Shown here: one piece after another, positions 1 to 64,000 of the stretch | Layout: the number at the start of each line of letters is the position of its first letter | Position numbering within the stretch: the first letter of the stretch is position 1 | Source of the DNA: Thecamonas trahens ATCC 50062 | Taxonomy: Eukaryota; Protista; Apusomonadida | Reading direction: 5' to 3' | Assembly (NCBI RefSeq): GCF_000142905.1 | Contig: NW_013657664.1 | Span: 338,133-402,132, forward strand | DNA: 64,000 nt | Notes under the pieces: generated by a model | What the model was told of the DNA's origin: nothing | Databases searched by the model: none | Seen by the model: the letters and a program-made list of their open reading frames with translations, nothing else | Program-made: the position numbers and the translations under genes

Positions 1-2
1 TG

Positions 3-1010
3 GTGGACGTGACTGGTGCACACGACGGCGATGGCATGCACGAGCTCCAGCACCAGCCAGTCAAGTGGGCTGTCGACGTGCCGTCGGCCGACAAGGTCGA
101 TTCGTTCTGGAAGACGCAAAAGTCGGCACTGCTCCAGCTGCACGACGTCATCCGCCTCGCTGGCATTCGCATGCCGCTGGCCGGCCTGCCTGTTGCAGCA
201 TCAGAGAAGGTTGGCGGAAAGCCGCCGTCGCTGGCTGAAATTGTCCGCAAGTCGGCAACCGGCCATGAGGCCGAGGGCGAGGCCCACAAGCTCCCGCTCG
301 TGGCTATCGACAAGAAAAGCTCCAACTCGTCGCAGCTTGTCAAGCCCGACAGCAAGCCCACACCCGATGACATTGCCAACCTGCGGAGACAGGTCGACGG
401 AAACGTCCTGCCCACCGCCCACGTCGACGCCTCGTTCAACGCTTGCCGGCTCTTTGGCCACCTCACCGTGTCCAAGGTCCGCGGCAACTTTCACATCACC
501 GCCGGCCGCTCCATCGAGCGCGGCGGCGGACATGTCCACGACATGCACTCAGTTCCGGCCGGCGCCCTCAACTTTACTCACCGCATTCACCGGCTCTCCT
601 TTGGCGAGAACTTTCCGGGCATTGTCGCGCCGGCCGATACGCTCGTCTACCACACCACCCACTCGCTACAGATGTACCAATACTTTGTCAAGGTGGTGCC
701 CACGCTGTACAAGGCCTCGGCCGCTGACGTCGTCGACACCAACCAGTACTCGCTCACAGCCAACTCGCGTGCCATCGATCACTCGCGCGGGCAGCACGGC
801 ATGCCCGGCATCTTTTTCAACTACGAGTTTGAGCCTGTTCGTATCACCGTCTCGGAGACCTACTCCACTTTTCTCCACTTTATCACTCGGTGCTGCGCCA
901 TCATCGGCGGTGTCTACGCCGTCTCGGGCATGCTCGTCACCGCCATCAATGCCCTCCTCGACTCGGTGGCGGTCAAGCTCGGCCACCGCCGTGGCATCCT
1001 CAAGCTGTAG
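3..1010 (+). CDS. ERGIC2: ER-Golgi intermediate compartment protein (Erv41/ERGIC2-like), 5' partial
   Basis: COPII Erv C-terminal motifs: CRLFGHLTVSKVRGNFHITAG, NFTHRIHRLSFG, YQYFVKVVPT, GMPGIFFNYEFEP, then TM segment FITRCCAIIGGVY. ORF runs off the window start. Confidence 0.88.
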   Translation: MDVTGAHDGDGMHELQHQPVKWAVDVPSADKVDSFWKTQKSALLQLHDVIRLAGIRMPLAGLPVAASEKVGGKPPSLAEIVRKSATGHEAEGEAHKLPLVAIDKKSSNSSQLVKPDSKPTPDDIANLRRQVDGNVLPTAHVDASFNACRLFGHLTVSKVRGNFHITAGRSIERGGGHVHDMHSVPAGALNFTHRIHRLSFGENFPGIVAPADTLVYHTTHSLQMYQYFVKVVPTLYKASAADVVDTNQYSLTANSRAIDHSRGQHGMPGIFFNYEFEPVRITVSETYSTFLHFITRCCAIIGGVYAVSGMLVTAINALLDSVAVKLGHRRGILKL

Positions 1011-1034
1011 CCCGTAAAGTGGGCCTTTCGTGAC

Positions 1035-3163
1035 TCACACGTTCTCTTTTGCCTCCTCGCGGGGCTTGGCCGCTCGACCGGGGACATGCCTCGCCCTCTT
1101 GGACGCGTGCGTCTCGCCAGCCGGCAGCGGCTTGTCGAGAACCACCACTCGCTCTTCAAACGTCTCCCATGCAGTCGTTCCGCGGCGGACAAGCGGGTTG
1201 CGCCACGGCGGCCGATGGTCCTTGGGGGGCGACGTCGGCAGAGGCGCGGAGCTCGGCGGCGGGACCAGATCCGGTGCCTGCGGCTGGACCGGCGAGTCGA
1301 ACTGCCACAGCGGCGAGTTGAGGCCGAGTCGCGAACGAACAGCCTGGATGTACTCGGCCCGGTCAACCGGCTCTTCGCGACCTGGCGTCTGGGGCGGGTT
1401 CTGCGAGCCGAGCGGCGCCTTGTGGCGCGCCATCTGTCGCGAGTTGTCGTTGATGGCCGGCGTAAAGTCGAGCTGCGTCGCAGGGTCTTGAGGGGGTGGG
1501 TGGTACGGGACCTTGGACAGCACATATGCGGCAGGACCATACGTGTCCGGAGCAGAAAGGAACGTTTGCATGACTGTCTTGAACTGCAGCAGCGAGACGA
1601 GGCCAAGCGAGGCCTCTCCGACTTTGTACAGCCGCTGGAGCAGCGGATCAGCCACCGTCTTGGGGAACGGAAGTTGCGCGGGCTCGTGAAGCTCAGCAGT
1701 CCGGATGAATGACGAGGTTTCCATGGAGCCACCTGAGATGTCGACAAGCCGCTCAAAGGCACACGCTAGGATCTTGTCGGTCCGCTTGCGCGCCTTGACC
1801 CGCGACGCTGGGCGGACTTCGACCAGCTCCGGCTGCGGCGCGGTAACACGCCGTTTCGGGGTCTGGTACAGTCGCTCATGGACTGGACCTTTGGATGCTG
1901 CGATGGTCGCCGAGCTCTCGTTGATGAGCGGCTTAAAGTATGCCTGGCCGGTGACCTTGTCGCGGAGATCAAGCCCCTGTTCGAGCTGGAGCTGGTGGAT
2001 GACCTGCTGCTTCGAGTGCGCGCCGGCTTGCGAGAGACGGGCGAAAAACGCCGGCCGGCTCTCATTTCGGGCCAGGAACTTATCAGCGCCGATGTCGGGG
2101 TGGTATGTGTGCGATTCTTCGAGCTGCTCGCGGAGCTCGTCGCGTGCCATTGACCGCCTTGCGCCATCCTCGTAGAGCTTGACAAACCGCGGGCCGTTGT
2201 CGGCCTTGCCGTCGGGCGACGCCGAGCGCGCCTTGAGCGGCGTCTTGTTGACGACAGGAGCAAATGTAAACTGTGCAAGCTCGGCCACCTGTAGCGCCTT
2301 GGCTCGCTCGGCGCGTGCCTTCTCGATCTCCTCGCGGTCGGCGTGCAGTCGCTCGAATGCGTTGGAGTGCCCGCCGCGGCCGCGGACCTTGCGCTCGTAC
2401 AAGTCACGGGCGAGCGGTGTGATCTTTGGTTTGGCGCGCATGACGCTCGCTTCGCGCTCAGCCTTCTCAGCATCCCGCGCCGCACGAAGCTTGGCAATCT
2501 TGGCCTTGCGCGCCGCCGCCGCCTGGTACAACCGATCGACTACGGCGATGCCGCTGGAGCTGGCCCGCCGCCGACGCGGCACCGCTGAGCTTGACTCTGC
2601 GCGTGAGCTCGAGTGCACCGGTCCCTTTTGTGGTCCAGTGGGCGAGCCGCTGGCTTCGCGGGCGGCGGCTGTCTCGCTGCCGCCGTCGCCGCTCGATGCC
2701 TGCGCGCCCTTGGCGCGAGCGTAGAGACGATCAAAGACAGTAAACGCACCATCCGGATCTTTGCGCTTGCGGGCTTTGACCATAGCCCGCGAGCGGGCGT
2801 CGATGACTGGGTGGTGGGTGTCGCGAGCGTCGCGAGCGTCATTGTCCGCGGGAGGCCCGGCCTTGGCGGCGGCGCGGACGAGCCACGACGGAGTCGCCGG
2901 GGCCACCGGCGGGCGCGGGAGAGCCGAGTCGAGGACGTCGGCCAGATAACCGGCGAGTGGAGCAATGTGGTGCGAAGGCAGGGCGTGGTCGAGGCAAAAC
3001 TGGGCAGCGAGGCGGGCGGTAGCGGAAGCACGCGTTCCTGTCGGCGTCTCGGCCAGCCGAGCCGGGAGGGTCAGCGGGACGCGGTTGCTGCCGTCGGCCT
3101 CGAGCGGGACGTGGAGCACGAGCAGGACGGGAGGCTCTTCAGCACTCTGCGTGGGACTTGCCA
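1035..3163 (-). CDS. hypothetical protein with repeated (F/V)xRLY and FxPxIN motifs, possibly microtubule-associated
   Basis: Long ORF; likely start MASPTQ at 3163. Repeats VFDRLY/VVDRLY/AFERLH/VHERLY and FTFAPVVN/YFKPLIN/FTPAIN. Confidence 0.7.
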
Positions 3164-3527
3164 TCCTGCTGCCACCCGACGTAATCACAATTGAGGAGGG
3201 AGGGCGGAGAAGAGGGAGGGGGGGGGGAGGGGAGGAGGGGAGCAGTGGAGCGTTGTGGTTGTGGCTGTGCTGGTAGACGTCGCGGTGCTGCCAGTCTGGT
3301 CGATCAGCTGCAACTGGCTGTTTTGGCGCCAACCGCCCCGCACCGTGCACCTGGACAATGCCCTGATTATTCGCTGGCGTACTATTCATCGTTCGCAAGC
3401 ATACCATTCATCGTTCGCTGTCGCGGGGAAACCATTCAATGTTCGCATTCCATTAATCGTTCGTTTGGCCTGTCTTCGACCTGGCATGTTTGCTCGCTTG
3501 TTCGTTTTCCGGTTACCCCCCCCCCCC

Positions 3528-4035
3528 NNNNNNNNNNNNNNNNNNNNNNNNNNNNNNNNNNNNNNNNNNNNNNNNNNNNNNNNNNNNNNNNNNNNNNNNN
3601 NNNNNNNNNNNNNNNNNNNNNNNNNNNNNNNNNNNNNNNNNNNNNNNNNNNNNNNNNNNNNNNNNNNNNNNNNNNNNNNNNNNNNNNNNNNNNNNNNNNN
3701 NNNNNNNNNNNNNNNNNNNNNNNNNNNNNNNNNNNNNNNNNNNNNNNNNNNNNNNNNNNNNNNNNNNNNNNNNNNNNNNNNNNNNNNNNNNNNNNNNNNN
3801 NNNNNNNNNNNNNNNNNNNNNNNNNNNNNNNNNNNNNNNNNNNNNNNNNNNNNNNNNNNNNNNNNNNNNNNNNNNNNNNNNNNNNNNNNNNNNNNNNNNN
3901 NNNNNNNNNNNNNNNNNNNNNNNNNNNNNNNNNNNNNNNNNNNNNNNNNNNNNNNNNNNNNNNNNNNNNNNNNNNNNNNNNNNNNNNNNNNNNNNNNNNN
4001 NNNNNNNNNNNNNNNNNNNNNNNNNNNNNNNNNNN
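3528..4035. other. assembly gap
   Basis: N run following a poly-C tract. Confidence 0.99.
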
Positions 4036-4203
4036 AAATCCTCCCCTCCCCCCTCCCTCTCTCCTCATTCCGCTCCATCTCTCCTCCTCCCTCTCCCAGC
4101 AGTGCCAAGCGACAGAGAGCCCAGTCCGCACCACCCGCAGCCAGCTGTGCGACAGACAACGAACTCACCCTCCCCCACCCATCCACTCGGTACTGCAGTC
4201 GCC

Positions 4204-7200
4204 ATGCCGTGCTTCAATCGCGAGCCCAAGGTGCCTGCGCGCCGAATGGTTTATGTAGGCGATGCGGAACGCAACGCAGAGATGGGCTTCCCCAACAACA
4301 AGGTGGTCACCGCCCAGTACACGGTGCTCAACTTTCTGCCCGTCAACCTCTTTGCTCAGTTCCATCGAGTGGCCAACCTCTACTTTCTGCTCATTGCCCT
4401 GTTGCAGCAGATTCCGGGCGCATCGCCGCTCGGGCAAGGGACGACGGCCATGACCCTTGTCGTCGTCCTCACCTTTACCGCCATCAAGGACGCGTGGGAG
4501 GACTACAAGCGCCACCGCTCCGACGCCGAAGTCAACTCGCGGCCGATCCTCGTCCTCCGCGACGGCTTCAACGCCCCACGGCCGATCATCTCGCGGGACG
4601 TTGCTGTCGGCGACATTGTCCGCATCGAGGACAACCAGTTTTTCCCGGCTGACCTACTCCTGCTCTCCACCTCGGAGCCGGCCGGCATGTGCTACATCGA
4701 GACGCGCAACCTCGACGGCGAGACCAATCTCAAGGAGCGTCTGGCGATGCGCTCGACGCGCGATGTGCTCGATTCTGCGCCCAAACTGCTAGGCCTCCGT
4801 GGTGAGCTCGAGTGCGAGGGCCCCAACAACCGCATCGACTCTTTTGACGGCTCGCTGACCCTCGCCGGCGGCGAGTCGCAGCGGATTGACCCCAAAAACG
4901 TCCTACTCACCGGCTGCCAGCTCAAGTACACCAAGTGGATCTACGCCATGGTCATCTACACCGGAAAGCACACCAAGCTCCAGATGCAGACCGCCAACGA
5001 GAAGAAGATCAAGAAGACTTCGGACATCGAAAAGGTGACCAACCGGCTCATCATCCTTATTTTCGCGCTCCAGATTCTCATGTGCATTGTCTCGGCCGCC
5101 GGCTACGGCATCTGGATCCGCGACCACCAGGACACCGCCATGTATCTGCACATGGGCGACCTTGTGCCGGCTGCCCAGGGCGCGTTCTCTGTCCTCACCT
5201 TCCTCATCCTCTACTCCAACCTCATCCCCATCTCCCTCTACGTGTCGATGGAGACCGTCAAGGTTGGCCAGGCCGAGTGGATCAACCAGGACCTCGAGAT
5301 GTTCTACGAGGCCGACAACATCCCCGCAAAGTGCCGAACCTCGGCTCTCAACGAGGAGCTCGGCCAGGTTGAGTACATCTTCTCCGACAAGACCGGCACC
5401 CTCACCTGCAATAACCTTGTTTTCGTCAAGGCCTCCATCGGCGGCAAGGCATACGGCGCGGGCACAACTGACTTTGCCGCCATAGGAGCTCGCAAAATCC
5501 GGAAGTTTGTCTCCGAGGGATCGCTCGGCACCGTCAAGACCTCTGTGGGCGGTGGCGGCGGCGCAGGCCATGGCCAGCACCACCACCGCCGCGGCGGTGG
5601 CGCTGATGAAGCCTACTCGGAGTACTCGTACCTCGGCGACGAGCAGCAGGAGGAAGAGGAGGAGTCCGGCCGCGGTGCCGGTGCCACGGCCCGCGACGAC
5701 GCCGACTCTTACGAACTCGAGAGCTACTCGTACTCGTATTCAGAGTCGTTCTACACCTACTCGTACTCAGACCCGGCCGGCGGCCCGTCCGCCCGCAAGC
5801 CGCCGCGCGGCCCGCAAACCGTCCAAGTTGCACTCAAGGGCGCGCCGCCGAAGCGGAGCCGGAGCTCGGCCGGGCGGCTTGCCCGCCTCACCAAGGGCGG
5901 GCCCGAGCTGGAGGACACACCACTTTTCAAGGGTCTCGCTGTCCCGCACTGCGAGTTTGTTGACGAGGGTAACGCCATGGTGACTGACCTCCGCGCCCAG
6001 GGCTACACTGCGGCCGACATCGAGCTATTCTTCCTCAACTGTGCCCTCAACCACACCGTCATTCCGCGTGCCGACACCGAGTCATCTACCGGCGTCTCAT
6101 ACCAGGCCGGCTCGCCCGACGAGGGCGCACTTGTCTACACCGCCGCAAACTTTGGCTACCTCTTCCACTCGCGGACGCCCGACACGTACACCGTCTCGGT
6201 CATGGGCCGCGATGTGACGTTTGACATGCTCAACTTCAACTTTTTCGACAACACCCGCAAGCGGATGTCGGTCGTGGTGGGCATGCCCGATGGAACCAAG
6301 GTGTTGTTTGTCAAGGGCGCCGACTCGTTTGTCCTCCCGCTCCTCGACGAGGACGACGCTGAGAACATGCGCAAGAAGGACATGACCGATGAGCATCTCA
6401 CCCTCTTTGCCGCCAAGGGCCTCCGCACACTGGTCCTCGCCTACAAGGTTCTTGACGAGGAAGCGTATGAGGCGTACAACGCCATCTACAACGAGGCCAA
6501 TGAGATGCCCGGCGGACCCAAGGGCTCGCAAGGCTACAAGGAGAAGAAGACCAAGATGCAGCTCGCATACCGCATGATTGAGGCCGACAACCGCGACCTC
6601 ATCCTCATCGGCGCCTCGGCCATCGAGGATCGGCTGCAAGATGGCGTGCCCGAGACCATCGCCACTCTCCGCAAGGCCGGCATCAAGATCTGGGTTCTCA
6701 CTGGCGACAAGCAGGATACTGCTATTCAGATCGGCTACTCTTGCAACCTGCTCGACCAGGGCAAAGACATTGTCATTCTCAACGACGAGGGCGACTCGGA
6801 GGCCGACACGGCCAAGTTTAAGATCGACAAGACGGCGTCCGACGAGGAAAAGCACCGCGCTCGCCTCGCCGCCGTCAAGCGTGCCCAGGAGCGCATGCTG
6901 CCGATCATGGAGCAAAAGCTCGCCGAGATGCGCGAGACGCTCGAGCGCGACCCTGCGTTTGAGTTCCAGTGCGCGGTCGACGGGCACACGCTCGAAGCGC
7001 TCCTCGGCGACGCTGGCTCGTCAAGCAACGACGAGCTGACGGCCAAGACAGCCAAGGCCCTGCTCGACCTCACCATGCAGTGCAAGTCGGTCATTGGCTG
7101 CCGGGTCTCGCCGGCGCAAAAGGCGCAGGTGGTCAACTTTGTCAAGGACAACCTGCATCCGATCACGCTCGCCATTGGCGACGGCGCCAACGACGTGGTC

Positions 7201-8259
7201 ATGATCAAGGCCGCCAACATTGGCGTTGGCATCTCGGGCCGCGAAGGCCAGCAGGCCTCCAACTCGGCCGACTACGCCTTTGGCCAGTTCCGCTATCTTA
7301 AGCCGCTGCTTCTTGTCCACGGCCACTGGTGCTATCACCGCATTGCCAAGCTCATCCTCTACTCGTTCTACAAGAACATGGCGCTTGCACTCGTTCCCTT
7401 CTGGTTTGTCTTTGTCAACGGCTTCTCTGGCCAGTCGTTTGTGGAAAAGTGGACGTTCTCGCTGTACAACGTGGTTTACACCGCGCTGCCCATCCTCATC
7501 GTTGGCCTGTTTGACCAGTGCCTCTCACGCGAAGTACTCAACACCTTTCCGCAGCTCTACACCTCGGGCATCCGCAAGCGCTTCTTCTCTATCAAGATGT
7601 TTGCCGGCTGGATCCTCTCGGCTGTTTACCACTCGCTGGTCTTTTTCTTTGTCACCTCATCAGCCATCGAGCACGGCATCTTCAGCGCGGATGGCCGCAC
7701 CACCGGTATCTTTGGCAACGGCGTCATCATCATGGCCGTTGTCGTCCTCACTGTCACCCTCAAGCTCGCGCTGGAGACCAACAACTGGACCGTGCTCAAC
7801 CTCGCCGCTGTCGGCCTCTCGCTCTTTGGCTTTTTCTTCTGGATCGCCGTCTTCTCGTTCATGGGCGAGATCTCTGATGACGCAGCTAACATGCTGGGTG
7901 TCGGGACCAAGATGTACGGAACGGGTGTGTTCTGGTTCACGCTGCTCCTTGTTCCCGTCATCTGCATCGTGCCCGACCTGGTGTACAAGTACGCCAAGCG
8001 AACGTTCTTTTACGAGCCGTATGACATTGTCAACGAGCTCGAGCTTGTCCATCGCAAGTCAGGCGACGGCCGCTCGTTCAAGGACTTTCTTGCTGCTGCT
8101 GCCGAGGCGTCAGGCTCGTCTGTCCAGCTTGGGCAGGCGGATGGCGACGGACCTGTTGTCGGCGGCTTTGTCTTTGACCCGCCGCCCGGCTCGTTTGAGC
8201 ATGCCGTGCTCCACCACGCGCCATCTGGCCGCGATCACGCGGAAGATGCCAACGAGTAA
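4204..8259 (+). CDS. P4-type phospholipid-transporting ATPase (flippase, Drs2/ATP8A-like)
   Basis: LDGETNLK, IPISLYVS, DKTGTLT phosphorylation motif, TGDKQDTA, GDGAND, 10-TM pattern. ATG at 4204. Confidence 0.97.
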   Translation: MPCFNREPKVPARRMVYVGDAERNAEMGFPNNKVVTAQYTVLNFLPVNLFAQFHRVANLYFLLIALLQQIPGASPLGQGTTAMTLVVVLTFTAIKDAWEDYKRHRSDAEVNSRPILVLRDGFNAPRPIISRDVAVGDIVRIEDNQFFPADLLLLSTSEPAGMCYIETRNLDGETNLKERLAMRSTRDVLDSAPKLLGLRGELECEGPNNRIDSFDGSLTLAGGESQRIDPKNVLLTGCQLKYTKWIYAMVIYTGKHTKLQMQTANEKKIKKTSDIEKVTNRLIILIFALQILMCIVSAAGYGIWIRDHQDTAMYLHMGDLVPAAQGAFSVLTFLILYSNLIPISLYVSMETVKVGQAEWINQDLEMFYEADNIPAKCRTSALNEELGQVEYIFSDKTGTLTCNNLVFVKASIGGKAYGAGTTDFAAIGARKIRKFVSEGSLGTVKTSVGGGGGAGHGQHHHRRGGGADEAYSEYSYLGDEQQEEEEESGRGAGATARDDADSYELESYSYSYSESFYTYSYSDPAGGPSARKPPRGPQTVQVALKGAPPKRSRSSAGRLARLTKGGPELEDTPLFKGLAVPHCEFVDEGNAMVTDLRAQGYTAADIELFFLNCALNHTVIPRADTESSTGVSYQAGSPDEGALVYTAANFGYLFHSRTPDTYTVSVMGRDVTFDMLNFNFFDNTRKRMSVVVGMPDGTKVLFVKGADSFVLPLLDEDDAENMRKKDMTDEHLTLFAAKGLRTLVLAYKVLDEEAYEAYNAIYNEANEMPGGPKGSQGYKEKKTKMQLAYRMIEADNRDLILIGASAIEDRLQDGVPETIATLRKAGIKIWVLTGDKQDTAIQIGYSCNLLDQGKDIVILNDEGDSEADTAKFKIDKTASDEEKHRARLAAVKRAQERMLPIMEQKLAEMRETLERDPAFEFQCAVDGHTLEALLGDAGSSSNDELTAKTAKALLDLTMQCKSVIGCRVSPAQKAQVVNFVKDNLHPITLAIGDGANDVVMIKAANIGVGISGREGQQASNSADYAFGQFRYLKPLLLVHGHWCYHRIAKLILYSFYKNMALALVPFWFVFVNGFSGQSFVEKWTFSLYNVVYTALPILIVGLFDQCLSREVLNTFPQLYTSGIRKRFFSIKMFAGWILSAVYHSLVFFFVTSSAIEHGIFSADGRTTGIFGNGVIIMAVVVLTVTLKLALETNNWTVLNLAAVGLSLFGFFFWIAVFSFMGEISDDAANMLGVGTKMYGTGVFWFTLLLVPVICIVPDLVYKYAKRTFFYEPYDIVNELELVHRKSGDGRSFKDFLAAAAEASGSSVQLGQADGDGPVVGGFVFDPPPGSFEHAVLHHAPSGRDHAEDANE

Positions 8260-8282
8260 AGCAGTTATTGGTGTTATTCAGG

Positions 8283-11200
8283 TTACAGCGCGTCGAGCGC
8301 GAGGACGAGCGAGCGCAGACGGGTGAGCGACGGCGAGATGGCGGCGATGGCGGCAAGAACGGTCGCCTCGGCGATGGGAGTGTGTGGAGCAGCCTCAATG
8401 ACGACCCGAGCGTCAAGGACCGGTCCAGCAACGAGGTGGTCATGGTGGAGGTTCGGAAGGTAGACGGCAAAGCGAGTCGAGGAGCGAAGCGAGTTGAAGC
8501 GAAGGCACAGTGCCTGCGACGACGACCCCGCCGAGTCTCCGGTGCCGGGCAGCGGCTCGTACGAGATGTCGAAGAGCGCGGCAAGCTGGGCAAGCTGGCG
8601 CGAGAGAAGCATGACTCGACCAAAGTGGAGCTCGAGATCATCGAGAATGGCCCGGACTGCAGGTCCGTCGTATGGCAGCGGCGCGTCCATGTACAGCATG
8701 GCGTCGATGCCGATGGCGTCAAAGAGAGGCGCAACAAAGACGTTGGCCTCCGGCAGCACAGCCGCGCTGGTTCCAGTCAGAAGTGTCCGCCCGGCCGGCG
8801 ACGGCTGGAGCTGGAGGGCCACGCTAAACTCGGATCCAAAGGTGAGTGCGATCGAGGCGTCGGCCTTGAAGGCCTTGAGCGACCAGTCCGAGAGACCACG
8901 GACAATGGCGAGAGTCTCACTCAGCGCCTCGACGGCCTCGTACGAGGTCTCGCACCCTGCAGCCGAGGCTGCGGCTCGGGCCGCGGCACGCTTCAGCGCG
9001 TTGCGCTTCAGCGCAAGGCCACGAAGGCCGTCCTCGGCAAGGCCCTTGGTGGCCTCGAGGTGGGCGACACCGGCCGCTGCCTGCGAGTTGGCGCTTGTGG
9101 CCGCTGCCAACTCGGTCCGGAGCGCAGCAAGCTCCGAGGCTTTGTGGAGGTTGGTCAGGGTGTTGATCTTGGAGTCGTACAGTGAGGCAAGGTCGCGCGA
9201 CGTCTCGCACACGCCTGCGGCACGGGCCAGGATGGCCAGATCGCCCTCCAGTAGCTGCGAGGAGCGCGAGTAGCCGGCAGCGAGCTTGCCGTTGAGCTTG
9301 GCGAGCCAGGCGTACCACTTGACCTTGGCCCGACCCTTGGCCAGAGCCTTGAGATCGACAACCCGGTCGACGAGCGCTGACTCTTCAGCCGAGCCAGGCT
9401 GGGCCAGCGCCAGCGCCTTCATGATTGGCGCGTTGTCGGAGGAGAGCGACGCCGCCAGCGCGTTAGCGCGCTCGTGTAGCGAGGCGGTCAGTTGCTCCAG
9501 CTGAGTGCAGCCAAACGAAAAGATCGAGGTCTCTGGGCCGAGGACAAAGACCGAGAGCAGCTCGAGCGCAATCGGGTCGTCGGTTGGCATCGGCGGCGGT
9601 GGGAGGAGGGTCGGCCGGCGTGTCGAAAACTGGGTAAACAGCTGGACTGAGGTCCGGACTAGGAACTCGTCCATCGAGAGCGTCGGCTCCGGCAGCGGCG
9701 CAACGGTGCCTACCGTCGTTGTCATCTCCATCGACTCATCAGCAACATCCATCGGCACAGGGGCTGCATCAAACGCTGCCTGTGCGACCTCGGAGCCGAC
9801 AGTGGTCGTCATCTCCATGGCGTCGTCGTCGCCAAGCAGATCAAGTGAGTTGTCTGCGGGAGTGGCGTCAAACGCCGCAGCAGTGGCGGCGGCAGACACC
9901 ACGTCGGCGTTGATGGTCGTCGTCATCTCCATTGACTCGTCAGCGTCTGCCTCGGCCTCGACTTCCGCCTCGACCTCCGCCTCGGCCTTCACGTTTCCGA
10001 CGGCGACAGTCATCTCCATGGTGTCGTTGTCGAGCAGATCGAGCGAGTTGTCTGCGGGAGTGGCGTCAAACGCCGCGGCAGTGGCGGCGGCAGACACCAC
10101 GTCGGCGTTGATGTTCGTCGTCATCTCCATTGACTCGTCAGCCTCGACCCCCGCCTCGGCCTTCACGTTTCCGACGGCGACAGTCATCTCCATGGTGTCG
10201 TTGTCGAGCAGATCGAGCGAGTTGTCTGCGGGAGTGGCGTCAAACGCCGCGGCAGTGGCGGCGGCAGACACCACGTCGGCGTTGATGGTCGTCGTCATCT
10301 CCATTGACTCGTCAGCGTCTGCCTCGGCCTCGACTTCCGCCTCGACCTCCGCCTCGGCCTTGACATTTCCGACGGTGACAGTCATCTCCATGGTGTCGTC
10401 GTCAGCGGCATCTAGACCCTGAAGCGAGTCGACATCAAACGCCGCCGCAACAGCATCGGCGCTGACAGTCTCGGTCATCTCCATCGAGTCGTCCTCAGAG
10501 TCGGCACCAGAGGGCGCAGACACCGGTGCGGCGGCAAGAGCCTCCTGCTCAAATGCTTGTGAGAGGTTCTTGGTGGGGACACGAGAGAGTGTAAAGACCT
10601 GCTGACCAGTGCCTGCCTGGCTAAGCATCGAGTCGTCGTCATCATCGTCGACAGCGAGGCTCGCCGACGGTGCAATGTCGAACGCTGGGTTTGGCGCGGC
10701 CTCATCCACCGTCGTTGACAGCCGCTCGTCGGTTGTGAGGGTGAGAAGTGCTGCTGAGGCCACGGCCGACGACGCGACGTAGGCTGGCTTGGACGAAAAA
10801 GTCTCGGTCAGCTCGATCGAATCGTCGTCGACCTCGTCGGAATCAAACGAGAACTCGGCGGCGGCCGGCGTGGCGATCGACTCCTGTGGATCGGCTTGCC
10901 ACAGGTCGTTGAGCGACATGAGAGGGCCCATCGACTCGTTGCCTTCGCTGCTCACCGTCGAGTCAAGCATCGAGTCGAGGTTCGACGACATCGAGGTGTT
11001 GGCCGACGAAGCCAGCGAGGTCGAGAGCGACTCGAGAGCAGAGAACGAGGCCACAGGCGCGTCGCCTAGCGGATGCATGCTCGCGCCGTAGCCGGAAAGG
11101 TCGGCGTCAGAGTCAGACTCTGGTTGCGGCGACATCCATTCCTCGTGCCGCTTCTCGTACTCTCGGACCGAGGCGATGGTCGGCGCAAACGAGACCCGTC

Positions 11201-12109
11201 TGCCGAGCGACCGCCGTGCCTTCTTGCGCGCTCCCGACACAGCGAGGATGCCTGTGGTTGCGCCATCAGCGTTGAGCAGCGGCGCCCGGCCGCCAGGAAG
11301 AATTGATGTCGTGTCATCGTCAGAGTCAAACGTGGCCGGTGCGACCTCGTCAAACGCCGCGTTGGCCGTCGTCAGCGTCTCGACGGCAGCCACGAGCTCG
11401 GTTGCTGGTTGCGGCTGCCGTGCATTGCCTTCAACCGGCACCATCTCTTCGATCAACGGCTGTGGCTCCTGCTGTGGCTGCTGCGGCTGCTCCTGCTGCG
11501 GCTGCATCGGGGTCTGCGCGCCAAACGTGCCGATGGAGCGACGGCCAGGGCGCCTCCGCGCCTCCTGGCCTTGAAGCAGCGAAGAGGCGTGCGAGCGGAA
11601 GGCACCGAGCGAGCGGCGACCCGGACGGATTCCAGCGAGAGCAGCCGCTACCGGCGGGTCGCTCGCCTCGAGCAGGCTTGCACCGAGAGGACGGAAGGCG
11701 CCAAGCGAGCGCCGTCCGACCGACTTGGCCCGCGGCTTGGCGGCCGCCTCCTTATCTGACGGATCCTGATTGAGCGACGCAGCACCGCGAGGGAGCAGAG
11801 CCCGCTTCTTGGACGCGCGTGTCGGCTGAGCATGTACATGGGCCGGCGTGTGGGCGTGTGTTCGGTCGTCGGGGAAGTGGTATGACGGTGGTGAGTCGGT
11901 GGCTTTGGCGCCAAAAAGGGGGGAACAGTTTGAACATTTGCCAACACAGAGGGGGGAGACACAGGCCACATGCCCGCCATTCTTGCCCCGCATGGGCATG
12001 CACGTACCGTCACAGGGGCAAAAGAGTTCTCCTTGTCCATGCTGAGCTCGCGCTTCATGCCGGTAATCCCACCGCCTGGTGACGCCGGAGCGTTCTCGGT
12101 GAGGGACAT
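8283..12109 (-). CDS. KNL1: kinetochore scaffold KNL1/Spc105/Spc7
   Basis: Exon 1 12109-12008 (MSLTEN...MDKENSFAPVT), GTACGT...CAG intron 12007-11826, exon 2 11825-8283 in frame. SILP/GILA then RRVSFA PP1-docking motifs, about 10 MELT-like (MEMT/IELT) repeats, C-terminal coiled coil and RWD-like region. Confidence 0.9.
9830..10400 (-). repeat. intragenic tandem repeat (units of about 174-198 nt) encoding KNL1 MELT modules
   Basis: gtcatctccattgactcgtcagc recurs at 9922, 10120 and 10294 with near-identical intervening sequence. Confidence 0.92.
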
Positions 12110-12270
12110 GTCGCCGAACTGCGGGGAGAGGTGGCATTCGGCTGGCGGGCGAAGGGCCGAGTGGGGAGGGGGAGGGGGGGAGTGACACAGAGTCAAACGG
12201 GTGGCGTGGCGGGGGCTGTTGCCATTACGTCTCTTCATAGTCTGATTACAAGGTAGGTAGGATCCACAGT

Positions 12271-12346
12271 TGGTGGTGGGTAGTGGTGGTGGGTGGTGGG
12301 TGGTGGGTAGTGGTGGTGGGTGGTAGGTAGTGGTGGTGGGTGGTGA
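12271..12346 (+). repeat. GGT/GGGTAGT-rich simple repeat in the divergent KNL1/HINT intergenic region
   Basis: Iterated ggtggtgggtagt-like units. Confidence 0.75.
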
Positions 12347-12469
12347 CCAGGTGGTGACAGGTCGCGCTGCGGGCAGACAGGGGTGGGGGTGGGGTGGGCA
12401 TGGGAGTGTGGGGTTGGTGGGAGAGGGTGCGGGTGCACACTCGACTGACGCACAGTGGAGGCGTGGGAT

Positions 12470-12961
12470 ATGCTGGCCATGATACGGAATGCTGCTCGTG
12501 GGGTGATGGGCGGCGGGCTGGGTGGGGTGGCGGCTGGCGGCTGGGGGCGACGGGCTCTGGCGGCGTCGAGCAGGAGCATGAGCGAGGTTGGTGTTGCGCC
12601 ACCGGAGGACATGTCCAAGCCGACCATCTTTGACAAGATCATCTCTGGTGATATTCCGGCAAATGTGCTGTTTGAGGACGATCAGTGCATGGCGTTCTCG
12701 GACGTCAACCCGCAGGCACCGACCCACTTTCTGGTCATCCCCAAGCGCCGCATCTCGCAGCTGTCCAAGGCCGAGGAGGACGACAAGGCACTGCTCGGAC
12801 ATTTGATGTACACCGCGCAGGCTGTGGCTCGCGAGCAGGGCATCGCTGATGACGGCTTCCGTGTCGTCATCAACGACGGCCCGAACGGCTGCCAGTCGGT
12901 CTACCACATCCACCTGCACGTCATCGGCGGCAAGCAGCTCTCGTGGCCGCCTGGCTGCTGA
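12470..12961 (+). CDS. HINT2: histidine triad nucleotide-binding protein (HINT2-like, with putative mitochondrial presequence)
   Basis: [40 protein letters not shown]. Arg/Ala/Gly-rich N-terminal extension; ATG at 12470 or 12479. Confidence 0.92.
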
Positions 12962-13143
12962 TGGCCTAGTTGTCGACAAATGCTTCGGTAAAGTCTTCAC
13001 TCACACACACACACACTCTCTCTCTCTCTTTGGCGATCGCTGTGCCTGTGCTGGCTGACCATCGGCCGCGGTTGTGGCCGCTTGTCTTCCTCCGCCGAGT
13101 ATTCCCATTGTCACACTCCACCCGCAAGCCGGTCCCTACGACC

Positions 13144-13785
13144 ATGGCCGCGGCCGAGGTCTACTTTGAGCGACAGAAGAAGAAGCTCTGCCTAGTGCAT
13201 TCGCTCAACGCGCTACTGCAGCGCAGAGCGTTCACCAAGGCTGCGCTTGACCACATAGCCAGCGAGCTGAAGCGCAAGGCCAAGGCACTTGACCTGCCGG
13301 CGGCGGCGCACAAATCGATGCTGGGAAACTACGATGTGAACGTGCTCGAGGCCGCTCTGGCAGAGCATGGGCTCGGCACAATCTGGTGGGACTCGCGACG
13401 GGAGCTGGCGGTGCTGATGGCAGGGGTGCCCGAGTCGCCGCGCGGCGGCGTCGTCCTCAACTTTCGCCGCAAGCGAGCGCTGTTTGGCTCGAGCCGCCAC
13501 TGGATCACTGTGACGGCCATTGACGGTGTGTGGTACAACCTCGACTCCAAGAACAAGGTTCCGGTCGCGTTTAGCTCGTTTGGCGACGCTGTGCACTTTG
13601 TCGCCAGCACGGCGCTCTCCTGCGACGGCCACGTTCTCGTGGTCCAGCCTGCGGGCTCGGGGTCGGGGTCGTCGGCGTCAACATCCTCATCGACCTCGTC
13701 GTCCACCGATGACGAAGAGCCGCAGACGCGCGCCCCGAGGATTGACCCCTCGAGGCACATGGTCGGGAGCCCGTACCCGCTGTGA
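13144..13785 (+). CDS. Josephin-domain deubiquitinase (JOSD-like)
   Basis: YFERQ...LCLVHSLNALLQ (catalytic Cys), GNYDVNVL, RHW (His), WYNLDSK (Asp). Confidence 0.93.
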   Translation: MAAAEVYFERQKKKLCLVHSLNALLQRRAFTKAALDHIASELKRKAKALDLPAAAHKSMLGNYDVNVLEAALAEHGLGTIWWDSRRELAVLMAGVPESPRGGVVLNFRRKRALFGSSRHWITVTAIDGVWYNLDSKNKVPVAFSSFGDAVHFVASTALSCDGHVLVVQPAGSGSGSSASTSSSTSSSTDDEEPQTRAPRIDPSRHMVGSPYPL

Positions 13786-13821
13786 GACGTGCAGCTTGAT
13801 GCTCTTGGCCGTCCCTGTCGG

Positions 13822-14694
13822 TCATGAGCGGATGTCCGCAGGCGGCGGCGGCGAGCCGTACGTGTCGTCGTCGTCATACGAGTCAAAGTCGTTGTCGTGA
13901 AGCGAGGCAAGCGGAGCCTCGAGCGCTGGGTCGCGGTACTTGGAGGGCAGATTCAAGACGGCTGGGGTGGCCGGACCGTCGTCCGAGTCCGAATCAGACG
14001 AGTGGTCGATGGCAGCGCCGTTAAAGGTGGAGAGCGAGCGCAGAATGGCGGCGTCGTCTTTGGACGGCTTGACGCCCGTGGCGGCCAGAATGGAGACAGA
14101 CCATATTCTGGCTTCCTCCCACGAGGTAAATGCAAAGACGGTCTCCTTGCCAGCCACGGTGATAGTGAGCTGGTTCGGCTTGCCGTGGCTCCCGCCCTCG
14201 TCGAGCTCGACGGCGTCGCCGGGCGCAAGGACAAAGGTCTCCTTGACCGACCCGTTCTCGCGGTAGTGATACAGGTTGCAGTCGCGGATGGAGAGCGAGT
14301 GGTACTTCCACTTGCGCTTGCGCAGCGTCGAGCCCCAGTACCAGACATGCGCGTCAAGGTCGACGTCGGGCTCGTCATCGGCAGACTTGCGGGCGGCGGC
14401 GAGGGCCGACGCCCACGCGCACGCCGTCTCGTACGAGCCAAAGGAAAAGGTCCACGAGCGGCCGTTGCCGTCCGAGAGCCGCAGGCAGTTAAGCCTGCCG
14501 AGCACGTCCTCGTTGTGTCCAGCCACGTCGATCTCGACGTCGTGTGTCAGGGCGATGACCTCCTTCGGCTTGCCTGTGCGGTAAAAGTGAAAGACCTGTG
14601 CGCCGCGGAGCGCAATGCTGTGCTCCTTCCACACCTTCTTCCGCAGCGTTGAGCCCGAGTAGAACACCATAGCCTCCATGCTGTTGTGGTCCAT
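13822..14694 (-). CDS. tandem PH-domain protein
   Basis: Two internal repeats, GSTLRK(K/R)xWK...(Y)R...F.F.S.E.A..W, typical of PH folds. ATG at 14694. Confidence 0.75.
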   Translation of the reverse strand: MDHNSMEAMVFYSGSTLRKKVWKEHSIALRGAQVFHFYRTGKPKEVIALTHDVEIDVAGHNEDVLGRLNCLRLSDGNGRSWTFSFGSYETACAWASALAAARKSADDEPDVDLDAHVWYWGSTLRKRKWKYHSLSIRDCNLYHYRENGSVKETFVLAPGDAVELDEGGSHGKPNQLTITVAGKETVFAFTSWEEARIWSVSILAATGVKPSKDDAAILRSLSTFNGAAIDHSSDSDSDDGPATPAVLNLPSKYRDPALEAPLASLHDNDFDSYDDDDTYGSPPPPADIRS

Positions 14695-15141
14695 ATCCGT
14701 CTCTTCCGGCCAATTCACCTGTGTTGCTGTCTCCGGCCTGGCGCAGCGACAACGAGCAGCTAGCTGTGCACAGTGGCCGGGGCACGAGCGAGTGCAGTCT
14801 GACCGCCGTTCTCGCGAAATGTTGCTGCGAGCACGCGACGTGGCACACGCTCCGGTCGCTCTCCCAGTTCGCCACTCGCTCGCTCGCAGCTCGCTCGTCG
14901 TCGACCTACGACTTCAGCCAATGGCTCGGGCTCGCCCACTATGTGGAGGCAGTGATACGACGTTTGATGATGACTTTTGGCTTGATGAGAGTTGCGCTCG
15001 TTCTGGCGACGGCCGACAGCGCTGCAAACGCATCGGCCAGCTGGAGCTCTCGGCGCGCCTCAACGCAGTCGGCGACAGATCGGGACTGCGTCGAGGCCAG
15101 GCTCGGGAGGAGGCAAGTTGTACGCCTGGGACAAGTTCTCG

Positions 15142-16047
15142 CTACTCGGCCTTGGCCGGAAGGCCGGCGTCGGGTGGTCCGTGGAGCCAGAACGATGGCG
15201 AGAGCAGCGGAGCGTAACTTGGTTTGACGACGGCATCGTACTCGGCGCGGGTTCGCTTGCCGGCGGCGTGCTGGCAGACGACGCAGAAGCAGGCCTTGGG
15301 GTATACCGATCCGAAGATATTGTCCCAGAGCTTGATGGCAAACCCGGTGTGGTACGGCTTGTTCTTGATGGAGAGCGCATGGTGAAGGTGGTGGTGGTAC
15401 GAGGTGTTGATGAGCGGGTTGTGCGCCGAGAGGAACGGGAGCTCAAAGCCGGTGTGGAGGTACGTGCCGTAGCCGTAGAAGATGACCGAGTACATGATAA
15501 ACATCATGTCCATGTTGATGGGAATGACGAGCGGGAAGACTAGGAGCGGGAGCGAGCGCATAAACTGGTCCGGCGCCTCGTCGGCAATGACGGCAAACGG
15601 GCTCGGGTTGGCGTAGATGTGGTGCGACTTGTGCACGCTCCACATCGCCGAAAATCGGTGACCGCACCAGTGGTAGAGGAACTCGTAATAGTCCGAGATG
15701 ACGACGACCGCCACTGTCGTCACCGCCAGGTACCCGACGGTGAGCCCGGACGCCGGAGAGACGCCGCAGTACGCCTGACCCATCCCGTGCTGGCTCATCC
15801 ACAGTGCCAGCGCCGGACACATCGTCGCCGCCCACAGTGACCGCAGCATCTCTACAATCTCGTTCCGCACGTGCCATGCGCTTGGGTACTTGCCGTTGGT
15901 CTTCCATCGCCAAGTCGCATAGCTCGGCCGGACGTAGAGGAGCCAAAACGGAATGCCCGAGAGCACAAACTGCGCCACCACGCCGAGGATGGTCAGCACC
16001 AACCAAGTGACCACAAAGTTGGACGTCGCTGAGATTTCACAGAGCAT
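15142..16047 (-). CDS. fatty acid hydroxylase / sterol C5-desaturase (ERG3-like)
   Basis: His boxes YHWCGH, HKSHH, YLH, HHHLHH; NPSPFA; WDNIFGS; TM segments. Confidence 0.88.
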   Translation of the reverse strand: MLCEISATSNFVVTWLVLTILGVVAQFVLSGIPFWLLYVRPSYATWRWKTNGKYPSAWHVRNEIVEMLRSLWAATMCPALALWMSQHGMGQAYCGVSPASGLTVGYLAVTTVAVVVISDYYEFLYHWCGHRFSAMWSVHKSHHIYANPSPFAVIADEAPDQFMRSLPLLVFPLVIPINMDMMFIMYSVIFYGYGTYLHTGFELPFLSAHNPLINTSYHHHLHHALSIKNKPYHTGFAIKLWDNIFGSVYPKACFCVVCQHAAGKRTRAEYDAVVKPSYAPLLSPSFWLHGPPDAGLPAKAE

Positions 16048-16218
16048 GCCGGAGGAGGTGATGGTGGCGGTGATGGCGAGGGAGACGGCTGCCTCGGTCT
16101 CGGTCTCGGTCTGTGGTTGGTGCGGGGTGGCGGCGGTGGCGTGGGCGGCGGCATGGGCACGCGTGCGCCTGCCGACTCACGAGCCCGCCTCGCCAGGCTT
16201 CCCCCAACATGCTTCCCT

Positions 16219-16857
16219 TCATTTGGACACATCCGATGCGAACTTGGTAAGATCGAGGATCTGCCGACAGAGGCCCTTGATGGTCTCCACGTCCGTCTCT
16301 CCCAACTCGGTGCCCATCGAGTTCACGGCGGCAGAGCGGAGGAGAGCGGCTGTGCTCTCGTCGAGGATGCCGGTAAAGTCGGCTGTCGCGGCGTTGGCGC
16401 GATCTCCCATGGCGATGACGACCGAGCTGTACGCGACGTCGTCTGGGACAATCAAGGACATTTCTGGAAAGTGCCATCCGTACCATTCGCGTGCCCGCGA
16501 CGCATACGTCTTGATCTCCGTCGCCAGTTTCGCGCTGAGCGATGCTCTCATGGCGGCCGGCGACTCGGGAACAGCTGTACCGTCACCGGCAGCGGCCAAG
16601 GGCTCGCCCAAGGCCGACACTGGCTCAGACGCACCATTGTGCTCCCGAGCGCCGTCTTCAGGTACGATCACTGCGATGCGGCAAAGAGTGTCAACAAAGT
16701 CCTTCTTGTCGCAGCCCGCCACATACACCTCGTAGGCGGCGGCCACCTGCTGGTTGCCCTCCGCGGCGAGCTGGGCGATGACCGGCGGAACGACCCCATC
16801 TTCGTCAGCGAACGCAACAGCCTCCAGTATCTTGTCTTTGCTGGGTTGTTTGGACAT
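16219..16857 (-). CDS. truncated Nop58-like protein (NOSIC segment only) fused to an unrelated N-terminal helical module
   Basis: REWYGWHFPEM...SMGTEL...DVETIKGLCRQI matches the Nop56/58 coiled-coil insert. Stop follows immediately; no Nop RNA-binding domain downstream. Confidence 0.75.
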   Translation of the reverse strand: MSKQPSKDKILEAVAFADEDGVVPPVIAQLAAEGNQQVAAAYEVYVAGCDKKDFVDTLCRIAVIVPEDGAREHNGASEPVSALGEPLAAAGDGTAVPESPAAMRASLSAKLATEIKTYASRAREWYGWHFPEMSLIVPDDVAYSSVVIAMGDRANAATADFTGILDESTAALLRSAAVNSMGTELGETDVETIKGLCRQILDLTKFASDVSK

Positions 16858-17033
16858 GATGCAGTTCTCGTGAGATGGTTGTCGGTGCTTCGACCCAAAG
16901 CCGGCTGCGTAGAACGATTCCGTCGATATCGAGATCGTGATCACGATCACGATCGGCCGCCAGTGCAAGCCGCTGCACTCGGCACTCGGCACCCGGCAGT
17001 GACCTACCCAGACAACACTTTACTAACGCAATC

Positions 17034-17681
17034 ATGTATGTAACCGGGAGAGATAGTGAAAGTGGGAACACGGCTGGGATGGGTGCCTCTTGTCGGGACG
17101 GAGGTGTGTGGTGTGAATGAGCCTTGCGTCGAGTGGTGGTGGTTGGGTGGACGGGCGGGAGGTCGGGGCCGATTTTCAGCCTTCTGACCGGCCGCTCTGC
17201 CGCCGCTTGCCATGCCTGCTTCCGGCCACAAGCGATACTCGCTTGCACGACTGCCTGTGGTCACGGTCTCGTTTACCGCTTGGCTGTGTAGCGTGTGCGC
17301 TGGTGTGGCCTGCAGGTGAGAGGGGAAGGGCGAGACGGGGAGAGGGGGGGCATGGCGCGGCAGCGGCCGATGGCAATTCGCAGCGTCGACTCACACGAGG
17401 ACCCTTGACGGAACGGCGCGCTTGGATGGCTCTGGCGACTGGACGACCGACCGGGTGGATGGGTGGGCGCGGGCAGGGGAGGCACTGAGCGGTTCCCGAC
17501 GCCGAAGCACGTGTGGTCGCCGTCTGGTGGCTGGTGGTGCCACCCGCAGATGTGGAAGCGCAACACGGTCTTTGTCGGCCTCGGCATCGCCCTTGCTGCC
17601 CTCCCGGTCTACGTCTACTCGAACACGGTCATGTACCAGCCGAACGTCCGTCCGGACCTCCCTGTCAACCAGAGCAAGTAA
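17034..17681 (+). CDS. small mitochondrial complex I accessory subunit-like protein (PKHVWSPxGGWW family, NUUM-like)
   Basis: RFPTPKHVWSPSGGWWCHPQMWKRNT plus a single TM. Model: AT(17034-35) | intron GTATGT 17036-17476 CAG | G GGA GGC gives MGGTERFP. Confidence 0.72.
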
Positions 17682-18325
17682 ATCTCCCACTCTCAGCTCC
17701 AGCCAAGGCCATGTTCCCCCCTTGCCCGGCTGCCTCCGACTACGCCGCTGCCGTCGTCGGCCCGCCACCCGCCAGCCCGAACCGCCCAACTGCGCCATTG
17801 CCTGACGACGACTTCCGGTCGTGGCCACCCGACTCTGCCCACCAGTCAGCCCGTGTTGGCAACTCCCCCCTCCAGTCCTTGCGCCCCGTCTTGGAAGCAG
17901 CGACAGAGACAAAGACCAACCATGGTACGGAACCTTCTCTCCCTCTCCCTCTCTCCATTCCCCTCCTCTCCTTCCCTTTCCACCCCCCCCCCCCCCCCCC
18001 CCTCCCTCCCCCCTTCTCGCCGCCCCTTGTCGCCCAACCCGCCGTTGCCTACTCCCCCCGGCTTTTGCACACGTGTTCGCCATAGCCGAGGCGACCGCCA
18101 GCCACTGCCGCCCTCCTGTGATACACCATACCGTACTACCCTTGCAGCACTCTGGCGTGCGACTGTGACATCGTGGTGCAAGTTTACGTGCGCTAGCAGC
18201 TGAGCAAGCCTGTAGTCCCTCCCCCCCTCGCTGTGCCATGGGTGAGCTTATGGCTGTCTCTCTGCTGATTCAGTTTTTTTTTTGTGGGTTGGAAGCAAAG
18301 ACGGTCCTCCGCCCCCCCCCCCCCT

Positions 18326-18441
18326 NNNNNNNNNNNNNNNNNNNNNNNNNNNNNNNNNNNNNNNNNNNNNNNNNNNNNNNNNNNNNNNNNNNNNNNNNNN
18401 NNNNNNNNNNNNNNNNNNNNNNNNNNNNNNNNNNNNNNNNN
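18326..18441. other. assembly gap
   Basis: N run between poly-C tracts. Confidence 0.99.
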
Positions 18442-18513
18442 CAAAATCCCCCCCCCCCCCTCCCACCTGCGCACTCACTCCATTTGCCCCGATGTGTGGT
18501 TCGGGTCACATAG

Positions 18514-21510
18514 GCTGCAAGCCAAGTCGGCTCCAAGCTGGCGGTGTACGAAGGCCTGCTAGACGTACTGCTAGATGACGAGATGCAGCTTGTGGAGGCG
18601 ATTGTGTCGCAGATGGACATTTGCGACGCCGACAAGCTGGCCAAGATCTTTGTGCACTGCTTCGAGTCGCGGGACATGACGCTCCAGCTGCTGGAGCGGT
18701 CTGTGACGCGGGAGATCGAAAAGACCGAGTACGCACAGGTTTTGTTCCGCGGCAACTCGCTGGCGTCCAAGATGATGACGGTGTACTCGCGGCTTGTGGG
18801 AACGCAGTACCTGCGGTCGACGCTGTGGCCGGTGATGTCTGCCGTTGTGGAGAGCGAAACGTCATTCGAGGTGGACCCTAACCGTGCGCGTGATGGCGAA
18901 GACCTGACAGACAACTTGGGCAAGGTGCGGCATCATGTGGAGGCATTTCTTGCGGCGATTTTGGACTCGATCGACTCGTGCCCGACGCCTCTGCGCAAGC
19001 TGTGTGCGGCGTTGATGGCGAGCGTGGATACCAAGTTCCCGGAATCACACTTTAAGGTTGTGGGCGGGTACTTTTTCCTCCGCTACCTCTGCCCGGCGGT
19101 TGTGTCGCCGCCGGCGTACTCGCTGATGGACTCGTTCCCCAAGAAGACAGCGCATCGTGGGCTGGTGCTCATTGCCAAGTCGCTACAGAACCTGGCGAAT
19201 AACGTGCCGTTCTCTGCCAACAAGGAGCGGTACTTGCTGGACATGAACGACTTTATCGAGGCCAACGTGGAGCGGCTCAACGAGTTTTTTGAGGCGCTGG
19301 CGACGGTCGACGACGAGGTCGAGCTCCCTCCGCCGGCGGACATTGACGCGGCCAAGGCGCTGCAGGTCCGTGTTGATCTGCAGCGGTACCTCTCGGCTAA
19401 CTACGACAACATTGTGGCTGCGCTGGAGAGTGGATGCGGGGCTGATGCGGCCGTGGTGGCTCAGTTTGCCGATGTGATGCAGACGCTGCAGCAGACGGTG
19501 GCAGCGGAGCAGAGCAAGGCGGCCAAGGCCAAGGGCGAGTCTGCGACGGAGCTTGACGGCGGTGGTGGCGACGACGAGGGCGGGAGCAGTGGCAACGACG
19601 GCCTTGTTCTCAACATGGAGCTGGAGTGGACAGAGAAGCCGCGCGATGCGGTGGCAATCACGCGCGACCTACTGTCGCGGCTGAAGAACATGGCCGAGTC
19701 TGCAGTCAATGATCTGGTGCTCTCGTCGCAGTCTCAGATGACGCTGGCGATGCTTGGGTCGGCGTCGGACACGTCGATGGACACGCCTGCGGCAATGATC
19801 GACATGCTCGGTGCGATTCCGTCGGCATCGCCGGGGCGGCTGGCAGACATGCGCGACCCGTACGAGTGGTCCAAGATTGCCAACTCGATCGACTTTTCCG
19901 AGTTTATGGTCGACACGGCCGAGCTGCAAAAGGTTGACCTTGCTGCGCTCGGCAGCCGGGCGGCGACGATTGCGTTCTGGATCAACGTCTACAACATGCT
20001 CGTTCTGCACACGCGGCTGTTGGTGGGCAAGATGCCGACGTCTGTCTTTGCGCGCAAATCGTTCTTCTCCAACTACAAGTACAACCTGGGCGGCCACCTG
20101 TTCTCGCTCGATGACATCTACCACGGCGTGCTCCGCGGCAACCCGCGGTTCCAGATCAAGCGGCGTGACGAGCGGGTCGAGTACGTCATCTCGGCGTACG
20201 ACCCGAGGGTTCACTTTGGCGTCTCGCAGCTCAACGCGTCGTCGCCGGTCATCCGCATCATGACGGCCGAGACCGTCTTCCGCAAGCTCCTCTGGGCAGC
20301 CATCACATACTGCAATCGTGAGGTCTCGGTCTCGGCCGAGAAGCGCGGTGTGACGCTTCCCAAGCTCTTCTCACTCTACGCCACCGACTTTGGCCCGTTC
20401 AAGACCGACGTTTGGTCGGTGCTCGGCCTCTGGCTCAACGAGGACGTCAAAGACGTGCTCTCGTCGTTCCTCAAGACCGGCAAGTACAAGATCTCGTACA
20501 AGGACATGGACTACGGGCCCAAAGTGCCCGTCTTCGAGACAGACTCGGGCGCCGAGGCCTTTGCGGTCTTCTCGGCGCGGAAGGACGCCGAGAAGGCCGC
20601 GTCCGAGTCGGCGGCGCCCGGATCGTCAGCGCCGGCTGCCGCCAAAGCCATCGAGGTTACCGCGTCGACCGACGACGGCTCCGACGAAATCGAGTCGGTG
20701 GTGGTGGACCTCGACGAGCTTTTTGTGGTCAATGTGGAGGAGGAGTGGAACGATGAGGTCCGGCCGGCCGTCGCCGTCTCCATTGACCTCGTCACTCACC
20801 TCGGGCGCCTAGTCAAGACCTTTATGTACGGGTGGACGTCGGTGGCCGGCTCGCGCCAGTTCCGCGACTTTGTCCTTGTCGCTGGCGAGCTGCAGAAGGT
20901 CTCGCTGGCGCCGCTCTCGGCTAACGAGCGCAAGTGCTTCTTTATCAACATCTACAACACGCTTGTCACCCACCTGTACATCATGTGCGGGCCGCCGACC
21001 TCAATCTTCTCGCGCAAGTCGTTCTTCAAGAAGTTCAAGTACAACATCGGCGGCTACTCGTACACGCTCAACGACATCTACCACGGCATTCTCCGCTGCA
21101 ACCGCAAGAAGATGTTCAAAAAGTCAGACCCGCGCCTCGCATATTCGATCCCACCCGGCGACTTTGATCCCCGCATCCACTTTGCCTGCTCTAACCTCAC
21201 CGAGTCGGCCGGCCCCGTCCGCGTCTACCACCCGGCTACCATCGACGTCGAGCTTGACGCCCAAGTCGCCGCCTCTATCAAGCGCGTCATCGAAATCAAG
21301 CCGGCTAAGAACAAGATCTACCTGCCCAAGATCATCGACATGAATCTTTCCGACTTTGTCAAGAAGAAGGACATGGTCTACGATTTCTTCAAGTCCTATC
21401 TCGACGCCGACGATCAGGCCGCCATCGAGGCCTTTCCCAACACCTCCAAGAAGCTGCGCGTCTGGTACCGCGACTGGCAGTGGGCGCCCGACCCGCAGTT
21501 TCTGTGCTGA
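18514..21510 (+). CDS. RasGAP-domain protein with two C-terminal DUF547 domains (first exon uncertain)
   Basis: LFRGNSLASK, GGYFFLRYLCPAVVSP, LIAKSLQNLAN (RasGAP); twice FWIN.YN.L / SLDDIYHG.LR / DPR.HF (DUF547). In-frame TAG at 18511-13 implies a splice acceptor with an upstream exon near or in the gap. Confidence 0.88.
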   Translation, partial: AASQVGSKLAVYEGLLDVLLDDEMQLVEAIVSQMDICDADKLAKIFVHCFESRDMTLQLLERSVTREIEKTEYAQVLFRGNSLASKMMTVYSRLVGTQYLRSTLWPVMSAVVESETSFEVDPNRARDGEDLTDNLGKVRHHVEAFLAAILDSIDSCPTPLRKLCAALMASVDTKFPESHFKVVGGYFFLRYLCPAVVSPPAYSLMDSFPKKTAHRGLVLIAKSLQNLANNVPFSANKERYLLDMNDFIEANVERLNEFFEALATVDDEVELPPPADIDAAKALQVRVDLQRYLSANYDNIVAALESGCGADAAVVAQFADVMQTLQQTVAAEQSKAAKAKGESATELDGGGGDDEGGSSGNDGLVLNMELEWTEKPRDAVAITRDLLSRLKNMAESAVNDLVLSSQSQMTLAMLGSASDTSMDTPAAMIDMLGAIPSASPGRLADMRDPYEWSKIANSIDFSEFMVDTAELQKVDLAALGSRAATIAFWINVYNMLVLHTRLLVGKMPTSVFARKSFFSNYKYNLGGHLFSLDDIYHGVLRGNPRFQIKRRDERVEYVISAYDPRVHFGVSQLNASSPVIRIMTAETVFRKLLWAAITYCNREVSVSAEKRGVTLPKLFSLYATDFGPFKTDVWSVLGLWLNEDVKDVLSSFLKTGKYKISYKDMDYGPKVPVFETDSGAEAFAVFSARKDAEKAASESAAPGSSAPAAAKAIEVTASTDDGSDEIESVVVDLDELFVVNVEEEWNDEVRPAVAVSIDLVTHLGRLVKTFMYGWTSVAGSRQFRDFVLVAGELQKVSLAPLSANERKCFFINIYNTLVTHLYIMCGPPTSIFSRKSFFKKFKYNIGGYSYTLNDIYHGILRCNRKKMFKKSDPRLAYSIPPGDFDPRIHFACSNLTESAGPVRVYHPATIDVELDAQVAASIKRVIEIKPAKNKIYLPKIIDMNLSDFVKKKDMVYDFFKSYLDADDQAAIEAFPNTSKKLRVWYRDWQWAPDPQFLC

Positions 21511-21573
21511 GCAAATGAAGCAAGAGAGCACAAGCAAACGCAGTCTATCTAGTCCGTGCGCTGGCACCTGGCA

Positions 21574-22631
21574 TCAGAGCTCGAGTACCTCGGTCTCGTC
21601 GCGGGTGGTGGTGAGGAGCGGGATGACGGCCTCGACGTCGGCGTAAAAGGCCGGGGTGATGGTCGGGTTGGCTGCCTCGAGGGCAGCGCACTCGGCGGTC
21701 GCCGAGGTAATGCGGCGGATGACACGCGAAGTGCCAAAGGCGTGGAAGAGGCGAGTGTCGTTGACGGCAACAACGACGCCGTCGACACGGATAAACTGGC
21801 GGAGGAGGCAGAAGAAGGCCGAGGGCATGACCCGCAGCTTGGCAACAAGGGTCGACGAGCCGTGGTCAGCCAGCTCGTCCTCAAAGAACATGACCTCGTC
21901 AAAGAAGAGGATAGGCTCGCGCTTGCGGAGCAGGTCGTAGTCGATCGACTTGGCCGGCGGGACCGGCGCCGGGACGGCGACAAAGACGCCCGGCCCGTCG
22001 CCGTCGCCGGGCGTGATGTTGTCGGCGGCGTCATTTTCAGGCACAGGCTGGACCTTGACCTCGACAGGCTTGACCTGCGGCGCGCCCGGAAAAACACCAG
22101 CGCCGGGGAGGTTGGCAGCGTCTCGCTCCCGGTCACAGGCACCTTCAGCTCCTTGGACGGTTCGACAAGCATGCCGGTGGTCCCGCCGTACGCCGTGTTG
22201 TACGTCCAATCAAAGGCATCGACCGAGTCCTGCGCCTTTTCGGTCGACGCGGTCTGCATCCACGTCGCCGACGCCGCCACCATCGGCGGCTGCGCCTGGT
22301 TGTCGACCATGGCGAGGGCATCAAAGGCCTTGAACGTCACAATGGCGCCCGAGGAGTGGACAAACTGGACCCTCGCACCGCCAAAGACCATCTCGGGTAG
22401 CTCCGGTAGACCGAGCGCCTCACGCCATGCCTCGCCTTCATCCGACGTGAGGATCGATGACTTGACCGTCCGGATCTTCCATCCGTCTTTCATCCCCCCG
22501 ATTCGATGGCGTGTGTGAGTGAGGGAGTGGGGGAGGGGAGGGGAGGGGAGCGTACTGATGTCAATGCCCTGGACCTGGAGCACGGTCGAGGCCTCCGGGG
22601 GCTGGACAGGCAGGGAGGTGCGTGCAGCCAT
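21574..22631 (-). CDS. TIPRL: TIP41/TIPRL PP2A regulator
   Basis: LPEMVFG, FDWTYNT.Y.GT, EPILFFDEV.FEDELADHG, LRVM, RVDGV. Introns 22555-22487 (GTACGC..AAG) and 22142-22075 (GTGCCT..CAG) join the two ORF frames. Confidence 0.92.
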
Positions 22632-22781
22632 GGTGAGTGGGGTGAGGTGGGTGGGTGGGTGGGTGGGGTGAGGGTCACAGTGGTGGAGGAAGAGTGGGGA
22701 GGGTGGAAAGGGTTCTGGTAGGGGGCTTTATTTTTTTTTTTTTAGGGGTTGGGGGGGGGGGGGGGTATTTGCTTTTTTTTT

Positions 22782-23039
22782 NNNNNNNNNNNNNNNNNNN
22801 NNNNNNNNNNNNNNNNNNNNNNNNNNNNNNNNNNNNNNNNNNNNNNNNNNNNNNNNNNNNNNNNNNNNNNNNNNNNNNNNNNNNNNNNNNNNNNNNNNNN
22901 NNNNNNNNNNNNNNNNNNNNNNNNNNNNNNNNNNNNNNNNNNNNNNNNNNNNNNNNNNNNNNNNNNNNNNNNNNNNNNNNNNNNNNNNNNNNNNNNNNNN
23001 NNNNNNNNNNNNNNNNNNNNNNNNNNNNNNNNNNNNNNN
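22782..23039. other. assembly gap
   Basis: N run flanked by G/T and C homopolymers. Confidence 0.99.
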
Positions 23040-23130
23040 TCCGCCTCCCCTCCCCTCCCCTCCCTACCTTCCCCTTCCCCTCCCCCTCCCTCCTCCCCGC
23101 CCCCCCCCCCCTTCTCTCTCCCTCGACACC

Positions 23131-23463
23131 ATGGCTGTGGCACCCATCCAGGCGGCTATCACGGCCAAGCTCACCCGCGTCCTCTCGCCGGTCTTCCTCG
23201 ACGTGGTCAACGAGTCGTACAAGCACTCTGTGCCGGCCGACGCAGAGACCCACTTCAAGGTCACTGTTGTGTCGGACGCCTTTGACGGCCTGGCTCTCAT
23301 CGAGCGCCATCGCAAGGTCTACGACGTCCTCGGCGACGAGCTCAAGGCCTCGGTCCATGCCCTCTCCATCAAGGCCAAGACGCCCGCTCAGTGGGAGGCC
23401 GCGGGCAAGTCCATCTCCCACTCGACGCCCAACTGCCTCGGCGGCTCCAAAGCCGATGCCTAA
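23131..23463 (+). CDS. BOLA1: BolA-like protein (BOLA1 type)
   Basis: NESYKH, ETHFKVTVVS, RHRKVY, VHALSIKAKTPAQW, PNCLGG. Confidence 0.93.
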   Translation: MAVAPIQAAITAKLTRVLSPVFLDVVNESYKHSVPADAETHFKVTVVSDAFDGLALIERHRKVYDVLGDELKASVHALSIKAKTPAQWEAAGKSISHSTPNCLGGSKADA

Positions 23464-23523
23464 TGGGGCTAGATGTCGCGTTTATGCTCGCAGACATTTG
23501 TGCGCTGTGGTGAGTGTGGGCGC

Positions 23524-24290
23524 TCAGGCGTCACCTGCGGCGGCGGCAGCCGCAGCCTCCTCGGCGGCGCGCTCGCGGGCCTCGGCAATTTCGCCGCGCA
23601 AGCGGGCCTCCTCGGCGGCGCGCTCGGCGGCAACGAGCGATGACTCGCCGTCGTCAAAGACGTCCATCGAGGGCGCGGCCGACGCGCGCTCGCCGTCGTC
23701 CGAGGCGGCGTCATCGCCGGCGGCATCGGCCGGGTCGGGATCGGCCGCCTTGTTGTACGCCTTGCCGAGGTAACGGAAGGTCGATCCGGCCCAGAACCAG
23801 GCATTGCCGTTGTCCTCAACAATGACGTCGCCCGAGGCGGTGCAGCGGAAGCCGTCGTCCTCGTTCTTGTAGTGGACCCACGGCCAGGTGTCGACGACCT
23901 CGGGCTCGTCCTTCCAGCCGTCCTCAGACGTCACCCTGCACGCCCGCTTAAACGTACACCGCAGCTGGACGACCTTGCAGTACTCCTTGGGCCACTCCGG
24001 CTCGTCCATCAGGCCCTCCATCCAGAACTCCTCGTTGCCGCTGCGCCCACCAGGTGATGAGTATGGCCGCCTGCACCGCCTGCACCGCCCGCACCGTCTG
24101 CACCGTCTGCTCACGCTCCCTCGCGCGCGCATGCGTACCGATAGAAGTGATAGACAACCAGGTTCTGGACAGCATCCCGCGGAGCCGTCGGCGAGTACTT
24201 GTCCGTCTTGAGCCGGCTCTTGCTCGCCTCGGCCTTCTTGCCACGCAGCTCGTCGTTGAGCTTGGCAAACGACGGGGACTGGGTAGCCAT
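23524..24290 (-). CDS. hypothetical protein (two exons)
   Basis: Exon 1 24290-24139 (MATQSP...YHFYR), intron 24138-24071 GTACGC..CAG, exon 2 continues RPYSSPGG...FWMEG with an acidic tail. Confidence 0.7.
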
Positions 24291-24623
24291 GGTGGGTATG
24301 TGGGTATGTCAACTGTAGCGCTGGCCTTTGCACCTGCCGTAAAGTCAAGTCTACCACTATGCCCATCCCCGTCTGCGTCGCCTTGTCCGTGCCTGCCCCC
24401 CCCCCCCCCCCCCCTCCCTCCTCCTTCCCTGTCGCCTTTCCTTGACCAGGCCAAAACCAACTTCCGCCGAATGCGTGCAACAGCCACCACTCCCGTCCGA
24501 GGGTTGCGCCAGCCAAGCCGCCAGGCGCCACCACCGACCGGCGACTCTCCGACTTCCGCAAACCCATTTGCCGACGAGCCACAGCCGGTGCCGCTCGACC
24601 ACCCCTCACCCCTACCCTCACCC

Positions 24624-24671
24624 CCACCACCACCACCACCACCACCACCACCACCACCACCACCACCACCA
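24624..24671 (+). repeat. (CCA)n microsatellite upstream of SNAPC4
   Basis: Direct reading. Confidence 0.9.
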
Positions 24672-24694
24672 CCTCTCCATCCCCTCCCTTCGCT

Positions 24695-24807
24695 ATGGCT
24701 ACAGAGGGCGACGCCGAGCTGCAGGCGCTCATGGCTGTGCTGGCTTCCTCGGGCGCCGCGGCGTCTGCGCCAGCAAGCCCCGCCACGGCATTGACCGCCA
24801 CAGCATC

Positions 24808-24853
<46 letters not shown>

Positions 24854-26854
24854 GCGACTGCAGTCACAGAGCCCAGGGTAGCGGAGACGGCATCAGCTGC
24901 AGGTGGATCGGCTCATGCGCGGCGGGCACGGATCGAAGCTCTGCGGGCGGCACTAGAAGCATCAAAGACATACGAGGCCATCCTCCGCGAGCACGTCTCA
25001 CGGATGGAGCTCGCCCGCTCCCGCAACCTGACCATGACCAAGATCGTGGAGAAGTTGCCCGATGTCATCCGCGGCTCGCTGCCGGTGTCGCTGGACAAGG
25101 CCATTGCCCCACTGCACGCCGGTGGTGCTTCGGTCCATGGCTTTGAGGATAGCCGCGGGAGCAAGCCGCCCAAGAACGCGGATGCTGCCCGCAAGGAGAT
25201 GCTCCGCGGCGTCCGCCCCGACTATGCTGTCGCCGCAAAGTGGAAGCCGACCGAGGAGCGCGAGCTTCGCGCCGCCATCCGGCAGCATCTCCGCCGCGCC
25301 CTCTCCTCGGCCCTCTTTGACCGCTACGAAGAGCAGATCACCCGCAACGAGCCCGAGGCCCTCGCCGCCGTCACCTCGCAGCTCGAGGACATTGGCGTTA
25401 TGTCCGACAACGAGCTCCTCTCCCGTGCAGGCTCTATCAACTGGGCCGACGTCCACATGGACCATCTTCCTGGCCGCACTGTCGCTGCCGCAGAAATCTA
25501 CTGGACCAACGTTCTCCACCCTCACATCAACTCGTCTGCAAAGTTCTCCCGCCGCGACGACGAGCTCATTCTCGAGCTCGTTGGCCAGCACACAGATCGC
25601 AACTGGGAGCTCGTTACTCGCCTCTTCAATGAGCGCTCGACGTCACCCGGCATTCGCAAGCCGTGGCAGCTCCTCACCCGCTACCAGAGCGCGCTATCGG
25701 CCTCGCACACCCGTGCCCAATGGTCGCCCGAGGAAGATGCCGCCCTCCAGGCCGCCATCGCCCGCTTCGGCACCCGTAACTGGAACCGTGTTGCCACCGC
25801 AGTCCTGCAGCGCAACGGCCAGCAGTGCCTCCACCGCTACCACAAAGTTCTCGCCGCTGCAAACCTCAAGGGTCGCTGGTCCATCGAAGAGGACATCATG
25901 CTCTCCATCGGCGTCAAGGTCTACGGCGCCGGAAACTGGTTCAAGATCCAGTCGCTTGTTCCCTTTCGCACCGACGTCCAAGTCCGCGAGCGCTGGGCAA
26001 ACTGTCTCGACCCGGCCATCCTCTACTCAGACTGGACACCCGACGAGGACCGTCGCCTCCTCTCCGCAATGCACGACGTGCCCGATGGTCACGCTGTGCC
26101 GTGGGCGAAGATTGCTGCCGGCTTTCCCGGCCGCACTGACAACCACGTCGTCCGCCGATTCCTCAAGCTCACCAACCAGACCGTGCGCTCCAAAAAGGCC
26201 ATCGTCGTGAACAAACCCGCCATCGCCGCCTTGCTACGCGCTTTGGCCTCATCCTCCGCCTCGTCGCCGTCGCCGACTGCTTCTTCCGTCTCCTGCCCCT
26301 CACTCACCGCCTCGGCCTCCTTTGCCAAGTTCCCTGCCGCGCCCGTCACTGCTGACGAGCTGCACCAGGTTCTTCGCTCCTTTGCGCTTGTCCCCTTCCC
26401 ACGGGCCACGCCACATCTCGACATCCCCACCTCGCTCCATGCCCTCCCGCCCAACCTCGCCAACCTTGATGCCCTGTACAAGCTTTGTTACGCGGTTGCC
26501 GACACCGTCCCCGACCCAGAGCTCGAGGACGAGTTTGACATCGATCCACCGCCAGCTTCTGCCCTTCCCTCGCCAGACTCGATCTGGGAAGACGACACTC
26601 GCCTCCAGCTCTTGCGCGCTTGGTTTCTTGCTCTCTTCGCCGCTCCATTTACCAATGCCGCCGCGCTTGCGCGCACCGATTCGGCCGCAACGCACGTCCA
26701 GTCCCCACAGCAGTCGTCTCCGCTCGCGCGCAGCCGTCGTCGTCGCCGCAGATCGCCGTCGCCGCCGCGCTCAACGCACGCGACGCACGCGACGAGCGAG
26801 CCATCCAGCGAATCCGCGCGCTCGGGGCGTGCCAAGCGCCAAAAGCGGGCATAG
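24695..26854 (+). CDS. SNAPC4: snRNA-activating protein complex subunit 4 (SNAP190)-like Myb-repeat protein
   Basis: About 4.5 Myb repeats (WSPEEDAAL, RNGQQCLHRY, KGRWSIEED, RTDVQVRERW.NCLDP, WTPDEDRRL); poly-Thr from (ACA)n at about 24808-24852; basic C-terminal NLS. Confidence 0.85.
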
Positions 26855-26875
26855 CTGCTCCTCGTAAAGCACACG

Positions 26876-29800
26876 CTACTTGCGGTGCAGGCCGCGGTGC
26901 TTGACCTTGATAGCGGGCTTGGCCTTTCCCTTGCACTTGCCTTGGACCTTGACCTCGCCATTGTCATTGGCCCCGCCATCACCGCCACTTGCCACCGGCA
27001 CATGCACTAGCGGCAAATGCGGGAGCGCGCCAAGTGTCTCGCGCAGTGACGTCAAGAGCTGTGCCACAGGCAACGAGCCAGGCAGTGCCGGGGAATCGGC
27101 ATGGAGCGTGTGTGGGAGCCGGGTCACTGCGTTGCTAACTGCATCTACAACGTCGATCATGTGGACGACAGCAGCGGAGACCGCGATCGCGTCCTCGGCC
27201 TTGAGGAATAGCGGCGTGGTCGGAATGAGGAACGGCGCCCAGACCTCGCGCAGCGAGGCCTTGACTGACGGTAGCGTCCGGGCGTTGAACGCGTAGTCGA
27301 CGATGGAGAGGTTCGACGACAAATGCGTGCAGCTCGCGTCGAGTGTGAGGAGCAGGACCCAGCGAAAGGTAAAGAAGTGGCCCGGCTCCAGCGAGAACGA
27401 CTCTTGGCCTTTGTGGAGCGAGATCTCGATCTCATTGGCCTGCAACTGGATATGGACGCCAAAACCCTGTGCACCGCGACCGTCCTTATACGGATGGCGC
27501 GCAAAGACTGCAGACCGCAGCTTCATCATTGCCGGGAAAAGCATCGACTGCGAGAGGCAACGCAGGACTCGTAGCGTCCGCGAACCAGACACCGCTGGCT
27601 GTCGCAACCACTTCCGCAGCTCCTCGCTCACATCCGACTCGTTGGTAGTGGCAGGCACGCACGCGTCGTACGCCCCGAGAATTGCAGCAGAGACGCTTGC
27701 CGATGCCTCCACCCGAGTCGACAGTACCTCCACCACCAACCGCACGCCCGCCGCGTTGCAATCTCGCGCGCTGCCTTTCTGCGGGTACGCGTACAAGTGC
27801 TTGCCGTCGGCATCGACAATCGCCAGTGATCGGAGCGTGTAGAGCAGGTCGCGATGGAGCGGGACCTTGTCCAGTGGTTGGCTCCACACCTGCCGCACAA
27901 AGTAGTCCATGTCAAGGAAGGGGAACATGGCGTCAAGGACTTCGCGCTGGACATTCGGTCGGGTCGCAGCTCCCCACGAGTGGTCGGTGATCTTGAGCTC
28001 CGGAAAGAGCTGGGTGACGTGCGCATCGAACGAGAGCTTGAGTCGCCACTCAAATTCAAACGCCGCGCCTGGGTCCGCGTCGTGGGACTGCTCGCGCCGG
28101 ACGTGCTCAACCGTCACGTGCTTGTCCTCCACAGCCACGGTAATGGCCCACATGCCACGGACGTCCTTGTAGGGGAACCGCTCGTAGAACGACGACCGTA
28201 GCGTCTTGACGCTCGGCATGATGATGTCCTGGGATAGCGTCTTGAGCACCCGCGCCACGGCCGAATCCTCGTTAAAGTATCGGGAAATGAGGTAAGCCCG
28301 TGTTGCGTCGCCGAGTGAACCGTCAGACGTGAGAAATGCCGGCGCGTGGAGGCAGACCGCGCGCGCCGTGTTGGCATCGTCTATGGCGTGCGCCACAGCA
28401 ACCATCAGCTCAACCACGGCTGCCCCGTCGTCGGCCATGCTCGAAACTGCATCACGCACGCCGGCCGCGGGGCTTCCAGTCAGCTTACCATCAGCGTAGA
28501 GCACTGTTCCATCCCGCGCAAGGACTGTCACCGCTTTGGCCAGCCGCGGAATGTCGTGGCCAACAAGCGAGTCAGCAAAAGGTCGCCGCCAGATCCACTC
28601 GTACTTGTCCTTCTCGCACACAAACTCCGAGAGCGTGTCGACCAGAGCCGCACCTCGATACTTGGGCATGCCTGGGGCGGTCTGATGCGAGAGCACTCGC
28701 AGATCAACTCGCAGCGGCGTGTGCGTCCGCCCGGCCTCCACGTCGAATGCCAGCTCTACCTGCCAGACAAATGAGAACGCCTCGGCCGGGTCCTGTGAGA
28801 GCGAGACTGCCTGTCGGGTGTGGACAACATCGACCCGCGACTCGGAGAGCGTGATGACCACGGCAGGTCGCGCGCCCGAGTACGGCTCGGATGCAAACGG
28901 AAACTCTTCAAAGATCCCGCGTCGGAGCGCAGCATAGGCTGGAAACAGCAGATCTTCCGCCAAACATTTGAACGTTAACGAGAGCGGTTCAGTCTCGGCT
29001 AACGTGCCCGAGTGAAGAAAGGCCCGAAAGCCGCGCTGCTCCTCGCCCATCGGCACCGCCGCCATGTACTCGGCAAAGGTGGCATCGAGCGCGGCAATCC
29101 GCGGCGGTGGGAGGAACGCGCGCGCAAGCGCCATGACCAGTTCGGTGATCCCGGTCCGGATTTGGGCGTGAGACGGGTTGATTCCAACATCATGAGCAGC
29201 AGCAAACAACGTTCCGCCGTGCTCGTCGTTGACCGTCAGCATAGAGGTGTAGAGGCTTAGATTAGTCTCAAGCCACAGCTCTGACATCGGGTGAAGAAAC
29301 ACGTGGTTGACCTGCTGGCTCAGCGAGGCGTCGAGCGGCGAGAGCGCAAAACTCGGCATTCGCGACAGCTCGCCGTCGGTTGACGAGACCAGCGACGAGA
29401 CGGATGCTTCTGACAGGAGCGCGAACGTGTCCGAGGCGGTAACCCGGTCAGGATCAGAGGCTCTGCTAGCGGAAAAGTCAAACGACATCGACGGCCCCAT
29501 TTGGGCCGCCAGATGCGCCCCACGCCGTGTGCGCTCGATCCGAACATGGAGTCTTCCAGCGGCAACGCCGGTCCGCGACTTGAGCTCGTGCCACTCGTCG
29601 AGGAACGCATGCGCGAGCGGGATGGCCTCAAGATTAATGTCCACCAGCCCGATAAAGTCGTCTGACGAGAGCAGGTCGCGGTCCCAGACCTCAACGATCG
29701 CAAACGACTGCTCCGGTTCGAGCGGCACGAACCGTAGGTCCCATCGTGGCGCGAGCGTGTGCTTGTCGGTGAAACCCTGCGCTACCTCGCCCGACGACCA

Positions 29801-30883
29801 AATTATCTTGGCGTATGGATCGGCGCCATGGAACCGGTCTGACGACGGCAAGCCGGTCGCCTCGATGACAGTGATCGCCACTGACGTTCCGCCGCTATCG
29901 CCCGCATCCAGTGGGGGTAGCTCGCACGACGCCGTTGCCACAGGATCGGTGGCCGAGCTGCCAACAGAGAAGCCAGTCTTGCGGACACCCACAAACTCGA
30001 GCTCATAGTACAGCTCGCACAGCGCAGAGTTCTCGTAGCCGGGACGGGTGTCGGCCACAGGCATCCACCGCCCACAACTCACGCCGGCGGGCAGAGCCTG
30101 CCAGGCGGCAAGACTGTTGCTAGCTGCCGACTGCAAACTGGCACCAGCCCTGGGTCGGCCCGGCGGCGGCGGCGGCACAGGTGCTGTCGGCTCGTCCGCA
30201 GCATGAGCGCCTCCGTGGCCGGCGGCCTGCTCGAGCTTGATGCGGGCGACCTCGTCCGAGATACGCTCTTTCATGATGCGGTACTTTTGATAGAGCGGGG
30301 CGATGGCGTCTGCAGAGGCAGCTGTGGCTTTGAGCTTGCGTATCTGGGCCTTGAGCTTGACTTTCTTGGACAACAGCTTGCGGAGGTGCGAGGTGTCGAC
30401 CGGCAACGGCGGTATCGGCGCAGTGGCAGGACCATCAGCCTCGGACTCGCTGGCATCGGACGCATCGGGAGGTGGGAGTGGAGGTAACGGCATATCGGGC
30501 GCTGTGCTTGGTGCTTGTGCCTGGAGCAGCGGAAGCAGCGCAATGTGGGCCTGGCCGAGTAGCTTGTTCTTCCAAAGCCGATGATGATCGTAGACAGCAA
30601 GGGTGAGTGCGTCTGCGCCCGGCTCTTCAGCGGCCGAGTCTGCATCGTCAACCAGCGGAACCGTGATGGTGAACGCCGCGTTCCACACCGGTGCTGTAGT
30701 CGAATGGATGTGGTGCGTCTTGCCCACTTCCCGTCCTGCGCCACCCAACAGCAGCGCCACAAACGGGACCGGAAGCGATGACGCCGCCACCGCGTCGGCC
30801 GAGTGTCTCTCTGCTCCCCGTGGGCGGTGCAGGAGAGCAAACCGACGAGCCCTTTGGATGCGGACGGTGACCACAGCCTCCAT
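26876..30883 (-). CDS. two-C2-domain protein with three C-terminal repeated domains
   Basis: C2 motifs (APVWNAAF..VYDHH; DPYAKI..VWDRDLLSSDDFIG); three repeats F.(F/H)P(Y/F)KD..HxRxEQS..F.F.W.L.L.FD. ATG at 30883. Confidence 0.8.
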   Translation of the reverse strand: MEAVVTVRIQRARRFALLHRPRGAERHSADAVAASSLPVPFVALLLGGAGREVGKTHHIHSTTAPVWNAAFTITVPLVDDADSAAEEPGADALTLAVYDHHRLWKNKLLGQAHIALLPLLQAQAPSTAPDMPLPPLPPPDASDASESEADGPATAPIPPLPVDTSHLRKLLSKKVKLKAQIRKLKATAASADAIAPLYQKYRIMKERISDEVARIKLEQAAGHGGAHAADEPTAPVPPPPPGRPRAGASLQSAASNSLAAWQALPAGVSCGRWMPVADTRPGYENSALCELYYELEFVGVRKTGFSVGSSATDPVATASCELPPLDAGDSGGTSVAITVIEATGLPSSDRFHGADPYAKIIWSSGEVAQGFTDKHTLAPRWDLRFVPLEPEQSFAIVEVWDRDLLSSDDFIGLVDINLEAIPLAHAFLDEWHELKSRTGVAAGRLHVRIERTRRGAHLAAQMGPSMSFDFSASRASDPDRVTASDTFALLSEASVSSLVSSTDGELSRMPSFALSPLDASLSQQVNHVFLHPMSELWLETNLSLYTSMLTVNDEHGGTLFAAAHDVGINPSHAQIRTGITELVMALARAFLPPPRIAALDATFAEYMAAVPMGEEQRGFRAFLHSGTLAETEPLSLTFKCLAEDLLFPAYAALRRGIFEEFPFASEPYSGARPAVVITLSESRVDVVHTRQAVSLSQDPAEAFSFVWQVELAFDVEAGRTHTPLRVDLRVLSHQTAPGMPKYRGAALVDTLSEFVCEKDKYEWIWRRPFADSLVGHDIPRLAKAVTVLARDGTVLYADGKLTGSPAAGVRDAVSSMADDGAAVVELMVAVAHAIDDANTARAVCLHAPAFLTSDGSLGDATRAYLISRYFNEDSAVARVLKTLSQDIIMPSVKTLRSSFYERFPYKDVRGMWAITVAVEDKHVTVEHVRREQSHDADPGAAFEFEWRLKLSFDAHVTQLFPELKITDHSWGAATRPNVQREVLDAMFPFLDMDYFVRQVWSQPLDKVPLHRDLLYTLRSLAIVDADGKHLYAYPQKGSARDCNAAGVRLVVEVLSTRVEASASVSAAILGAYDACVPATTNESDVSEELRKWLRQPAVSGSRTLRVLRCLSQSMLFPAMMKLRSAVFARHPYKDGRGAQGFGVHIQLQANEIEISLHKGQESFSLEPGHFFTFRWVLLLTLDASCTHLSSNLSIVDYAFNARTLPSVKASLREVWAPFLIPTTPLFLKAEDAIAVSAAVVHMIDVVDAVSNAVTRLPHTLHADSPALPGSLPVAQLLTSLRETLGALPHLPLVHVPVASGGDGGANDNGEVKVQGKCKGKAKPAIKVKHRGLHRK

Positions 30884-31096
30884 GGCAAGGGACGAGGGGG
30901 AGGGGGAGGGGGGGTGGAGGGAGGAGCACCCGCTGGGAGGGGGCTGGTCAGGCCGAGTGGGCGAACAGGAGAGGTGGCGGCAACCGGTGAGCGGAGGAGT
31001 GTGGGAGGAGACGAGCTCGTTCCCCGACGTAGATGACAGGCCACGCAACACACCACTTTGCAAGCATACACACTTGGTGCGTGTGAGAGCGTGAGG

Positions 31097-34000
31097 ATGG
31101 CGGACAAGGTGCCGGACTCGCTCAACCGCTCGCTCTCCCACCTGGATGCCCTGACCAGGGCTCGGAGCAAGTCGCCCAACCGCCCGTCCGGCTCGCGCCA
31201 CCTGGTCCGCACCGCCACCCGCAACCGCCGCCTGGTTGATCTGGGTGGGGAAGGCATGCAACGGGCGGGCTCGATGGCCGGGACACTGCAGCAGAACATG
31301 CAACTGTCCATGGGAAACGTGATGGACAGCGCACCGTCAGAGCCGATGCTGGACGAACCGAGGACGCCGAGGACGCCGCGGACACCTGGGCGCCGACGGA
31401 GTGGGGGCCGGCGGGAAAAGCCCACATCGGTCTCGCCCAAGCAGGCGCGCAGGGGTAGCGGAAGACGCAAGCGACGCGAGTCGCTCTCGCAAGAAACGGG
31501 AATTGCCTCGTTTACCTCGCTCCGTCTCAGCAAGGCCAATGCCGAGAACAGCCGCTCGATCTCGCTCAACTCGCCGATGACGCCAGTCAGTTTTCCGCTC
31601 GGCGCGTCAGCGGGGCGGCTTGACGGCGCGGCGTACCGTCGAGCAGTGACGGCACTGGCAGCCATGGGCGACACTGCACACATCACCCATGCATCGATGC
31701 TGGATGCGTGCGACGAGGTCGTTACAGCAACCGCTGGCCTGGAGACGACGCTGCACGAGTTTGGCCGGCTGAAGGACTTGTTTGTCGGCTCTGATCTCCC
31801 GCTAGCACTGCAGCTCAACGCTACGCTTGCAGTCTCCAAGGTTTTCCGTGCCAAGTCGGAGCTGTACGAGCCGATCTTTAAGCTCATCGACATGATGCGC
31901 GCCATTTCCAAGCCGTGGCAGGCGCGCGAGGACTCGCTCAACGTTATCCGCTCCAAGCTCACCACCAAGAACTCAGAGCTTGTACAAGCGTATGCCGAGT
32001 TGGAGCACCGGCAGGATGAGCTGAAAGCGATCAAGGCCAAGCTGAACCAGTCACGATGGGCGGCGTTTGCACAGGCGCTTCTCAACAAGCAGGTGGCGAT
32101 GACCAAGTTCTCGGCGTTTGAGGCTACTGTCTCCTCGCTGCGTGCCTCCCTCGAGAAGGCGCGACGCAAGGTGAGCAGCTCGGCATCGACTCAGCGGCAA
32201 GCCACTGCGGCGGCGCTGGTCGAGCGGCTGGCCCGGCAGCGGTCAAGCTCGCTGACACTCTCGTCGAGCCAGATCCAGATCAACACACGGGCAGCTGTTG
32301 CGTCAGCTGCGATTCACGCCCGAGGTGCACAGCTCCCGCCGACCACCGTCATCGCTTCGCCGACGCATGTCGACTCGGCGTCGACCGGTGGCACTGCGCG
32401 GACCCACTCACGCTCGCGCGCCGCATCACGCTCGCGCTCACGAGCTCGGTCGCGCTCGCGCACTGCATCACGAGCAAGCTCGCGACCTCGCTCGCGCTCA
32501 CAAGCTCGGTCGCGTTCGCGAACACGCTCGCGCCGCTCGTCGATCTCGCACTCGGAAACGCTCCTAGACACGAGCTCGGTCCAGGCGTCGACCAAGATGA
32601 CCAGCCAGCTGGCCAAGGACCTCATCCGCATGGAGCAGGCGCTACGGGCCGCGTCGCGTGAGTCGCAGCGGACGCTACAATCGCAGCGGGCATCAGACTC
32701 TATCGTCTCTGACTCTGGCCTGCAGAACCATGACGACGACCCCCGGTTCTCCCTCTCTCGTGGAGCGGCGACGTCCAAGTCAGCGCTAGACGTCACCGCT
32801 TTGCGCAAGACAGGCTTGAGCGGAGTTGTGTCGCAAGTGATGCTGCCGTCACTCTCCTCACCGCCGGTACCGGAGGTATTTGTCTCGCGAATGGACTCGC
32901 TGGCTTCGGTGGCGTCTGAGGTCCACCACGCCGCGGCAGACAACTCGATGAATACCTCGATCTCCGAGCTGGTCAGAACTGCGCCGGCTGACGGTACCTT
33001 TGCAGCTGGCAGTCCGATGGGGGCTAGGTCTGCCTCGCAGACAAACGAGGAGCGCAGATCGCACGACGACACTGGCATCGAGCGGCGCACCGCATCCGGT
33101 CGGAGGGTCCGGGTTCGGATCCAGCGGGCCAACACCTCGGCTGCGGTGCTTGACTTGGGTCACGGACACGAGCCGCAGCCGCCGCCTGCAGCGCATCGGC
33201 GGCGGGGCGCCAGAAGCCCAAGCCGCGGCGGAAAGAGGCGTCGCCGATCGTCGGTAGATGCCGCACGTGAGTTGGCTTCGTCACGAGTTCACACCGGTAA
33301 CGTTCTTGAAGTCCTTGGCTTTGAGCCGGCAGCGGGCGATATTGACGACGCCATCAACAAGATCCGTGTTGACGCGGCAACCATGGCCCACTCCAAGTCG
33401 ACCGAGAACGTCGGTCTCGCCCCATCAACATCGCCAACGCCCGGTTCACGGGTCCGGCCGAGCTCGGCGACTCGCCTTGACGCCAAAGAGCTGGGTCTCA
33501 AGCAAGCTGACGAGGAGCACGATGCGGTTCTTGTAGCGCTGCGAAAGAAGAAGGATGCATTGGAGAGCACAACGTCGCAGAGCGGGTCAAGATCGCCGGT
33601 GCGCTCCAATTCGCGCTCGCGGCCACGACGCGCATCGCGGACTTCACTCTCGCCGAACCCGCTACCGGCACCGCCGCAGCATGGCAAGCCGCGGCTCGCC
33701 CAGCCAGTCAATACCATGGTCGAGAGGCCGTTGTCGAGCAGCACCAAGCGGCGTCGGTCGATCTCGGTGTCGAATCCGTCATCGCGGGCTTCGTCTCCTG
33801 AGAGATCAACTTCGAACACACCAACTAACTCATGTGGTGCCGGCGTCGACGAGTCGAGCTCTGACACTAGCATTCCAAGCCAGCGGGCGCTCGAGTCCGA
33901 GCACAGCTCGAACTCGAGCTCGGTGTCATCCAGCTCAAGTACCAGCTCGACCTCGCGGTCCAGCTCGGACGACTCGTCTCGGCACTCGTCGCTCGGGAAC

Positions 34001-35047
34001 GACCGTTCGTTGTCGCCGCCGCCATCCTCACACCCCGACGTTGGGCCCGCCTCTGACTCAAACTCGGACTTTATCGCCTACTCTGAATACGAGTCTGGTG
34101 TTCTTCCGACATCCATCGCAACGAGATCGGTTTGCCAGACAGAGTGGGAGGACTCGGGAACGACGGTGCCTGTGGCGCGGGCACGGTTGCCCATGACCGC
34201 GTCGGTCCGACGCACAGCCAGTCCGGTTGTAGCGGTGCCGTCGCACTTTGACTCGCAGCAGTTGACGACGACCTTGCTTGACATGTCTGCGTCGAGCATG
34301 CCAGAGCTTCCGTCCATGACAAGCTGTGGCTCACTGCCTGTAGTGGCCGAGGAACGAGCTCCCGGATCCGAGGCTGCGTCGAGCAAGGTCTCAGACGAGG
34401 TGTACACAGCCAAGGAAGTGACGCTCCTGCTGCGTACAGTTGTAGAACACATGTCCTCAGCGCTGGCTGTGGAGAAGTCGCCGGATGCGGTCGGGCTCGA
34501 TGCACAGCTCGCCAGCTACGATCCGCTTGCCGAGCTTGAGGCCCTTGTTCGGCGCTCACGTAAGGATGACGGCGGGCTGGCTTCGAGCGTCGCACTGCAA
34601 GAGGTTGTGGCCATGGTGCTGCGGCATGCGCAGCACTTGCAGCAGCTCCACGCCCACTACCGCAAGCAAATGGCCAAGGTACTCGGCTCGCTCCCGAGCA
34701 GCGGTGAGCCGCTTGCCGACGTCACCAACCGGCAGTTGTGGCCGTTGCCTGGCCTTGCGCCCAAGCGAAGCAACTCTCCCCCGCGAGCCCCGACCGAAGG
34801 CGCCGACTCGTTCCTGCAGCGCAACACGGCGTTCCTCGAGTCGCGCGATGAGCATCGCCAGCAGCTCCGGACACTCTATGCTCAGCAAGAGTCGCTCAAG
34901 TTTGAGCTCACGCTGCGGGCGACCCACAAGGTCGAACGGACCCATGTCGCGCTGCAGCCTATTGTCATGCCGGCGCCGCTCCTGCCACCAGACGAGATCC
35001 GGCGGCAGCACGGGGTGGAGCGCGCTTCCAAGAGCAACGCGGTGTAG
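31097..35047 (+). CDS. large low-complexity Ser/Arg-rich coiled-coil hypothetical protein
   Basis: Uninterrupted ORF of about 1316 aa with RS repeats and coiled-coil blocks; no recognisable domain. Confidence 0.7.
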   Translation: MADKVPDSLNRSLSHLDALTRARSKSPNRPSGSRHLVRTATRNRRLVDLGGEGMQRAGSMAGTLQQNMQLSMGNVMDSAPSEPMLDEPRTPRTPRTPGRRRSGGRREKPTSVSPKQARRGSGRRKRRESLSQETGIASFTSLRLSKANAENSRSISLNSPMTPVSFPLGASAGRLDGAAYRRAVTALAAMGDTAHITHASMLDACDEVVTATAGLETTLHEFGRLKDLFVGSDLPLALQLNATLAVSKVFRAKSELYEPIFKLIDMMRAISKPWQAREDSLNVIRSKLTTKNSELVQAYAELEHRQDELKAIKAKLNQSRWAAFAQALLNKQVAMTKFSAFEATVSSLRASLEKARRKVSSSASTQRQATAAALVERLARQRSSSLTLSSSQIQINTRAAVASAAIHARGAQLPPTTVIASPTHVDSASTGGTARTHSRSRAASRSRSRARSRSRTASRASSRPRSRSQARSRSRTRSRRSSISHSETLLDTSSVQASTKMTSQLAKDLIRMEQALRAASRESQRTLQSQRASDSIVSDSGLQNHDDDPRFSLSRGAATSKSALDVTALRKTGLSGVVSQVMLPSLSSPPVPEVFVSRMDSLASVASEVHHAAADNSMNTSISELVRTAPADGTFAAGSPMGARSASQTNEERRSHDDTGIERRTASGRRVRVRIQRANTSAAVLDLGHGHEPQPPPAAHRRRGARSPSRGGKRRRRSSVDAARELASSRVHTGNVLEVLGFEPAAGDIDDAINKIRVDAATMAHSKSTENVGLAPSTSPTPGSRVRPSSATRLDAKELGLKQADEEHDAVLVALRKKKDALESTTSQSGSRSPVRSNSRSRPRRASRTSLSPNPLPAPPQHGKPRLAQPVNTMVERPLSSSTKRRRSISVSNPSSRASSPERSTSNTPTNSCGAGVDESSSDTSIPSQRALESEHSSNSSSVSSSSSTSSTSRSSSDDSSRHSSLGNDRSLSPPPSSHPDVGPASDSNSDFIAYSEYESGVLPTSIATRSVCQTEWEDSGTTVPVARARLPMTASVRRTASPVVAVPSHFDSQQLTTTLLDMSASSMPELPSMTSCGSLPVVAEERAPGSEAASSKVSDEVYTAKEVTLLLRTVVEHMSSALAVEKSPDAVGLDAQLASYDPLAELEALVRRSRKDDGGLASSVALQEVVAMVLRHAQHLQQLHAHYRKQMAKVLGSLPSSGEPLADVTNRQLWPLPGLAPKRSNSPPRAPTEGADSFLQRNTAFLESRDEHRQQLRTLYAQQESLKFELTLRATHKVERTHVALQPIVMPAPLLPPDEIRRQHGVERASKSNAV

Positions 35048-35100
35048 ACGCGTGGTAAAAGTAGGCTGTTACTAGGACATGCTGCGACACATATGGTCGG

Positions 35101-35747
35101 TCAGTCGTCGAGCTCGTGCTCAGCACGGAGGGCCTTCATGGCCTCGTAGCATGCGGTGATGCGCGGGTAGGCACGGAAACAGTCCGAGGGGATGTAGTCG
35201 GCCTGGCCGGCGTCGTACATCTGGATGTAGCCATAGATCTTGAGGTCGGCGATGGTAGGGTGCGAGGCGACAGCAAAGGTGTCGGACTGCGTGTTCTTAG
35301 CAAGGATGGCCTCGACAGCCTCAAACCAGCGGGTGAGCGGGCCATCCAGGATCTCCTTTCGCATGGCCTTCTTCTTCTCTTCATCCTTCTCCCGTCCCGA
35401 CGAGCCGAACAGGTTGTACCCATCCTCCACCGCGCTCAGCAGCTCGTCGACTGCCAGCAGCGTATCCACGTTATCCGTCGGATACCAAAGGCTACCGCCG
35501 GACAATGCTCCCCGAAACGCCACATACCGCAGAATGGCGTTGCTCTGCGAGTACGTCCGCCCGGCCACCTCGGCCACAGGCAGCGAGCCAAACGGCAGCG
35601 CCCGGAGGCCTTGAGCTCGCCAAACTCGGTAAAGGTCACCCCTCGGTACTCGTGCGGCACGTTAGTGAGCTTGAGCAGATCCTTGATCGGTCCACCGCGT
35701 CCGTAAGCACCGGCAAAGTACGTCACAACAACAGGGGCGGTCGCCAT
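35101..35747 (-). CDS. glutathione S-transferase (sigma-like), with an apparent 1-nt frameshift
   Basis: VTYF..YGRG in one frame; LPFGSLPV..YSQSNAILRY..TIADL in another. Junction at a GGG run (35601-35603); one extra G restores SGALPFG. Confidence 0.85.
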
Positions 35748-35986
35748 AGCAATCTGTCCTCGTAGTCAGGTGCGGGTGCTGGCCCGTGTCGTACGCAAGA
35801 AAATGAAGCCGGGAGCAAGTCAGGAGTGAAGAGGGGGGAGGGGGGTGCGGAAAAAATATTTCATGACGGCGTATTGGTTGGCAACCAACTTGCGCCCTGT
35901 CTCCATATTGAAGGCCGTGCTGCCAATGAGTGTCGCACCACGCCTCCCTCGTCACCACCCACGACGACAACCAAGGACCTCACCTC

Positions 35987-35992
<6 letters not shown>

Positions 35993-36042
<50 letters not shown>
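35993..36042 (+). repeat. (CA)n microsatellite
   Basis: Direct reading; immediately before ATG 36045. Confidence 0.95.
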
Positions 36043-36044
<2 letters not shown>

Positions 36045-36045
<1 letters not shown>

Positions 36046-37472
36046 TGGACTCGGGCCGCATGGGTGCTGGGAGGATTGATGAAAGGTGGCGCCAAAGGAG
36101 GGTATGGAATGGACGGCTGGCAGAGAGGACAGCCACAGACGACGGCCTCGTGTGCCAGCTGCCTCGGCAGAGACACCGACTACACAACCAGGGCCGGCGG
36201 CGCAGAAGAAGGCAAGCACGGCAGCCGAAGCTGCTGACTTTGGTTGTGGCGTGCATTCTGGGGGCACTGTGGCTCTCGGGGTGCGGCGCAGCGGCTGGCG
36301 ACGTGGCCAGAGGCGCCATGGTGTTGCGCAACGGAACCGGGACTGACACGGCTCCGGAGGTGGTCCACAAAAAGAGCGGTCCATCGCTCCCTGTTGTTGT
36401 CGTTGTCTGTCTCATTCTTATCGCCTTTGGCTGCCTCTGCCTCCTACCTGCGCTGGTGTGGCAGAGCTACATGCTCCGACGACGCAAGCCTGTTCAGGCT
36501 GCTGATGCGCTCGCGGCGTCGCGGGTCTCGCTGCCGTCCGACTATGAGGGGAGCAACGTGGCCACGCCCGGGCGAACGCGAGACGTCATGGCGTCGCATG
36601 GCCACTTGCGACGGATGTCTGTCGACATCGATTCAGACTGGTCGGATGATCGGGCGATGCGTCCGCAACAGCCGCTGTTTCATTCTCCGTCGGCGGTGCG
36701 GCGGTCGGGCTCGCTCCTCTCGCCGCAGCCTTCGATCGAGGCCTTCACCTCGGACTCGGACAATCCGTCGCTGCTTGGCGGAGAGCTCCATGGCTCCAAG
36801 TCGCGCTTGCGGGCGACAGCGATGTTGCCACCGGCGAGAATACTGCGGCGCCACTCGGGCGCGGAGGCGATGAACCTCGACGCTGTGCGGCAGCTGTCTA
36901 GCACGGCCTCCATCTCGATGCCGTTCCCGCGCAACAGCGCGGCGTCGCTCCTGCGCTCACCATCGCATGATTTGGGTGGCCTTGTTCAGTCCAAGTCGAC
37001 GTCGTCCATGCCCGACGTCGGTACCGTGCCCATTATCGGTGGTGGGACGTTCCAAGTGCCACCGGCCGTGCTCCGCAACGTCGGCCACTCGCGGGCTGGA
37101 ACGGCGTCATCGATCCACGACAGCTCGGTCAACGGGTTGATGGTGACAGGCGAGATTGTCAGCGCGTCGTCACCGAGGAGGACCGTCTCTTCGCTCGCCA
37201 ACTCGAGCATGCTCTCAAGCTCGTCCAGCTCGAGCATCCAGTCGGCGTCGTCATCGTCGTCGACGATGACGACGGGCGCAGACGCAACGCGGACGGCCTC
37301 GATGTCATTAACGTCACGTGCGACACCGCGTGTGCTCACTCAGTCGGCGCCGCGAATGGGCAACAGGCTATCGCCACGCCGGGGGTCACCACGCCAGGCG
37401 TCGTCGTCGCGGGACCCGTCACCGTCCTCGTCGGCGCTGCCCACACCGACAGACACCCCCCGTCTTGCCTGA
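36045..37472 (+). CDS. hypothetical membrane protein with Ser-rich cytoplasmic tail
   Basis: Two hydrophobic segments (LLTLVVACILGALWL; VVVVVCLILIAFGCLCLLPALVW) followed by RRRK stop-transfer. Confidence 0.65.
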
Positions 37473-37492
37473 GCGAGGCGAGCGGTCTTCGT

Positions 37493-38793
37493 TTAGACGG
37501 TGCTACACGTTGAGACTCGGCGCAGCACGAGCCACAACCTTGGGGAGAGCTTGATGCTGCGGACAGCGGCAAAGAGGTCGGCGTCCGATGTGTCGTGCGG
37601 GAGCCGGCCCGAGAGCAGCAGCATGGCGCCCTCAAAGTCCTCGGCCAACAGCTGGTCGCGAAGGTACAAGAGGATGCCGAGCGCCATGTGAAAGATAAAG
37701 ACCTGGCCGTGGATGAAGAGATAGTCCCACGCGTGGGCAGCGAGATCGAGGGGCAGCGCCCGCGCGAACAGGGTCATGACCCATGGCACGAGGTAAAGGT
37801 TTGGCTGGAGGCCAACGGCATCGAGGTGGATGGCGAGGTCTGGCAAGACCTCGTGAGCGAGAGCATTGAACTCATCCATCCACCGAGACAGCTCGTCGGT
37901 TTCGAGCCGAAAGAACGCTGCCAGCAGTGGCATGTTGAGAAGGGTGCAAAAGGCGACAAAGGCGTCGTAGAGCGGAAGATTGAGAAGGAGAAGCGCAGCA
38001 GGGAACGACATGCCCTGCACATACCCCATATCGGGTCGGTAGCAGACAAAGGCGCCAAGCACGTCACGGAGCTGGTCATGCATCGGGCCGCCCTCGTCAA
38101 AGATCGAGAGCTCTGGATAGGTGCGTGGGAGATCGAGGTAGATGCCGAGCAACGAGTGCTCGCGCGGCGCAAGGCTCGTCTCGCCGTCGGCCGCCCCGCT
38201 CTGACGCGCAGCCCGTGCCAGACTGTGTGCCTCGCTCGCCTTGCTCCGCAGAATGTCGAACAGATCCGGAGTGATTGATAACGGGTTGCCCAGCGCCGCC
38301 GCCCACACCCGCGGCCTCGCCGACGACGGCACGCCCAGCCGCAGCAGCTCGGCCACCTTTTTGCGCTGCTTCTTGCTTGCGCCCGCTCCCAGGCCATTGC
38401 CATGGATAAGCTCCATCCATGCTGCCTTGGACGAGACCAGCTTGTCCTCCCGCCGCGTCGCAGCCTTCCTGCTCTTGGCCTCGGCAGCGGCGGCCTGCTT
38501 CTTCATCTTACGCACAAGCTTGGCGTGCCGCGCTGCCTCGGCCCGTGACTTTGGCGGCAGCGATCTGCAGCTCCAGGCGTGTGAGTGCGGGGAGAGGAGG
38601 GAGAAGGGGGGGGGGGGGGGGGAGAGAGGGGCGGTCAAGCGACGTACTCGGGTCGGGCAGACGCCACCTCGGGCGAGTACGGGTCGGGGTCGGGGTCGGA
38701 CCCCGAGCCTACAGCCAGGCGAGAAGGAGTGGTCGGCAGAGGCTGGGCAGTCAATGTAGCCGGAGCTTCGTCATGCGTCCCCTCTGCACCCAT
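37493..38793 (-). CDS. TBC-domain Rab GAP (TBC1D12/14-like)
   Basis: RPESLPPKS after splicing intron 38647-38565 (GTACGT..CAG); IYLDLPRT (R finger), YVQGM (Q finger). Start uncertain. Confidence 0.9.
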
Positions 38794-39472
38794 GCCGCCC
38801 GCACCAGGCTCGATGCCCGCACCAGCCTCGGCACTGCCGTCGCCTTCCGTCCACGACAAGCTTGCCGAGCCCCGTCGGCGCTTGACAAGCCATCCCACGA
38901 CATATGTGCCGTCTGTGGCTGTGAGGCTGTGAGGCTGTGAGGCTGTGAGCCTACGGCTTTGAGCGTTGAGTGTGCCCTGCCAGAAAAGACCATGCCCATG
39001 GCCATGACCGAAAGAGGTCGGACACGGCAGCTGTCGCGGACGTTCTGCTCGGTCAACATCAGCTCCAAGCAAAGAACGCGCTGCATCCGTCTGCCGTCCA
39101 CGCCGTCCACTCGGAGGTCGCTAGCCTCGAGTTTCTGTATGGACAGCGCGTGGATGGCGGCAGGGTCCGCGCCGGCCCTCCTGGCCGTGGGCGATCATCG
39201 CCACCAAGTCACCATCGGTGCCGATGGCCTCGATCAGCGCCAAGGCGAGCATGTCCATGTGGAGGCCACCGAAGCCTGGCAGCCGATGCAGCTATCCTGT
39301 GCCGCCTCCGCAAACACAATCTGCATCAGCAGCAAGCGCCGCCGTCGACCATGCCGGCCTTGGCAGAGAAGGCGACTCGTTCGCTGCATTTGCACTTTAC
39401 GACCTTTTTTCGCCCAGTCGCTCGCCTTCCGTCCCCCTCCACCGCCCACACCTCTCTTTCTCGTCCACTGCC

Positions 39473-40642
39473 ATGGGTGACGAGGTCTCGGCTCGCTTGC
39501 CGCTCAAGGACATTGCCGAGGACGCGGCCGGGTCGGCCTTGGCGGTGGTGCGGGACGTGACCCGCCAGGCGCTAGAGCAGCTCGCAGGGACGCTGCTGGC
39601 GGAGGCCACGGCGCGGTGTGAGACGGCAGGCGCGGCGGCAGAAGCTCGCGCCGCCAGGCTCGAGACCGAGCTAGCTCGCACGCGAGAGCTGCTGCAGAAG
39701 AGCGAGGAGGAGCGTGCAAAGCTGAAGCGCCGAGTCGACGAGCTCGTGGGAATAGTGAGCGGGAAGAGGGCTGAGCACAGCGAGCGGAAGCGGAAGCGGA
39801 AGCGGGCAGTCGAGGCGGCGACGACAATGACGGATGCAGCAGCAGCGCCACCCCCGCGGGAGGACCGAGCGCAGAAGATGCGCGCGGCTGCGCCTGTGAT
39901 CGACGTCTTGGACGATGTTGAGTCAGGCTCGCCGCCGCCGGCCAAGAAGCCGCGGAGCCGCAAGTCGAAAAAGGCGCTCAAGCTCCGTGGGCGGAGGGTG
40001 TACAACCGCGACGACGAGCAGAGCGTGGGGAGCCCAGCGTCGGTCGCCACCATTCCGCCGCCGGCGGCGTTTCCGGCGATGGCGCGGTCGACATCGATCA
40101 CACCCGGGCGCGATGCAACGCGGCCAGCGGCGGGCAGCTGCAACGACATTGACGACTCGCCGTCCAAGCCGCGGCCGGCGGTCCGGACGACGCGCTCGCC
40201 CGACTTTGCCTACAACGAGGTGGTCCGCAACCGCGCTGAGCGGTCGCGACTCCAAGGCTTTACCTGCGAGATGTGCAAGGCATTTTACGAGGCGTGCGGC
40301 GTGTTCAATGACAACTGCGAGCACGACGCCGTCGTTCAGGCCGCTTCGCGCCACCGCGCACGCTATCCCAAGCCGGCCACGCCCGAAGGATACTGGCAAA
40401 TCGGATTCTCGTCGTCGGCCGAGGCCATCGACCTCTCGCCGGCCAACCCGCCGTCGCCGCGCCCGCCGCCACAAGAGGCCCACCTCCGACTCGAGTCGCC
40501 GCCGCCGCCCGACATGCCAGACTGGCGGCGCGCCGCCACTGGCTTTGGCTCACTCGACAGCTCAACCATGGCGCCAGCCTCGGCCTCGTCGGTCTCGTCG
40601 GTGGCAGTTGACATGGACGCTATCACCCAGGCCACGCGCTGA
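39473..40642 (+). CDS. RBBP8: DNA end-resection factor CtIP/Ctp1/Sae2 (COM1)
   Basis: N-terminal coiled coil; C-terminal YNEVVR..R..L.G..CEMC..FY, SRHR, TPEGYW. Confidence 0.9.
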   Translation: MGDEVSARLPLKDIAEDAAGSALAVVRDVTRQALEQLAGTLLAEATARCETAGAAAEARAARLETELARTRELLQKSEEERAKLKRRVDELVGIVSGKRAEHSERKRKRKRAVEAATTMTDAAAAPPPREDRAQKMRAAAPVIDVLDDVESGSPPPAKKPRSRKSKKALKLRGRRVYNRDDEQSVGSPASVATIPPPAAFPAMARSTSITPGRDATRPAAGSCNDIDDSPSKPRPAVRTTRSPDFAYNEVVRNRAERSRLQGFTCEMCKAFYEACGVFNDNCEHDAVVQAASRHRARYPKPATPEGYWQIGFSSSAEAIDLSPANPPSPRPPPQEAHLRLESPPPPDMPDWRRAATGFGSLDSSTMAPASASSVSSVAVDMDAITQATR

Positions 40643-40658
40643 GGTCAGAGCAGCCGGT

Positions 40659-42755
40659 TTACTCAAACTCAGCCGCCGACCGATACTCGCCCACGTCCAT
40701 GAGGTGGTTGACGAGGCACTCAATGAACGGATCTTTGCTGACAGTCTCAACATCGCACACCACGACGACCAGCTTGCGCGCTCGGGTCACCGCCACGTTG
40801 AGCCGGCGCTGCTCGGCGAGGAACCCGAGCTCGCCATTGTCGTTGGACCGCACCAGCGAGAGCACAATCGCCTCCTTTTCCATGCCCTGGAACGAGTCGA
40901 CGGTCCCAATGTGGACGCCTGTGTAGCGATCGTCGGCAAGCACGCTCCGCAGGTGCCCGACCTGGGCGTTGTAAGGGGTGATGATGCCAACTGTGTCAGG
41001 GCTAAGCCCTGCATCAAGCAGCTCGTCCACCATGCCGGCCACTGCTTGCGCCTCGCCGGGGTTGTACTTGGAGCCCGAGTCGTCGTCGGCCACCTCCCAC
41101 ATGTCGCACCCGGTCGAGTCGACCACAACCGCCGGCGCCAGCGTTGTCTCGGTCTCAGCCACTCCCGGCAAGTCGGCAAGCACCGCGGCGGCGACAGACT
41201 CGTGCGCCTCCAGCTCGCCGCCGTACATGGCCGCCGATGCCCACTCGCACACCGCAGCGTGCATCCGGTACTGGACCTTGAGCATGTGGCCGGCGGTGCC
41301 GTCGTGCATGGCCATCAGCCGATCAAATAGCGTCGTTTCCAGGCGAGCCTGGACCTCCTTTCGACTGCTCTTGATCGTCGGTGGGAGCTGCTTGTGGTCG
41401 CCAGCGAGGATGGCACGTTTGCCCTTGAGCAGCGGGATCCAGCACGAGGCTTCAAGCGCCTGGGCGGCCTCGTCAATGATGACGACGTCAAAGTGGCGTG
41501 ACCGCAGCGTCCGCGAGTCGGCGCCTTGGCTGGTGGCGAGGACCACCTGTGCCCGGCCGACGACGTAGTCAACAACCCGACCCTCGCGCTCGCGCGCCTC
41601 CTTACGCAGCGCCCGATTCTCGCTGTAGAGCTTGCGCGCCTCACCCCGGTTCCGCGTCTTGCTCACCGCCCGCAGATTGGCGTCCATCTCAGCCCGAATG
41701 TCAGCAACGAGCGCCGCCCCGTCCGATGCCGCCGCCTTGGCGTCGAGGCAATGGTTGAGAACTTGCGGGAGGAGCCTTGCGGGGTGCCCAACCCGGACAA
41801 CGTCCACGCCCGACGCGATGAGGCCAAGCGCAAGGTTGTCAACCGCCACGTTTGACGGTGCCGTCGCCAGGATCCGTGTCTCGGGTGCGCGCAGCAGGAT
41901 CTGGTGCACGATCTCGACGAGCGTCGTTGTCTTGCCGGTCCCTGGTGGGCCATGCACAAGAAACACGTCCTGCGACGCCAGTGCCAGTGCCACCGCTTCT
42001 TGTTGAGACGCATTGAGAGTCGCATTGACCCACGGCAGCTCGCCACAGCTCGCTATCGCCGCCTCGCGCGACGGGCTCCAGCACGGCTTCCGCCCCTCAA
42101 AAGCAACGCCAATCACCGCCTGCCCACACTCTGGGCCCGAGCGCCGAGTCGGATCGCTCAGCCTGTTGAGTGCAATGAACATTCGCTTGAACGAGACCGT
42201 GTTGGCGAGCTTGTCGAGCCGAACAACGCCACGGAGAACCTCGGCGGCTTCGTCCTCGCTCGCACTTGCACCCTCGAACGACTTTAGCGCAACAACCAGG
42301 GCATCGTCAGCAACGCGCACGACAACGCCCGTCACTCGCCGGACACCGTCGCCTCCGCGATCACTTTCACTCCCACTGCGATCGGCCTTGCTCTTGCTGC
42401 TCTTGCCGCCCTTGCGGCTCGCCGCGCTCGCGCTCGCGCTCGCCCCGCCCTTGCTCGCGCGGACGAGGGTGACCACGTCACCGGGCGTGAACGAGTGCGG
42501 CGGAAGGTCTGGCACGTTGGCGTTTGTCGCCCGCAGTGTCACCACCGTATGGCCACCCATACCCGTCCGCGACTCGGCCGCAACCAGGCTCGCCAGGCAC
42601 ACGCCCCGGGCCTCCAGCGCCCGAGCCGACAGCCGCGCCTGCGCCGCCGACAGCTCAGCCACCTCTTCGCCTTGCTCGGCCTCCAGCGCCTTGACCATGG
42701 CATCTGCCCATGTGACAACACTGTCTTCCCTGGGCGTCCTCCCTGCAGCCGCCAT
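40659..42755 (-). CDS. IGHMBP2: SF1 helicase IGHMBP2/SMUBP-2/Hcs1
   Basis: LNASQ, GPPGTGKT, APSNVAVDN, RVGHPAR, DEAAQALE, GDHKQLPP, QYRM, VDSFQGME, RRLNVAVTRAR. Confidence 0.95.
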   Translation of the reverse strand: MAAAGRTPREDSVVTWADAMVKALEAEQGEEVAELSAAQARLSARALEARGVCLASLVAAESRTGMGGHTVVTLRATNANVPDLPPHSFTPGDVVTLVRASKGGASASASAASRKGGKSSKSKADRSGSESDRGGDGVRRVTGVVVRVADDALVVALKSFEGASASEDEAAEVLRGVVRLDKLANTVSFKRMFIALNRLSDPTRRSGPECGQAVIGVAFEGRKPCWSPSREAAIASCGELPWVNATLNASQQEAVALALASQDVFLVHGPPGTGKTTTLVEIVHQILLRAPETRILATAPSNVAVDNLALGLIASGVDVVRVGHPARLLPQVLNHCLDAKAAASDGAALVADIRAEMDANLRAVSKTRNRGEARKLYSENRALRKEAREREGRVVDYVVGRAQVVLATSQGADSRTLRSRHFDVVIIDEAAQALEASCWIPLLKGKRAILAGDHKQLPPTIKSSRKEVQARLETTLFDRLMAMHDGTAGHMLKVQYRMHAAVCEWASAAMYGGELEAHESVAAAVLADLPGVAETETTLAPAVVVDSTGCDMWEVADDDSGSKYNPGEAQAVAGMVDELLDAGLSPDTVGIITPYNAQVGHLRSVLADDRYTGVHIGTVDSFQGMEKEAIVLSLVRSNDNGELGFLAEQRRLNVAVTRARKLVVVVCDVETVSKDPFIECLVNHLMDVGEYRSAAEFE

Positions 42756-42937
42756 CTGTATGCTCCTTCCCGTCCCGGGTCGAGTGTGCCGGTCGCTGCA
42801 GCGGCCACGGCCTGCGTTGGCTGTGGGCGGGCAGAACCACGACCTTTTTAAAATCCACGAGTCGAGGCGCCGCTCGCTCTCGCACCAGGTTCCGCCCCGC
42901 CTCGGCACCCCTCCCTCCGCTGCGCCTGGTCCTCGCC

Positions 42938-44313
42938 ATGCGGAGCCTGGCGGCATGGGAGCACAAGTGGCGGGCCGAGAAAGAGGAGCGCTTGCTGGGG
43001 CGGACACCCGCATACGCGGCTCCACCGGGTGTGCGGGCATGGTGGGATGCTGCGGTGGGACAGAGCTCGCTGGACTCGCCGCATGATCGCGGGCCTGGCA
43101 GCAGCCGCTGCCAACACGCTCTGGTCCCTTCCAGCCTCAGCACCACAGCTTCGGCTCCGCCATCGGCATCGGTCGACCTGGCGCCTGTCGGCGGCTCACT
43201 GGTGGCCTCTGTCGAGCTGGGTGGACGCGATGATGGACGCGATGGCGGACGCGGCGACAGTGTCGCTGGCGGCGGCGATGCCGGTGGCGGTGGCGACGGC
43301 GATGGCGATGTCAGTGGCGATGTCAGTGGCGATGACGGTGGCTCGCTTTTATCGCCGCCGCTGGTGGCCAATGGCCACGACGGGGCACGGGATGCAGAGT
43401 CCCGGGGCAGGAGCGGAAGCGGGGCGGGAGTGGGAGCGGAAGCACGCCGCACACGCTGACGGCGTCGCTGCTAGCGTGCGTCGCTGCCGGACCGCTGTTG
43501 CCTCTGTCGGCAGTCGTCTCGCTCGACGACGCAGCGCTTCCGCCGACGGCGGCTATGGTCGTCAACCAGCCGCAAGTCGACATTCTGCATGGTGTGCTGA
43601 CGGCGGATGCTGTGAATGCAGCAGCTGCTCCGCTCTCGCCGTATGCGCGGACAAGCCATGCGCTGCTCCTGGCGCGGCTAGCAACGTCGCGCGAGGCAGC
43701 GCAAGCAGAAATGGTGGCTGCAGTCGACGCGCTTGGCCCGCTTCGACTGCATCCGTGCGCTGCAGCCGCCGAGATCACCGCGCCGATGGCGGCGGCGTTG
43801 GCGGCGTCGCTGACCGAGTCGGGCGAGTTTACGCGGGTAGCTGTTACCGGCGCGCTGGCCCGCGGAGCGGTGGCGGCGGGTTTGTACGATTTCGTAGTGT
43901 GTGCGCGTGAGAGTGCTGAATGGCTTGACGAGCCTGTTGCTACTGCAGAAGTGCTGGGCGAGCTCCTTGCAAGCCACTTTGGCCGGCGAGTGTGTGTCGA
44001 GCTCGAGGATGTGCTCCATCCACGGCGGGTGGTGTTTGCGGCTGACGGCGTCCGCATCGACATCAAGGTCGGATTCGGTGCCGGCTTTGACCCACTCGTC
44101 CTAGCCTACACCGGCATCCACAGCTGTGGCTCGCTCCGCATCGACGACCACTCGCCAGAGCACGCGTGGCTGAGCGAGGTGGCGACGGGAAGCAGCGGGT
44201 CGCGGCCGCGACACATGCTTGGGCTGGACTCGGCGGCCGCCCGGCTTGCTGCCGCCTATCTGCCCGTGTTCCAGACACCGCGCGTCAAAATGAGAGCGCG
44301 ACCAGCTCCTTGA
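42938..44313 (+). CDS. hypothetical protein with a degenerate Pol-beta-superfamily nucleotidyltransferase-like domain (probable frameshift at about 43421-43424)
   Basis: The frame of ORF 43498-44313 is open back to 43336; one extra G in GGGG gives a continuous SGSGGGSGSGS linker joining ORF 42938. Motifs RVAVTGALARG..LYDFVV and VRIDIK. Confidence 0.5.
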
Positions 44314-45282
44314 CGGTCTCCAGCTCCATGCCAACGGCGCCGACGAGGACGACGCCGTTCATGGTCTCGCCGTCGCGCTCGATCATGAGATCGAGGAGCG
44401 CGCCTGGGCGGGCAAGATCGGACATCGCCCGGCCAAAGGCGGCGCGGGTGTTGGTCTCGACCTCGTTGACAGAGAGAATGATGTCGCCGCTGCGGATGCC
44501 AGCCTTGTGTGCAGGGTGGCCCGGGTGCGCAGCGGCAACAACGACACCTGGCCGCGAAGGTCCGCGTGCCGGACCCTTGTCCGCGAGCCGGATACCAACA
44601 AGCGGCTTGGCTGTTGCGAGCGCCTGCTGCGCCGCGTAGTGCTTGTCCTCGTGTGCCACAATGAGCGACGACGGAATCCACTTGCCGCACAGCGTACACT
44701 CTTGGAGCGCAGGGCAGAACGGGACGTGGTCCGACATGGCCAGCGAGCCCAGCTCGCCGCCGCACTCTTGGCATCGCCCAGGGCCCGCGCCAGCAAACGG
44801 TGGCGCAGCAGATGATGAAACTCGCTGCGGCGAACCTATCGCAGCCGTGGGCACAGGTGCGGGTGTAGGCGTAGGTGCAGGCGCAGGGGCGATTCCAGGT
44901 GACGCGCGCGCCACCGCCCGCACCAGCAGCGGTGAGGCCGGGAGCTCGACGCCGTTGGCCACAATGTGCAGGTCGACGTCGCCGGGCACAAAGACCGTGA
45001 GCCGGACCTGGACGGTGGCCTCGCCAAGCTCGGTGGCCACAACCGACGACGGAAGCGCGCTGCGTCCATCGTTTGCACCGGGAGCGCTGACGTACGCCTG
45101 CACGTTGGCGCCGGCGACAAAGAGCGCAGACGTAAAGTTGAGCTCGGCTGTCTCGCCCGCCTGCAGTTCAAAGTGCGGCGCTGGAGGAGGCGGCGCCGGA
45201 GATGCGGCCGAGCCTGGGAACTCCATCTCGGGTGTGGGCTGCGACGGCGGCGCGATCGGTGACGGCATGTGGTCCGGGGTTT

Positions 45283-45322
<40 letters not shown>

Positions 45323-47317
45323 TGGGGTGGCAGCACGCGGCTGCGGTGTGACGGGCACAAGACGGGCGCGGGGGCCGGACGCGCGTGGCGGGGACATCTC
45401 CAGCGCGACAACGTCAGCCACCGATGGCGCGTCGTCCTCGACAACGACCACGGTAGCGACAGTGGCGGACATGGTCGGTGACTGCGGGACTGGGATCGGC
45501 TCGACGCGCTGAGCCGGCGACGGCGCTGGGGTTGTTCCGGCGCCAACCTTGGCGGCGGCCACGTTCGCCTTGTGCATCTGGGTCGAGAGGTCAGCAGAGC
45601 GCTCTTGCAGGACAGCAATGCGAGCGTGCGCTGCCTCGAGCTGCGAGGCCAGGGCCTTGGCTTCAGCGCGGTCGGCAGCAGCAGCGGCAACCATCGACTC
45701 GTGTTCGACCACGAGCGCCTCGTACTGGGCAGTGACCCGGGCGCGGGCCTCATCGGCGCTGTGCATCTTGCCTTCGGAAACCTGCTTGTTGTACAGCGCA
45801 GCGTCGCGCTCCTGCTCGGCAGCAGCCTTGCCCGTCCGTGCCTCGGCCATTGCTTGGTGACTCTCGCCGACCTGATCCGTGAGTTTGGCGTTGGCAGAAA
45901 GAGCCTCTGTCAGCTGAGCCTCGAGGCTAGCGACCTGAGCCTGGCGCTCCTCGCGCTCGACCCGCTGCCGCTCAAGTTCCTCCTCCTTGGCGACGTTGGA
46001 CGCCGAGACCCGCTCAAACACCGCCCGCAGTTCGGTGTAGGTCTCGGTGAGCTCGCCATGCCGGGCAGCGGTCGTGCTTGCGCGGAGCGCCGTCTCGTTG
46101 AGCAGGATCTTGGTCTCCGAGAGCTCCGAGACCAGTGACTTGACCTTGTCGGCAAGTGCAGCGTTGGCATCCTTAAACTTGACGAGGAGCTCCTGTGCCT
46201 CGCTGTTCTCTGCGGTCACGTCTTCCAGCTGACTCGAGACTGTGGCGAGATCGCGCGTGGCCGCCTCAAGCTGGTCGTCGCGGGCCACGCCCTCGCGCAG
46301 CGTCTCGCGGAGTTGGGCGTCTCGCCGCTCGAGCTGCAGCTCTGCAGCCGCCTGCTTGGCGGTCGCCTCTTCGGCCGCGCGCTCGAGCATCGCAGCCCGG
46401 CTCCGCAGCGCTTCGTAGTCGTCCACGAGCCGCGTATGATCGTCGTAGCTTACGGCGCCATCGCCGCCAATCGACTGCCGGCCAAAGTCGGCGGCAGACG
46501 CGCCAAGTGTGGCGGCCACGGTGTGCTCGAATGAGAGCGAGGGGAGGAGCGAGTCAAGGTCGGTCGGACCAGGCGCAGCAGCAATAAACGTCGATGCTGC
46601 CTGAGGGCCATCGCCGCCGCCGGTCTGGCTGCTACGCAGGCCGTTGATGAGGGCTACGTCAACCTCGTGGAGCGCCCGGAAGTGTTCGGCCGAGGCCGCC
46701 GCCTCGGCGGCACGGGCCTCGGCGGCCTCGGCCCTCGTTTGCAACTTGGCAATTTCGTCGGTGTACGAGGCAATGAGCAGAGCAACGTGTTTGGACGAGG
46801 CAGCAGGCGAGTCGATGCCGGCCTCCTTGAGGTCGGAGAGAATGAGCGTGTCCTTCTTGGACTCGGCCGCCGACTCTGCGGCAGTGATCTTCTCCTGCAG
46901 CGCGGCGCTCATGCGGTCCAGCAGTTCGGTCTGTGCCAGAATGGTGGCTTCCTTGTCGGCAAGCTGATTCTGCAGGACAGCGACAGCACGCGAGCCGCCA
47001 CTACCTGCAGCGTCCTGCTGGTTGTCCCTGGCCAGCAGGCGATCCTTGAGAAAGACGGTTTCTGCCGAGAGCTCAGCCACCTGGACAGCCAGCCGCTCGT
47101 TCTCAAAGGCCAGCTCATCGACTGAGCATCCCGGCTTGCCGCTCTTCTCCGCAGCCACTGCCTGCTCCTTCTCCCGTGTCGCCAGTGCTCCTTCGGCCGC
47201 TGCGCGAGCCGCCTTCTCCGCCGCCAGCGACTCTGTCAGAATGGCGTTGTTCAGCTTGAGCGAAGCCACCTCGGCCGCCAGCGACCGGATGCGGCCCGAG
47301 TCGTCCGCAGAGGACAT
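44285..47317 (-). CDS. coiled-coil protein with filamin-type Ig repeat, tandem zinc fingers and C-terminal PDZ
   Basis: Long heptad region; PGDVDLHIVANGVELPASP; CQEC..H..C / CTLC..H..H; GHPAHKAGIRSGDIILSVN. Confidence 0.82.
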
Positions 47318-47361
47318 AGCAAGGGTGATGGTGGTGGGGTGGGGGGGGGGGGGGGGCTGGA

Positions 47362-47605
47362 NNNNNNNNNNNNNNNNNNNNNNNNNNNNNNNNNNNNNNN
47401 NNNNNNNNNNNNNNNNNNNNNNNNNNNNNNNNNNNNNNNNNNNNNNNNNNNNNNNNNNNNNNNNNNNNNNNNNNNNNNNNNNNNNNNNNNNNNNNNNNNN
47501 NNNNNNNNNNNNNNNNNNNNNNNNNNNNNNNNNNNNNNNNNNNNNNNNNNNNNNNNNNNNNNNNNNNNNNNNNNNNNNNNNNNNNNNNNNNNNNNNNNNN
47601 NNNNN
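47362..47605. other. assembly gap
   Basis: N run next to poly-G. Confidence 0.99.
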
Positions 47606-48161
47606 AGCGTCGCTCACACTTGATAGCGAAGGGTGGAGTGGGTGGTGGTGGTGGGGGGGGGGGGGGGGGCTGGACTGGGGTGGAGTGTGGTGCACAGCGG
47701 GTAGGTGCGGTAGTGACTGGCTGGCTGACTGGCTGGCTCTTCGGCCGTTTTGGTTGTCGGTCAGTTGGCCATGGGCCGCAGCCGCCAGCCGCAGTCACCG
47801 GTTGCTCCCACGGCGCCTGCCAAGACGAGGGGGAGGGGGGGGGGGGGGGGGGGGGGGGCAGCTGCTGCCTCGATCGATGGCGATGGCGAAGGCGGTGGCG
47901 ATGGCGGTGGCGGTGACGGTGGCGACCAGTGATCAGTGCAGATACGGGGCTAAGAGGGGAAATTGTGAGGCGGATGGGGTTGGGGTTGGATACGACGATG
48001 TGAAGGGGGGGATGGGGGTCGGTGCTGGGGGGAGGGGGCCTTCGGCAGGCGAGTGCGACACCGAGACCCAGGTCGAGACCACCGAGGACGAGACTGAGCC
48101 AACACCTCACCGCTGCTCATTCCAGGAGAGTGACCCAGGAGAGTGACCCAGGAGTAGAGGC

Positions 48162-50161
48162 ATGGATCTGCTGCGTGGGGCGGTGCCGGTGGACGCAGAG
48201 ACGGCAGAGACGGTACAGGCGGGCCAAGGCTCGGCGGGCGAGTCGGGCGAGTTGGACGGGTCGAACGGGTCGGGCTTGTCGAGTACCACGGTCACGGTGC
48301 CGGCAATGGTCCGCGAGTGTGCGGTGGCAGGTGGGGGGACCGTGGATGAGGACGAGTACCAGCGGAGGTGGGAGCTGAGGCGGCAGCGCAGGGAGGAGGC
48401 GGCGCAAGCGGCGCTGGCCGCAGAGCTCGAGCGGAGCAGGCGGAGAGAGTACGAGCGCATCCGCCAGATGCGCGAGATGCGCCGTAACCTGGCGCTGCTC
48501 GACGACGGCGATGACCAAGACGACGATGACGAGTCTGACGATATGTACTCGAGCAGCGGCTCGGAAGTAGAGGTTGGGGTAATGGGGGGCATTGGCGTCG
48601 CTGATGGCGCCGCGGCCTCGCCGGCACAGGCTGCGGCACCAACCACACCGCAAGCAACACGCCCGCTCGTCGCGCTCTCCGCCTCGGAGGTCGGCGACTG
48701 GCTGCTCGGCCTTGGACTGGACGACCTTGTTCCGGTCTTTGCCGAGCATGCCATCGACGGAGCGGCTCTCCTCGCGCTGAGCGACGCCGATCTCCGCGAC
48801 GACCTCGGGCTCAAGCTGGGTCCGCGGCGCAAGATCACTGCGGCCCGCTCCGGACAAATGGTTGGTGCAGGCAGCCCAGCCGGAGGCAGTCCAGTCGGAT
48901 CACTGCTCTCGAGGTCGTGGTCGGCGAGCCCGCTCGCGTCGCCGGGTACCTCGCTCCGTGTCAAGCTGGTGTATGTGGGCGACGACGGCGGCTCGGTTCG
49001 AGTGCATGCCATGTCGTTGCCGCATGATGTGCACTTTGATGAGGTGCTGCAAACAGCAAGTGCCGGCGCTGGCCTGGATGCACACGTCGCACTCTCCTAC
49101 GTCGATGAGGACGGCGACGTTGTCGGGCTTGCATCGGACCTTGACTGGGCGGCTGCGCTCGACTGGTTCATGGCGCAAGCAGAGGTGCGGACGCTTCGCA
49201 TCCAAGTTCACGTCGTCAGTACCTCGCCGTCCCCCCATTGTCGTCGCCGTCGCCGTCGTCGCCGGCCTCGCTGGGTCGTGACATAGAGTACTCGCTGGGT
49301 GCCAAGATCGGCGAAGGCGCGTTCGGCAAGGTCTACCTAGCGCAGGATGCGCGGACTGGGGCGCTGCTTGCCATCAAGCAAGTCGAGCTGAAGGACGCAA
49401 GCACGCTGGCGCGATCTGTGGCGGCACAGCTCGATAAGCAGCTCGAGGCGCTGGAAAAGGAGGTCGAGATCCTAGGCCTCGTCGGCGATCACCCAAACAT
49501 TGTGCGGTACCTCGGGACGCGACGCGAGGGCGCCACCATCAATGTCATGATGGAGTATGTATCGGGCGGCTCACTGCATGCGCTTATGCAGAAGATGGGT
49601 GCTTTTCCCGAGCGGGTCGTCGCCGGATACATTGCGCAGGCGCTGCGCGGGCTCGAGTACCTGCACGCTCGCGGCATCATCCACCGTGACCTCAAGGCGT
49701 CGAACCTGCTGATCTCTGCAGAGACCAACGTGGTCAAGATTTCTGACTTTGGCACCTCGCGAGTCCTCGCCGGCCTCTCGCAGCAGGGCTCTGTCGTCGG
49801 CGCACGGACCTTTGTCGGCACACCGTGGTTCATGCCGCCCGAGGTCGTCCGGCAGTCGCCGTACGACACCTCGGCCGACGTGTGGTCGCTAGCGGCGACC
49901 GCCGTTGAGCTTCTCACCGGCAACCCACCGTTCCACAATCTAGAGCCAGTCCAGGCCATCTTTGCCATCGGTCGATCGACTGGTCGGCCGGTGTTCACCC
50001 CGCTCTCGCCGCTCTCGCCGGCCTGTGACGCCTTTCTCGACGCCTGCTTCATCGTCGACGTCGAGACCCGCGCCACCGTACCAGACCTTCTCGCCCACGA
50101 CTGGCTTGTCGCGGTCTCGCCGCTCCCCTCGCCGTCCCTCTCTCCGCCAACCTCCAGCTAG
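48162..50161 (+). CDS. STE11/MEKK-family MAP3K with SAM and PB1 domains (apparent 1-nt frameshift at C-run 49231-49236)
   Basis: SAM (VGDWLLGLGL..IDGAALL..DLGLKLGPRRKI), PB1 (LSYVDEDGDVV), kinase (GEGAFGKV, AIKQV, HRDLKASN, DFG, GTPWFMPPEV). The kinase ORF has no ATG before its Gly-loop. Confidence 0.85.
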
Positions 50162-50346
50162 CTTCTTCGGCGCAAGCAAAACGATCGCACCATTGCATTG
50201 CCCGCCAGGTCGGGTGCACAGTTTGGCTTGACTCGGCTGACGCGTCCGTCTGCGCCGTGCCGAGCCCGGTCCACGGCTAGAACCAAGACCTTGATGAGGT
50301 CGAGGACAAAGGCCCACACTCCTCCCCAACCTCCCATCCGTCTGCC

Positions 50347-50474
50347 ATGGCTTCCGACCCGTACTCTGACGCCGCCCTCGCCCAGCACCAGGGCTTTCAG
50401 TACGAGCGCTACGAGCCCGTCCAGCAGGGTCCGTCCTGCCCCACGGTACGTCCAGTCCTTCCCCTCCCTCCGGC

Positions 50475-50517
<43 letters not shown>

Positions 50518-50866
50518 CACGTACACTTACCCTCCCTCCCTCCATCCCTCCCTCTCCCCGCAGCAAGCTATGTACGGTGCCATGATGGGTGGTGCGGTCG
50601 GCGTCTCCTTTGGCGTCCTCTTTGGTGGCTACACTGCCTTTGCCAACCGCATGGGCATGGGCGACTTTGTCCGTTTTGTGGGCAAGGCTGCTGCTGGCTC
50701 TGGCTCCACCTTTGCCGTCTTTATGGCCGTTGGTGCCTTTGTCCGCTGTGAAGAGGAGCGCATCGCCAACGATGCTGCTTGGAGCCACCACGCTGCTCGC
50801 GTTGCCGACGCCATCGACGTCATCACCGCTCTCCGCACTCCCGACGCCGCACGCATCATGCTCTAG
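50347..50866 (+). CDS. ROMO1: Romo1/Mgr2 mitochondrial inner-membrane protein
   Basis: GPSC | intron 50446-50563 (GTACGT..CAG) | GAMMGGAVG..GVLFGG..SGSTFAVFMAVGAFVRC. Confidence 0.85.
50482..50511 (+). repeat. (CA)n microsatellite inside the ROMO1 intron
   Basis: Direct reading. Confidence 0.9.
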
Positions 50867-51384
50867 GTCGGCGCACTTCCTGTGGCTGCCGCTGCCGGCA
50901 TCCTCTTTGCCTGTACGCCAGCCAACTTGCCGGGCTTGTGGCTAGACGCTGTGTCTGGCCCCGCTTCGCTCTGCTTTCTGCCACGCCGTCCCGTCGCCGC
51001 ACCCGAGCGCCCTGTTCATGTCCTCCCGTGCCGACCTTGTTTGCGCGCATCCTGTCGGACCGTGCCCCGCGTACGTCGTGGACTCGCCACCCGCCGCGCG
51101 GTTACCTGCTGCGCGATTGTCGACCGCGCCGATGCCTGCCGGACAATTACACACCCCCTTGAAGCTGCCAGCCATGGCTCCCCTTCCTCTCTACACACAC
51201 ATGCCCAGCACATGCACCCTCTGACAACCATCTCCCCCCTTCCTTTCCCTCCCTTTCCCATCCACGCTGCATCGCCTCCAAAACGAGCCCTCGATCAGGT
51301 AGGCGGTCGGTAGCCACAGAGCCAAAGACAGCAAAGTCGGAGCAGACAGTGGGCCGACGTCCAACAGCAGAAACCACAGCCAGC

Positions 51385-51482
51385 AGCCACAGCCACCGCA
51401 ACAGCCACAGCCACAGCCACAGCCACAGCCACTCCACTCCACCTCCTCGCCCACACCCACACCCACACCCACACCCACACCC
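51385..51482 (+). repeat. (AGCCAC)n and (CCCACA)n hexamer repeats upstream of CSTF1
   Basis: Direct reading. Confidence 0.85.
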
Positions 51483-51491
51483 TCACCCACA

Positions 51492-53008
51492 ATGCAGAAT
51501 ATGGAGGTGACCCCCCTGGGTGGCCCTCCCGGTCGCGGCAGCGAGAACGCCGGCGGTGGCTCGGGTGCCCTTGCCGAGCTCACCACTGCCCAGCTCTACG
51601 GGTACATCATCGAGCAGCTGGTGGCCGACGGGTACTCCCAGGTCGCCATGGCCGTCTCGGTCGCCTCGGGTGTGCCTGCACAGGCCTCGCTCCGTCGCCC
51701 TGGTGGTGACGGCGAGTCCGGCCGCTCGGCAGAGGCCGCCCTCGGCCCCACCTCGGGTCAGCAAGCCTCTGGCCCAGAGGCAGACGGCGAGTCCTCCTCG
51801 CTCTTCGAGCTGGTGGCCCTCGGCCTCAAGGCCAAGCACACGGGTGTGCTGGACAAGCTGACTGCTGCAGGATCGGTCAACCTCGCCCTGGACGAGTCCA
51901 TGAGTACGTGTACCGCAGGAGAGGCCAGGAGGGCGGGCACGGGCAGAGTGGCCTTGTGCAACATCCGGAAGAGGAGGGTGCCGGTCGAGCCGGGAGTGAC
52001 TCACAATGGTGCGGGGGAGGGATAGAGCGGACCATGGCCGAGCCGGCGCCGGGCTACATCTCCAACTACGTGTCCAAGCACAACGACGCGGTGCTGGCCA
52101 CGGCGTTTTCGCGCGACGGTCTGTATCTGGCCACGGGCTCGGCGGACATGTCGCTCAAGCTGATGGATGTGGCGCGGATGAAGCGGGTGCACACTACGGG
52201 ACATCGCGAGTTTGGCCGCAACCCATCGAGTCATCCGGTGGTGCAGACGTTCTACGACCACGCGAGCGCGGTGCTCGACCTGGCCTTCCACCCGTTCCAG
52301 CCCATCCTGGTCTCGGGCTCGGGCGACTGCTCCATCAAGCTGTTCAAGACGACGACTGGTGTCAACCGGGCGTTCTCTGTCATGCAGGACGCGCACGCCG
52401 TCAACAGCCTCGCTTTTCACCCGTCGGGCGACTTTCTGCTCGCCGGCACGGCCGACGCCGCCCTTCGTGTCTACGACATGGAGACGCACAGCTGCTTCAT
52501 CTCGGCTGACACCGACAACTTCCACACCTCGGGCATCAACTCTGTTGCTTACGATAACTCGGCGAACCTGTACGTCACCGGCTCCTCCGATGGCTCGATC
52601 AAGGTCTGGGACGGCGCCAACGCCACGGTGGTTAACACCATTGCCGGCGGCCACTCGGGCGCGCCGGTCACGTCGGTCCAGCTCTCGTCCAACGGCCGCT
52701 ATCTCCTTAGCTCTGGCCTCGACTCGACGGTTCGCCTCTGGGAGGTCTCCACCGCCAAGTCGGTCCAGGTCTACAACCAACATGTCGCCACCATGCCGTC
52801 GCCGGCCACCTTTAACTTTCACGAGAAGCACATTCTTGTCTCTGACGAGGCCCGCGGCGGCATCGCCATCTACGATGTCCACACCGCGCAGATCGTGTCA
52901 ACGCTGCCTGGTCACAAGCAGCCGGTCTCGTCGATCACAGCCTCGCCCACCGAGGATGCGTTTGCCTCGGGCTCACTTGACAACTTTGCCCGCTACTGGA
53001 GCGCCTAG
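51492..53008 (+). CDS. CSTF1: cleavage stimulation factor 50 kDa subunit (WD40)
   Basis: N-terminal dimerisation segment LYGYIIEQLVADGY; intron 51904-52025 (GTACGT..TAG); HPVVQTFYDH and multiple WD40 repeats. Confidence 0.9.
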
Positions 53009-53042
53009 CGTACAATAACAAACAAGCACACCCGCTCAGCTC

Positions 53043-56000
53043 TTACTCATTGTACACCACCATGTCTGCGATGTGGAAGTGGTCCGACCACAGCGCCCGG
53101 AGCACATCCACGAGGTGCCGCATGTCGCGCTCGCCGCCGCCCTGCAGTCGCCACGACACATCGCCGCTCGACTCGTCGACGGCACCGGGCACAGCCTCCT
53201 CCACGAGGAACGAGAGGTCCAGTCGCGTCGGCGCAGAAGCGTACACGTCGGCCTCGAGCAAATCCTTGATCTCGATCGCCTGGTAGAGCGCAAACTGCTG
53301 TCCGGGCTTGGCCTTGTCGGCCTTGGCGAGAACCTTGTCGAACGCCGGAAGCGGGTGGACCGTGAACGCCTCGTTCAGCAGTACCAGCCAGGTGTTGGTC
53401 AGCACGAGCGTGGCGTGGAACGGTGCCTTGATCTTGCTGGACTTGTCAACGTCTCGTGGTGGGAGGACAACCACAGAGAGCACCTTGCGCAGGTCAAGCT
53501 GGACCTCGGACATGATGCCGGTAAAGATGGTGGTGGCAAGCGCGGCCCGGACATCCGGGGCGTTTTGAACCAGAGGCACATGCCGCGCCACCTTGTGCAG
53601 CGTCGCGCTCAGCTGCCGCGTCGCCTCGGCGCAGCCGGTGATGATCGCGTACGAGGTCTCCGGTGATAGCTCCAGACGGAGACTCTGTCCAAACGCGCCG
53701 ACTCGGACGGCGGCGAGGCTCGCAATGTCGATCTTGTCGAGCTCGACAAGACCGTCGATGAGGTCAGCGTCGCCCTGGGTGAGCGACTCGGTGAACGGTG
53801 ACGATTTGGACCACGACTTGTGGCCGAGAAGGAGGACCGAGGCTGTTGTGACAATCACGCCAGCCCAGCGCGTCACGTTGCCCGATGCGCTGAGGCTCCA
53901 CTTGGCGAGTCGGCCCGGTGCAAAGGCGAGAATGTTCTCAGTCTCGACGTCGATGATGTGCAGCTGGACGTGGAGCTTGAGCGCTGACTGGAGTGTCACG
54001 TCCCAGCCGAGATCAAGATAGCCGGCGTCGGCGCGGGCCTCGGCCTCGGACCGCATGCCCTCGTCATAGTCAACCGGTGTCACCGGTTTTGGTGGCGGTG
54101 CCTCGTCAGTGTGCACAACTGCGGCGTCGCTGGACGCTGAGCCGACACGCGGCGATGCTGCGTGGCCTGCTGCAGACGATGATGCCGCAAAAGAGTGGGC
54201 CGATGCCTCGGATGCCACCGACGAGGCCATGCCCGAGCTCGCTCCGGCGCCTGCAGTAGCACCCGGGATGGCCAGTGGCGCCGTCGCCTCAGCTACCGCT
54301 GGCTGTGCCTCCTCAAATGCCTCGACAATAAAGTCGGAGCCGCAGGTCGGGCACATGTCGCGAAGCATAGCCTTGGTCGTGTCGGCATACGTCGCCGAGC
54401 ACTTCAGACACTTGACGGTAGCGTGGAGAACAGCGAGCTCTGGGTTGGCCAACGAGTTGAGGAGGTCGACAAGCTCACCAACGACGTCGGCCTCAACCGC
54501 ATACTCGACTGTCGACGCCACGCCGCGGTCCCTGCGGAACTCGAGCTGGACTCGCGAGCCCGAACGTGCCGAGAAGGTTGAGGCTCGGTAGAGGTGCTCG
54601 AGGTTGTGGGTGGCGACGACTTCGGCGTCGGTCACGTCCATTTCCGAGATCTTGCCGCGGGTAACAATGAGAATGAGGGTCTTGGCCGCTGAGCCGGTGG
54701 TCTCCACCAGAAACTCGCCTTGAGTCGAGCCGTCGTCGGATGACGCATCCGCCTCCGACGACTCGGCACCGGCGTCTGGCGCGGTGGCAAGCCCATCGTC
54801 ACCAGCGATCGATTCTGCCGAGCGCATAGAGCTGGCAGTCGAGGGATGCGAAGTCGGCGGCGTCCCGTCGCGCGGCAGCAGTGTCGGCGAGCGGGGTGAG
54901 ATGGCTGGTGAGCGCGGTGAAGCCTCGGAGGAGCGACCGCCAGGCGGTGGCAGCGGCAGGGCGTCAAAGGCGGCATCGTTTGGTGCCGGCAAGTGTGACC
55001 CGCTCGTTCGCGACGTGCTTGACTTGGTCTCATCCGACGGAGCAGGAGTGGCCAGCTTCGCCTGTGCGTCTTGCATCAAGGCCGAGAGCGAGGTCGATCC
55101 CGAGCGGCGCGACCGGGTCCGGGAGCGCGAGCGCGAGCGTGACACCGACGGCGACGGCGACGAGTGGCCCGAGTTTGCCGAACATTCCTTGCGCTTACGC
55201 CTCTTGCGCTTCTTTCGCCGGCTCCTGCCGCTAGTAACGAAAAAGCCGTCCTTGGAACGCGCTTCCGACCGCGACTTGCGCTTGGCCACAACCAGCTGTG
55301 GCGAGCTGAGCCCGTCGGGCCGCGTCGGCGACGAGGACGCGACCGTGGCATAGGGATCGGCAACAAGCCGCGGCGAAGTGTGGGAAGCGGCCAACCGCTG
55401 CTCGCGGCGATCACGTTCGAGCTGGGTGAGAACCACCAGCCAGTTGTCTCCGTAGCGAGCCTTGATGTCCTCGACCTGGCGCTTGAACTCCTGCGTCGAC
55501 TCTTTGAGCTCGGTCGAGCTCGACAGTGGCACCGGGAGCGGAGCAGTAGCAGTTGGCGCGGCAAGAAGAGCGGGAGTAGCAACAGACGGCCCCGAATAGC
55601 CTTGCGGGGGCGAGGAGGCCACGCGCGGGCGCGGCGCCGGAACATCGCGAATAGCGGCAACGCGGGCGCGCGGAGACGACGATATCAGAGCTGGGGCTGG
55701 TGAGCCCGAGGCGGCGCGACGGTGAACCTCACGTGATGCTGAGACAACCCGTGAAACAGCTGCGGCGTCCGAGGACGACAGCGGGGCGCCGTCGAGCGTC
55801 CGCAGCGACTCGGAGCCTGCAAGCTCAAACTCGGCAAAGGTGGCGACACGAAAGTCAGTCCGCGCTGCCACAGGGTTGCCGGCCAACCACAGCGCTTCAA
55901 GGCATGGCAGAGCGGCCAGCCGCGAGACCTCGTCGAGGGAGACAACCAGGTTGAGGGCAAGGTCGAGCGACTCGAGCGCGTAGAGCTTGCCGAGGCCGGC

Positions 56001-56927
56001 CAGTGAGCGGATTGAGTTGGAGCGAAGCGAGAGCGACCGCAGATTGCCGACTTGAGTGTGGACGTTGGCAAATGAGGTGATGGCGTTGTAGCCAAGGTCA
56101 GCAGTGTGGAGGTAGATGCACTCCTCGAGGTGCTCGATGGCGGTCAGCTTGTTGTGGCTGAGAACGAGGACTTCCAAGTAGGGAACGGCCAGTAGCGCCC
56201 GCTGGTCAATCCGCTCGAGCCCAGCGTGGGTTATGGTAAGCTCGCGGAGGCGTGGCCAGACGACCTCGCGAACCTTGCGGATCGGCGAGCCGATCTGCGC
56301 CGATGGTGAAGGTGGATCCGAAAAGGCCTCGCCGTCACCGTTTCCAGCGCCATGCTCGGCCGCCGTGGGCGACGGCAGCGGCGAAGCAAAGACCTCAACG
56401 CCATGCAACGGCAAGTCGACAAGCAGCTGGTCAAGCGCAAAGCGTGAATGGACCGGGAAGGGCAGGGCAGGACCCTGATCTGGATCCGAGCGACCGCCCG
56501 AGCGCGGAGCAGCGACGACGAGGGTCAGCGCGCGAAGCTGGACAAAGACTTCGTTGAGGTCAGCAAGCTGGCGTGGGAGCACGTTGTCGGCATGCAGTCG
56601 CTCGAGCGAGTGGAACATGCCCATGGCAACTGGGTGGTCTGCGGCGATGTGTGCAGCATGCGGCGGAGGATGCCGCGGACCAGCGACATGAAGCGAGGGC
56701 AACTTGCGAACAAAACGGTCGATGACCATCATGGCATCAGCATCCCCATACTCCCTGCATGACTCTGCACCATGTTCGTGGAACATGTACAGCCGTCCGT
56801 TGAGATAGGCCAGGCACGCCGGGTTGACGGTAAAGGGCGCCGCTCCACCGACGACCTCCTCACCATGCTCGGCCACAAACCGCTTGAGCGAGGAGATGAA
56901 CACATGCCCGTTGACCTCACCAGACAT
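53043..56927 (-). CDS. STK11IP: LRR protein, STK11IP/nischarin-like
   Basis: LRR array (LSHNKL, LGYNAI, LRSNSI, LALNLV, LAGNPV), CLKC..CPTCGS zinc ribbon, C-terminal PH-like regions. Confidence 0.75.
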   Translation of the reverse strand: MSGEVNGHVFISSLKRFVAEHGEEVVGGAAPFTVNPACLAYLNGRLYMFHEHGAESCREYGDADAMMVIDRFVRKLPSLHVAGPRHPPPHAAHIAADHPVAMGMFHSLERLHADNVLPRQLADLNEVFVQLRALTLVVAAPRSGGRSDPDQGPALPFPVHSRFALDQLLVDLPLHGVEVFASPLPSPTAAEHGAGNGDGEAFSDPPSPSAQIGSPIRKVREVVWPRLRELTITHAGLERIDQRALLAVPYLEVLVLSHNKLTAIEHLEECIYLHTADLGYNAITSFANVHTQVGNLRSLSLRSNSIRSLAGLGKLYALESLDLALNLVVSLDEVSRLAALPCLEALWLAGNPVAARTDFRVATFAEFELAGSESLRTLDGAPLSSSDAAAVSRVVSASREVHRRAASGSPAPALISSSPRARVAAIRDVPAPRPRVASSPPQGYSGPSVATPALLAAPTATAPLPVPLSSSTELKESTQEFKRQVEDIKARYGDNWLVVLTQLERDRREQRLAASHTSPRLVADPYATVASSSPTRPDGLSSPQLVVAKRKSRSEARSKDGFFVTSGRSRRKKRKRRKRKECSANSGHSSPSPSVSRSRSRSRTRSRRSGSTSLSALMQDAQAKLATPAPSDETKSSTSRTSGSHLPAPNDAAFDALPLPPPGGRSSEASPRSPAISPRSPTLLPRDGTPPTSHPSTASSMRSAESIAGDDGLATAPDAGAESSEADASSDDGSTQGEFLVETTGSAAKTLILIVTRGKISEMDVTDAEVVATHNLEHLYRASTFSARSGSRVQLEFRRDRGVASTVEYAVEADVVGELVDLLNSLANPELAVLHATVKCLKCSATYADTTKAMLRDMCPTCGSDFIVEAFEEAQPAVAEATAPLAIPGATAGAGASSGMASSVASEASAHSFAASSSAAGHAASPRVGSASSDAAVVHTDEAPPPKPVTPVDYDEGMRSEAEARADAGYLDLGWDVTLQSALKLHVQLHIIDVETENILAFAPGRLAKWSLSASGNVTRWAGVIVTTASVLLLGHKSWSKSSPFTESLTQGDADLIDGLVELDKIDIASLAAVRVGAFGQSLRLELSPETSYAIITGCAEATRQLSATLHKVARHVPLVQNAPDVRAALATTIFTGIMSEVQLDLRKVLSVVVLPPRDVDKSSKIKAPFHATLVLTNTWLVLLNEAFTVHPLPAFDKVLAKADKAKPGQQFALYQAIEIKDLLEADVYASAPTRLDLSFLVEEAVPGAVDESSGDVSWRLQGGGERDMRHLVDVLRALWSDHFHIADMVVYNE

Positions 56928-57205
56928 GATACACAGCTGGCTGCGGTGGGGGGGGGGGGGGGGCTGGTTGGCTGGGAAGTGCCCCTGGGAAGGGCCGGGG
57001 TTGGTCCAAGTGGGGTGGTGCCGTCGTGCCCATGTCGTGGTGGCAAGAGTTGTGCGAGCGGAGCATGGCGACGGTCCGACCTGGTCTCTGCGCTCCGGGG
57101 AAGGGAGAGGGACGGGGCGGCAGGCTGGGCAGGCCACCTGACTGCCGAGCAGACAGGCTGGCGTTGGTAGCCGCAGACAGGCTGTGGCGAGAGACTCTGG
57201 TGCTG

Positions 57206-58552
57206 ATGGCCACACGGCGGGTCACGCGCTCGGCGAGGAAGCGAAGGCGCAAGGACGAGGACGAGGACGGGGACGCGACGGCATCCGCTCCGTCTGCGGC
57301 ATCCAGCTGCAAGCGCGCAAAGACGGGCCAGGGCGATCGGGTGCAGTCTCCGCCCATGCAGCGGGTGCTCACCGCCGACGATGTGGCGTGGTGGCGGCTG
57401 TGGCGATCGGGGCTGGTGGCCGGCATGCCGGGACTCGACAGCGATGCGGAGGCTGGGACGGTGGCCGAGGCGGTGGCGGGTGTACACGTGGCGGTGCAGG
57501 CGCAGATCCCGTTGGCGTGCAGCCTGGCGGTGTGGAACCGGATGGTGAGGCCGGCGGTAGATGCGGTGCCGGCGGCCAAGGTAGCGATGGCTGCGCTGCG
57601 GGAGACGATGCGAGGCGAGGGCGTGGTGCGGACGTGGGGTCCACGATGGACGCTGCATGCCATGACGGTCCGCGACCTGGCTCTGTATCTGGCAGCGCGT
57701 GGGAGTGGCCACATCGAGTACCTGTATCGCCGGGCTGGTTCGAAGAACGGGACGCCTCGAGCCGAGATTGACCATGCCATCGACGCGACAGCATCGAGAT
57801 TGGCGAGTCATGGGAGCATGAGCAAGGATGAGTATGCCGAGATGGGCCTGCCGATGGCTGTCCGATATTGGGTGTTTGGCGCTCTCACGTTTAGTGGCCA
57901 GGCAGTGAGGGACGATGTGGGCGACTCGAGCACGCCTGTGCTGCGGCCGATGCCAGCTGCCTTTGCGGCGTATTCCTTCGAGCCCGAGGCCGCATGGCGC
58001 GAGCTCCTCTTACGTTACTTTGACGTCTACGGGCCAGCAAGTGAGACCGATGTGCGCTACTGGCTCGGCGCCAAGCGCGGCGAGACAGCACCGCGGGTGT
58101 CGGCCCTGGTGGCATCGGGCGAGCTGACATCCGTAAGTGTCACGTCGCGCGAGGACGAGGAGGTGTTCATCCGCACCAGCGTGCTCGAGGAGCTCGATGC
58201 GCTCCCGCCGCGTGCTGGTGCCGGGGACACGATGGTCGTTCGGCTGCTCGGCCGGTTCGAGCCGGTCCTCATCGCGGTCAAGGACAAGAGTGCGTGGATC
58301 GCTCCTGAGCACTACCGCAAGGTCTGGGCGCACACCAATGTGGCGTCTGTGGTGCTTGTCAACACGCGGCTCGTAGGACGGTGGAAGGTGGTGCGTCGGG
58401 CCAAGATGCTGACAATAGTGATCACTGCGTTTGACGCCAAGTGCATGTGCTCGATCGAACAGGCGTGGGACGAGGTGCTGGTGCAGGCTGGGGGGCTGGC
58501 GAGCGTGTACGGGTTCGCAGACCGCGCGTCATGGGCTGTCCAACTCGAGTGA
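57206..58552 (+). CDS. alkZ: AlkZ-family (HTH_42, winged-helix) DNA glycosylase, copy 1
   Basis: VQAQ (QxQ), VRTWGPRWTLHAM, RYFDVYGPAS..D..YWLG, VRLLGRFEP.L, VLVNTRLVGRWK; N-terminal RKRRRK. Confidence 0.85.
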   Translation: MATRRVTRSARKRRRKDEDEDGDATASAPSAASSCKRAKTGQGDRVQSPPMQRVLTADDVAWWRLWRSGLVAGMPGLDSDAEAGTVAEAVAGVHVAVQAQIPLACSLAVWNRMVRPAVDAVPAAKVAMAALRETMRGEGVVRTWGPRWTLHAMTVRDLALYLAARGSGHIEYLYRRAGSKNGTPRAEIDHAIDATASRLASHGSMSKDEYAEMGLPMAVRYWVFGALTFSGQAVRDDVGDSSTPVLRPMPAAFAAYSFEPEAAWRELLLRYFDVYGPASETDVRYWLGAKRGETAPRVSALVASGELTSVSVTSREDEEVFIRTSVLEELDALPPRAGAGDTMVVRLLGRFEPVLIAVKDKSAWIAPEHYRKVWAHTNVASVVLVNTRLVGRWKVVRRAKMLTIVITAFDAKCMCSIEQAWDEVLVQAGGLASVYGFADRASWAVQLE

Positions 58553-58880
58553 GATGCGCTCTAGCGCAGCTTCTGCGGCGTCTCCCTCCGGCGTGTTGCC
58601 GGTGAGAGCTCGATGGTAAAGCAAGTGGTACAACTGCCATAGTCGATCCATTAATGCGATCCTAATCTCAGGCTGGTCAGGAGAGTCCGTCGGTATCCGC
58701 ACTCACGAGCCTACGCTATCAGGAGAGCCGAGCAAGTCGGGTCAGATGCCAGCCGCGTGCAGGCGAGCAGAGGAGGGGGCAAGGATACAACACTGCCACC
58801 GGGTGCGTCCACCTGACTGCCGAGCAGACAGGCTGGCGTTGGTAGCCGCAGACAGGCTGTGGCGAGAGACTCTGGTGCTG

Positions 58881-60239
58881 ATGGCCACACGGCGGGTCAC
58901 GCGCTCGGCGAGGAAGCGAAGGCGCAAGGACGAGGACGAGGACGGGGACGCGACGGCATCCGCTCCGTCTGCGGCATCCAGCTGCAAGCGCGCAAAGACG
59001 GGCCAGGGCGATCGGGTGCAGTCTCCGCCCATGCAGCGGGTGCTCACCGCCGACGATGTGGCGTGGTGGCGGCTGTGGCGATCGGGGCTGGTGGCCGGCA
59101 TGCCGGGACTCGACAGCGATGCGGAGGCTGGGACGGTGGCCGAGGCGGTGGCGGGTGTACACGTGGCGGTGCAGGCGCAGATCCCGTTGGCGTGCAGCCT
59201 GGCGGTGTGGAACCGGATGGTGAGGCCGGCGGTAGATGCGGTGCCGGCGGCCAAGGTAGCGATGGCTGCGCTGCGGGAGACGATGCGAGGCGAGGGCGTG
59301 GTGCGGACGTGGGGTCCACGATGGACGCTGCATGCCATGACGGTCCGCGACCTGGCTCTGTATCTGGCAGCGCGTGGGAGCGGCCACATCGAGTATCTCT
59401 TTCACCGCGCCGCTACTCGGAAGGACATCAAACGGATTGCGACGCAAGCCGAAATGGAGCGGATGGTAGAGGCGACTGCAGCCCGGCTGTCATCCCAAGG
59501 TAGCGTGAGCAAGGATGAGTTTGCTACCATGAGCTTGCCGTCGACAGCACAGCACGGTGTGTTCGGAGTCATCGCCTACCGCGGCCAGGCGGTGCGGGAC
59601 GATGTGGGCGACTCGAGCACGCCTGTGCTGCGGCCGATGCCAGCTGCCTTTGCGGCGTATTCCTTCGAGCCCGAGGCCGCATGGCGCGAGCTCCTCTTAC
59701 GTTACTTTGACGTCTACGGGCCAGCAAGTGAGACCGATGTGCGCTACTGGCTCGGCGCCAAGCGCGGCGAGACAGCACCGCGGGTGTCGGCCCTGGTGGC
59801 ATCGGGCGAGCTGACATCCGTAAGTGTCACGTCGCGCGAGGACGAGGAGGTGTTCATCCGCACCAGCGTGCTCGAGGAGCTCGATGCGCTCCCGCCGCGT
59901 GCTGGTGCCGGGGACACGATGGTCGTTCGGCTGCTCGGCCGGTTCGAGCCGGTCCTCATCGCGGTCAAGGACAAGAGTGCGTGGATCGCTCCTGAGCACT
60001 ACCGCAAGGTCTGGGCGCACACCAATGTGGCGTCTGTGGTGCTTGTCAACACGCGGCTCGTAGGACGGTGGAAGGTGGTGCGTCGGGCCAAGATGCTGAC
60101 AATAGTGATCACTGCGTTTGACGCCAAGTGCATGTGCTCGATCGAACAGGCGTGGGACGAGGTGCTGGTGCAGGCTGGGGGGCTGGCGAGCGTGTACGGG
60201 TTCGCAGACCGCGCGTCATGGGCTGTCCAACTCGAGTGA
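58881..60239 (+). CDS. alkZ: AlkZ-family (HTH_42, winged-helix) DNA glycosylase, copy 2
   Basis: Same motifs as copy 1; identical except the central segment at about 59396-59595. Confidence 0.85.
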   Translation: MATRRVTRSARKRRRKDEDEDGDATASAPSAASSCKRAKTGQGDRVQSPPMQRVLTADDVAWWRLWRSGLVAGMPGLDSDAEAGTVAEAVAGVHVAVQAQIPLACSLAVWNRMVRPAVDAVPAAKVAMAALRETMRGEGVVRTWGPRWTLHAMTVRDLALYLAARGSGHIEYLFHRAATRKDIKRIATQAEMERMVEATAARLSSQGSVSKDEFATMSLPSTAQHGVFGVIAYRGQAVRDDVGDSSTPVLRPMPAAFAAYSFEPEAAWRELLLRYFDVYGPASETDVRYWLGAKRGETAPRVSALVASGELTSVSVTSREDEEVFIRTSVLEELDALPPRAGAGDTMVVRLLGRFEPVLIAVKDKSAWIAPEHYRKVWAHTNVASVVLVNTRLVGRWKVVRRAKMLTIVITAFDAKCMCSIEQAWDEVLVQAGGLASVYGFADRASWAVQLE

Positions 60240-60247
60240 GATGCGTT

Positions 60248-61862
60248 TTACATGCCTGGCAGCTTGCCGCCCTTCATCATGTTGCCGAACGACTTCATCA
60301 TGGACTGCAGGCCGGAGCGGCCACCCATCTGCTGGATCATGCGCGGGTCGAGGACCTTGGAAAGGTCAGGCCCGTTGCGCGAGTTCATGTTGAGGCCCTT
60401 CATCTTCTTGAAGACCTTTGCGAAGCGCTTGAACTCGTCGAGCAGCGACGAAACAATGTTGACCGAGGTGCCGGAGCCGCGGGCGACACGGGCAATGCGC
60501 GACGGGTTAAACTTGACGTCGCAATCGAGCTCCTCATTGGTCATCGAGTCCATGATGGAGAGGAACATGTTGATGCGGCGGGCCGACTCTTCGTCCGAGC
60601 CCGAGTTGAGCATGGACGACGACATGCCAGGCATCATGGACATGACCGACGAGATGGGGCCCATCTGCAACAGGTTCTGGAACTGGTCAGCCATGTCGCG
60701 GAGGGTGAACACGCCCTGTTTGAGCTTTTCCAGCAGCTCGGGCTGCTGGTCAATGCCGGCGTCCTGGAGCTTGGAGACGAGACCCATGATGTCGCCGCGG
60801 CCGAGGAGGCGCGAGACAAACGACGAGGCGTCGAACGGCTCGAGCTGGTCGATGTGCTCGCCCATGCCGATGAAGACAATGGGCGAGTGAGTGGCCGCGA
60901 CGGCCGAGAGCGCGCCACCACCCTTTGCGGAACCGTCCATCTTGGTGATGATGACCGAGCCGACGTCGACTCGCTCGCGGAAGGCCTCGGCCTGGTCCTG
61001 CGCAGCCTGACCGATGGCGGCATCCATGACAAAGATGGTGGTGTCGGGCTCGACAGCCTCGGCAACCTCGGCCATCTCCTCAAACAGCGCCTCTTCCTGC
61101 TTGTGGCGGCCCGAGGTGTCGACAATGATGATCTCAAAGCCCTCCTCGCGGAACTTGTCCACGCCGTCGGCGGCGACCACCACGGGCGAGGTCTCGGTGT
61201 ACGAGCCGTAGTACGGGATGCGGGCCTTGGTGGCGTTCTGCTTCAGCTGATCAAAGGCACCAGCACGGAAGGTATCCGCACACACAAGACCGACCTTCCA
61301 CCCCTTCCGCTGGTAGTAGTACCCGAGCTTTCCCGCCGTCGTCGTCTTGCCATTCCCCTGCAGTCCCACAAGCATGATGACGTTCGTCTGGCCCTTGACC
61401 GGCACGTACGGCTTGTGCCCGGGGTCCACCAGGTTGATGAGCTCCTGGAAGACAGCCTGTGGATTGGAAGCGGGAGGGAGGGGTGCGGTGAGGCGGGGGG
61501 GGAGGGGGGGAGAGCATGGAAGGCGACACGGGAGGTGGGCGAGGGGGGGGGGGGGGGGGAGGGGGGGAAGAAGGAGGGCATGGGGGGGAGGAAGAGGAAG
61601 AGAGAGGGGCAGGGAAGGGGACAGGGCGTACAGTCTGGATGAGCTTGCGCTTGTTGATGCCCTGGGCCATCTCCTCCATGTTCACCTGCTGGGTAATGGC
61701 CTTGCGTAGGTTGAGGACAAGCGGGACCGAGACGTCGGCGGCAATGAGGGCGTTGCCGATCTCCTTCAGCATATCGTTGAGCACTTTGTCGTCCACAAGC
61801 ATGGCGTTGGACATATTGCGCAGCGCATCGGAAATACGCGACCCAAGCGCTCCAAGCACCAT
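60248..61862 (-). CDS. SRP54: signal recognition particle 54 kDa protein
   Basis: Exon 1 61862-61632 (MVLGALG..), intron 61631-61457, exon 2 with [27 protein letters not shown], Met-rich M domain. Confidence 0.97.
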
Positions 61863-62831
61863 TTTGTCAAATGTGTGTCTTGCAGAGTGAGGTCTACTCC
61901 CGCTATCCCCCCCATGCCCGAGCCCAAGCCCGAGCTGCTGCTCCGCCCGGGATCACACGGCGGTCGTCGCCTTGTGACGGCCCGCGATCACCGCGGGCTT
62001 CCTGGTGGGAATAGATGACGGAGAAGGAGGGAATAGCAGATGGGAGGGGAAAGAGGCAAGGGTAGAAGGGCGGACGGTATTAAAGTCAGAATCGGTGCAA
62101 GTGATGGGCGTGGGAGAGCTTGAACATGCCGACGATCGACGTCGGAGCGAAGCAAGGTTCGCAGCAGTGCGCTTTGCCAAGCTGTTGGATGGAGAGGGTC
62201 GACAGCCGGCGATCGAGGGGATGCTGCAAGGACATGATATTAGTAAGTGGACGACAACCGTACAAGAGGGCACAGGAGAAAGAAGCGATGGCTCATTTGG
62301 GCTTGGGCCTGACTCCGGCACCATGCCCGGCACATCCGGCCACATCGCGTGATCACAAGAACTGTAGATCGTGTTCCATGGGGACATTGCTTTGCTCTGA
62401 TAGCTCACGATGACCTTCAATTGCTCCGATGCCTGCAGTAGGCAACGTATATAAAGAACGTATGCTGTTGAGGCGTGTCGGCAGGGTGGATGCTGCAGAG
62501 GTGATGACATTGGGTCAGGGGAGCTCGTGATCGACGAGGGCGGGGCCGGGATGGGGGGGGACGAGTCACGAGTCGATGGCAGCTCAGGGGTGCGCCCAAG
62601 GTGGCTGGGCCGAGGCGTGGGGGCGAGCGGACGCGGTACTTGTCTGCAAGCAGGTGCCTGTCAGTAAAACCCGGCTTGTGCGTGGACGGCAGCACACGAT
62701 GCTGGGCTGGCTGCCTGTGGTGACCAATGCGGGTACGTTGTGCGGGCGGCCGGTTGAGCAGGTCGAGCTGACCGGGGCATAGAGGTGGGGAGATGGACGA
62801 CTCATGAAGATCTGGAGATTGGTTGGCTGCG

Positions 62832-63464
62832 ATGTGGGGTTGGGGGCTGTGTTGCGGGGAAATCGGCGCATTGCGTGCTTCTGGTGCTGCTCCAGCCGCT
62901 CTGCCTTCGATCGTGCACGGGTATCGGGAGGGGTTGGCTGTGGAGACAATGGTGCTTGTTGGCGCACTGGTGACGTCGATCGGATACCATGTGGCGCGGA
63001 CAATGTCGGCGAGAGTGCTGGGACTAACGCCGGTGCAGTGGCGGGTGGCGGACATCTACGTGGCGCACGTCATGTTTGTACTGATGGCCATCCATCTGCA
63101 CGGGCTTGCGAGGGGCTTGCGGCGGCTCCTGCTTGCTGTACTCCCTGGCACCATCGGCGTGGCGTTTGCGGTGATCGGCATCTCGCCGATCTTTCTCCTC
63201 ACCGTCGTCATGCCTGCGGTGGGCTCTGTCGCAGTCCGTGCGGCTATGAGCGGCGGGCTGGCGGGGATGGGCGTTGATGCGGCGGCATTCCGACGGGCGA
63301 TGGCGCCGTCGGTGGTATCTGGCGCGGCACTCGCGCTCTCTGGGATCTTTCCTCAACACTACGACGTGTGGCACTCACTGTGGCACTGTGCCGCGGGCCT
63401 GGCGTCGTATCGCATCTTTGTGGCACGCCGTGTGCCGAAGCGGAGCGGGCGGAGCTCGCCGTAA
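62832..63464 (+). CDS. CREST-superfamily membrane protein (TMEM8/PGAP6/DUF3522-like)
   Basis: Multiple TMs with SxxYH, conserved D (WRVAD) and HSLWH motifs. Confidence 0.65.
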   Translation: MWGWGLCCGEIGALRASGAAPAALPSIVHGYREGLAVETMVLVGALVTSIGYHVARTMSARVLGLTPVQWRVADIYVAHVMFVLMAIHLHGLARGLRRLLLAVLPGTIGVAFAVIGISPIFLLTVVMPAVGSVAVRAAMSGGLAGMGVDAAAFRRAMAPSVVSGAALALSGIFPQHYDVWHSLWHCAAGLASYRIFVARRVPKRSGRSSP

Positions 63465-63574
63465 AATGGGATACATGGACCCAGGCACACACTCACTCCC
63501 ATACACACAACAAGCTCGCAGTTACTACCAGAGAGGGAGATAGGCACATGTGCTACGCGGAAGCGGTTTAACGC

Positions 63575-63891
63575 TCAGTCGAAGAGACCGAAGCCCATCG
63601 AGCCATCGGACGACTCCTCCTCCTCCTCGGCGGCGGCGGCGGGGGCGTCACCGGCGGCAGGGGCAGCACCGGCGGCCGGGGCGGCAGCGCCAGTCGGGAC
63701 GGAAGCGAACTTCTCCTGGCCGGCCTCGATGAGGGCCTCGACGGACTGGCCGTTGAGCGACTCGATGACCTTGGCGGTGCAGGTCGAGTCGACCTCGGAG
63801 CCGACGGCGTTGAGGATCTTCTCAACGTCAGCAGCCGACGGGGAGTCGTTGCCACCAAGGGAAGCGAGGAGGTACGCAGCGATGTACTTCA
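63575..63891 (-). CDS. RPLP2: 60S acidic ribosomal protein P2 (first exon not located)
   Basis: [38 protein letters not shown]; acceptor CACAG|TG AAG at 63892. Confidence 0.95.
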
Positions 63892-64000
63892 CTGTGATCC
63901 GCACATACAGCGTCCGTGGTTGCTAGGTGAGTCGCAGTCGCCCATGCTCATGGCCGTGCTCATGGCCACATCGCCTCACACAAAAGTCATACAAAAACCT

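Follow-up and report, generated by a model that had tools for sequence, protein, structure and literature searches.

A tandem pair of AlkZ-like DNA glycosylase genes in Thecamonas trahens with identical arms and an old divergence island over the middle winged helix

Introduction

The catalytic motif of AZL glycosylases is defined as (Q/H)-Phi-Q, while that of YQL proteins is Q-Phi-D and that of AZL2 proteins is H-Phi-(S/T)-(D/E); AZL genes are often multicopy, and YQL genes are conserved and mostly single copy (PMC9040887). Two helices, alphaF and alphaI, have been proposed, and not demonstrated, as lesion-sensing elements in AlkZ-like enzymes, and the role of alphaI is stated to be undetermined (PMC13303869). 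In AlkX bound to DNA, the second winged helix (WH2) makes no contact with the lesion, WH2 is dispensable for unhooking and the proposed sensor is at the N-terminal end of alphaF, and modelling did not place alphaI of AlkZ near an azinomycin crosslink (PMC13303869). As for the evolution of duplicates, converted flanks with a narrow diverged window between them are a described pattern (PMC2588116), and the mechanism, in which gene conversion leaves a protected island, is already known. Here we describe a tandem pair of bacterial-type, AlkZ-like DNA-repair genes in a window of 64,000 nucleotides (the whole stretch of DNA that was analyzed), which is a draft assembly with runs of N.

Results

Layout of the tandem pair

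The pair and its immediate neighbours are arranged as follows, where X1, X2, X5 and X6 are public sequencing runs.

53043..56927, minus strand: LRR protein gene, head-to-head with copy 1
57134..57705, plus strand: left arm of copy 1 (72 nt before the ATG, and WH1 with the catalytic motif)
57206..58552, plus strand: AlkZ-like glycosylase copy 1, 448 aa, start codon (ATG 57206) inferred
57497..57505 (copy 1) and 59172..59180 (copy 2), plus strand: QAQ (Q-Phi-Q) catalytic motif, from the conservation of Q48/Q50 and the definition in PMC9040887
57706 (T) and 59381 (C), plus strand: lone synonymous difference between the paralogues, at the left island edge, where contigs branch in X1, X2 and X5
57721..57908, plus strand: cassette 1 (second half of alphaF, short loop, alphaG, alphaH, alphaI)
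57854..57898 (copy 1) and 59541..59585 (copy 2), plus strand: alphaI-equivalent helix of WH2, the most divergent part
57909..58558, plus strand: right arm of copy 1 (WH2 wing, WH3, C-terminal beta region, stop and 6 nt)
58559..58808, no strand: spacer between the copies, unique, 250 bp, bridged by X1 and X6 contigs
58809..59380, plus strand: left arm of copy 2, same letters as 57134-57705, seen also in X1 and X6 contigs
58881..60239, plus strand: AlkZ-like glycosylase copy 2, 452 aa, ATG 58881
59396..59595, plus strand: cassette 2 (helices as in cassette 1, loop longer by 4 residues)
59596..60245, plus strand: right arm of copy 2, stopping 2 nt short of the convergent SRP54 stop codon
60248..61862, minus strand: SRP54 gene with a 175-nt GT-AG intron, bounding the right arm

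Pairwise comparison detected 0 differences in 572 bp between the left arms (57134-57705 vs 58809-59380) and 0 differences in 650 bp between the right arms (57909-58558 vs 59596-60245), so the flanks that the initial annotation had called identical by eye are indeed identical. The segment between them, which it had described as diverged, homologous, in frame and longer by 4 aa in copy 2, was also borne out: its translations of both cassettes are right, the two are homologous (30/67 residues identical, E 8e-21), and the protein copies are separated by a 4-residue indel. The synonymous difference 57706/59381 sits 15 bp ahead of the dense island. Homology between the spacer and the region upstream of copy 1 is undetectable (score 36, shuffled 32.7 +/- 9.6, P-value = 0.36), and no further copy or donor of the cassettes or spacer was found within the 64-kb window.

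The SRP54 gene with its GT-AG intron shows that the locus is eukaryotic nuclear, and copy 1 has a K/R-rich N-terminus, which we take to be an NLS-like pattern. A scan of 7 neighbouring ORFs (LRR, SRP54, WD40, acidic ribosomal protein, DUF3522, kinase and RasGAP) found among them no natural-product biosynthetic cluster around the pair, a context that is typical, not universal, for AZL genes. GC3 in the two cassettes (0.65 and 0.69) is below 0.79-0.82 (P-value = 0.002, Fisher test), a drop compatible either with GC-biased conversion of the arms or with amino-acid make-up; the Nischarin-like GC3 is 0.74.

Family and fold

The two copies scored 110.4 and 111.5 bits against the PF06224 (HTH_42) profile, whose curated cut-off is 25.9. 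Both carry the QAQ catalytic motif and share the C-terminal beta region, and the two glutamines (Q48 and Q50) are nearly invariant in 136 homologues. Judged from sequence, QAQ in both copies fits the AZL motif. Membership by motif of YQL (YcaQ/AlkX) and of AZL2 was considered and rejected, as QAQ is found instead of Q-Phi-D and of H-Phi-(S/T)-(D/E). The AlphaFold models of both copies (pLDDT 93 overall) have the three winged helices and C-terminal beta domain of the AlkZ fold, and the best structural match is AlkZ itself (PDB 5UUJ; Foldseek E 5e-20, TM 0.71; VIA Z 35.0, rmsd 3.0, 352 aligned), consistent with the AlkZ family membership initially proposed. AlkZ in the PDB was missed by single-sequence search and found by profile search (E 1.5e-83 for the alignment of the A1 profile to 5UUJ).

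The homologue tree was a quick one of 56 rows, none of them a reference AZL, YQL or AZL2 row. The clade of the pair includes, among eukaryotes, a red alga, a phytomyxid, an amoebozoan and chytrid fungi. No functional study of eukaryotic AlkZ-like proteins was found in the literature searched. The first locus scan found no relatives among 107 metagenome stretches, and two AlkZ-like genes occurred together in 0 of 32 metagenome loci, many of which were short and the one inspected looked bacterial.

Position of the island

By profile alignment to 5UUJ, with helix names taken from Fig. S6 of PMC8934636, the island maps to alphaF-G-H-I of AlkZ. The initial annotation had put the variable block on the middle winged helix; alignment and models agree, and the preceding alphaF is included too. 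Nor is the block a disordered linker, the refuting case named there, for the island is helical in both models with pLDDT of at least 90, except for a loop block of copy 2, where it is 70. Within the island, alphaI is less conserved between the copies than alphaH (4/15 vs 10/14 residues identical, P-value = 0.027, Fisher test). In the family as a whole, the mean column identity of the island region is 0.20 vs 0.32-0.34 (rank 21 of 282 windows). The island is predicted to be the segment in contact with damaged DNA, and the sequence alignment suggests that the AlkX-type sensor end of alphaF probably falls in the part shared by the copies. There is also a 15-nt identical run in alphaH, which could be an internal conversion tract; the identical-residue test for such a tract was not significant (P-value = 0.12).

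Public contigs and depth

The public contigs examined came from 8 runs out of 24 listed. Taken together, the contigs of these 8 runs contain all eight junctions of the pair, namely upstream-left arm, left arm-cassette 1, cassette 1-right arm and right arm-spacer for copy 1, and spacer-left arm, left arm-cassette 2, cassette 2-right arm and right arm-SRP54 for copy 2, and in both X1 and X6 the right arm-spacer-left arm junction lies inside single contigs. For organism A (2 samples), five low-depth runs showed 0 differences to the window. In the estuary run X5, the contig depth was 11 and 10.3, close to the two-copy expectation (10.8 and 9.8) and away from the expectation for one copy (6.0) or three copies (15.5 and 13.6). 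Both cassettes were found in marine or estuary metagenomes from other studies. These observations confirm that the tandem pair with identical arms is real, with no single record covering the whole pair, and is not the tandem misassembly that the annotation had named as a refuting case. In 6 RNA runs only 0.05-0.09 of the words were present; runs X6 and X9 cover the spacer and the kind of run is unstated, so they have no bearing on transcription.

Conversion of the arms and divergence of the cassettes

The X5 allele differs from the window in the arms by 7 substitutions and 1 indel, and the two window copies differ at none of them (95% bound 0.25%; P ~0.0003 with 8 differences expected and 0.02 with 4 expected). 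A 3-nt insertion (57273/58948) was found in contigs anchored in the unique sequence of either copy, and the same holds for variants 57613/59288, 58042/59729 and 58233/59920, all these wild variants being read from collapsed contigs of different samples. Position 59595 bears the copy-1 base in two wild samples. The wild-strain variants at matching positions indicate ongoing conversion of the arms, in line with the homogenization suggested at the outset.

Over its ~190 bp, the island has pS of ~0.70, dS of 1.8-2.6 and dN of 0.33-0.44, while the arms show 0 differences in 1222 bp. The dN/dS ratio of the island (~0.15-0.2) is below 1, so a direct sign of positive selection is absent. The cassette 2 protein is unchanged in X5, X7, X8, P0001 and P0005, and for cassette 1 a single synonymous change was seen, in X5, which is the one wild run where a contig spanning that cassette is listed. 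Only two cassette types occur in near-length homologues (3 matches), cluster members and the contigs of 8 runs; no third cassette was found among shorter proteins (0 of 283 candidates), and none of the loose contig ends listed lies at a cassette edge (another 28 were beyond the list). Since the types are nearly monomorphic, with near-saturated synonymous divergence and dN/dS of ~0.15-0.2, the cassettes are an old, stable dimorphism that split long ago and not a diversifying cassette. The words "hypervariable" and "swapped" in the initial annotation are not supported.

The nearest homologue is 38% identical, and in the cassette the nearest homologue P0006 has 15/60 and 15/64 identical residues. 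Neither cassette is measurably nearer to the outgroups (548 vs 527 matches; 63 vs 49 sequences, with 22 ties), which leaves neither favoured as the ancestral one.

Discussion

An old tandem duplicate with concerted evolution of its arms, in which selection keeps two recognition modules, is the best explanation of the locus, at a probability of about 55%. After an old duplication the arms would have been kept alike by ongoing gene conversion, acting in both arms and stopping at SRP54 on the right, and the copy-1 base at 59595 in two wild samples suggests that conversion still nibbles at the island edge. Selection would preserve both forms of a segment for which contact with damaged DNA is predicted, purging island-by-island replacement and deletion between the arms. 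Each enzyme would enter the nucleus, where the common Q-Phi-Q site may excise N7-alkylguanine adducts or unhook crosslinks, and the copies may differ, via alphaF and alphaI, in the bulky major-groove adduct or DNA context they accept. Bacterial or environmental alkylating natural products are our guess for the substrates. The fuller version, an AlkZ system of two specificities in which a scaffold held by conversion carries two selected alphaF-alphaI modules for different bulky adducts of microbial genotoxins, is offered tentatively and would be somewhat unlikely as a whole.

The main alternative, possible but less probable than the best explanation, is that old duplicates were kept by dosage or inertia, with both enzymes doing the same job and the island being what neutral change has left: conversion was blocked by an early 12-nt indel, together with fast divergence where constraint is weakest, and selection acted at most against chimeric WH2 domains. 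The segment is poorly conserved family-wide and would be the first place for conversion to fail without selection; the low dN/dS (~0.15-0.2) and the dispensability of WH2 for unhooking in AlkX point the same way. Simulations cut both ways. In a toy simulation (640 runs per model), 1 of 287 neutral runs with clean arms gave an observed-like island, against 218 of 288 when alphaI held a protected site, which favours a second barrier at alphaI in a model whose parameters are arbitrary and whose protected site was chosen after the data were seen. At high conversion rates, 10/20 and 8/20 runs of a neutral model that included an early 12-nt indel ended with an island flanked by two long arms, but neutral islands were symmetric around the indel and shorter than that observed (medians 103-159 nt). 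When conversion rates were too low the copies always decoupled, and under the "span" rule the pattern was never obtained, with or without selection. In yeast MAT switching and in single-strand annealing, identical arms let the segment between them be replaced as a whole or deleted. With 570-650 identical bases per arm, the same would be expected here, yet two cassettes persist: X5 has both, and X7 or X8 show the spacer and cassette 2.

A recent capture is improbable. In it, one cassette would stem from a related species or an ancient balanced allele and have come into tandem through unequal crossover or an integrating circle, and the arms would be identical owing to recent recombination instead of long concerted evolution. 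Such a capture would account for deep divergence with sharp edges, and the contigs fit an integrated circle as well as a tandem and leave the order unphased. But the two-cassette structure and the spacer occur in samples from several studies, the strain-specific variants at matching positions require conversion more recent than the strain split, the 250-bp spacer lacks homology to either flank, and no donor was found, the nearest homologue (P0006) reaching only 15/60 and 15/64 in the cassette. An active system, with a repertoire of interchangeable modules switched between fixed arms, is very improbable: the layout is like that of a heterologous core flanked by homology arms, but two types alone are found in near-length homologues, cluster members, shorter proteins and the contigs of 8 runs, no loose end listed falls at a cassette edge, and both copies are full ORFs rather than silent donors. 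Hardly credible is an artefact in which two alleles were set in tandem or near-identical arms were merged into one consensus, since despite the N runs of the draft window, the want of a record spanning the pair and the bubbles that contig assembly can hide, single X1 and X6 contigs join right arm, spacer and left arm, five runs of organism A show 0 differences and contig depth is consistent with two copies.

A structure paper of 2026 (PMC13303869) treats as open whether alphaF and alphaI set lesion specificity in AlkZ-like enzymes. Known homologues differ from one another throughout, while this pair differs only in a ~60-aa segment, and because that is the predicted contact segment the pair would be a ready-made natural test of damage choice. 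It is also an unusually clean divergence island between fully homogenized duplicates. If the two-specificity reading is true, the pair would give eukaryotes their first functional AlkZ-type glycosylase, in an uncharacterized clade, and would show that alphaF-alphaI alone sets AZL specificity.

Comparison with known systems

Yeast MAT switching and antigenic-variation cassettes have, like the pair here, a heterologous core between identical arms. The difference is that the pair consists of two intact genes, with silent donors, a dedicated nuclease and evidence of switching not seen. In the Teshima and Innan model and the Drosophila transporter pair CG18281/CG17637 (PMC2588116), converted flanks and a narrow diverged window are alike; in our pair no difference is left in the arms, and divergence at the peak comes close to synonymous saturation. 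YcaQ/AlkX (YQL, PDB 9ZD6) has the same overall fold (E 2.5e-10, Z 28.9), and its proposed sensor is alphaF, but the proteins described here have QAQ and match 9ZD6 with lower scores than 5UUJ. The AlkZ protein of Streptomyces sahachiroi (PDB 5UUJ) and the AZL subfamily of HTH_42/PF06224 (HedH4, TxnU2/U4, LldU1/U5) share the fold and the Q-Phi-Q motif, and alphaI varies among AZL members as it does between the copies. Compared with AZL, the genes are eukaryotic nuclear, with a K/R-rich N-terminus and 22-24% identity, their neighbours are LRR, SRP54 and WD40 genes instead of a biosynthetic cluster, and the paralogues differ in alphaF-I only.

Layout of the tandem pair

The two AlkZ-like genes, copy 1 (57206..58552, +) and copy 2 (58881..60239, +), encode proteins of 448 aa (ATG 57206) and 452 aa (ATG 58881), both of which matched PF06224. 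The arm coordinates in the initial annotation were borne out by direct comparison, and the pair is composed as follows:

57134-57705 and 58809-59380 (+), left arm (L), 572 bp, 0 differences
57909-58558 and 59596-60245 (+), right arm (R), 650 bp, 0 differences
57721-57908 (copy 1) and 59396-59595 (copy 2) (+), dense island (cassette)
58559-58808, unique spacer between the copies, 250 bp

One isolated synonymous difference (57706/59381) also separates the copies. The two cassettes are homologous (30/67 identical, a single 4-residue gap, E 8e-21). The locus is eukaryotic, because the adjacent SRP54 gene, whose stop codon lies 2 nt past the right arm, has a 175-nt GT-AG intron. Among the 72 shared bases 5' of the ATG, a 12-nt direct repeat (57149-57160 and 57173-57184, 24 nt apart; likewise in copy 2) is possibly a promoter element retained in both copies.

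Other repeats were found in the window: a RasGAP gene with two DUF547 stretches contains an internal repeat (19920-20143 / 20886-21103, 70% identical), and internal tandem repeats (9715-10403, 81-95% identical) lie inside a long minus-strand ORF (8283-12224). A long inverted repeat (18326-18478 / 47325-47477) overlaps assembly N runs and was rejected as an artefact.

Support from public sequencing runs

The pair was checked against 8 of 24 public runs, all in contig form. Five runs from two samples of one organism showed 0 differences from the window, and their contigs taken together contain all junctions of the pair. Single contigs (run X1, 58371-59380; run X6, 58308-59853) start in arm R, include the spacer and reach arm L. 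Two alleles at one locus could not yield such contigs, which makes the single misassembled locus considered earlier very improbable. Contig ends or starts fall precisely at the arm boundaries (57134, 57705/59380, 59596). The read-depth check suggested in the initial annotation agreed: arm-bearing contigs of the estuary run X5 have depths of 11 and 10.3, a rough measure of copy number, while the predictions are 10.8 and 9.8 for two copies, 6.0 for one, and 15.5 and 13.6 for three. Cassette order is not strictly phased, because no record spans the whole pair. Given the spacer-crossing contigs and the two-copy depth, assembly artefact is a negligible explanation.

Probable conversion of the arms and age of the island

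Between the X5 allele and the window, the arms show 7 substitutions and one 3-nt insertion, whereas the window copies show 0 differences from each other (95% upper bound 0.25%; the probability of zero is about 0.0003 with 8 expected and 0.02 with 4). This contig-based contrast supports the proposal that gene conversion homogenises the flanks. Variants at matching positions occur in contigs anchored in unique sequence of either copy: the insertion at 57273/58948 (X5 and X7), which adds one residue in the database proteins P0001 and P0005, and variants at 57613/59288 (X5, X7, X8), 58042/59729 (X5, X7) and 58233/59920 (X5, X7, X8 and P0001; absent from P0005). These were read from contigs with collapsed arms and removed bubbles, in which sharing by both copies of one strain is presumed rather than proven; they indicate that arm conversion is probably ongoing in wild strains. 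The right edge of the island is polymorphic: position 59595 has the copy-1 base in X5 and X7 but not in X8 or the window.

Island divergence (Nei-Gojobori, 14 gap placements and one without the ambiguous loop) gave pS 0.68-0.73, dS 1.8-2.6 and dN 0.33-0.44; the cassettes therefore separated long ago and have diverged under net purifying selection. Homology between the spacer and the sequence upstream of copy 1 was not detected (p 0.36), as expected for an old duplication. Only two cassette types were found among the near-length proteins (3 matches), cluster members and 8 compared runs, and no third type was present among 283 shorter candidate proteins (0/283). The cassette 2 protein is identical across X5, X7, X8, P0001 and P0005, and cassette 1 in X5 has a single synonymous change. 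Thus the heavy divergence first noticed holds, but the term 'hypervariable' is not supported, and with two types only in the sequences covered, active cassette switching is very improbable. A 15-nt run in alphaH (57819-57833) is identical between cassettes; it may have been left by a short conversion event long ago, although a test on identical residues gave no significance.

Relatives

In a 56-row quick tree the copies are sisters, with P0006 (38% identity) next (SH-aLRT 99). Named eukaryotes among 20 matches looked up and one further named match were four chytrid fungi, a red alga, an amoebozoan and a phytomyxid; bacterial relatives include Chloroflexota. The chytrid, red algal, amoebozoan and phytomyxid AlkZ-like proteins (P0012, P0014, P0016, P0017, P0021, P0023, P0030) include several with K/R-rich N-termini, and among those checked such a start occurs in 5/8 eukaryote-type and 0/4 bacterial sequences. 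The eukaryotic proteins are apparently an uncharacterised group: no functional study of a eukaryotic AlkZ was among the papers listed in literature searches, a result on which subscription papers or supplements might bear, and in the available part of a macroalgal genome study PF06224 appears merely as a label (PMC13676742). The ENA protein P0005 (547 aa) has the copy-2 enzyme after an unrelated acidic N-terminal stretch of ~110 residues, joined at an acidic run near residue 17, and may reflect either a false join across a short repeat in the metagenome assembly or a gene fusion at a different locus. In three metagenome loci, long degenerate tandem repeats precede the AlkZ-like genes (L005 1-2196, L006 1-2498, L023 1508-3572).

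Fold and position of the island

AlphaFold2 models of both copies, built from 136-row alignments, reached a mean pLDDT of 93; in each, the cassette is modelled as helices and not as a disordered linker. The comparison with AlkZ proposed initially gave 5UUJ as the best structural match (Foldseek E 5e-20; VIA Z 35.0, rmsd 3.0, 352 aligned), above DNA-bound AlkX 9ZD6 (Z 28.9). By profile-to-5UUJ alignment and the partly garbled, machine-read helix labels of PMC8934636 Fig. S6, the island comprises the second half of alphaF, alphaG, alphaH and alphaI, stopping at the wing of the middle winged helix (WH2), which agrees with the earlier assignment to WH2 and adds half of alphaF. Cassette identity is 4/10 in alphaF, 8/17 in alphaG, 10/14 in alphaH and 4/15 in alphaI. 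The C-terminal beta region and the QAQ motif, which is AZL-type and not YQL or AZL2 type by the definitions in PMC9040887, fall within the identical arms.

Selection or blocked conversion

The tandem pair is real and old and evolves in concert, and its island, on the helices predicted to act in recognition, has two stable states. The likeliest reading (probability about 0.55) is that selection favours two recognition modules: it would retain two module versions while the arms undergo conversion. According to PMC2588116, a local divergence peak is the mark of a difference that selection maintains between duplicates undergoing conversion.

A neutral island where conversion is blocked is a possible but less likely explanation. 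The segment is among the family's least conserved (mean column identity 0.20 vs 0.32-0.34), and when two copies were simulated in a toy model, an early indel without selection left an island between long arms in 10/20 and 8/20 runs at high conversion rates, compared with 18/20 and 17/20 with two protected sites. The real indel lies close to the island's left edge, so that about 150 nt of the island follow it, and the observed shape arose in 1/287 clean-arm neutral runs vs 218/288 with a protected site in alphaI (640 runs each). In these models, shape discriminates better than mere island presence, and the odds move only moderately because parameters were arbitrary and the protected site was picked post hoc. 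Identical arms of 570-650 bp should permit deletion or replacement of the entire island, so its long retention is easier to explain with selection. Recent capture of one cassette is rather improbable.

Comparison with AlkZ and AlkX

In PMC7367128 and PMC8934636, alphaI is proposed as a drug contact in the major groove and differs from enzyme to enzyme. PMC13303869 places the AlkX sensor tryptophan at the alphaF N-terminal end, describes WH2 as dispensable in that subfamily and calls the role in AZLs still to be determined; AlkZ alphaI is not close to the crosslink in its model. Judged by alignment, the position equivalent to the AlkX sensor is probably just inside the shared arm, not the island. 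Island mapping supports a recognition role without establishing one, and the pair is of interest chiefly as a naturally occurring isogenic comparison by which AZL specificity could be tested.

Follow-up and report, generated by a model that had tools for sequence, protein, structure and literature searches.

The window, a 64,000-nucleotide stretch of the Thecamonas trahens ATCC 50062 genome, carries two intact genes in tandem that, judged from their sequences, are related to AlkZ, a bacterial glycosylase of crosslink repair, and belong to a eukaryotic branch of the AlkZ family that is small and patchily distributed; they are not the product of a one-off transfer. The explanation that we find best, and hold with a modest degree of assurance, is that they encode nuclear AZL glycosylases of ancient bacterial origin, preserved as a diverged tandem pair. 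Copy 1 (57206..58552, forward strand) and copy 2 (58881..60239, forward strand) encode proteins of 448 and 452 aa, respectively, that share 92% amino-acid identity. A Pfam search with PF06224 (AlkZ-like), the check set beforehand in the original prediction, gave matches of 110–111 bits for both (copy 1, E 1.9e-31 and 110.4 bits; copy 2, E 8.8e-32 and 111.5 bits), ∼85 bits over the curated cut-off of 25.9 bits and covering positions 5–309 of the 329 in the profile. In a scan of the whole 28.7-Mb assembly, these two genes are the only matches. An NCBIfam search gave no match for the proteins, and a single-sequence search of PDB sequences did not find AlkZ; a clade profile was required. Each gene is a single open reading frame, as the original prediction had it, although intronlessness is weakly diagnostic at this locus because the adjoining 1294-aa leucine-rich repeat (LRR) gene is a single open reading frame too.

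[quoted passage not shown] The putative catalytic motif, Q98-A99-Q100, is encoded at 57497..57505 in copy 1 and at 59172–59180 in copy 2 (both forward strand) and coincides in alignment with the catalytic GVQAQ of AlkZ (PDB 5UUJ); the intact QAQ that had been claimed is therefore present in both copies at the expected position. In an alignment of homologues (A3), Q100 is invariant and Q98 nearly so, and an R-x-T-L-H motif and further family-invariant residues are retained. A profile built from the clade matches AlkZ 5UUJ over its full length (E 2.7e-46) with the Q-A-Q residues aligned, and its match to AlkX (PDB 9ZD6) is weak (E 3.2e-9) and covers part of the length. An AF2 model of copy 1 (pLDDT 88, pTM 0.85) predicts a C-shaped fold of three winged helices and a C-terminal β-barrel, for which Foldseek ranks 5UUJ first (E 1.7e-20, TM 0.78), ahead of 9ZD6 (E 8e-11) and, after it, the Lhr C-terminal domain. 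Both the profile comparison and the tree put the proteins nearer to AlkZ than to YcaQ/AlkX, with YcaQ a distant, long-branch outgroup. The hallmarks of the YQL subfamily, a Q-x-D motif and high conservation, are not seen here: the motif is Q-A-Q and the 9ZD6 match is weak and partial. The region of the β-barrel DNA-binding hairpin or loop (β11/12 in AlkZ, DBL in AlkX) aligns without deletion at the level of profile and sequence alignment, and W374, G387, G391 and W393 are conserved within it. A genotoxin biosynthetic gene cluster, which is typical but not obligatory for AZL genes, does not surround the pair; the neighbors are LRR, WD40, SRP54 and RPLP2 genes.

These neighbors, on a contig of 538 kb, place both genes physically in a genuine eukaryotic chromosome. 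Downstream lies an intron-bearing SRP54 gene of at least two exons (60248..61862, reverse strand), with Pfam matches to SRP54_N, SRP54 and SRP_SPB on exons searched separately and a 100% match to SRP54 of T. trahens ATCC 50062. Its stop codon (60248–60250, reverse strand) is convergent with that of copy 2 (60237–60239), and the 8 bp said to separate them can be read directly from the coordinates. On the other side, an LRR protein gene (53043..56927, reverse strand; Pfam LRR_4, LRR_8 and LRR_9) diverges from copy 1 with ∼280 bp between the likely starts; this neighbor had been called STK11IP-like, a label that does not hold, as Pfam matched LRR domains only. The GC3 of the two copies (0.78–0.79) is like that of the neighbors, and a search for foreign codon usage found no GC3 anomaly, with an RSCU comparison that is weak because of its small reference set. 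Contamination or a chimeric contig, named in the original prediction as grounds for abandoning it, was ruled out by the length of the contig, the eukaryotic neighbors, the host-like composition and the SRP54 match. A further neighbor, a WD40 gene (51908..53008, forward strand) 4 kb from the AlkZ-like copies, anchors a conserved neighborhood. The gene for the nearest relative, protein P0008 on a TARA marine contig (L086), lies 44 bp from a WD40 gene that is 60% identical to the Thecamonas orthologue. Since P0008 itself is only 36–39% identical to the Thecamonas proteins, this shared neighbor indicates that the gene was at the locus long before the present species.

DNA alignment A1 defines two duplicated units, 57134..58558 and 58809..60245 (both forward strand), the first running from 72 bp upstream of the gene to 6 bp past its stop codon. 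Between them is a unique spacer (58559..58808) that, in the same alignment, has no counterpart upstream of unit 1 and that recurs, with one base change, in an independent metagenome contig (L003). The copies are identical over 1220 nt, and their differences are confined to one central block, at 57704..57910 in copy 1 (codons 167–235) and at 59379..59597 in copy 2 (codons 167–239, four codons longer; both forward strand). Within this block, 51 of 69 codons differ, and elsewhere none do. With pS 0.72, dN 0.34, a saturated dS of ∼2.4 and ω ∼0.14, the block is under purifying selection. That the pair is an assembly artefact, two alleles set side by side, is scarcely credible: the perfectly identical flanks of the copies are what such an error would give, but one flank of each copy is unique to it, a unique 250-bp spacer separates them and the blocks are too diverged for alleles. 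L003 independently links a gene 3′ end, the spacer and a copy-2-type gene, and its support extends to just this junction. We rejected it as independent proof of two copies, since it begins and ends with the same 141 nt (a k = 141 cycle), leaving it unable to show the full arrangement.

In the AF2 model, the copy 1 block spans the end of helix 155–181 and helices 185–202, 207–212 and 217–229. It includes the helix aligned with αI of the second winged helix (WH2) in AlkZ and AlkX, the mapping to αF and αI being one of profile alignment and not of superposition. Lesion recognition by AZL enzymes has been proposed to lie with WH2 αI, although the paper that relates this could not place αI near the crosslink in an AlkZ model and found WH2 dispensable for unhooking in the YcaQ-like subfamily (bioRxiv 10.64898/2025.12.11.693820). 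The most likely consequence of the diverged block is that the two enzymes would differ in lesion preference. Comparison with P0008 did not single out an ancestral cassette: both are equally distant from it, and only the length state of copy 2 fits, its four extra codons also being present in P0008.

Both proteins begin with an N-terminal extension of 50 residues, identical in sequence between the copies (57206..57355 in copy 1 and 58881–59030 in copy 2, both forward strand), upstream of M51, the methionine where bacterial homologues begin. The ∼50-aa extension with RKRRRK and KRAK that had been described is thus found in residues 1–50, with RKRRRK at residues 11–16, an acidic run and KRAK at 36–39. 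The segment has a pLDDT below 50 in the AF2 model and is predicted to be disordered, and it matches the classical nuclear localization pattern K-(K/R)-x-(K/R). Within the eukaryote-rich clade, 17 of 30 rows have Q-x-Q beyond residue 60, versus 5 of 93 outside it, and 11 of 30 have a window with at least four of five basic residues, versus 2 of 93; by these measures, K/R-rich N-terminal extensions are enriched in that clade. The translation start is a predicted one, because upstream in-frame ATGs occur in both copies and the reading frame stays open by chance in this GC-rich DNA. It is accordingly conceivable, though we think it unlikely, that the extension is untranslated or directs the protein elsewhere, for example to the mitochondrion. 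In favor of this, the extension is missing from the stored protein record (P0002) and from that of the ESM Atlas, each of which begins at M51; position −3 is not a purine at either ATG; and the TARA relative has an open upstream frame with a hydrophobic, arginine-bearing stretch. Against this, the basic cluster is followed directly by an acidic run (DEDEDGD), unlike a mitochondrial presequence; P0008 has the same basic–acidic–basic layout and no methionine at the M51 position; basic N-terminal heads recur among the chytrid homologues; and in L003, a 99%-identical contig, a 3-nt insertion within the extension stays in frame. A translated, nuclear-targeting extension is the reading that we retain.

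Relatives were collected by an exhaustive HMMER search, as a word-based protein search was insensitive (7 hits with one sequence and 13 with an alignment). The related-locus search used a five-sequence alignment headed by P0009, and identities from it refer to P0009 instead of the window protein. Among the relatives, the closest are eukaryotic or eukaryote-like: five chytrids (Spizellomyces, Thoreauomyces, Geranomyces, Phlyctochytrium and Rhizophlyctis), two plasmodiophorids (Plasmodiophora and Spongospora), an amoebozoan (Rhizamoeba), a red-alga transcriptome (Bangiopsis) and marine metagenome contigs. The chytrid and Plasmodiophora homologues lie on megabase-scale contigs amid eukaryotic genes, and all eukaryotic homologue genes examined are intronless. 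In the tree, these sequences fall with Thecamonas, P0008 and a few bacterial-context rows in a clade of 39–40 rows (SH-aLRT 100), which is nested among bacterial AlkZ-like lineages of Chloroflexus, Planctomycetota/Myxococcota and Acidobacteriota. The trees come from quick searches, with many forks lacking resolution and several rows compositionally skewed, and many metagenome rows are assigned to eukaryotes or bacteria by inference. A eukaryotic branch is not mentioned in the literature searched, which describes the AlkZ family as bacterial with a handful of members in archaea.

The original prediction regarded the family as essentially prokaryotic and proposed horizontal transfer, to be checked against bacterial clades. 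The first part falls, as the nearest relatives are genes of other eukaryotes. Of the second, a bacterial ancestry stands as plausible because the clade is nested among bacterial lineages, its sister groups included, but a lineage-specific event does not, since the closest relatives are eukaryotic and not bacterial. The broad distribution across eukaryotes that was to count against the proposal is present, in a patchy form. A recent transfer from a bacterium to Thecamonas, followed by a new gain of a nuclear signal, would suit the intronless genes, the bacterial sister groups, the few bacterial-context rows inside the clade and a family described as bacterial, but it is very improbable: the best bacterial relatives are just ∼30–37% identical, P0008 retains the WD40 neighbor despite its own low identity, K/R-rich extensions are common to chytrid and other eukaryotic homologues, the composition is like that of the host and the central blocks of the paralogues are saturated at silent sites. 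Old vertical inheritance, from the Amorphea ancestor or earlier, with many losses and with the bacterial members acquired from eukaryotes, has a better but still rather small chance. Apusomonads, fungi, Amoebozoa, Rhizaria and a red-alga transcriptome have the gene and hold the type of N-terminal extension in common, and an AU test did not reject a single clade of the putative eukaryotic rows (p-AU 0.298). That result is a non-rejection and does not demonstrate a clade, however; the distribution is very patchy, introns are lacking from every eukaryotic gene examined, the clade sits within a large bacterial radiation and its internal branching is poorly supported and departs from the eukaryote tree. 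We favor an old movement of the gene from bacteria to eukaryotes, in one transfer or several, with patchy retention.

Under this preferred scheme, each protein would be translated from the first ATG, and its disordered, K/R-rich head of 50 residues would serve as a nuclear localization signal. The nuclear enzyme would act on N7-alkylguanine adducts, bulky or crosslinked, and hydrolyze their N-glycosidic bond, with Q98 and Q100 positioning the attacking water, and the resulting abasic site would pass to base excision repair. A tandem duplication is presumed to have occurred long ago within the Thecamonas lineage; gene conversion would keep both ends of the copies identical, while the 69-codon block over WH2 would stay diverged under purifying selection. 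The substrate could be a crosslink or a bulky monoadduct, because AlkZ-like enzymes act on bulky monoadducts too. We give a real but minority chance to the reading that the substrates are bulky monoadducts or small N7-alkylguanines instead of interstrand crosslinks, or that the proteins bind DNA without catalysis. The lesion cannot be read from sequence. Related HTH_42 glycosylases are stated to recognize N7-alkylated monoadducts, and AZL enzymes to be highly specific, each for adducts that a single natural product forms (bioRxiv 10.64898/2025.12.11.693820). Loss of catalysis is opposed by the intact motif and family-invariant residues in both copies and by the purifying selection on the central block, features that do not discriminate between crosslinks and monoadducts. 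More speculatively, and with the balance of probability against it, this nuclear-targeted branch may serve bacterivorous, saprotrophic and parasitic eukaryotes (apusomonads, chytrids, amoebae and plasmodiophorids) as a defense against DNA-alkylating or crosslinking natural products of the bacteria that they feed on or share a habitat with, the Thecamonas pair keeping two old WH2 lesion-recognition cassettes and hence two toxin specificities at one locus.

If correct, a nuclear AlkZ-like family in several eukaryotic supergroups would constitute a second, unrelated glycosylase route for bulky alkylation damage and a case of protists acquiring a bacterial antibiotic self-resistance function. In the literature searched, HTH_42 crosslink glycosylases are bacterial, with a handful archaeal, and the eukaryotic glycosylase route for crosslinks is NEIL3. 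The Thecamonas pair is also a natural experiment on specificity, as the proteins differ solely in the 69-residue block over the putative lesion-reading helix; exchange of this block between the copies would directly test the lesion-recognition proposal.

The closest characterized counterpart is AlkZ of Streptomyces sahachiroi, the founding AZL glycosylase of the HTH_42 superfamily. The Thecamonas proteins resemble it in their full-length PF06224 match, aligned Q-A-Q motif and predicted architecture of three winged helices and a β-barrel; they are ∼22% identical to it, and AZL proteins typically show low identity beyond the motif. Unlike AlkZ, they are nuclear-encoded outside any biosynthetic gene cluster, carry a predicted disordered, basic 50-residue N-terminal extension and occur as two tandem paralogues differing in the WH2 region only. 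With Escherichia coli YcaQ and Acinetobacter/Thermobifida AlkX of the YQL subfamily they share the superfamily and, by Foldseek, the overall fold, but those enzymes are highly conserved and have Q-x-D in place of Q-A-Q. NEIL3 may be a functional analogue in that it unhooks crosslinks in nuclear DNA as a glycosylase; its fold (Fpg/Nei family) is unrelated and there is no sequence relation. According to the AlkZ/YcaQ literature, the crosslinks on which NEIL3 acts are those of abasic sites and psoralen, at fork-like structures. Further counterparts, auto-annotated as ‘winged helix DNA-binding domain-containing proteins’ and none of them characterized, come from Plasmodiophora brassicae, Spongospora subterranea and the spizellomycete and rhizophlyctid chytrids. 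They are 25–33% identical to the Thecamonas proteins and, like them, belong to the same clade and are encoded by intronless nuclear genes, many with a K/R-rich N-terminus.

Two AlkZ-like genes lie head-to-tail on the plus strand, copy 1 at 57206–58552 (448 aa) and copy 2 at 58881–60239 (452 aa). Both open reading frames match Pfam PF06224 (AlkZ-like, formerly HTH_42) with E-values of 1.9e-31 and 8.8e-32, respectively; their scores of 110–111 bits, covering profile positions 5–309 of 329, are far above the curated cut-off of 25.9 bits. These are the only PF06224 loci in the assembly (six-frame scan, 28.7 Mb, 131 contigs). A search of NCBIfam with the two proteins gave no matching model, and searching PDB sequences with a single query yielded no relevant match.

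The contig carrying both genes is 538 kb long, and its content agrees with the original prediction of HTH_42 genes within a eukaryotic chromosome. The upstream neighbor is a 1294-aa LRR protein encoded on the minus strand (53043–56927), in which only LRR domains were matched; no domain match backs the STK11IP-like label it had been given. The downstream neighbor, also on the minus strand, is an SRP54 gene with at least two exons; searched separately, one contains SRP54_N and the other the GTPase and M domain. More distant neighbors include a WD40 protein and ribosomal protein P2. The two genes have a GC content of 0.66 and GC3 of 0.78–0.79, resembling their neighbors. Contamination or a chimeric contig was considered and can be discounted, given the eukaryotic neighbors and neighbor-like GC and GC3 values on a contig of this size. 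Both genes are single open reading frames, as had been claimed, but this says little because the adjoining LRR gene is one long open reading frame too. The stop codons of copy 2 (60237–60239) and SRP54 (60248–60250) are convergent and, as noted originally, 8 bp apart; being on opposite strands, the two genes must have overlapping 3′ untranslated regions. The boundary of the duplication described below falls inside these 8 bp.

The part of the original prediction that is not supported is a private transfer from an essentially prokaryotic family. A word-based protein search returned only distant bacterial proteins (∼27–30% identity), and an exhaustive HMMER search of 1.84 billion representatives gave 739 matches at E ≤ 0.001 with a distinct top group, whose named members are all eukaryotic. 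They include chytrids (Thoreauomyces humboldtii, Spizellomyces sp., Geranomyces variabilis, Phlyctochytrium arcticum and Rhizophlyctis rosea), the plasmodiophorids Plasmodiophora brassicae and Spongospora subterranea, the amoebozoan Rhizamoeba saxonica (from a transcriptome) and the red alga Bangiopsis (an MMETSP transcriptome, and a possible contaminant). The genes of Phlyctochytrium and Plasmodiophora lack introns and are located in contigs of 3.0 and 1.4 Mb, respectively, where they are surrounded by ordinary eukaryotic genes (for example, for a protein kinase, for eIF4E and for a C2H2 zinc-finger protein). The best match is P0008 (36–39% identity), a protein from TARA Oceans metagenome contigs of ∼61% GC. 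Its sole neighbor, convergent and 44 bp away, is a WD40 protein (L086:1626–2723) with THOC3/Prp19-like propeller matches that is 60% identical to the WD40 protein at 51908–53008 of the window, ∼4 kb from copy 1. This likeness marks the L086 contig as that of a marine eukaryote related to Thecamonas, probably another apusomonad. That two genes so diverged have the same WD40 neighbor indicates that the AlkZ-like gene was already at this locus in the ancestor of Thecamonas and the marine organism.

Two quick IQ-TREE runs (LG+C20 PMSF, SH-aLRT only, fragments <320 aa left out) recover a clade of 39–40 rows with support of 100, within which Thecamonas groups with P0008 (support 99); composition is skewed in many rows, and unnamed rows are eukaryotic by inference. 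The clade also contains (i) a 31-row group with all chytrids, Rhizamoeba, the plasmodiophorids and many metagenome rows; (ii) Bangiopsis with the search relative P0009 and an Acidobacteriota MAG and (iii) a trio lacking the N-terminal extension, with a bacterial-looking context in both members whose contigs were examined: P0013 adjoins a histidine kinase and a sigma-54 activator, and P0010 a PKS-like gene. On the P0010 contig (Logan SRR31444227), the gene has an NMO/FabD-type gene on one side and, on the other, a gene encoding a >2500-aa protein. These surroundings resemble a polyketide cluster, which would fit the role in self-resistance that bacterial AlkZ-like genes are known to have. Outside the clade, the closest lineages come from bacteria (Chloroflexus, Planctomycetota and Myxococcota); Escherichia coli YcaQ forms a very long outgroup branch. 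Branching within the clade is poorly supported, and an AU test does not reject a single clade of the 35 putatively eukaryotic rows (delta lnL 8.3, p-AU 0.298), so that a single origin is allowed, though not demonstrated. Our reading of these trees is that the ancestry is bacterial and old, with the number of transfers left free. Horizontal transfer is thus plausible from the sister groups, a transfer private to Thecamonas is not supported, and the distribution across eukaryotes, while extending to chytrids, plasmodiophorids, an amoebozoan and a red-alga transcriptome, is only patchy. The private transfer is better replaced by a reading in which the genes belong to a eukaryotic subfamily that is patchily distributed, bacterial in ancestry and old at this locus.

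The predicted N-terminal extension of ∼50 residues is present in the open reading frames. The first motif glutamine is near residue 40–49 in bacterial members versus residue 98 in the window proteins, where M51 aligns with the bacterial protein starts; residues 1–50, predicted to be disordered, have an acidic run (DEDEDGD) between RKRRRK and KRAK. The motif lies past residue 60 in 17/30 rows of the eukaryote-rich clade versus 5/93 outside it, and a basic window (≥4 of 5 residues) precedes the core in 11/30 versus 2/93. P0008 has the same basic–acidic/glycine–basic layout (RKRGKK … KRKRQK) with no methionine at the M51 position, chytrid proteins start with MKR(R/Q/T), and the 99% identical metagenome contig L003 has an in-frame 3-nt insertion within the extension. 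Taken together, these features support a head that is translated, NLS-like and common to the relatives. Counter to the extension, the stored copy 1 record (P0002, 398 aa) and an ESM Atlas record both begin at M51 (window 57356), neither ATG has a purine at −3, and in both copies and the TARA contig further in-frame ATGs lie upstream in a frame that is still open, as expected by chance given the GC content of the DNA. The start codon is for these reasons only putative, and existing protein models may lack a basic head of 50 residues whose existence is suggested by the homologues.

How much of this is new can be judged from earlier descriptions. HTH_42 has been called a 'superfamily of bacterial proteins' (Bradley et al. 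2020, PMC7367128) and described as bacterial (Wang et al. 2016); about two-thirds of known prokaryotic members are in Actinobacteria, with 12 sequences in Archaea (Bradley et al. 2022, whose text does not contain the word stem 'eukaryot'), and bacterial interstrand crosslink (ICL) glycosylases have been contrasted with eukaryotic NEIL3 (AlkX preprint, bioRxiv 10.64898/2025.12.11.693820). The searchable literature on HTH_42, PF06224 and AlkZ touches on eukaryotic members only through a Pfam count for genomes of macroalgae. Public databases already hold automatically annotated eukaryotic entries ('winged helix DNA-binding domain-containing protein'), so the sequences themselves were on record before. 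The apparent novelty lies in recognizing them as an AlkZ-like branch that is eukaryotic and probably nuclear, and in the Thecamonas pair with conserved flanks and a diverged core. Overall, what was noticed originally is borne out and its interpretation holds in part: an AlkZ-type enzyme of putative activity, its chromosomal integration and the NLS-like head stand.

The duplicated units, 57134–58558 and 58809–60245 (both plus strand), each run from 72 bp before the ATG to 6 bp after the stop and are separated by a unique spacer of 250 bp. The LRR gene and copy 1 diverge from an intergenic region of ∼280 bp, in which a run of 16 G (56948–56963) lies outside the unit, and copy 2 therefore has a different upstream region. 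The copies show zero differences over 1220 nt of flanks, but 51/69 codons differ in the block of codons 167–235 (18 synonymous only and 33 residue-changing, besides a four-codon indel). By the Nei–Gojobori method, the block has pS 0.72 (dS ∼2.4, saturated), dN 0.34 and omega ∼0.14, indicating that both versions are old and constrained, whereas the identical flanks were homogenized recently. Such a pattern would be expected if gene conversion ends at the center of the gene or is selected against there. The two blocks are ∼52% identical to each other and 19/69 and 19/73 to P0008, and these equal distances place the duplication within the Thecamonas lineage; copy 2 retains four codons also found in P0008. 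The metagenome contig (L003:1–1831; ENA ERZ27245236, megahit k141_750386) is 99% identical to the spacer and copy 2 and gives independent evidence of a junction in which the 3′ end of a gene is followed by the spacer and by a gene of the copy 2 type. Since the contig starts and ends with the same 141 nt (a k=141 cycle), it does not display the whole two-copy arrangement; the cycle could mean that a close relative of Thecamonas carries copy-2-type units in an array, or it could be an assembly-graph artefact arising from the gene ends that the copies share.

The block is the least conserved protein region across the family. In an AlphaFold2 model of copy 1 built on an 85-row family alignment (mean pLDDT 88, pTM 0.85, residues 1–50 disordered), it comprises the end of helix 155–181 and helices 185–202, 207–212 and 217–229. 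Profile alignments equate helix 217–229 with AlkZ 'SGWGSVLKPLAWRG' and with the AlkX stretch after the WGWNW loop, helix alpha-I of the second winged helix (WH2); by offset, the block appears to start near the alpha-F region, a mapping that is approximate. In the AlkX preprint (bioRxiv 10.64898/2025.12.11.693820), alpha-I is said to have been predicted as the lesion-recognition motif of the AlkZ-like subfamily (AZL) and alpha-F is divergent among AZLs, but WH2 is dispensable in the YcaQ-like subfamily and the AlkZ model presented there does not place alpha-I at the crosslink. Given the alpha-I mapping and these statements for and against, it is reasonable to hypothesize that the paralogues may differ in lesion specificity.

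The predicted intact QAQ motif is present as Q98-A99-Q100. AlkZ activity requires both glutamines of Q-Phi-Q, the YcaQ clade having Q-Phi-D (Bradley et al. 2020, PMC7367128). In an alignment of both copies with 22 relatives, Q98 is almost invariant and Q100 fully so; both are nearly invariant in the 85-row alignment, and the window proteins retain further conserved family positions (R112, R147, T149, H151, D282 and W393). By sequence and predicted fold, on the PF06224, profile, motif and Foldseek results together, the window proteins are AZL-type members of the superfamily with putative activity. The likeness is to Streptomyces sahachiroi AlkZ (PDB 5UUJ): a profile made from the 24 aligned proteins matches it over its whole length (E 2.7e-46), the clade consensus G-v-Q-A-Q aligns onto its G-V-Q-A-Q, and a Foldseek search of the PDB with the copy 1 model ranks it first (E 1.7e-20, TM 0.78 on target). 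In contrast, the YcaQ-like Thermobifida AlkX (PDB 9ZD6) gives a weaker, partial profile match (E 3.2e-9, ∼120 residues only) and is second in the Foldseek ranking, followed by the Lhr C-terminal domain.
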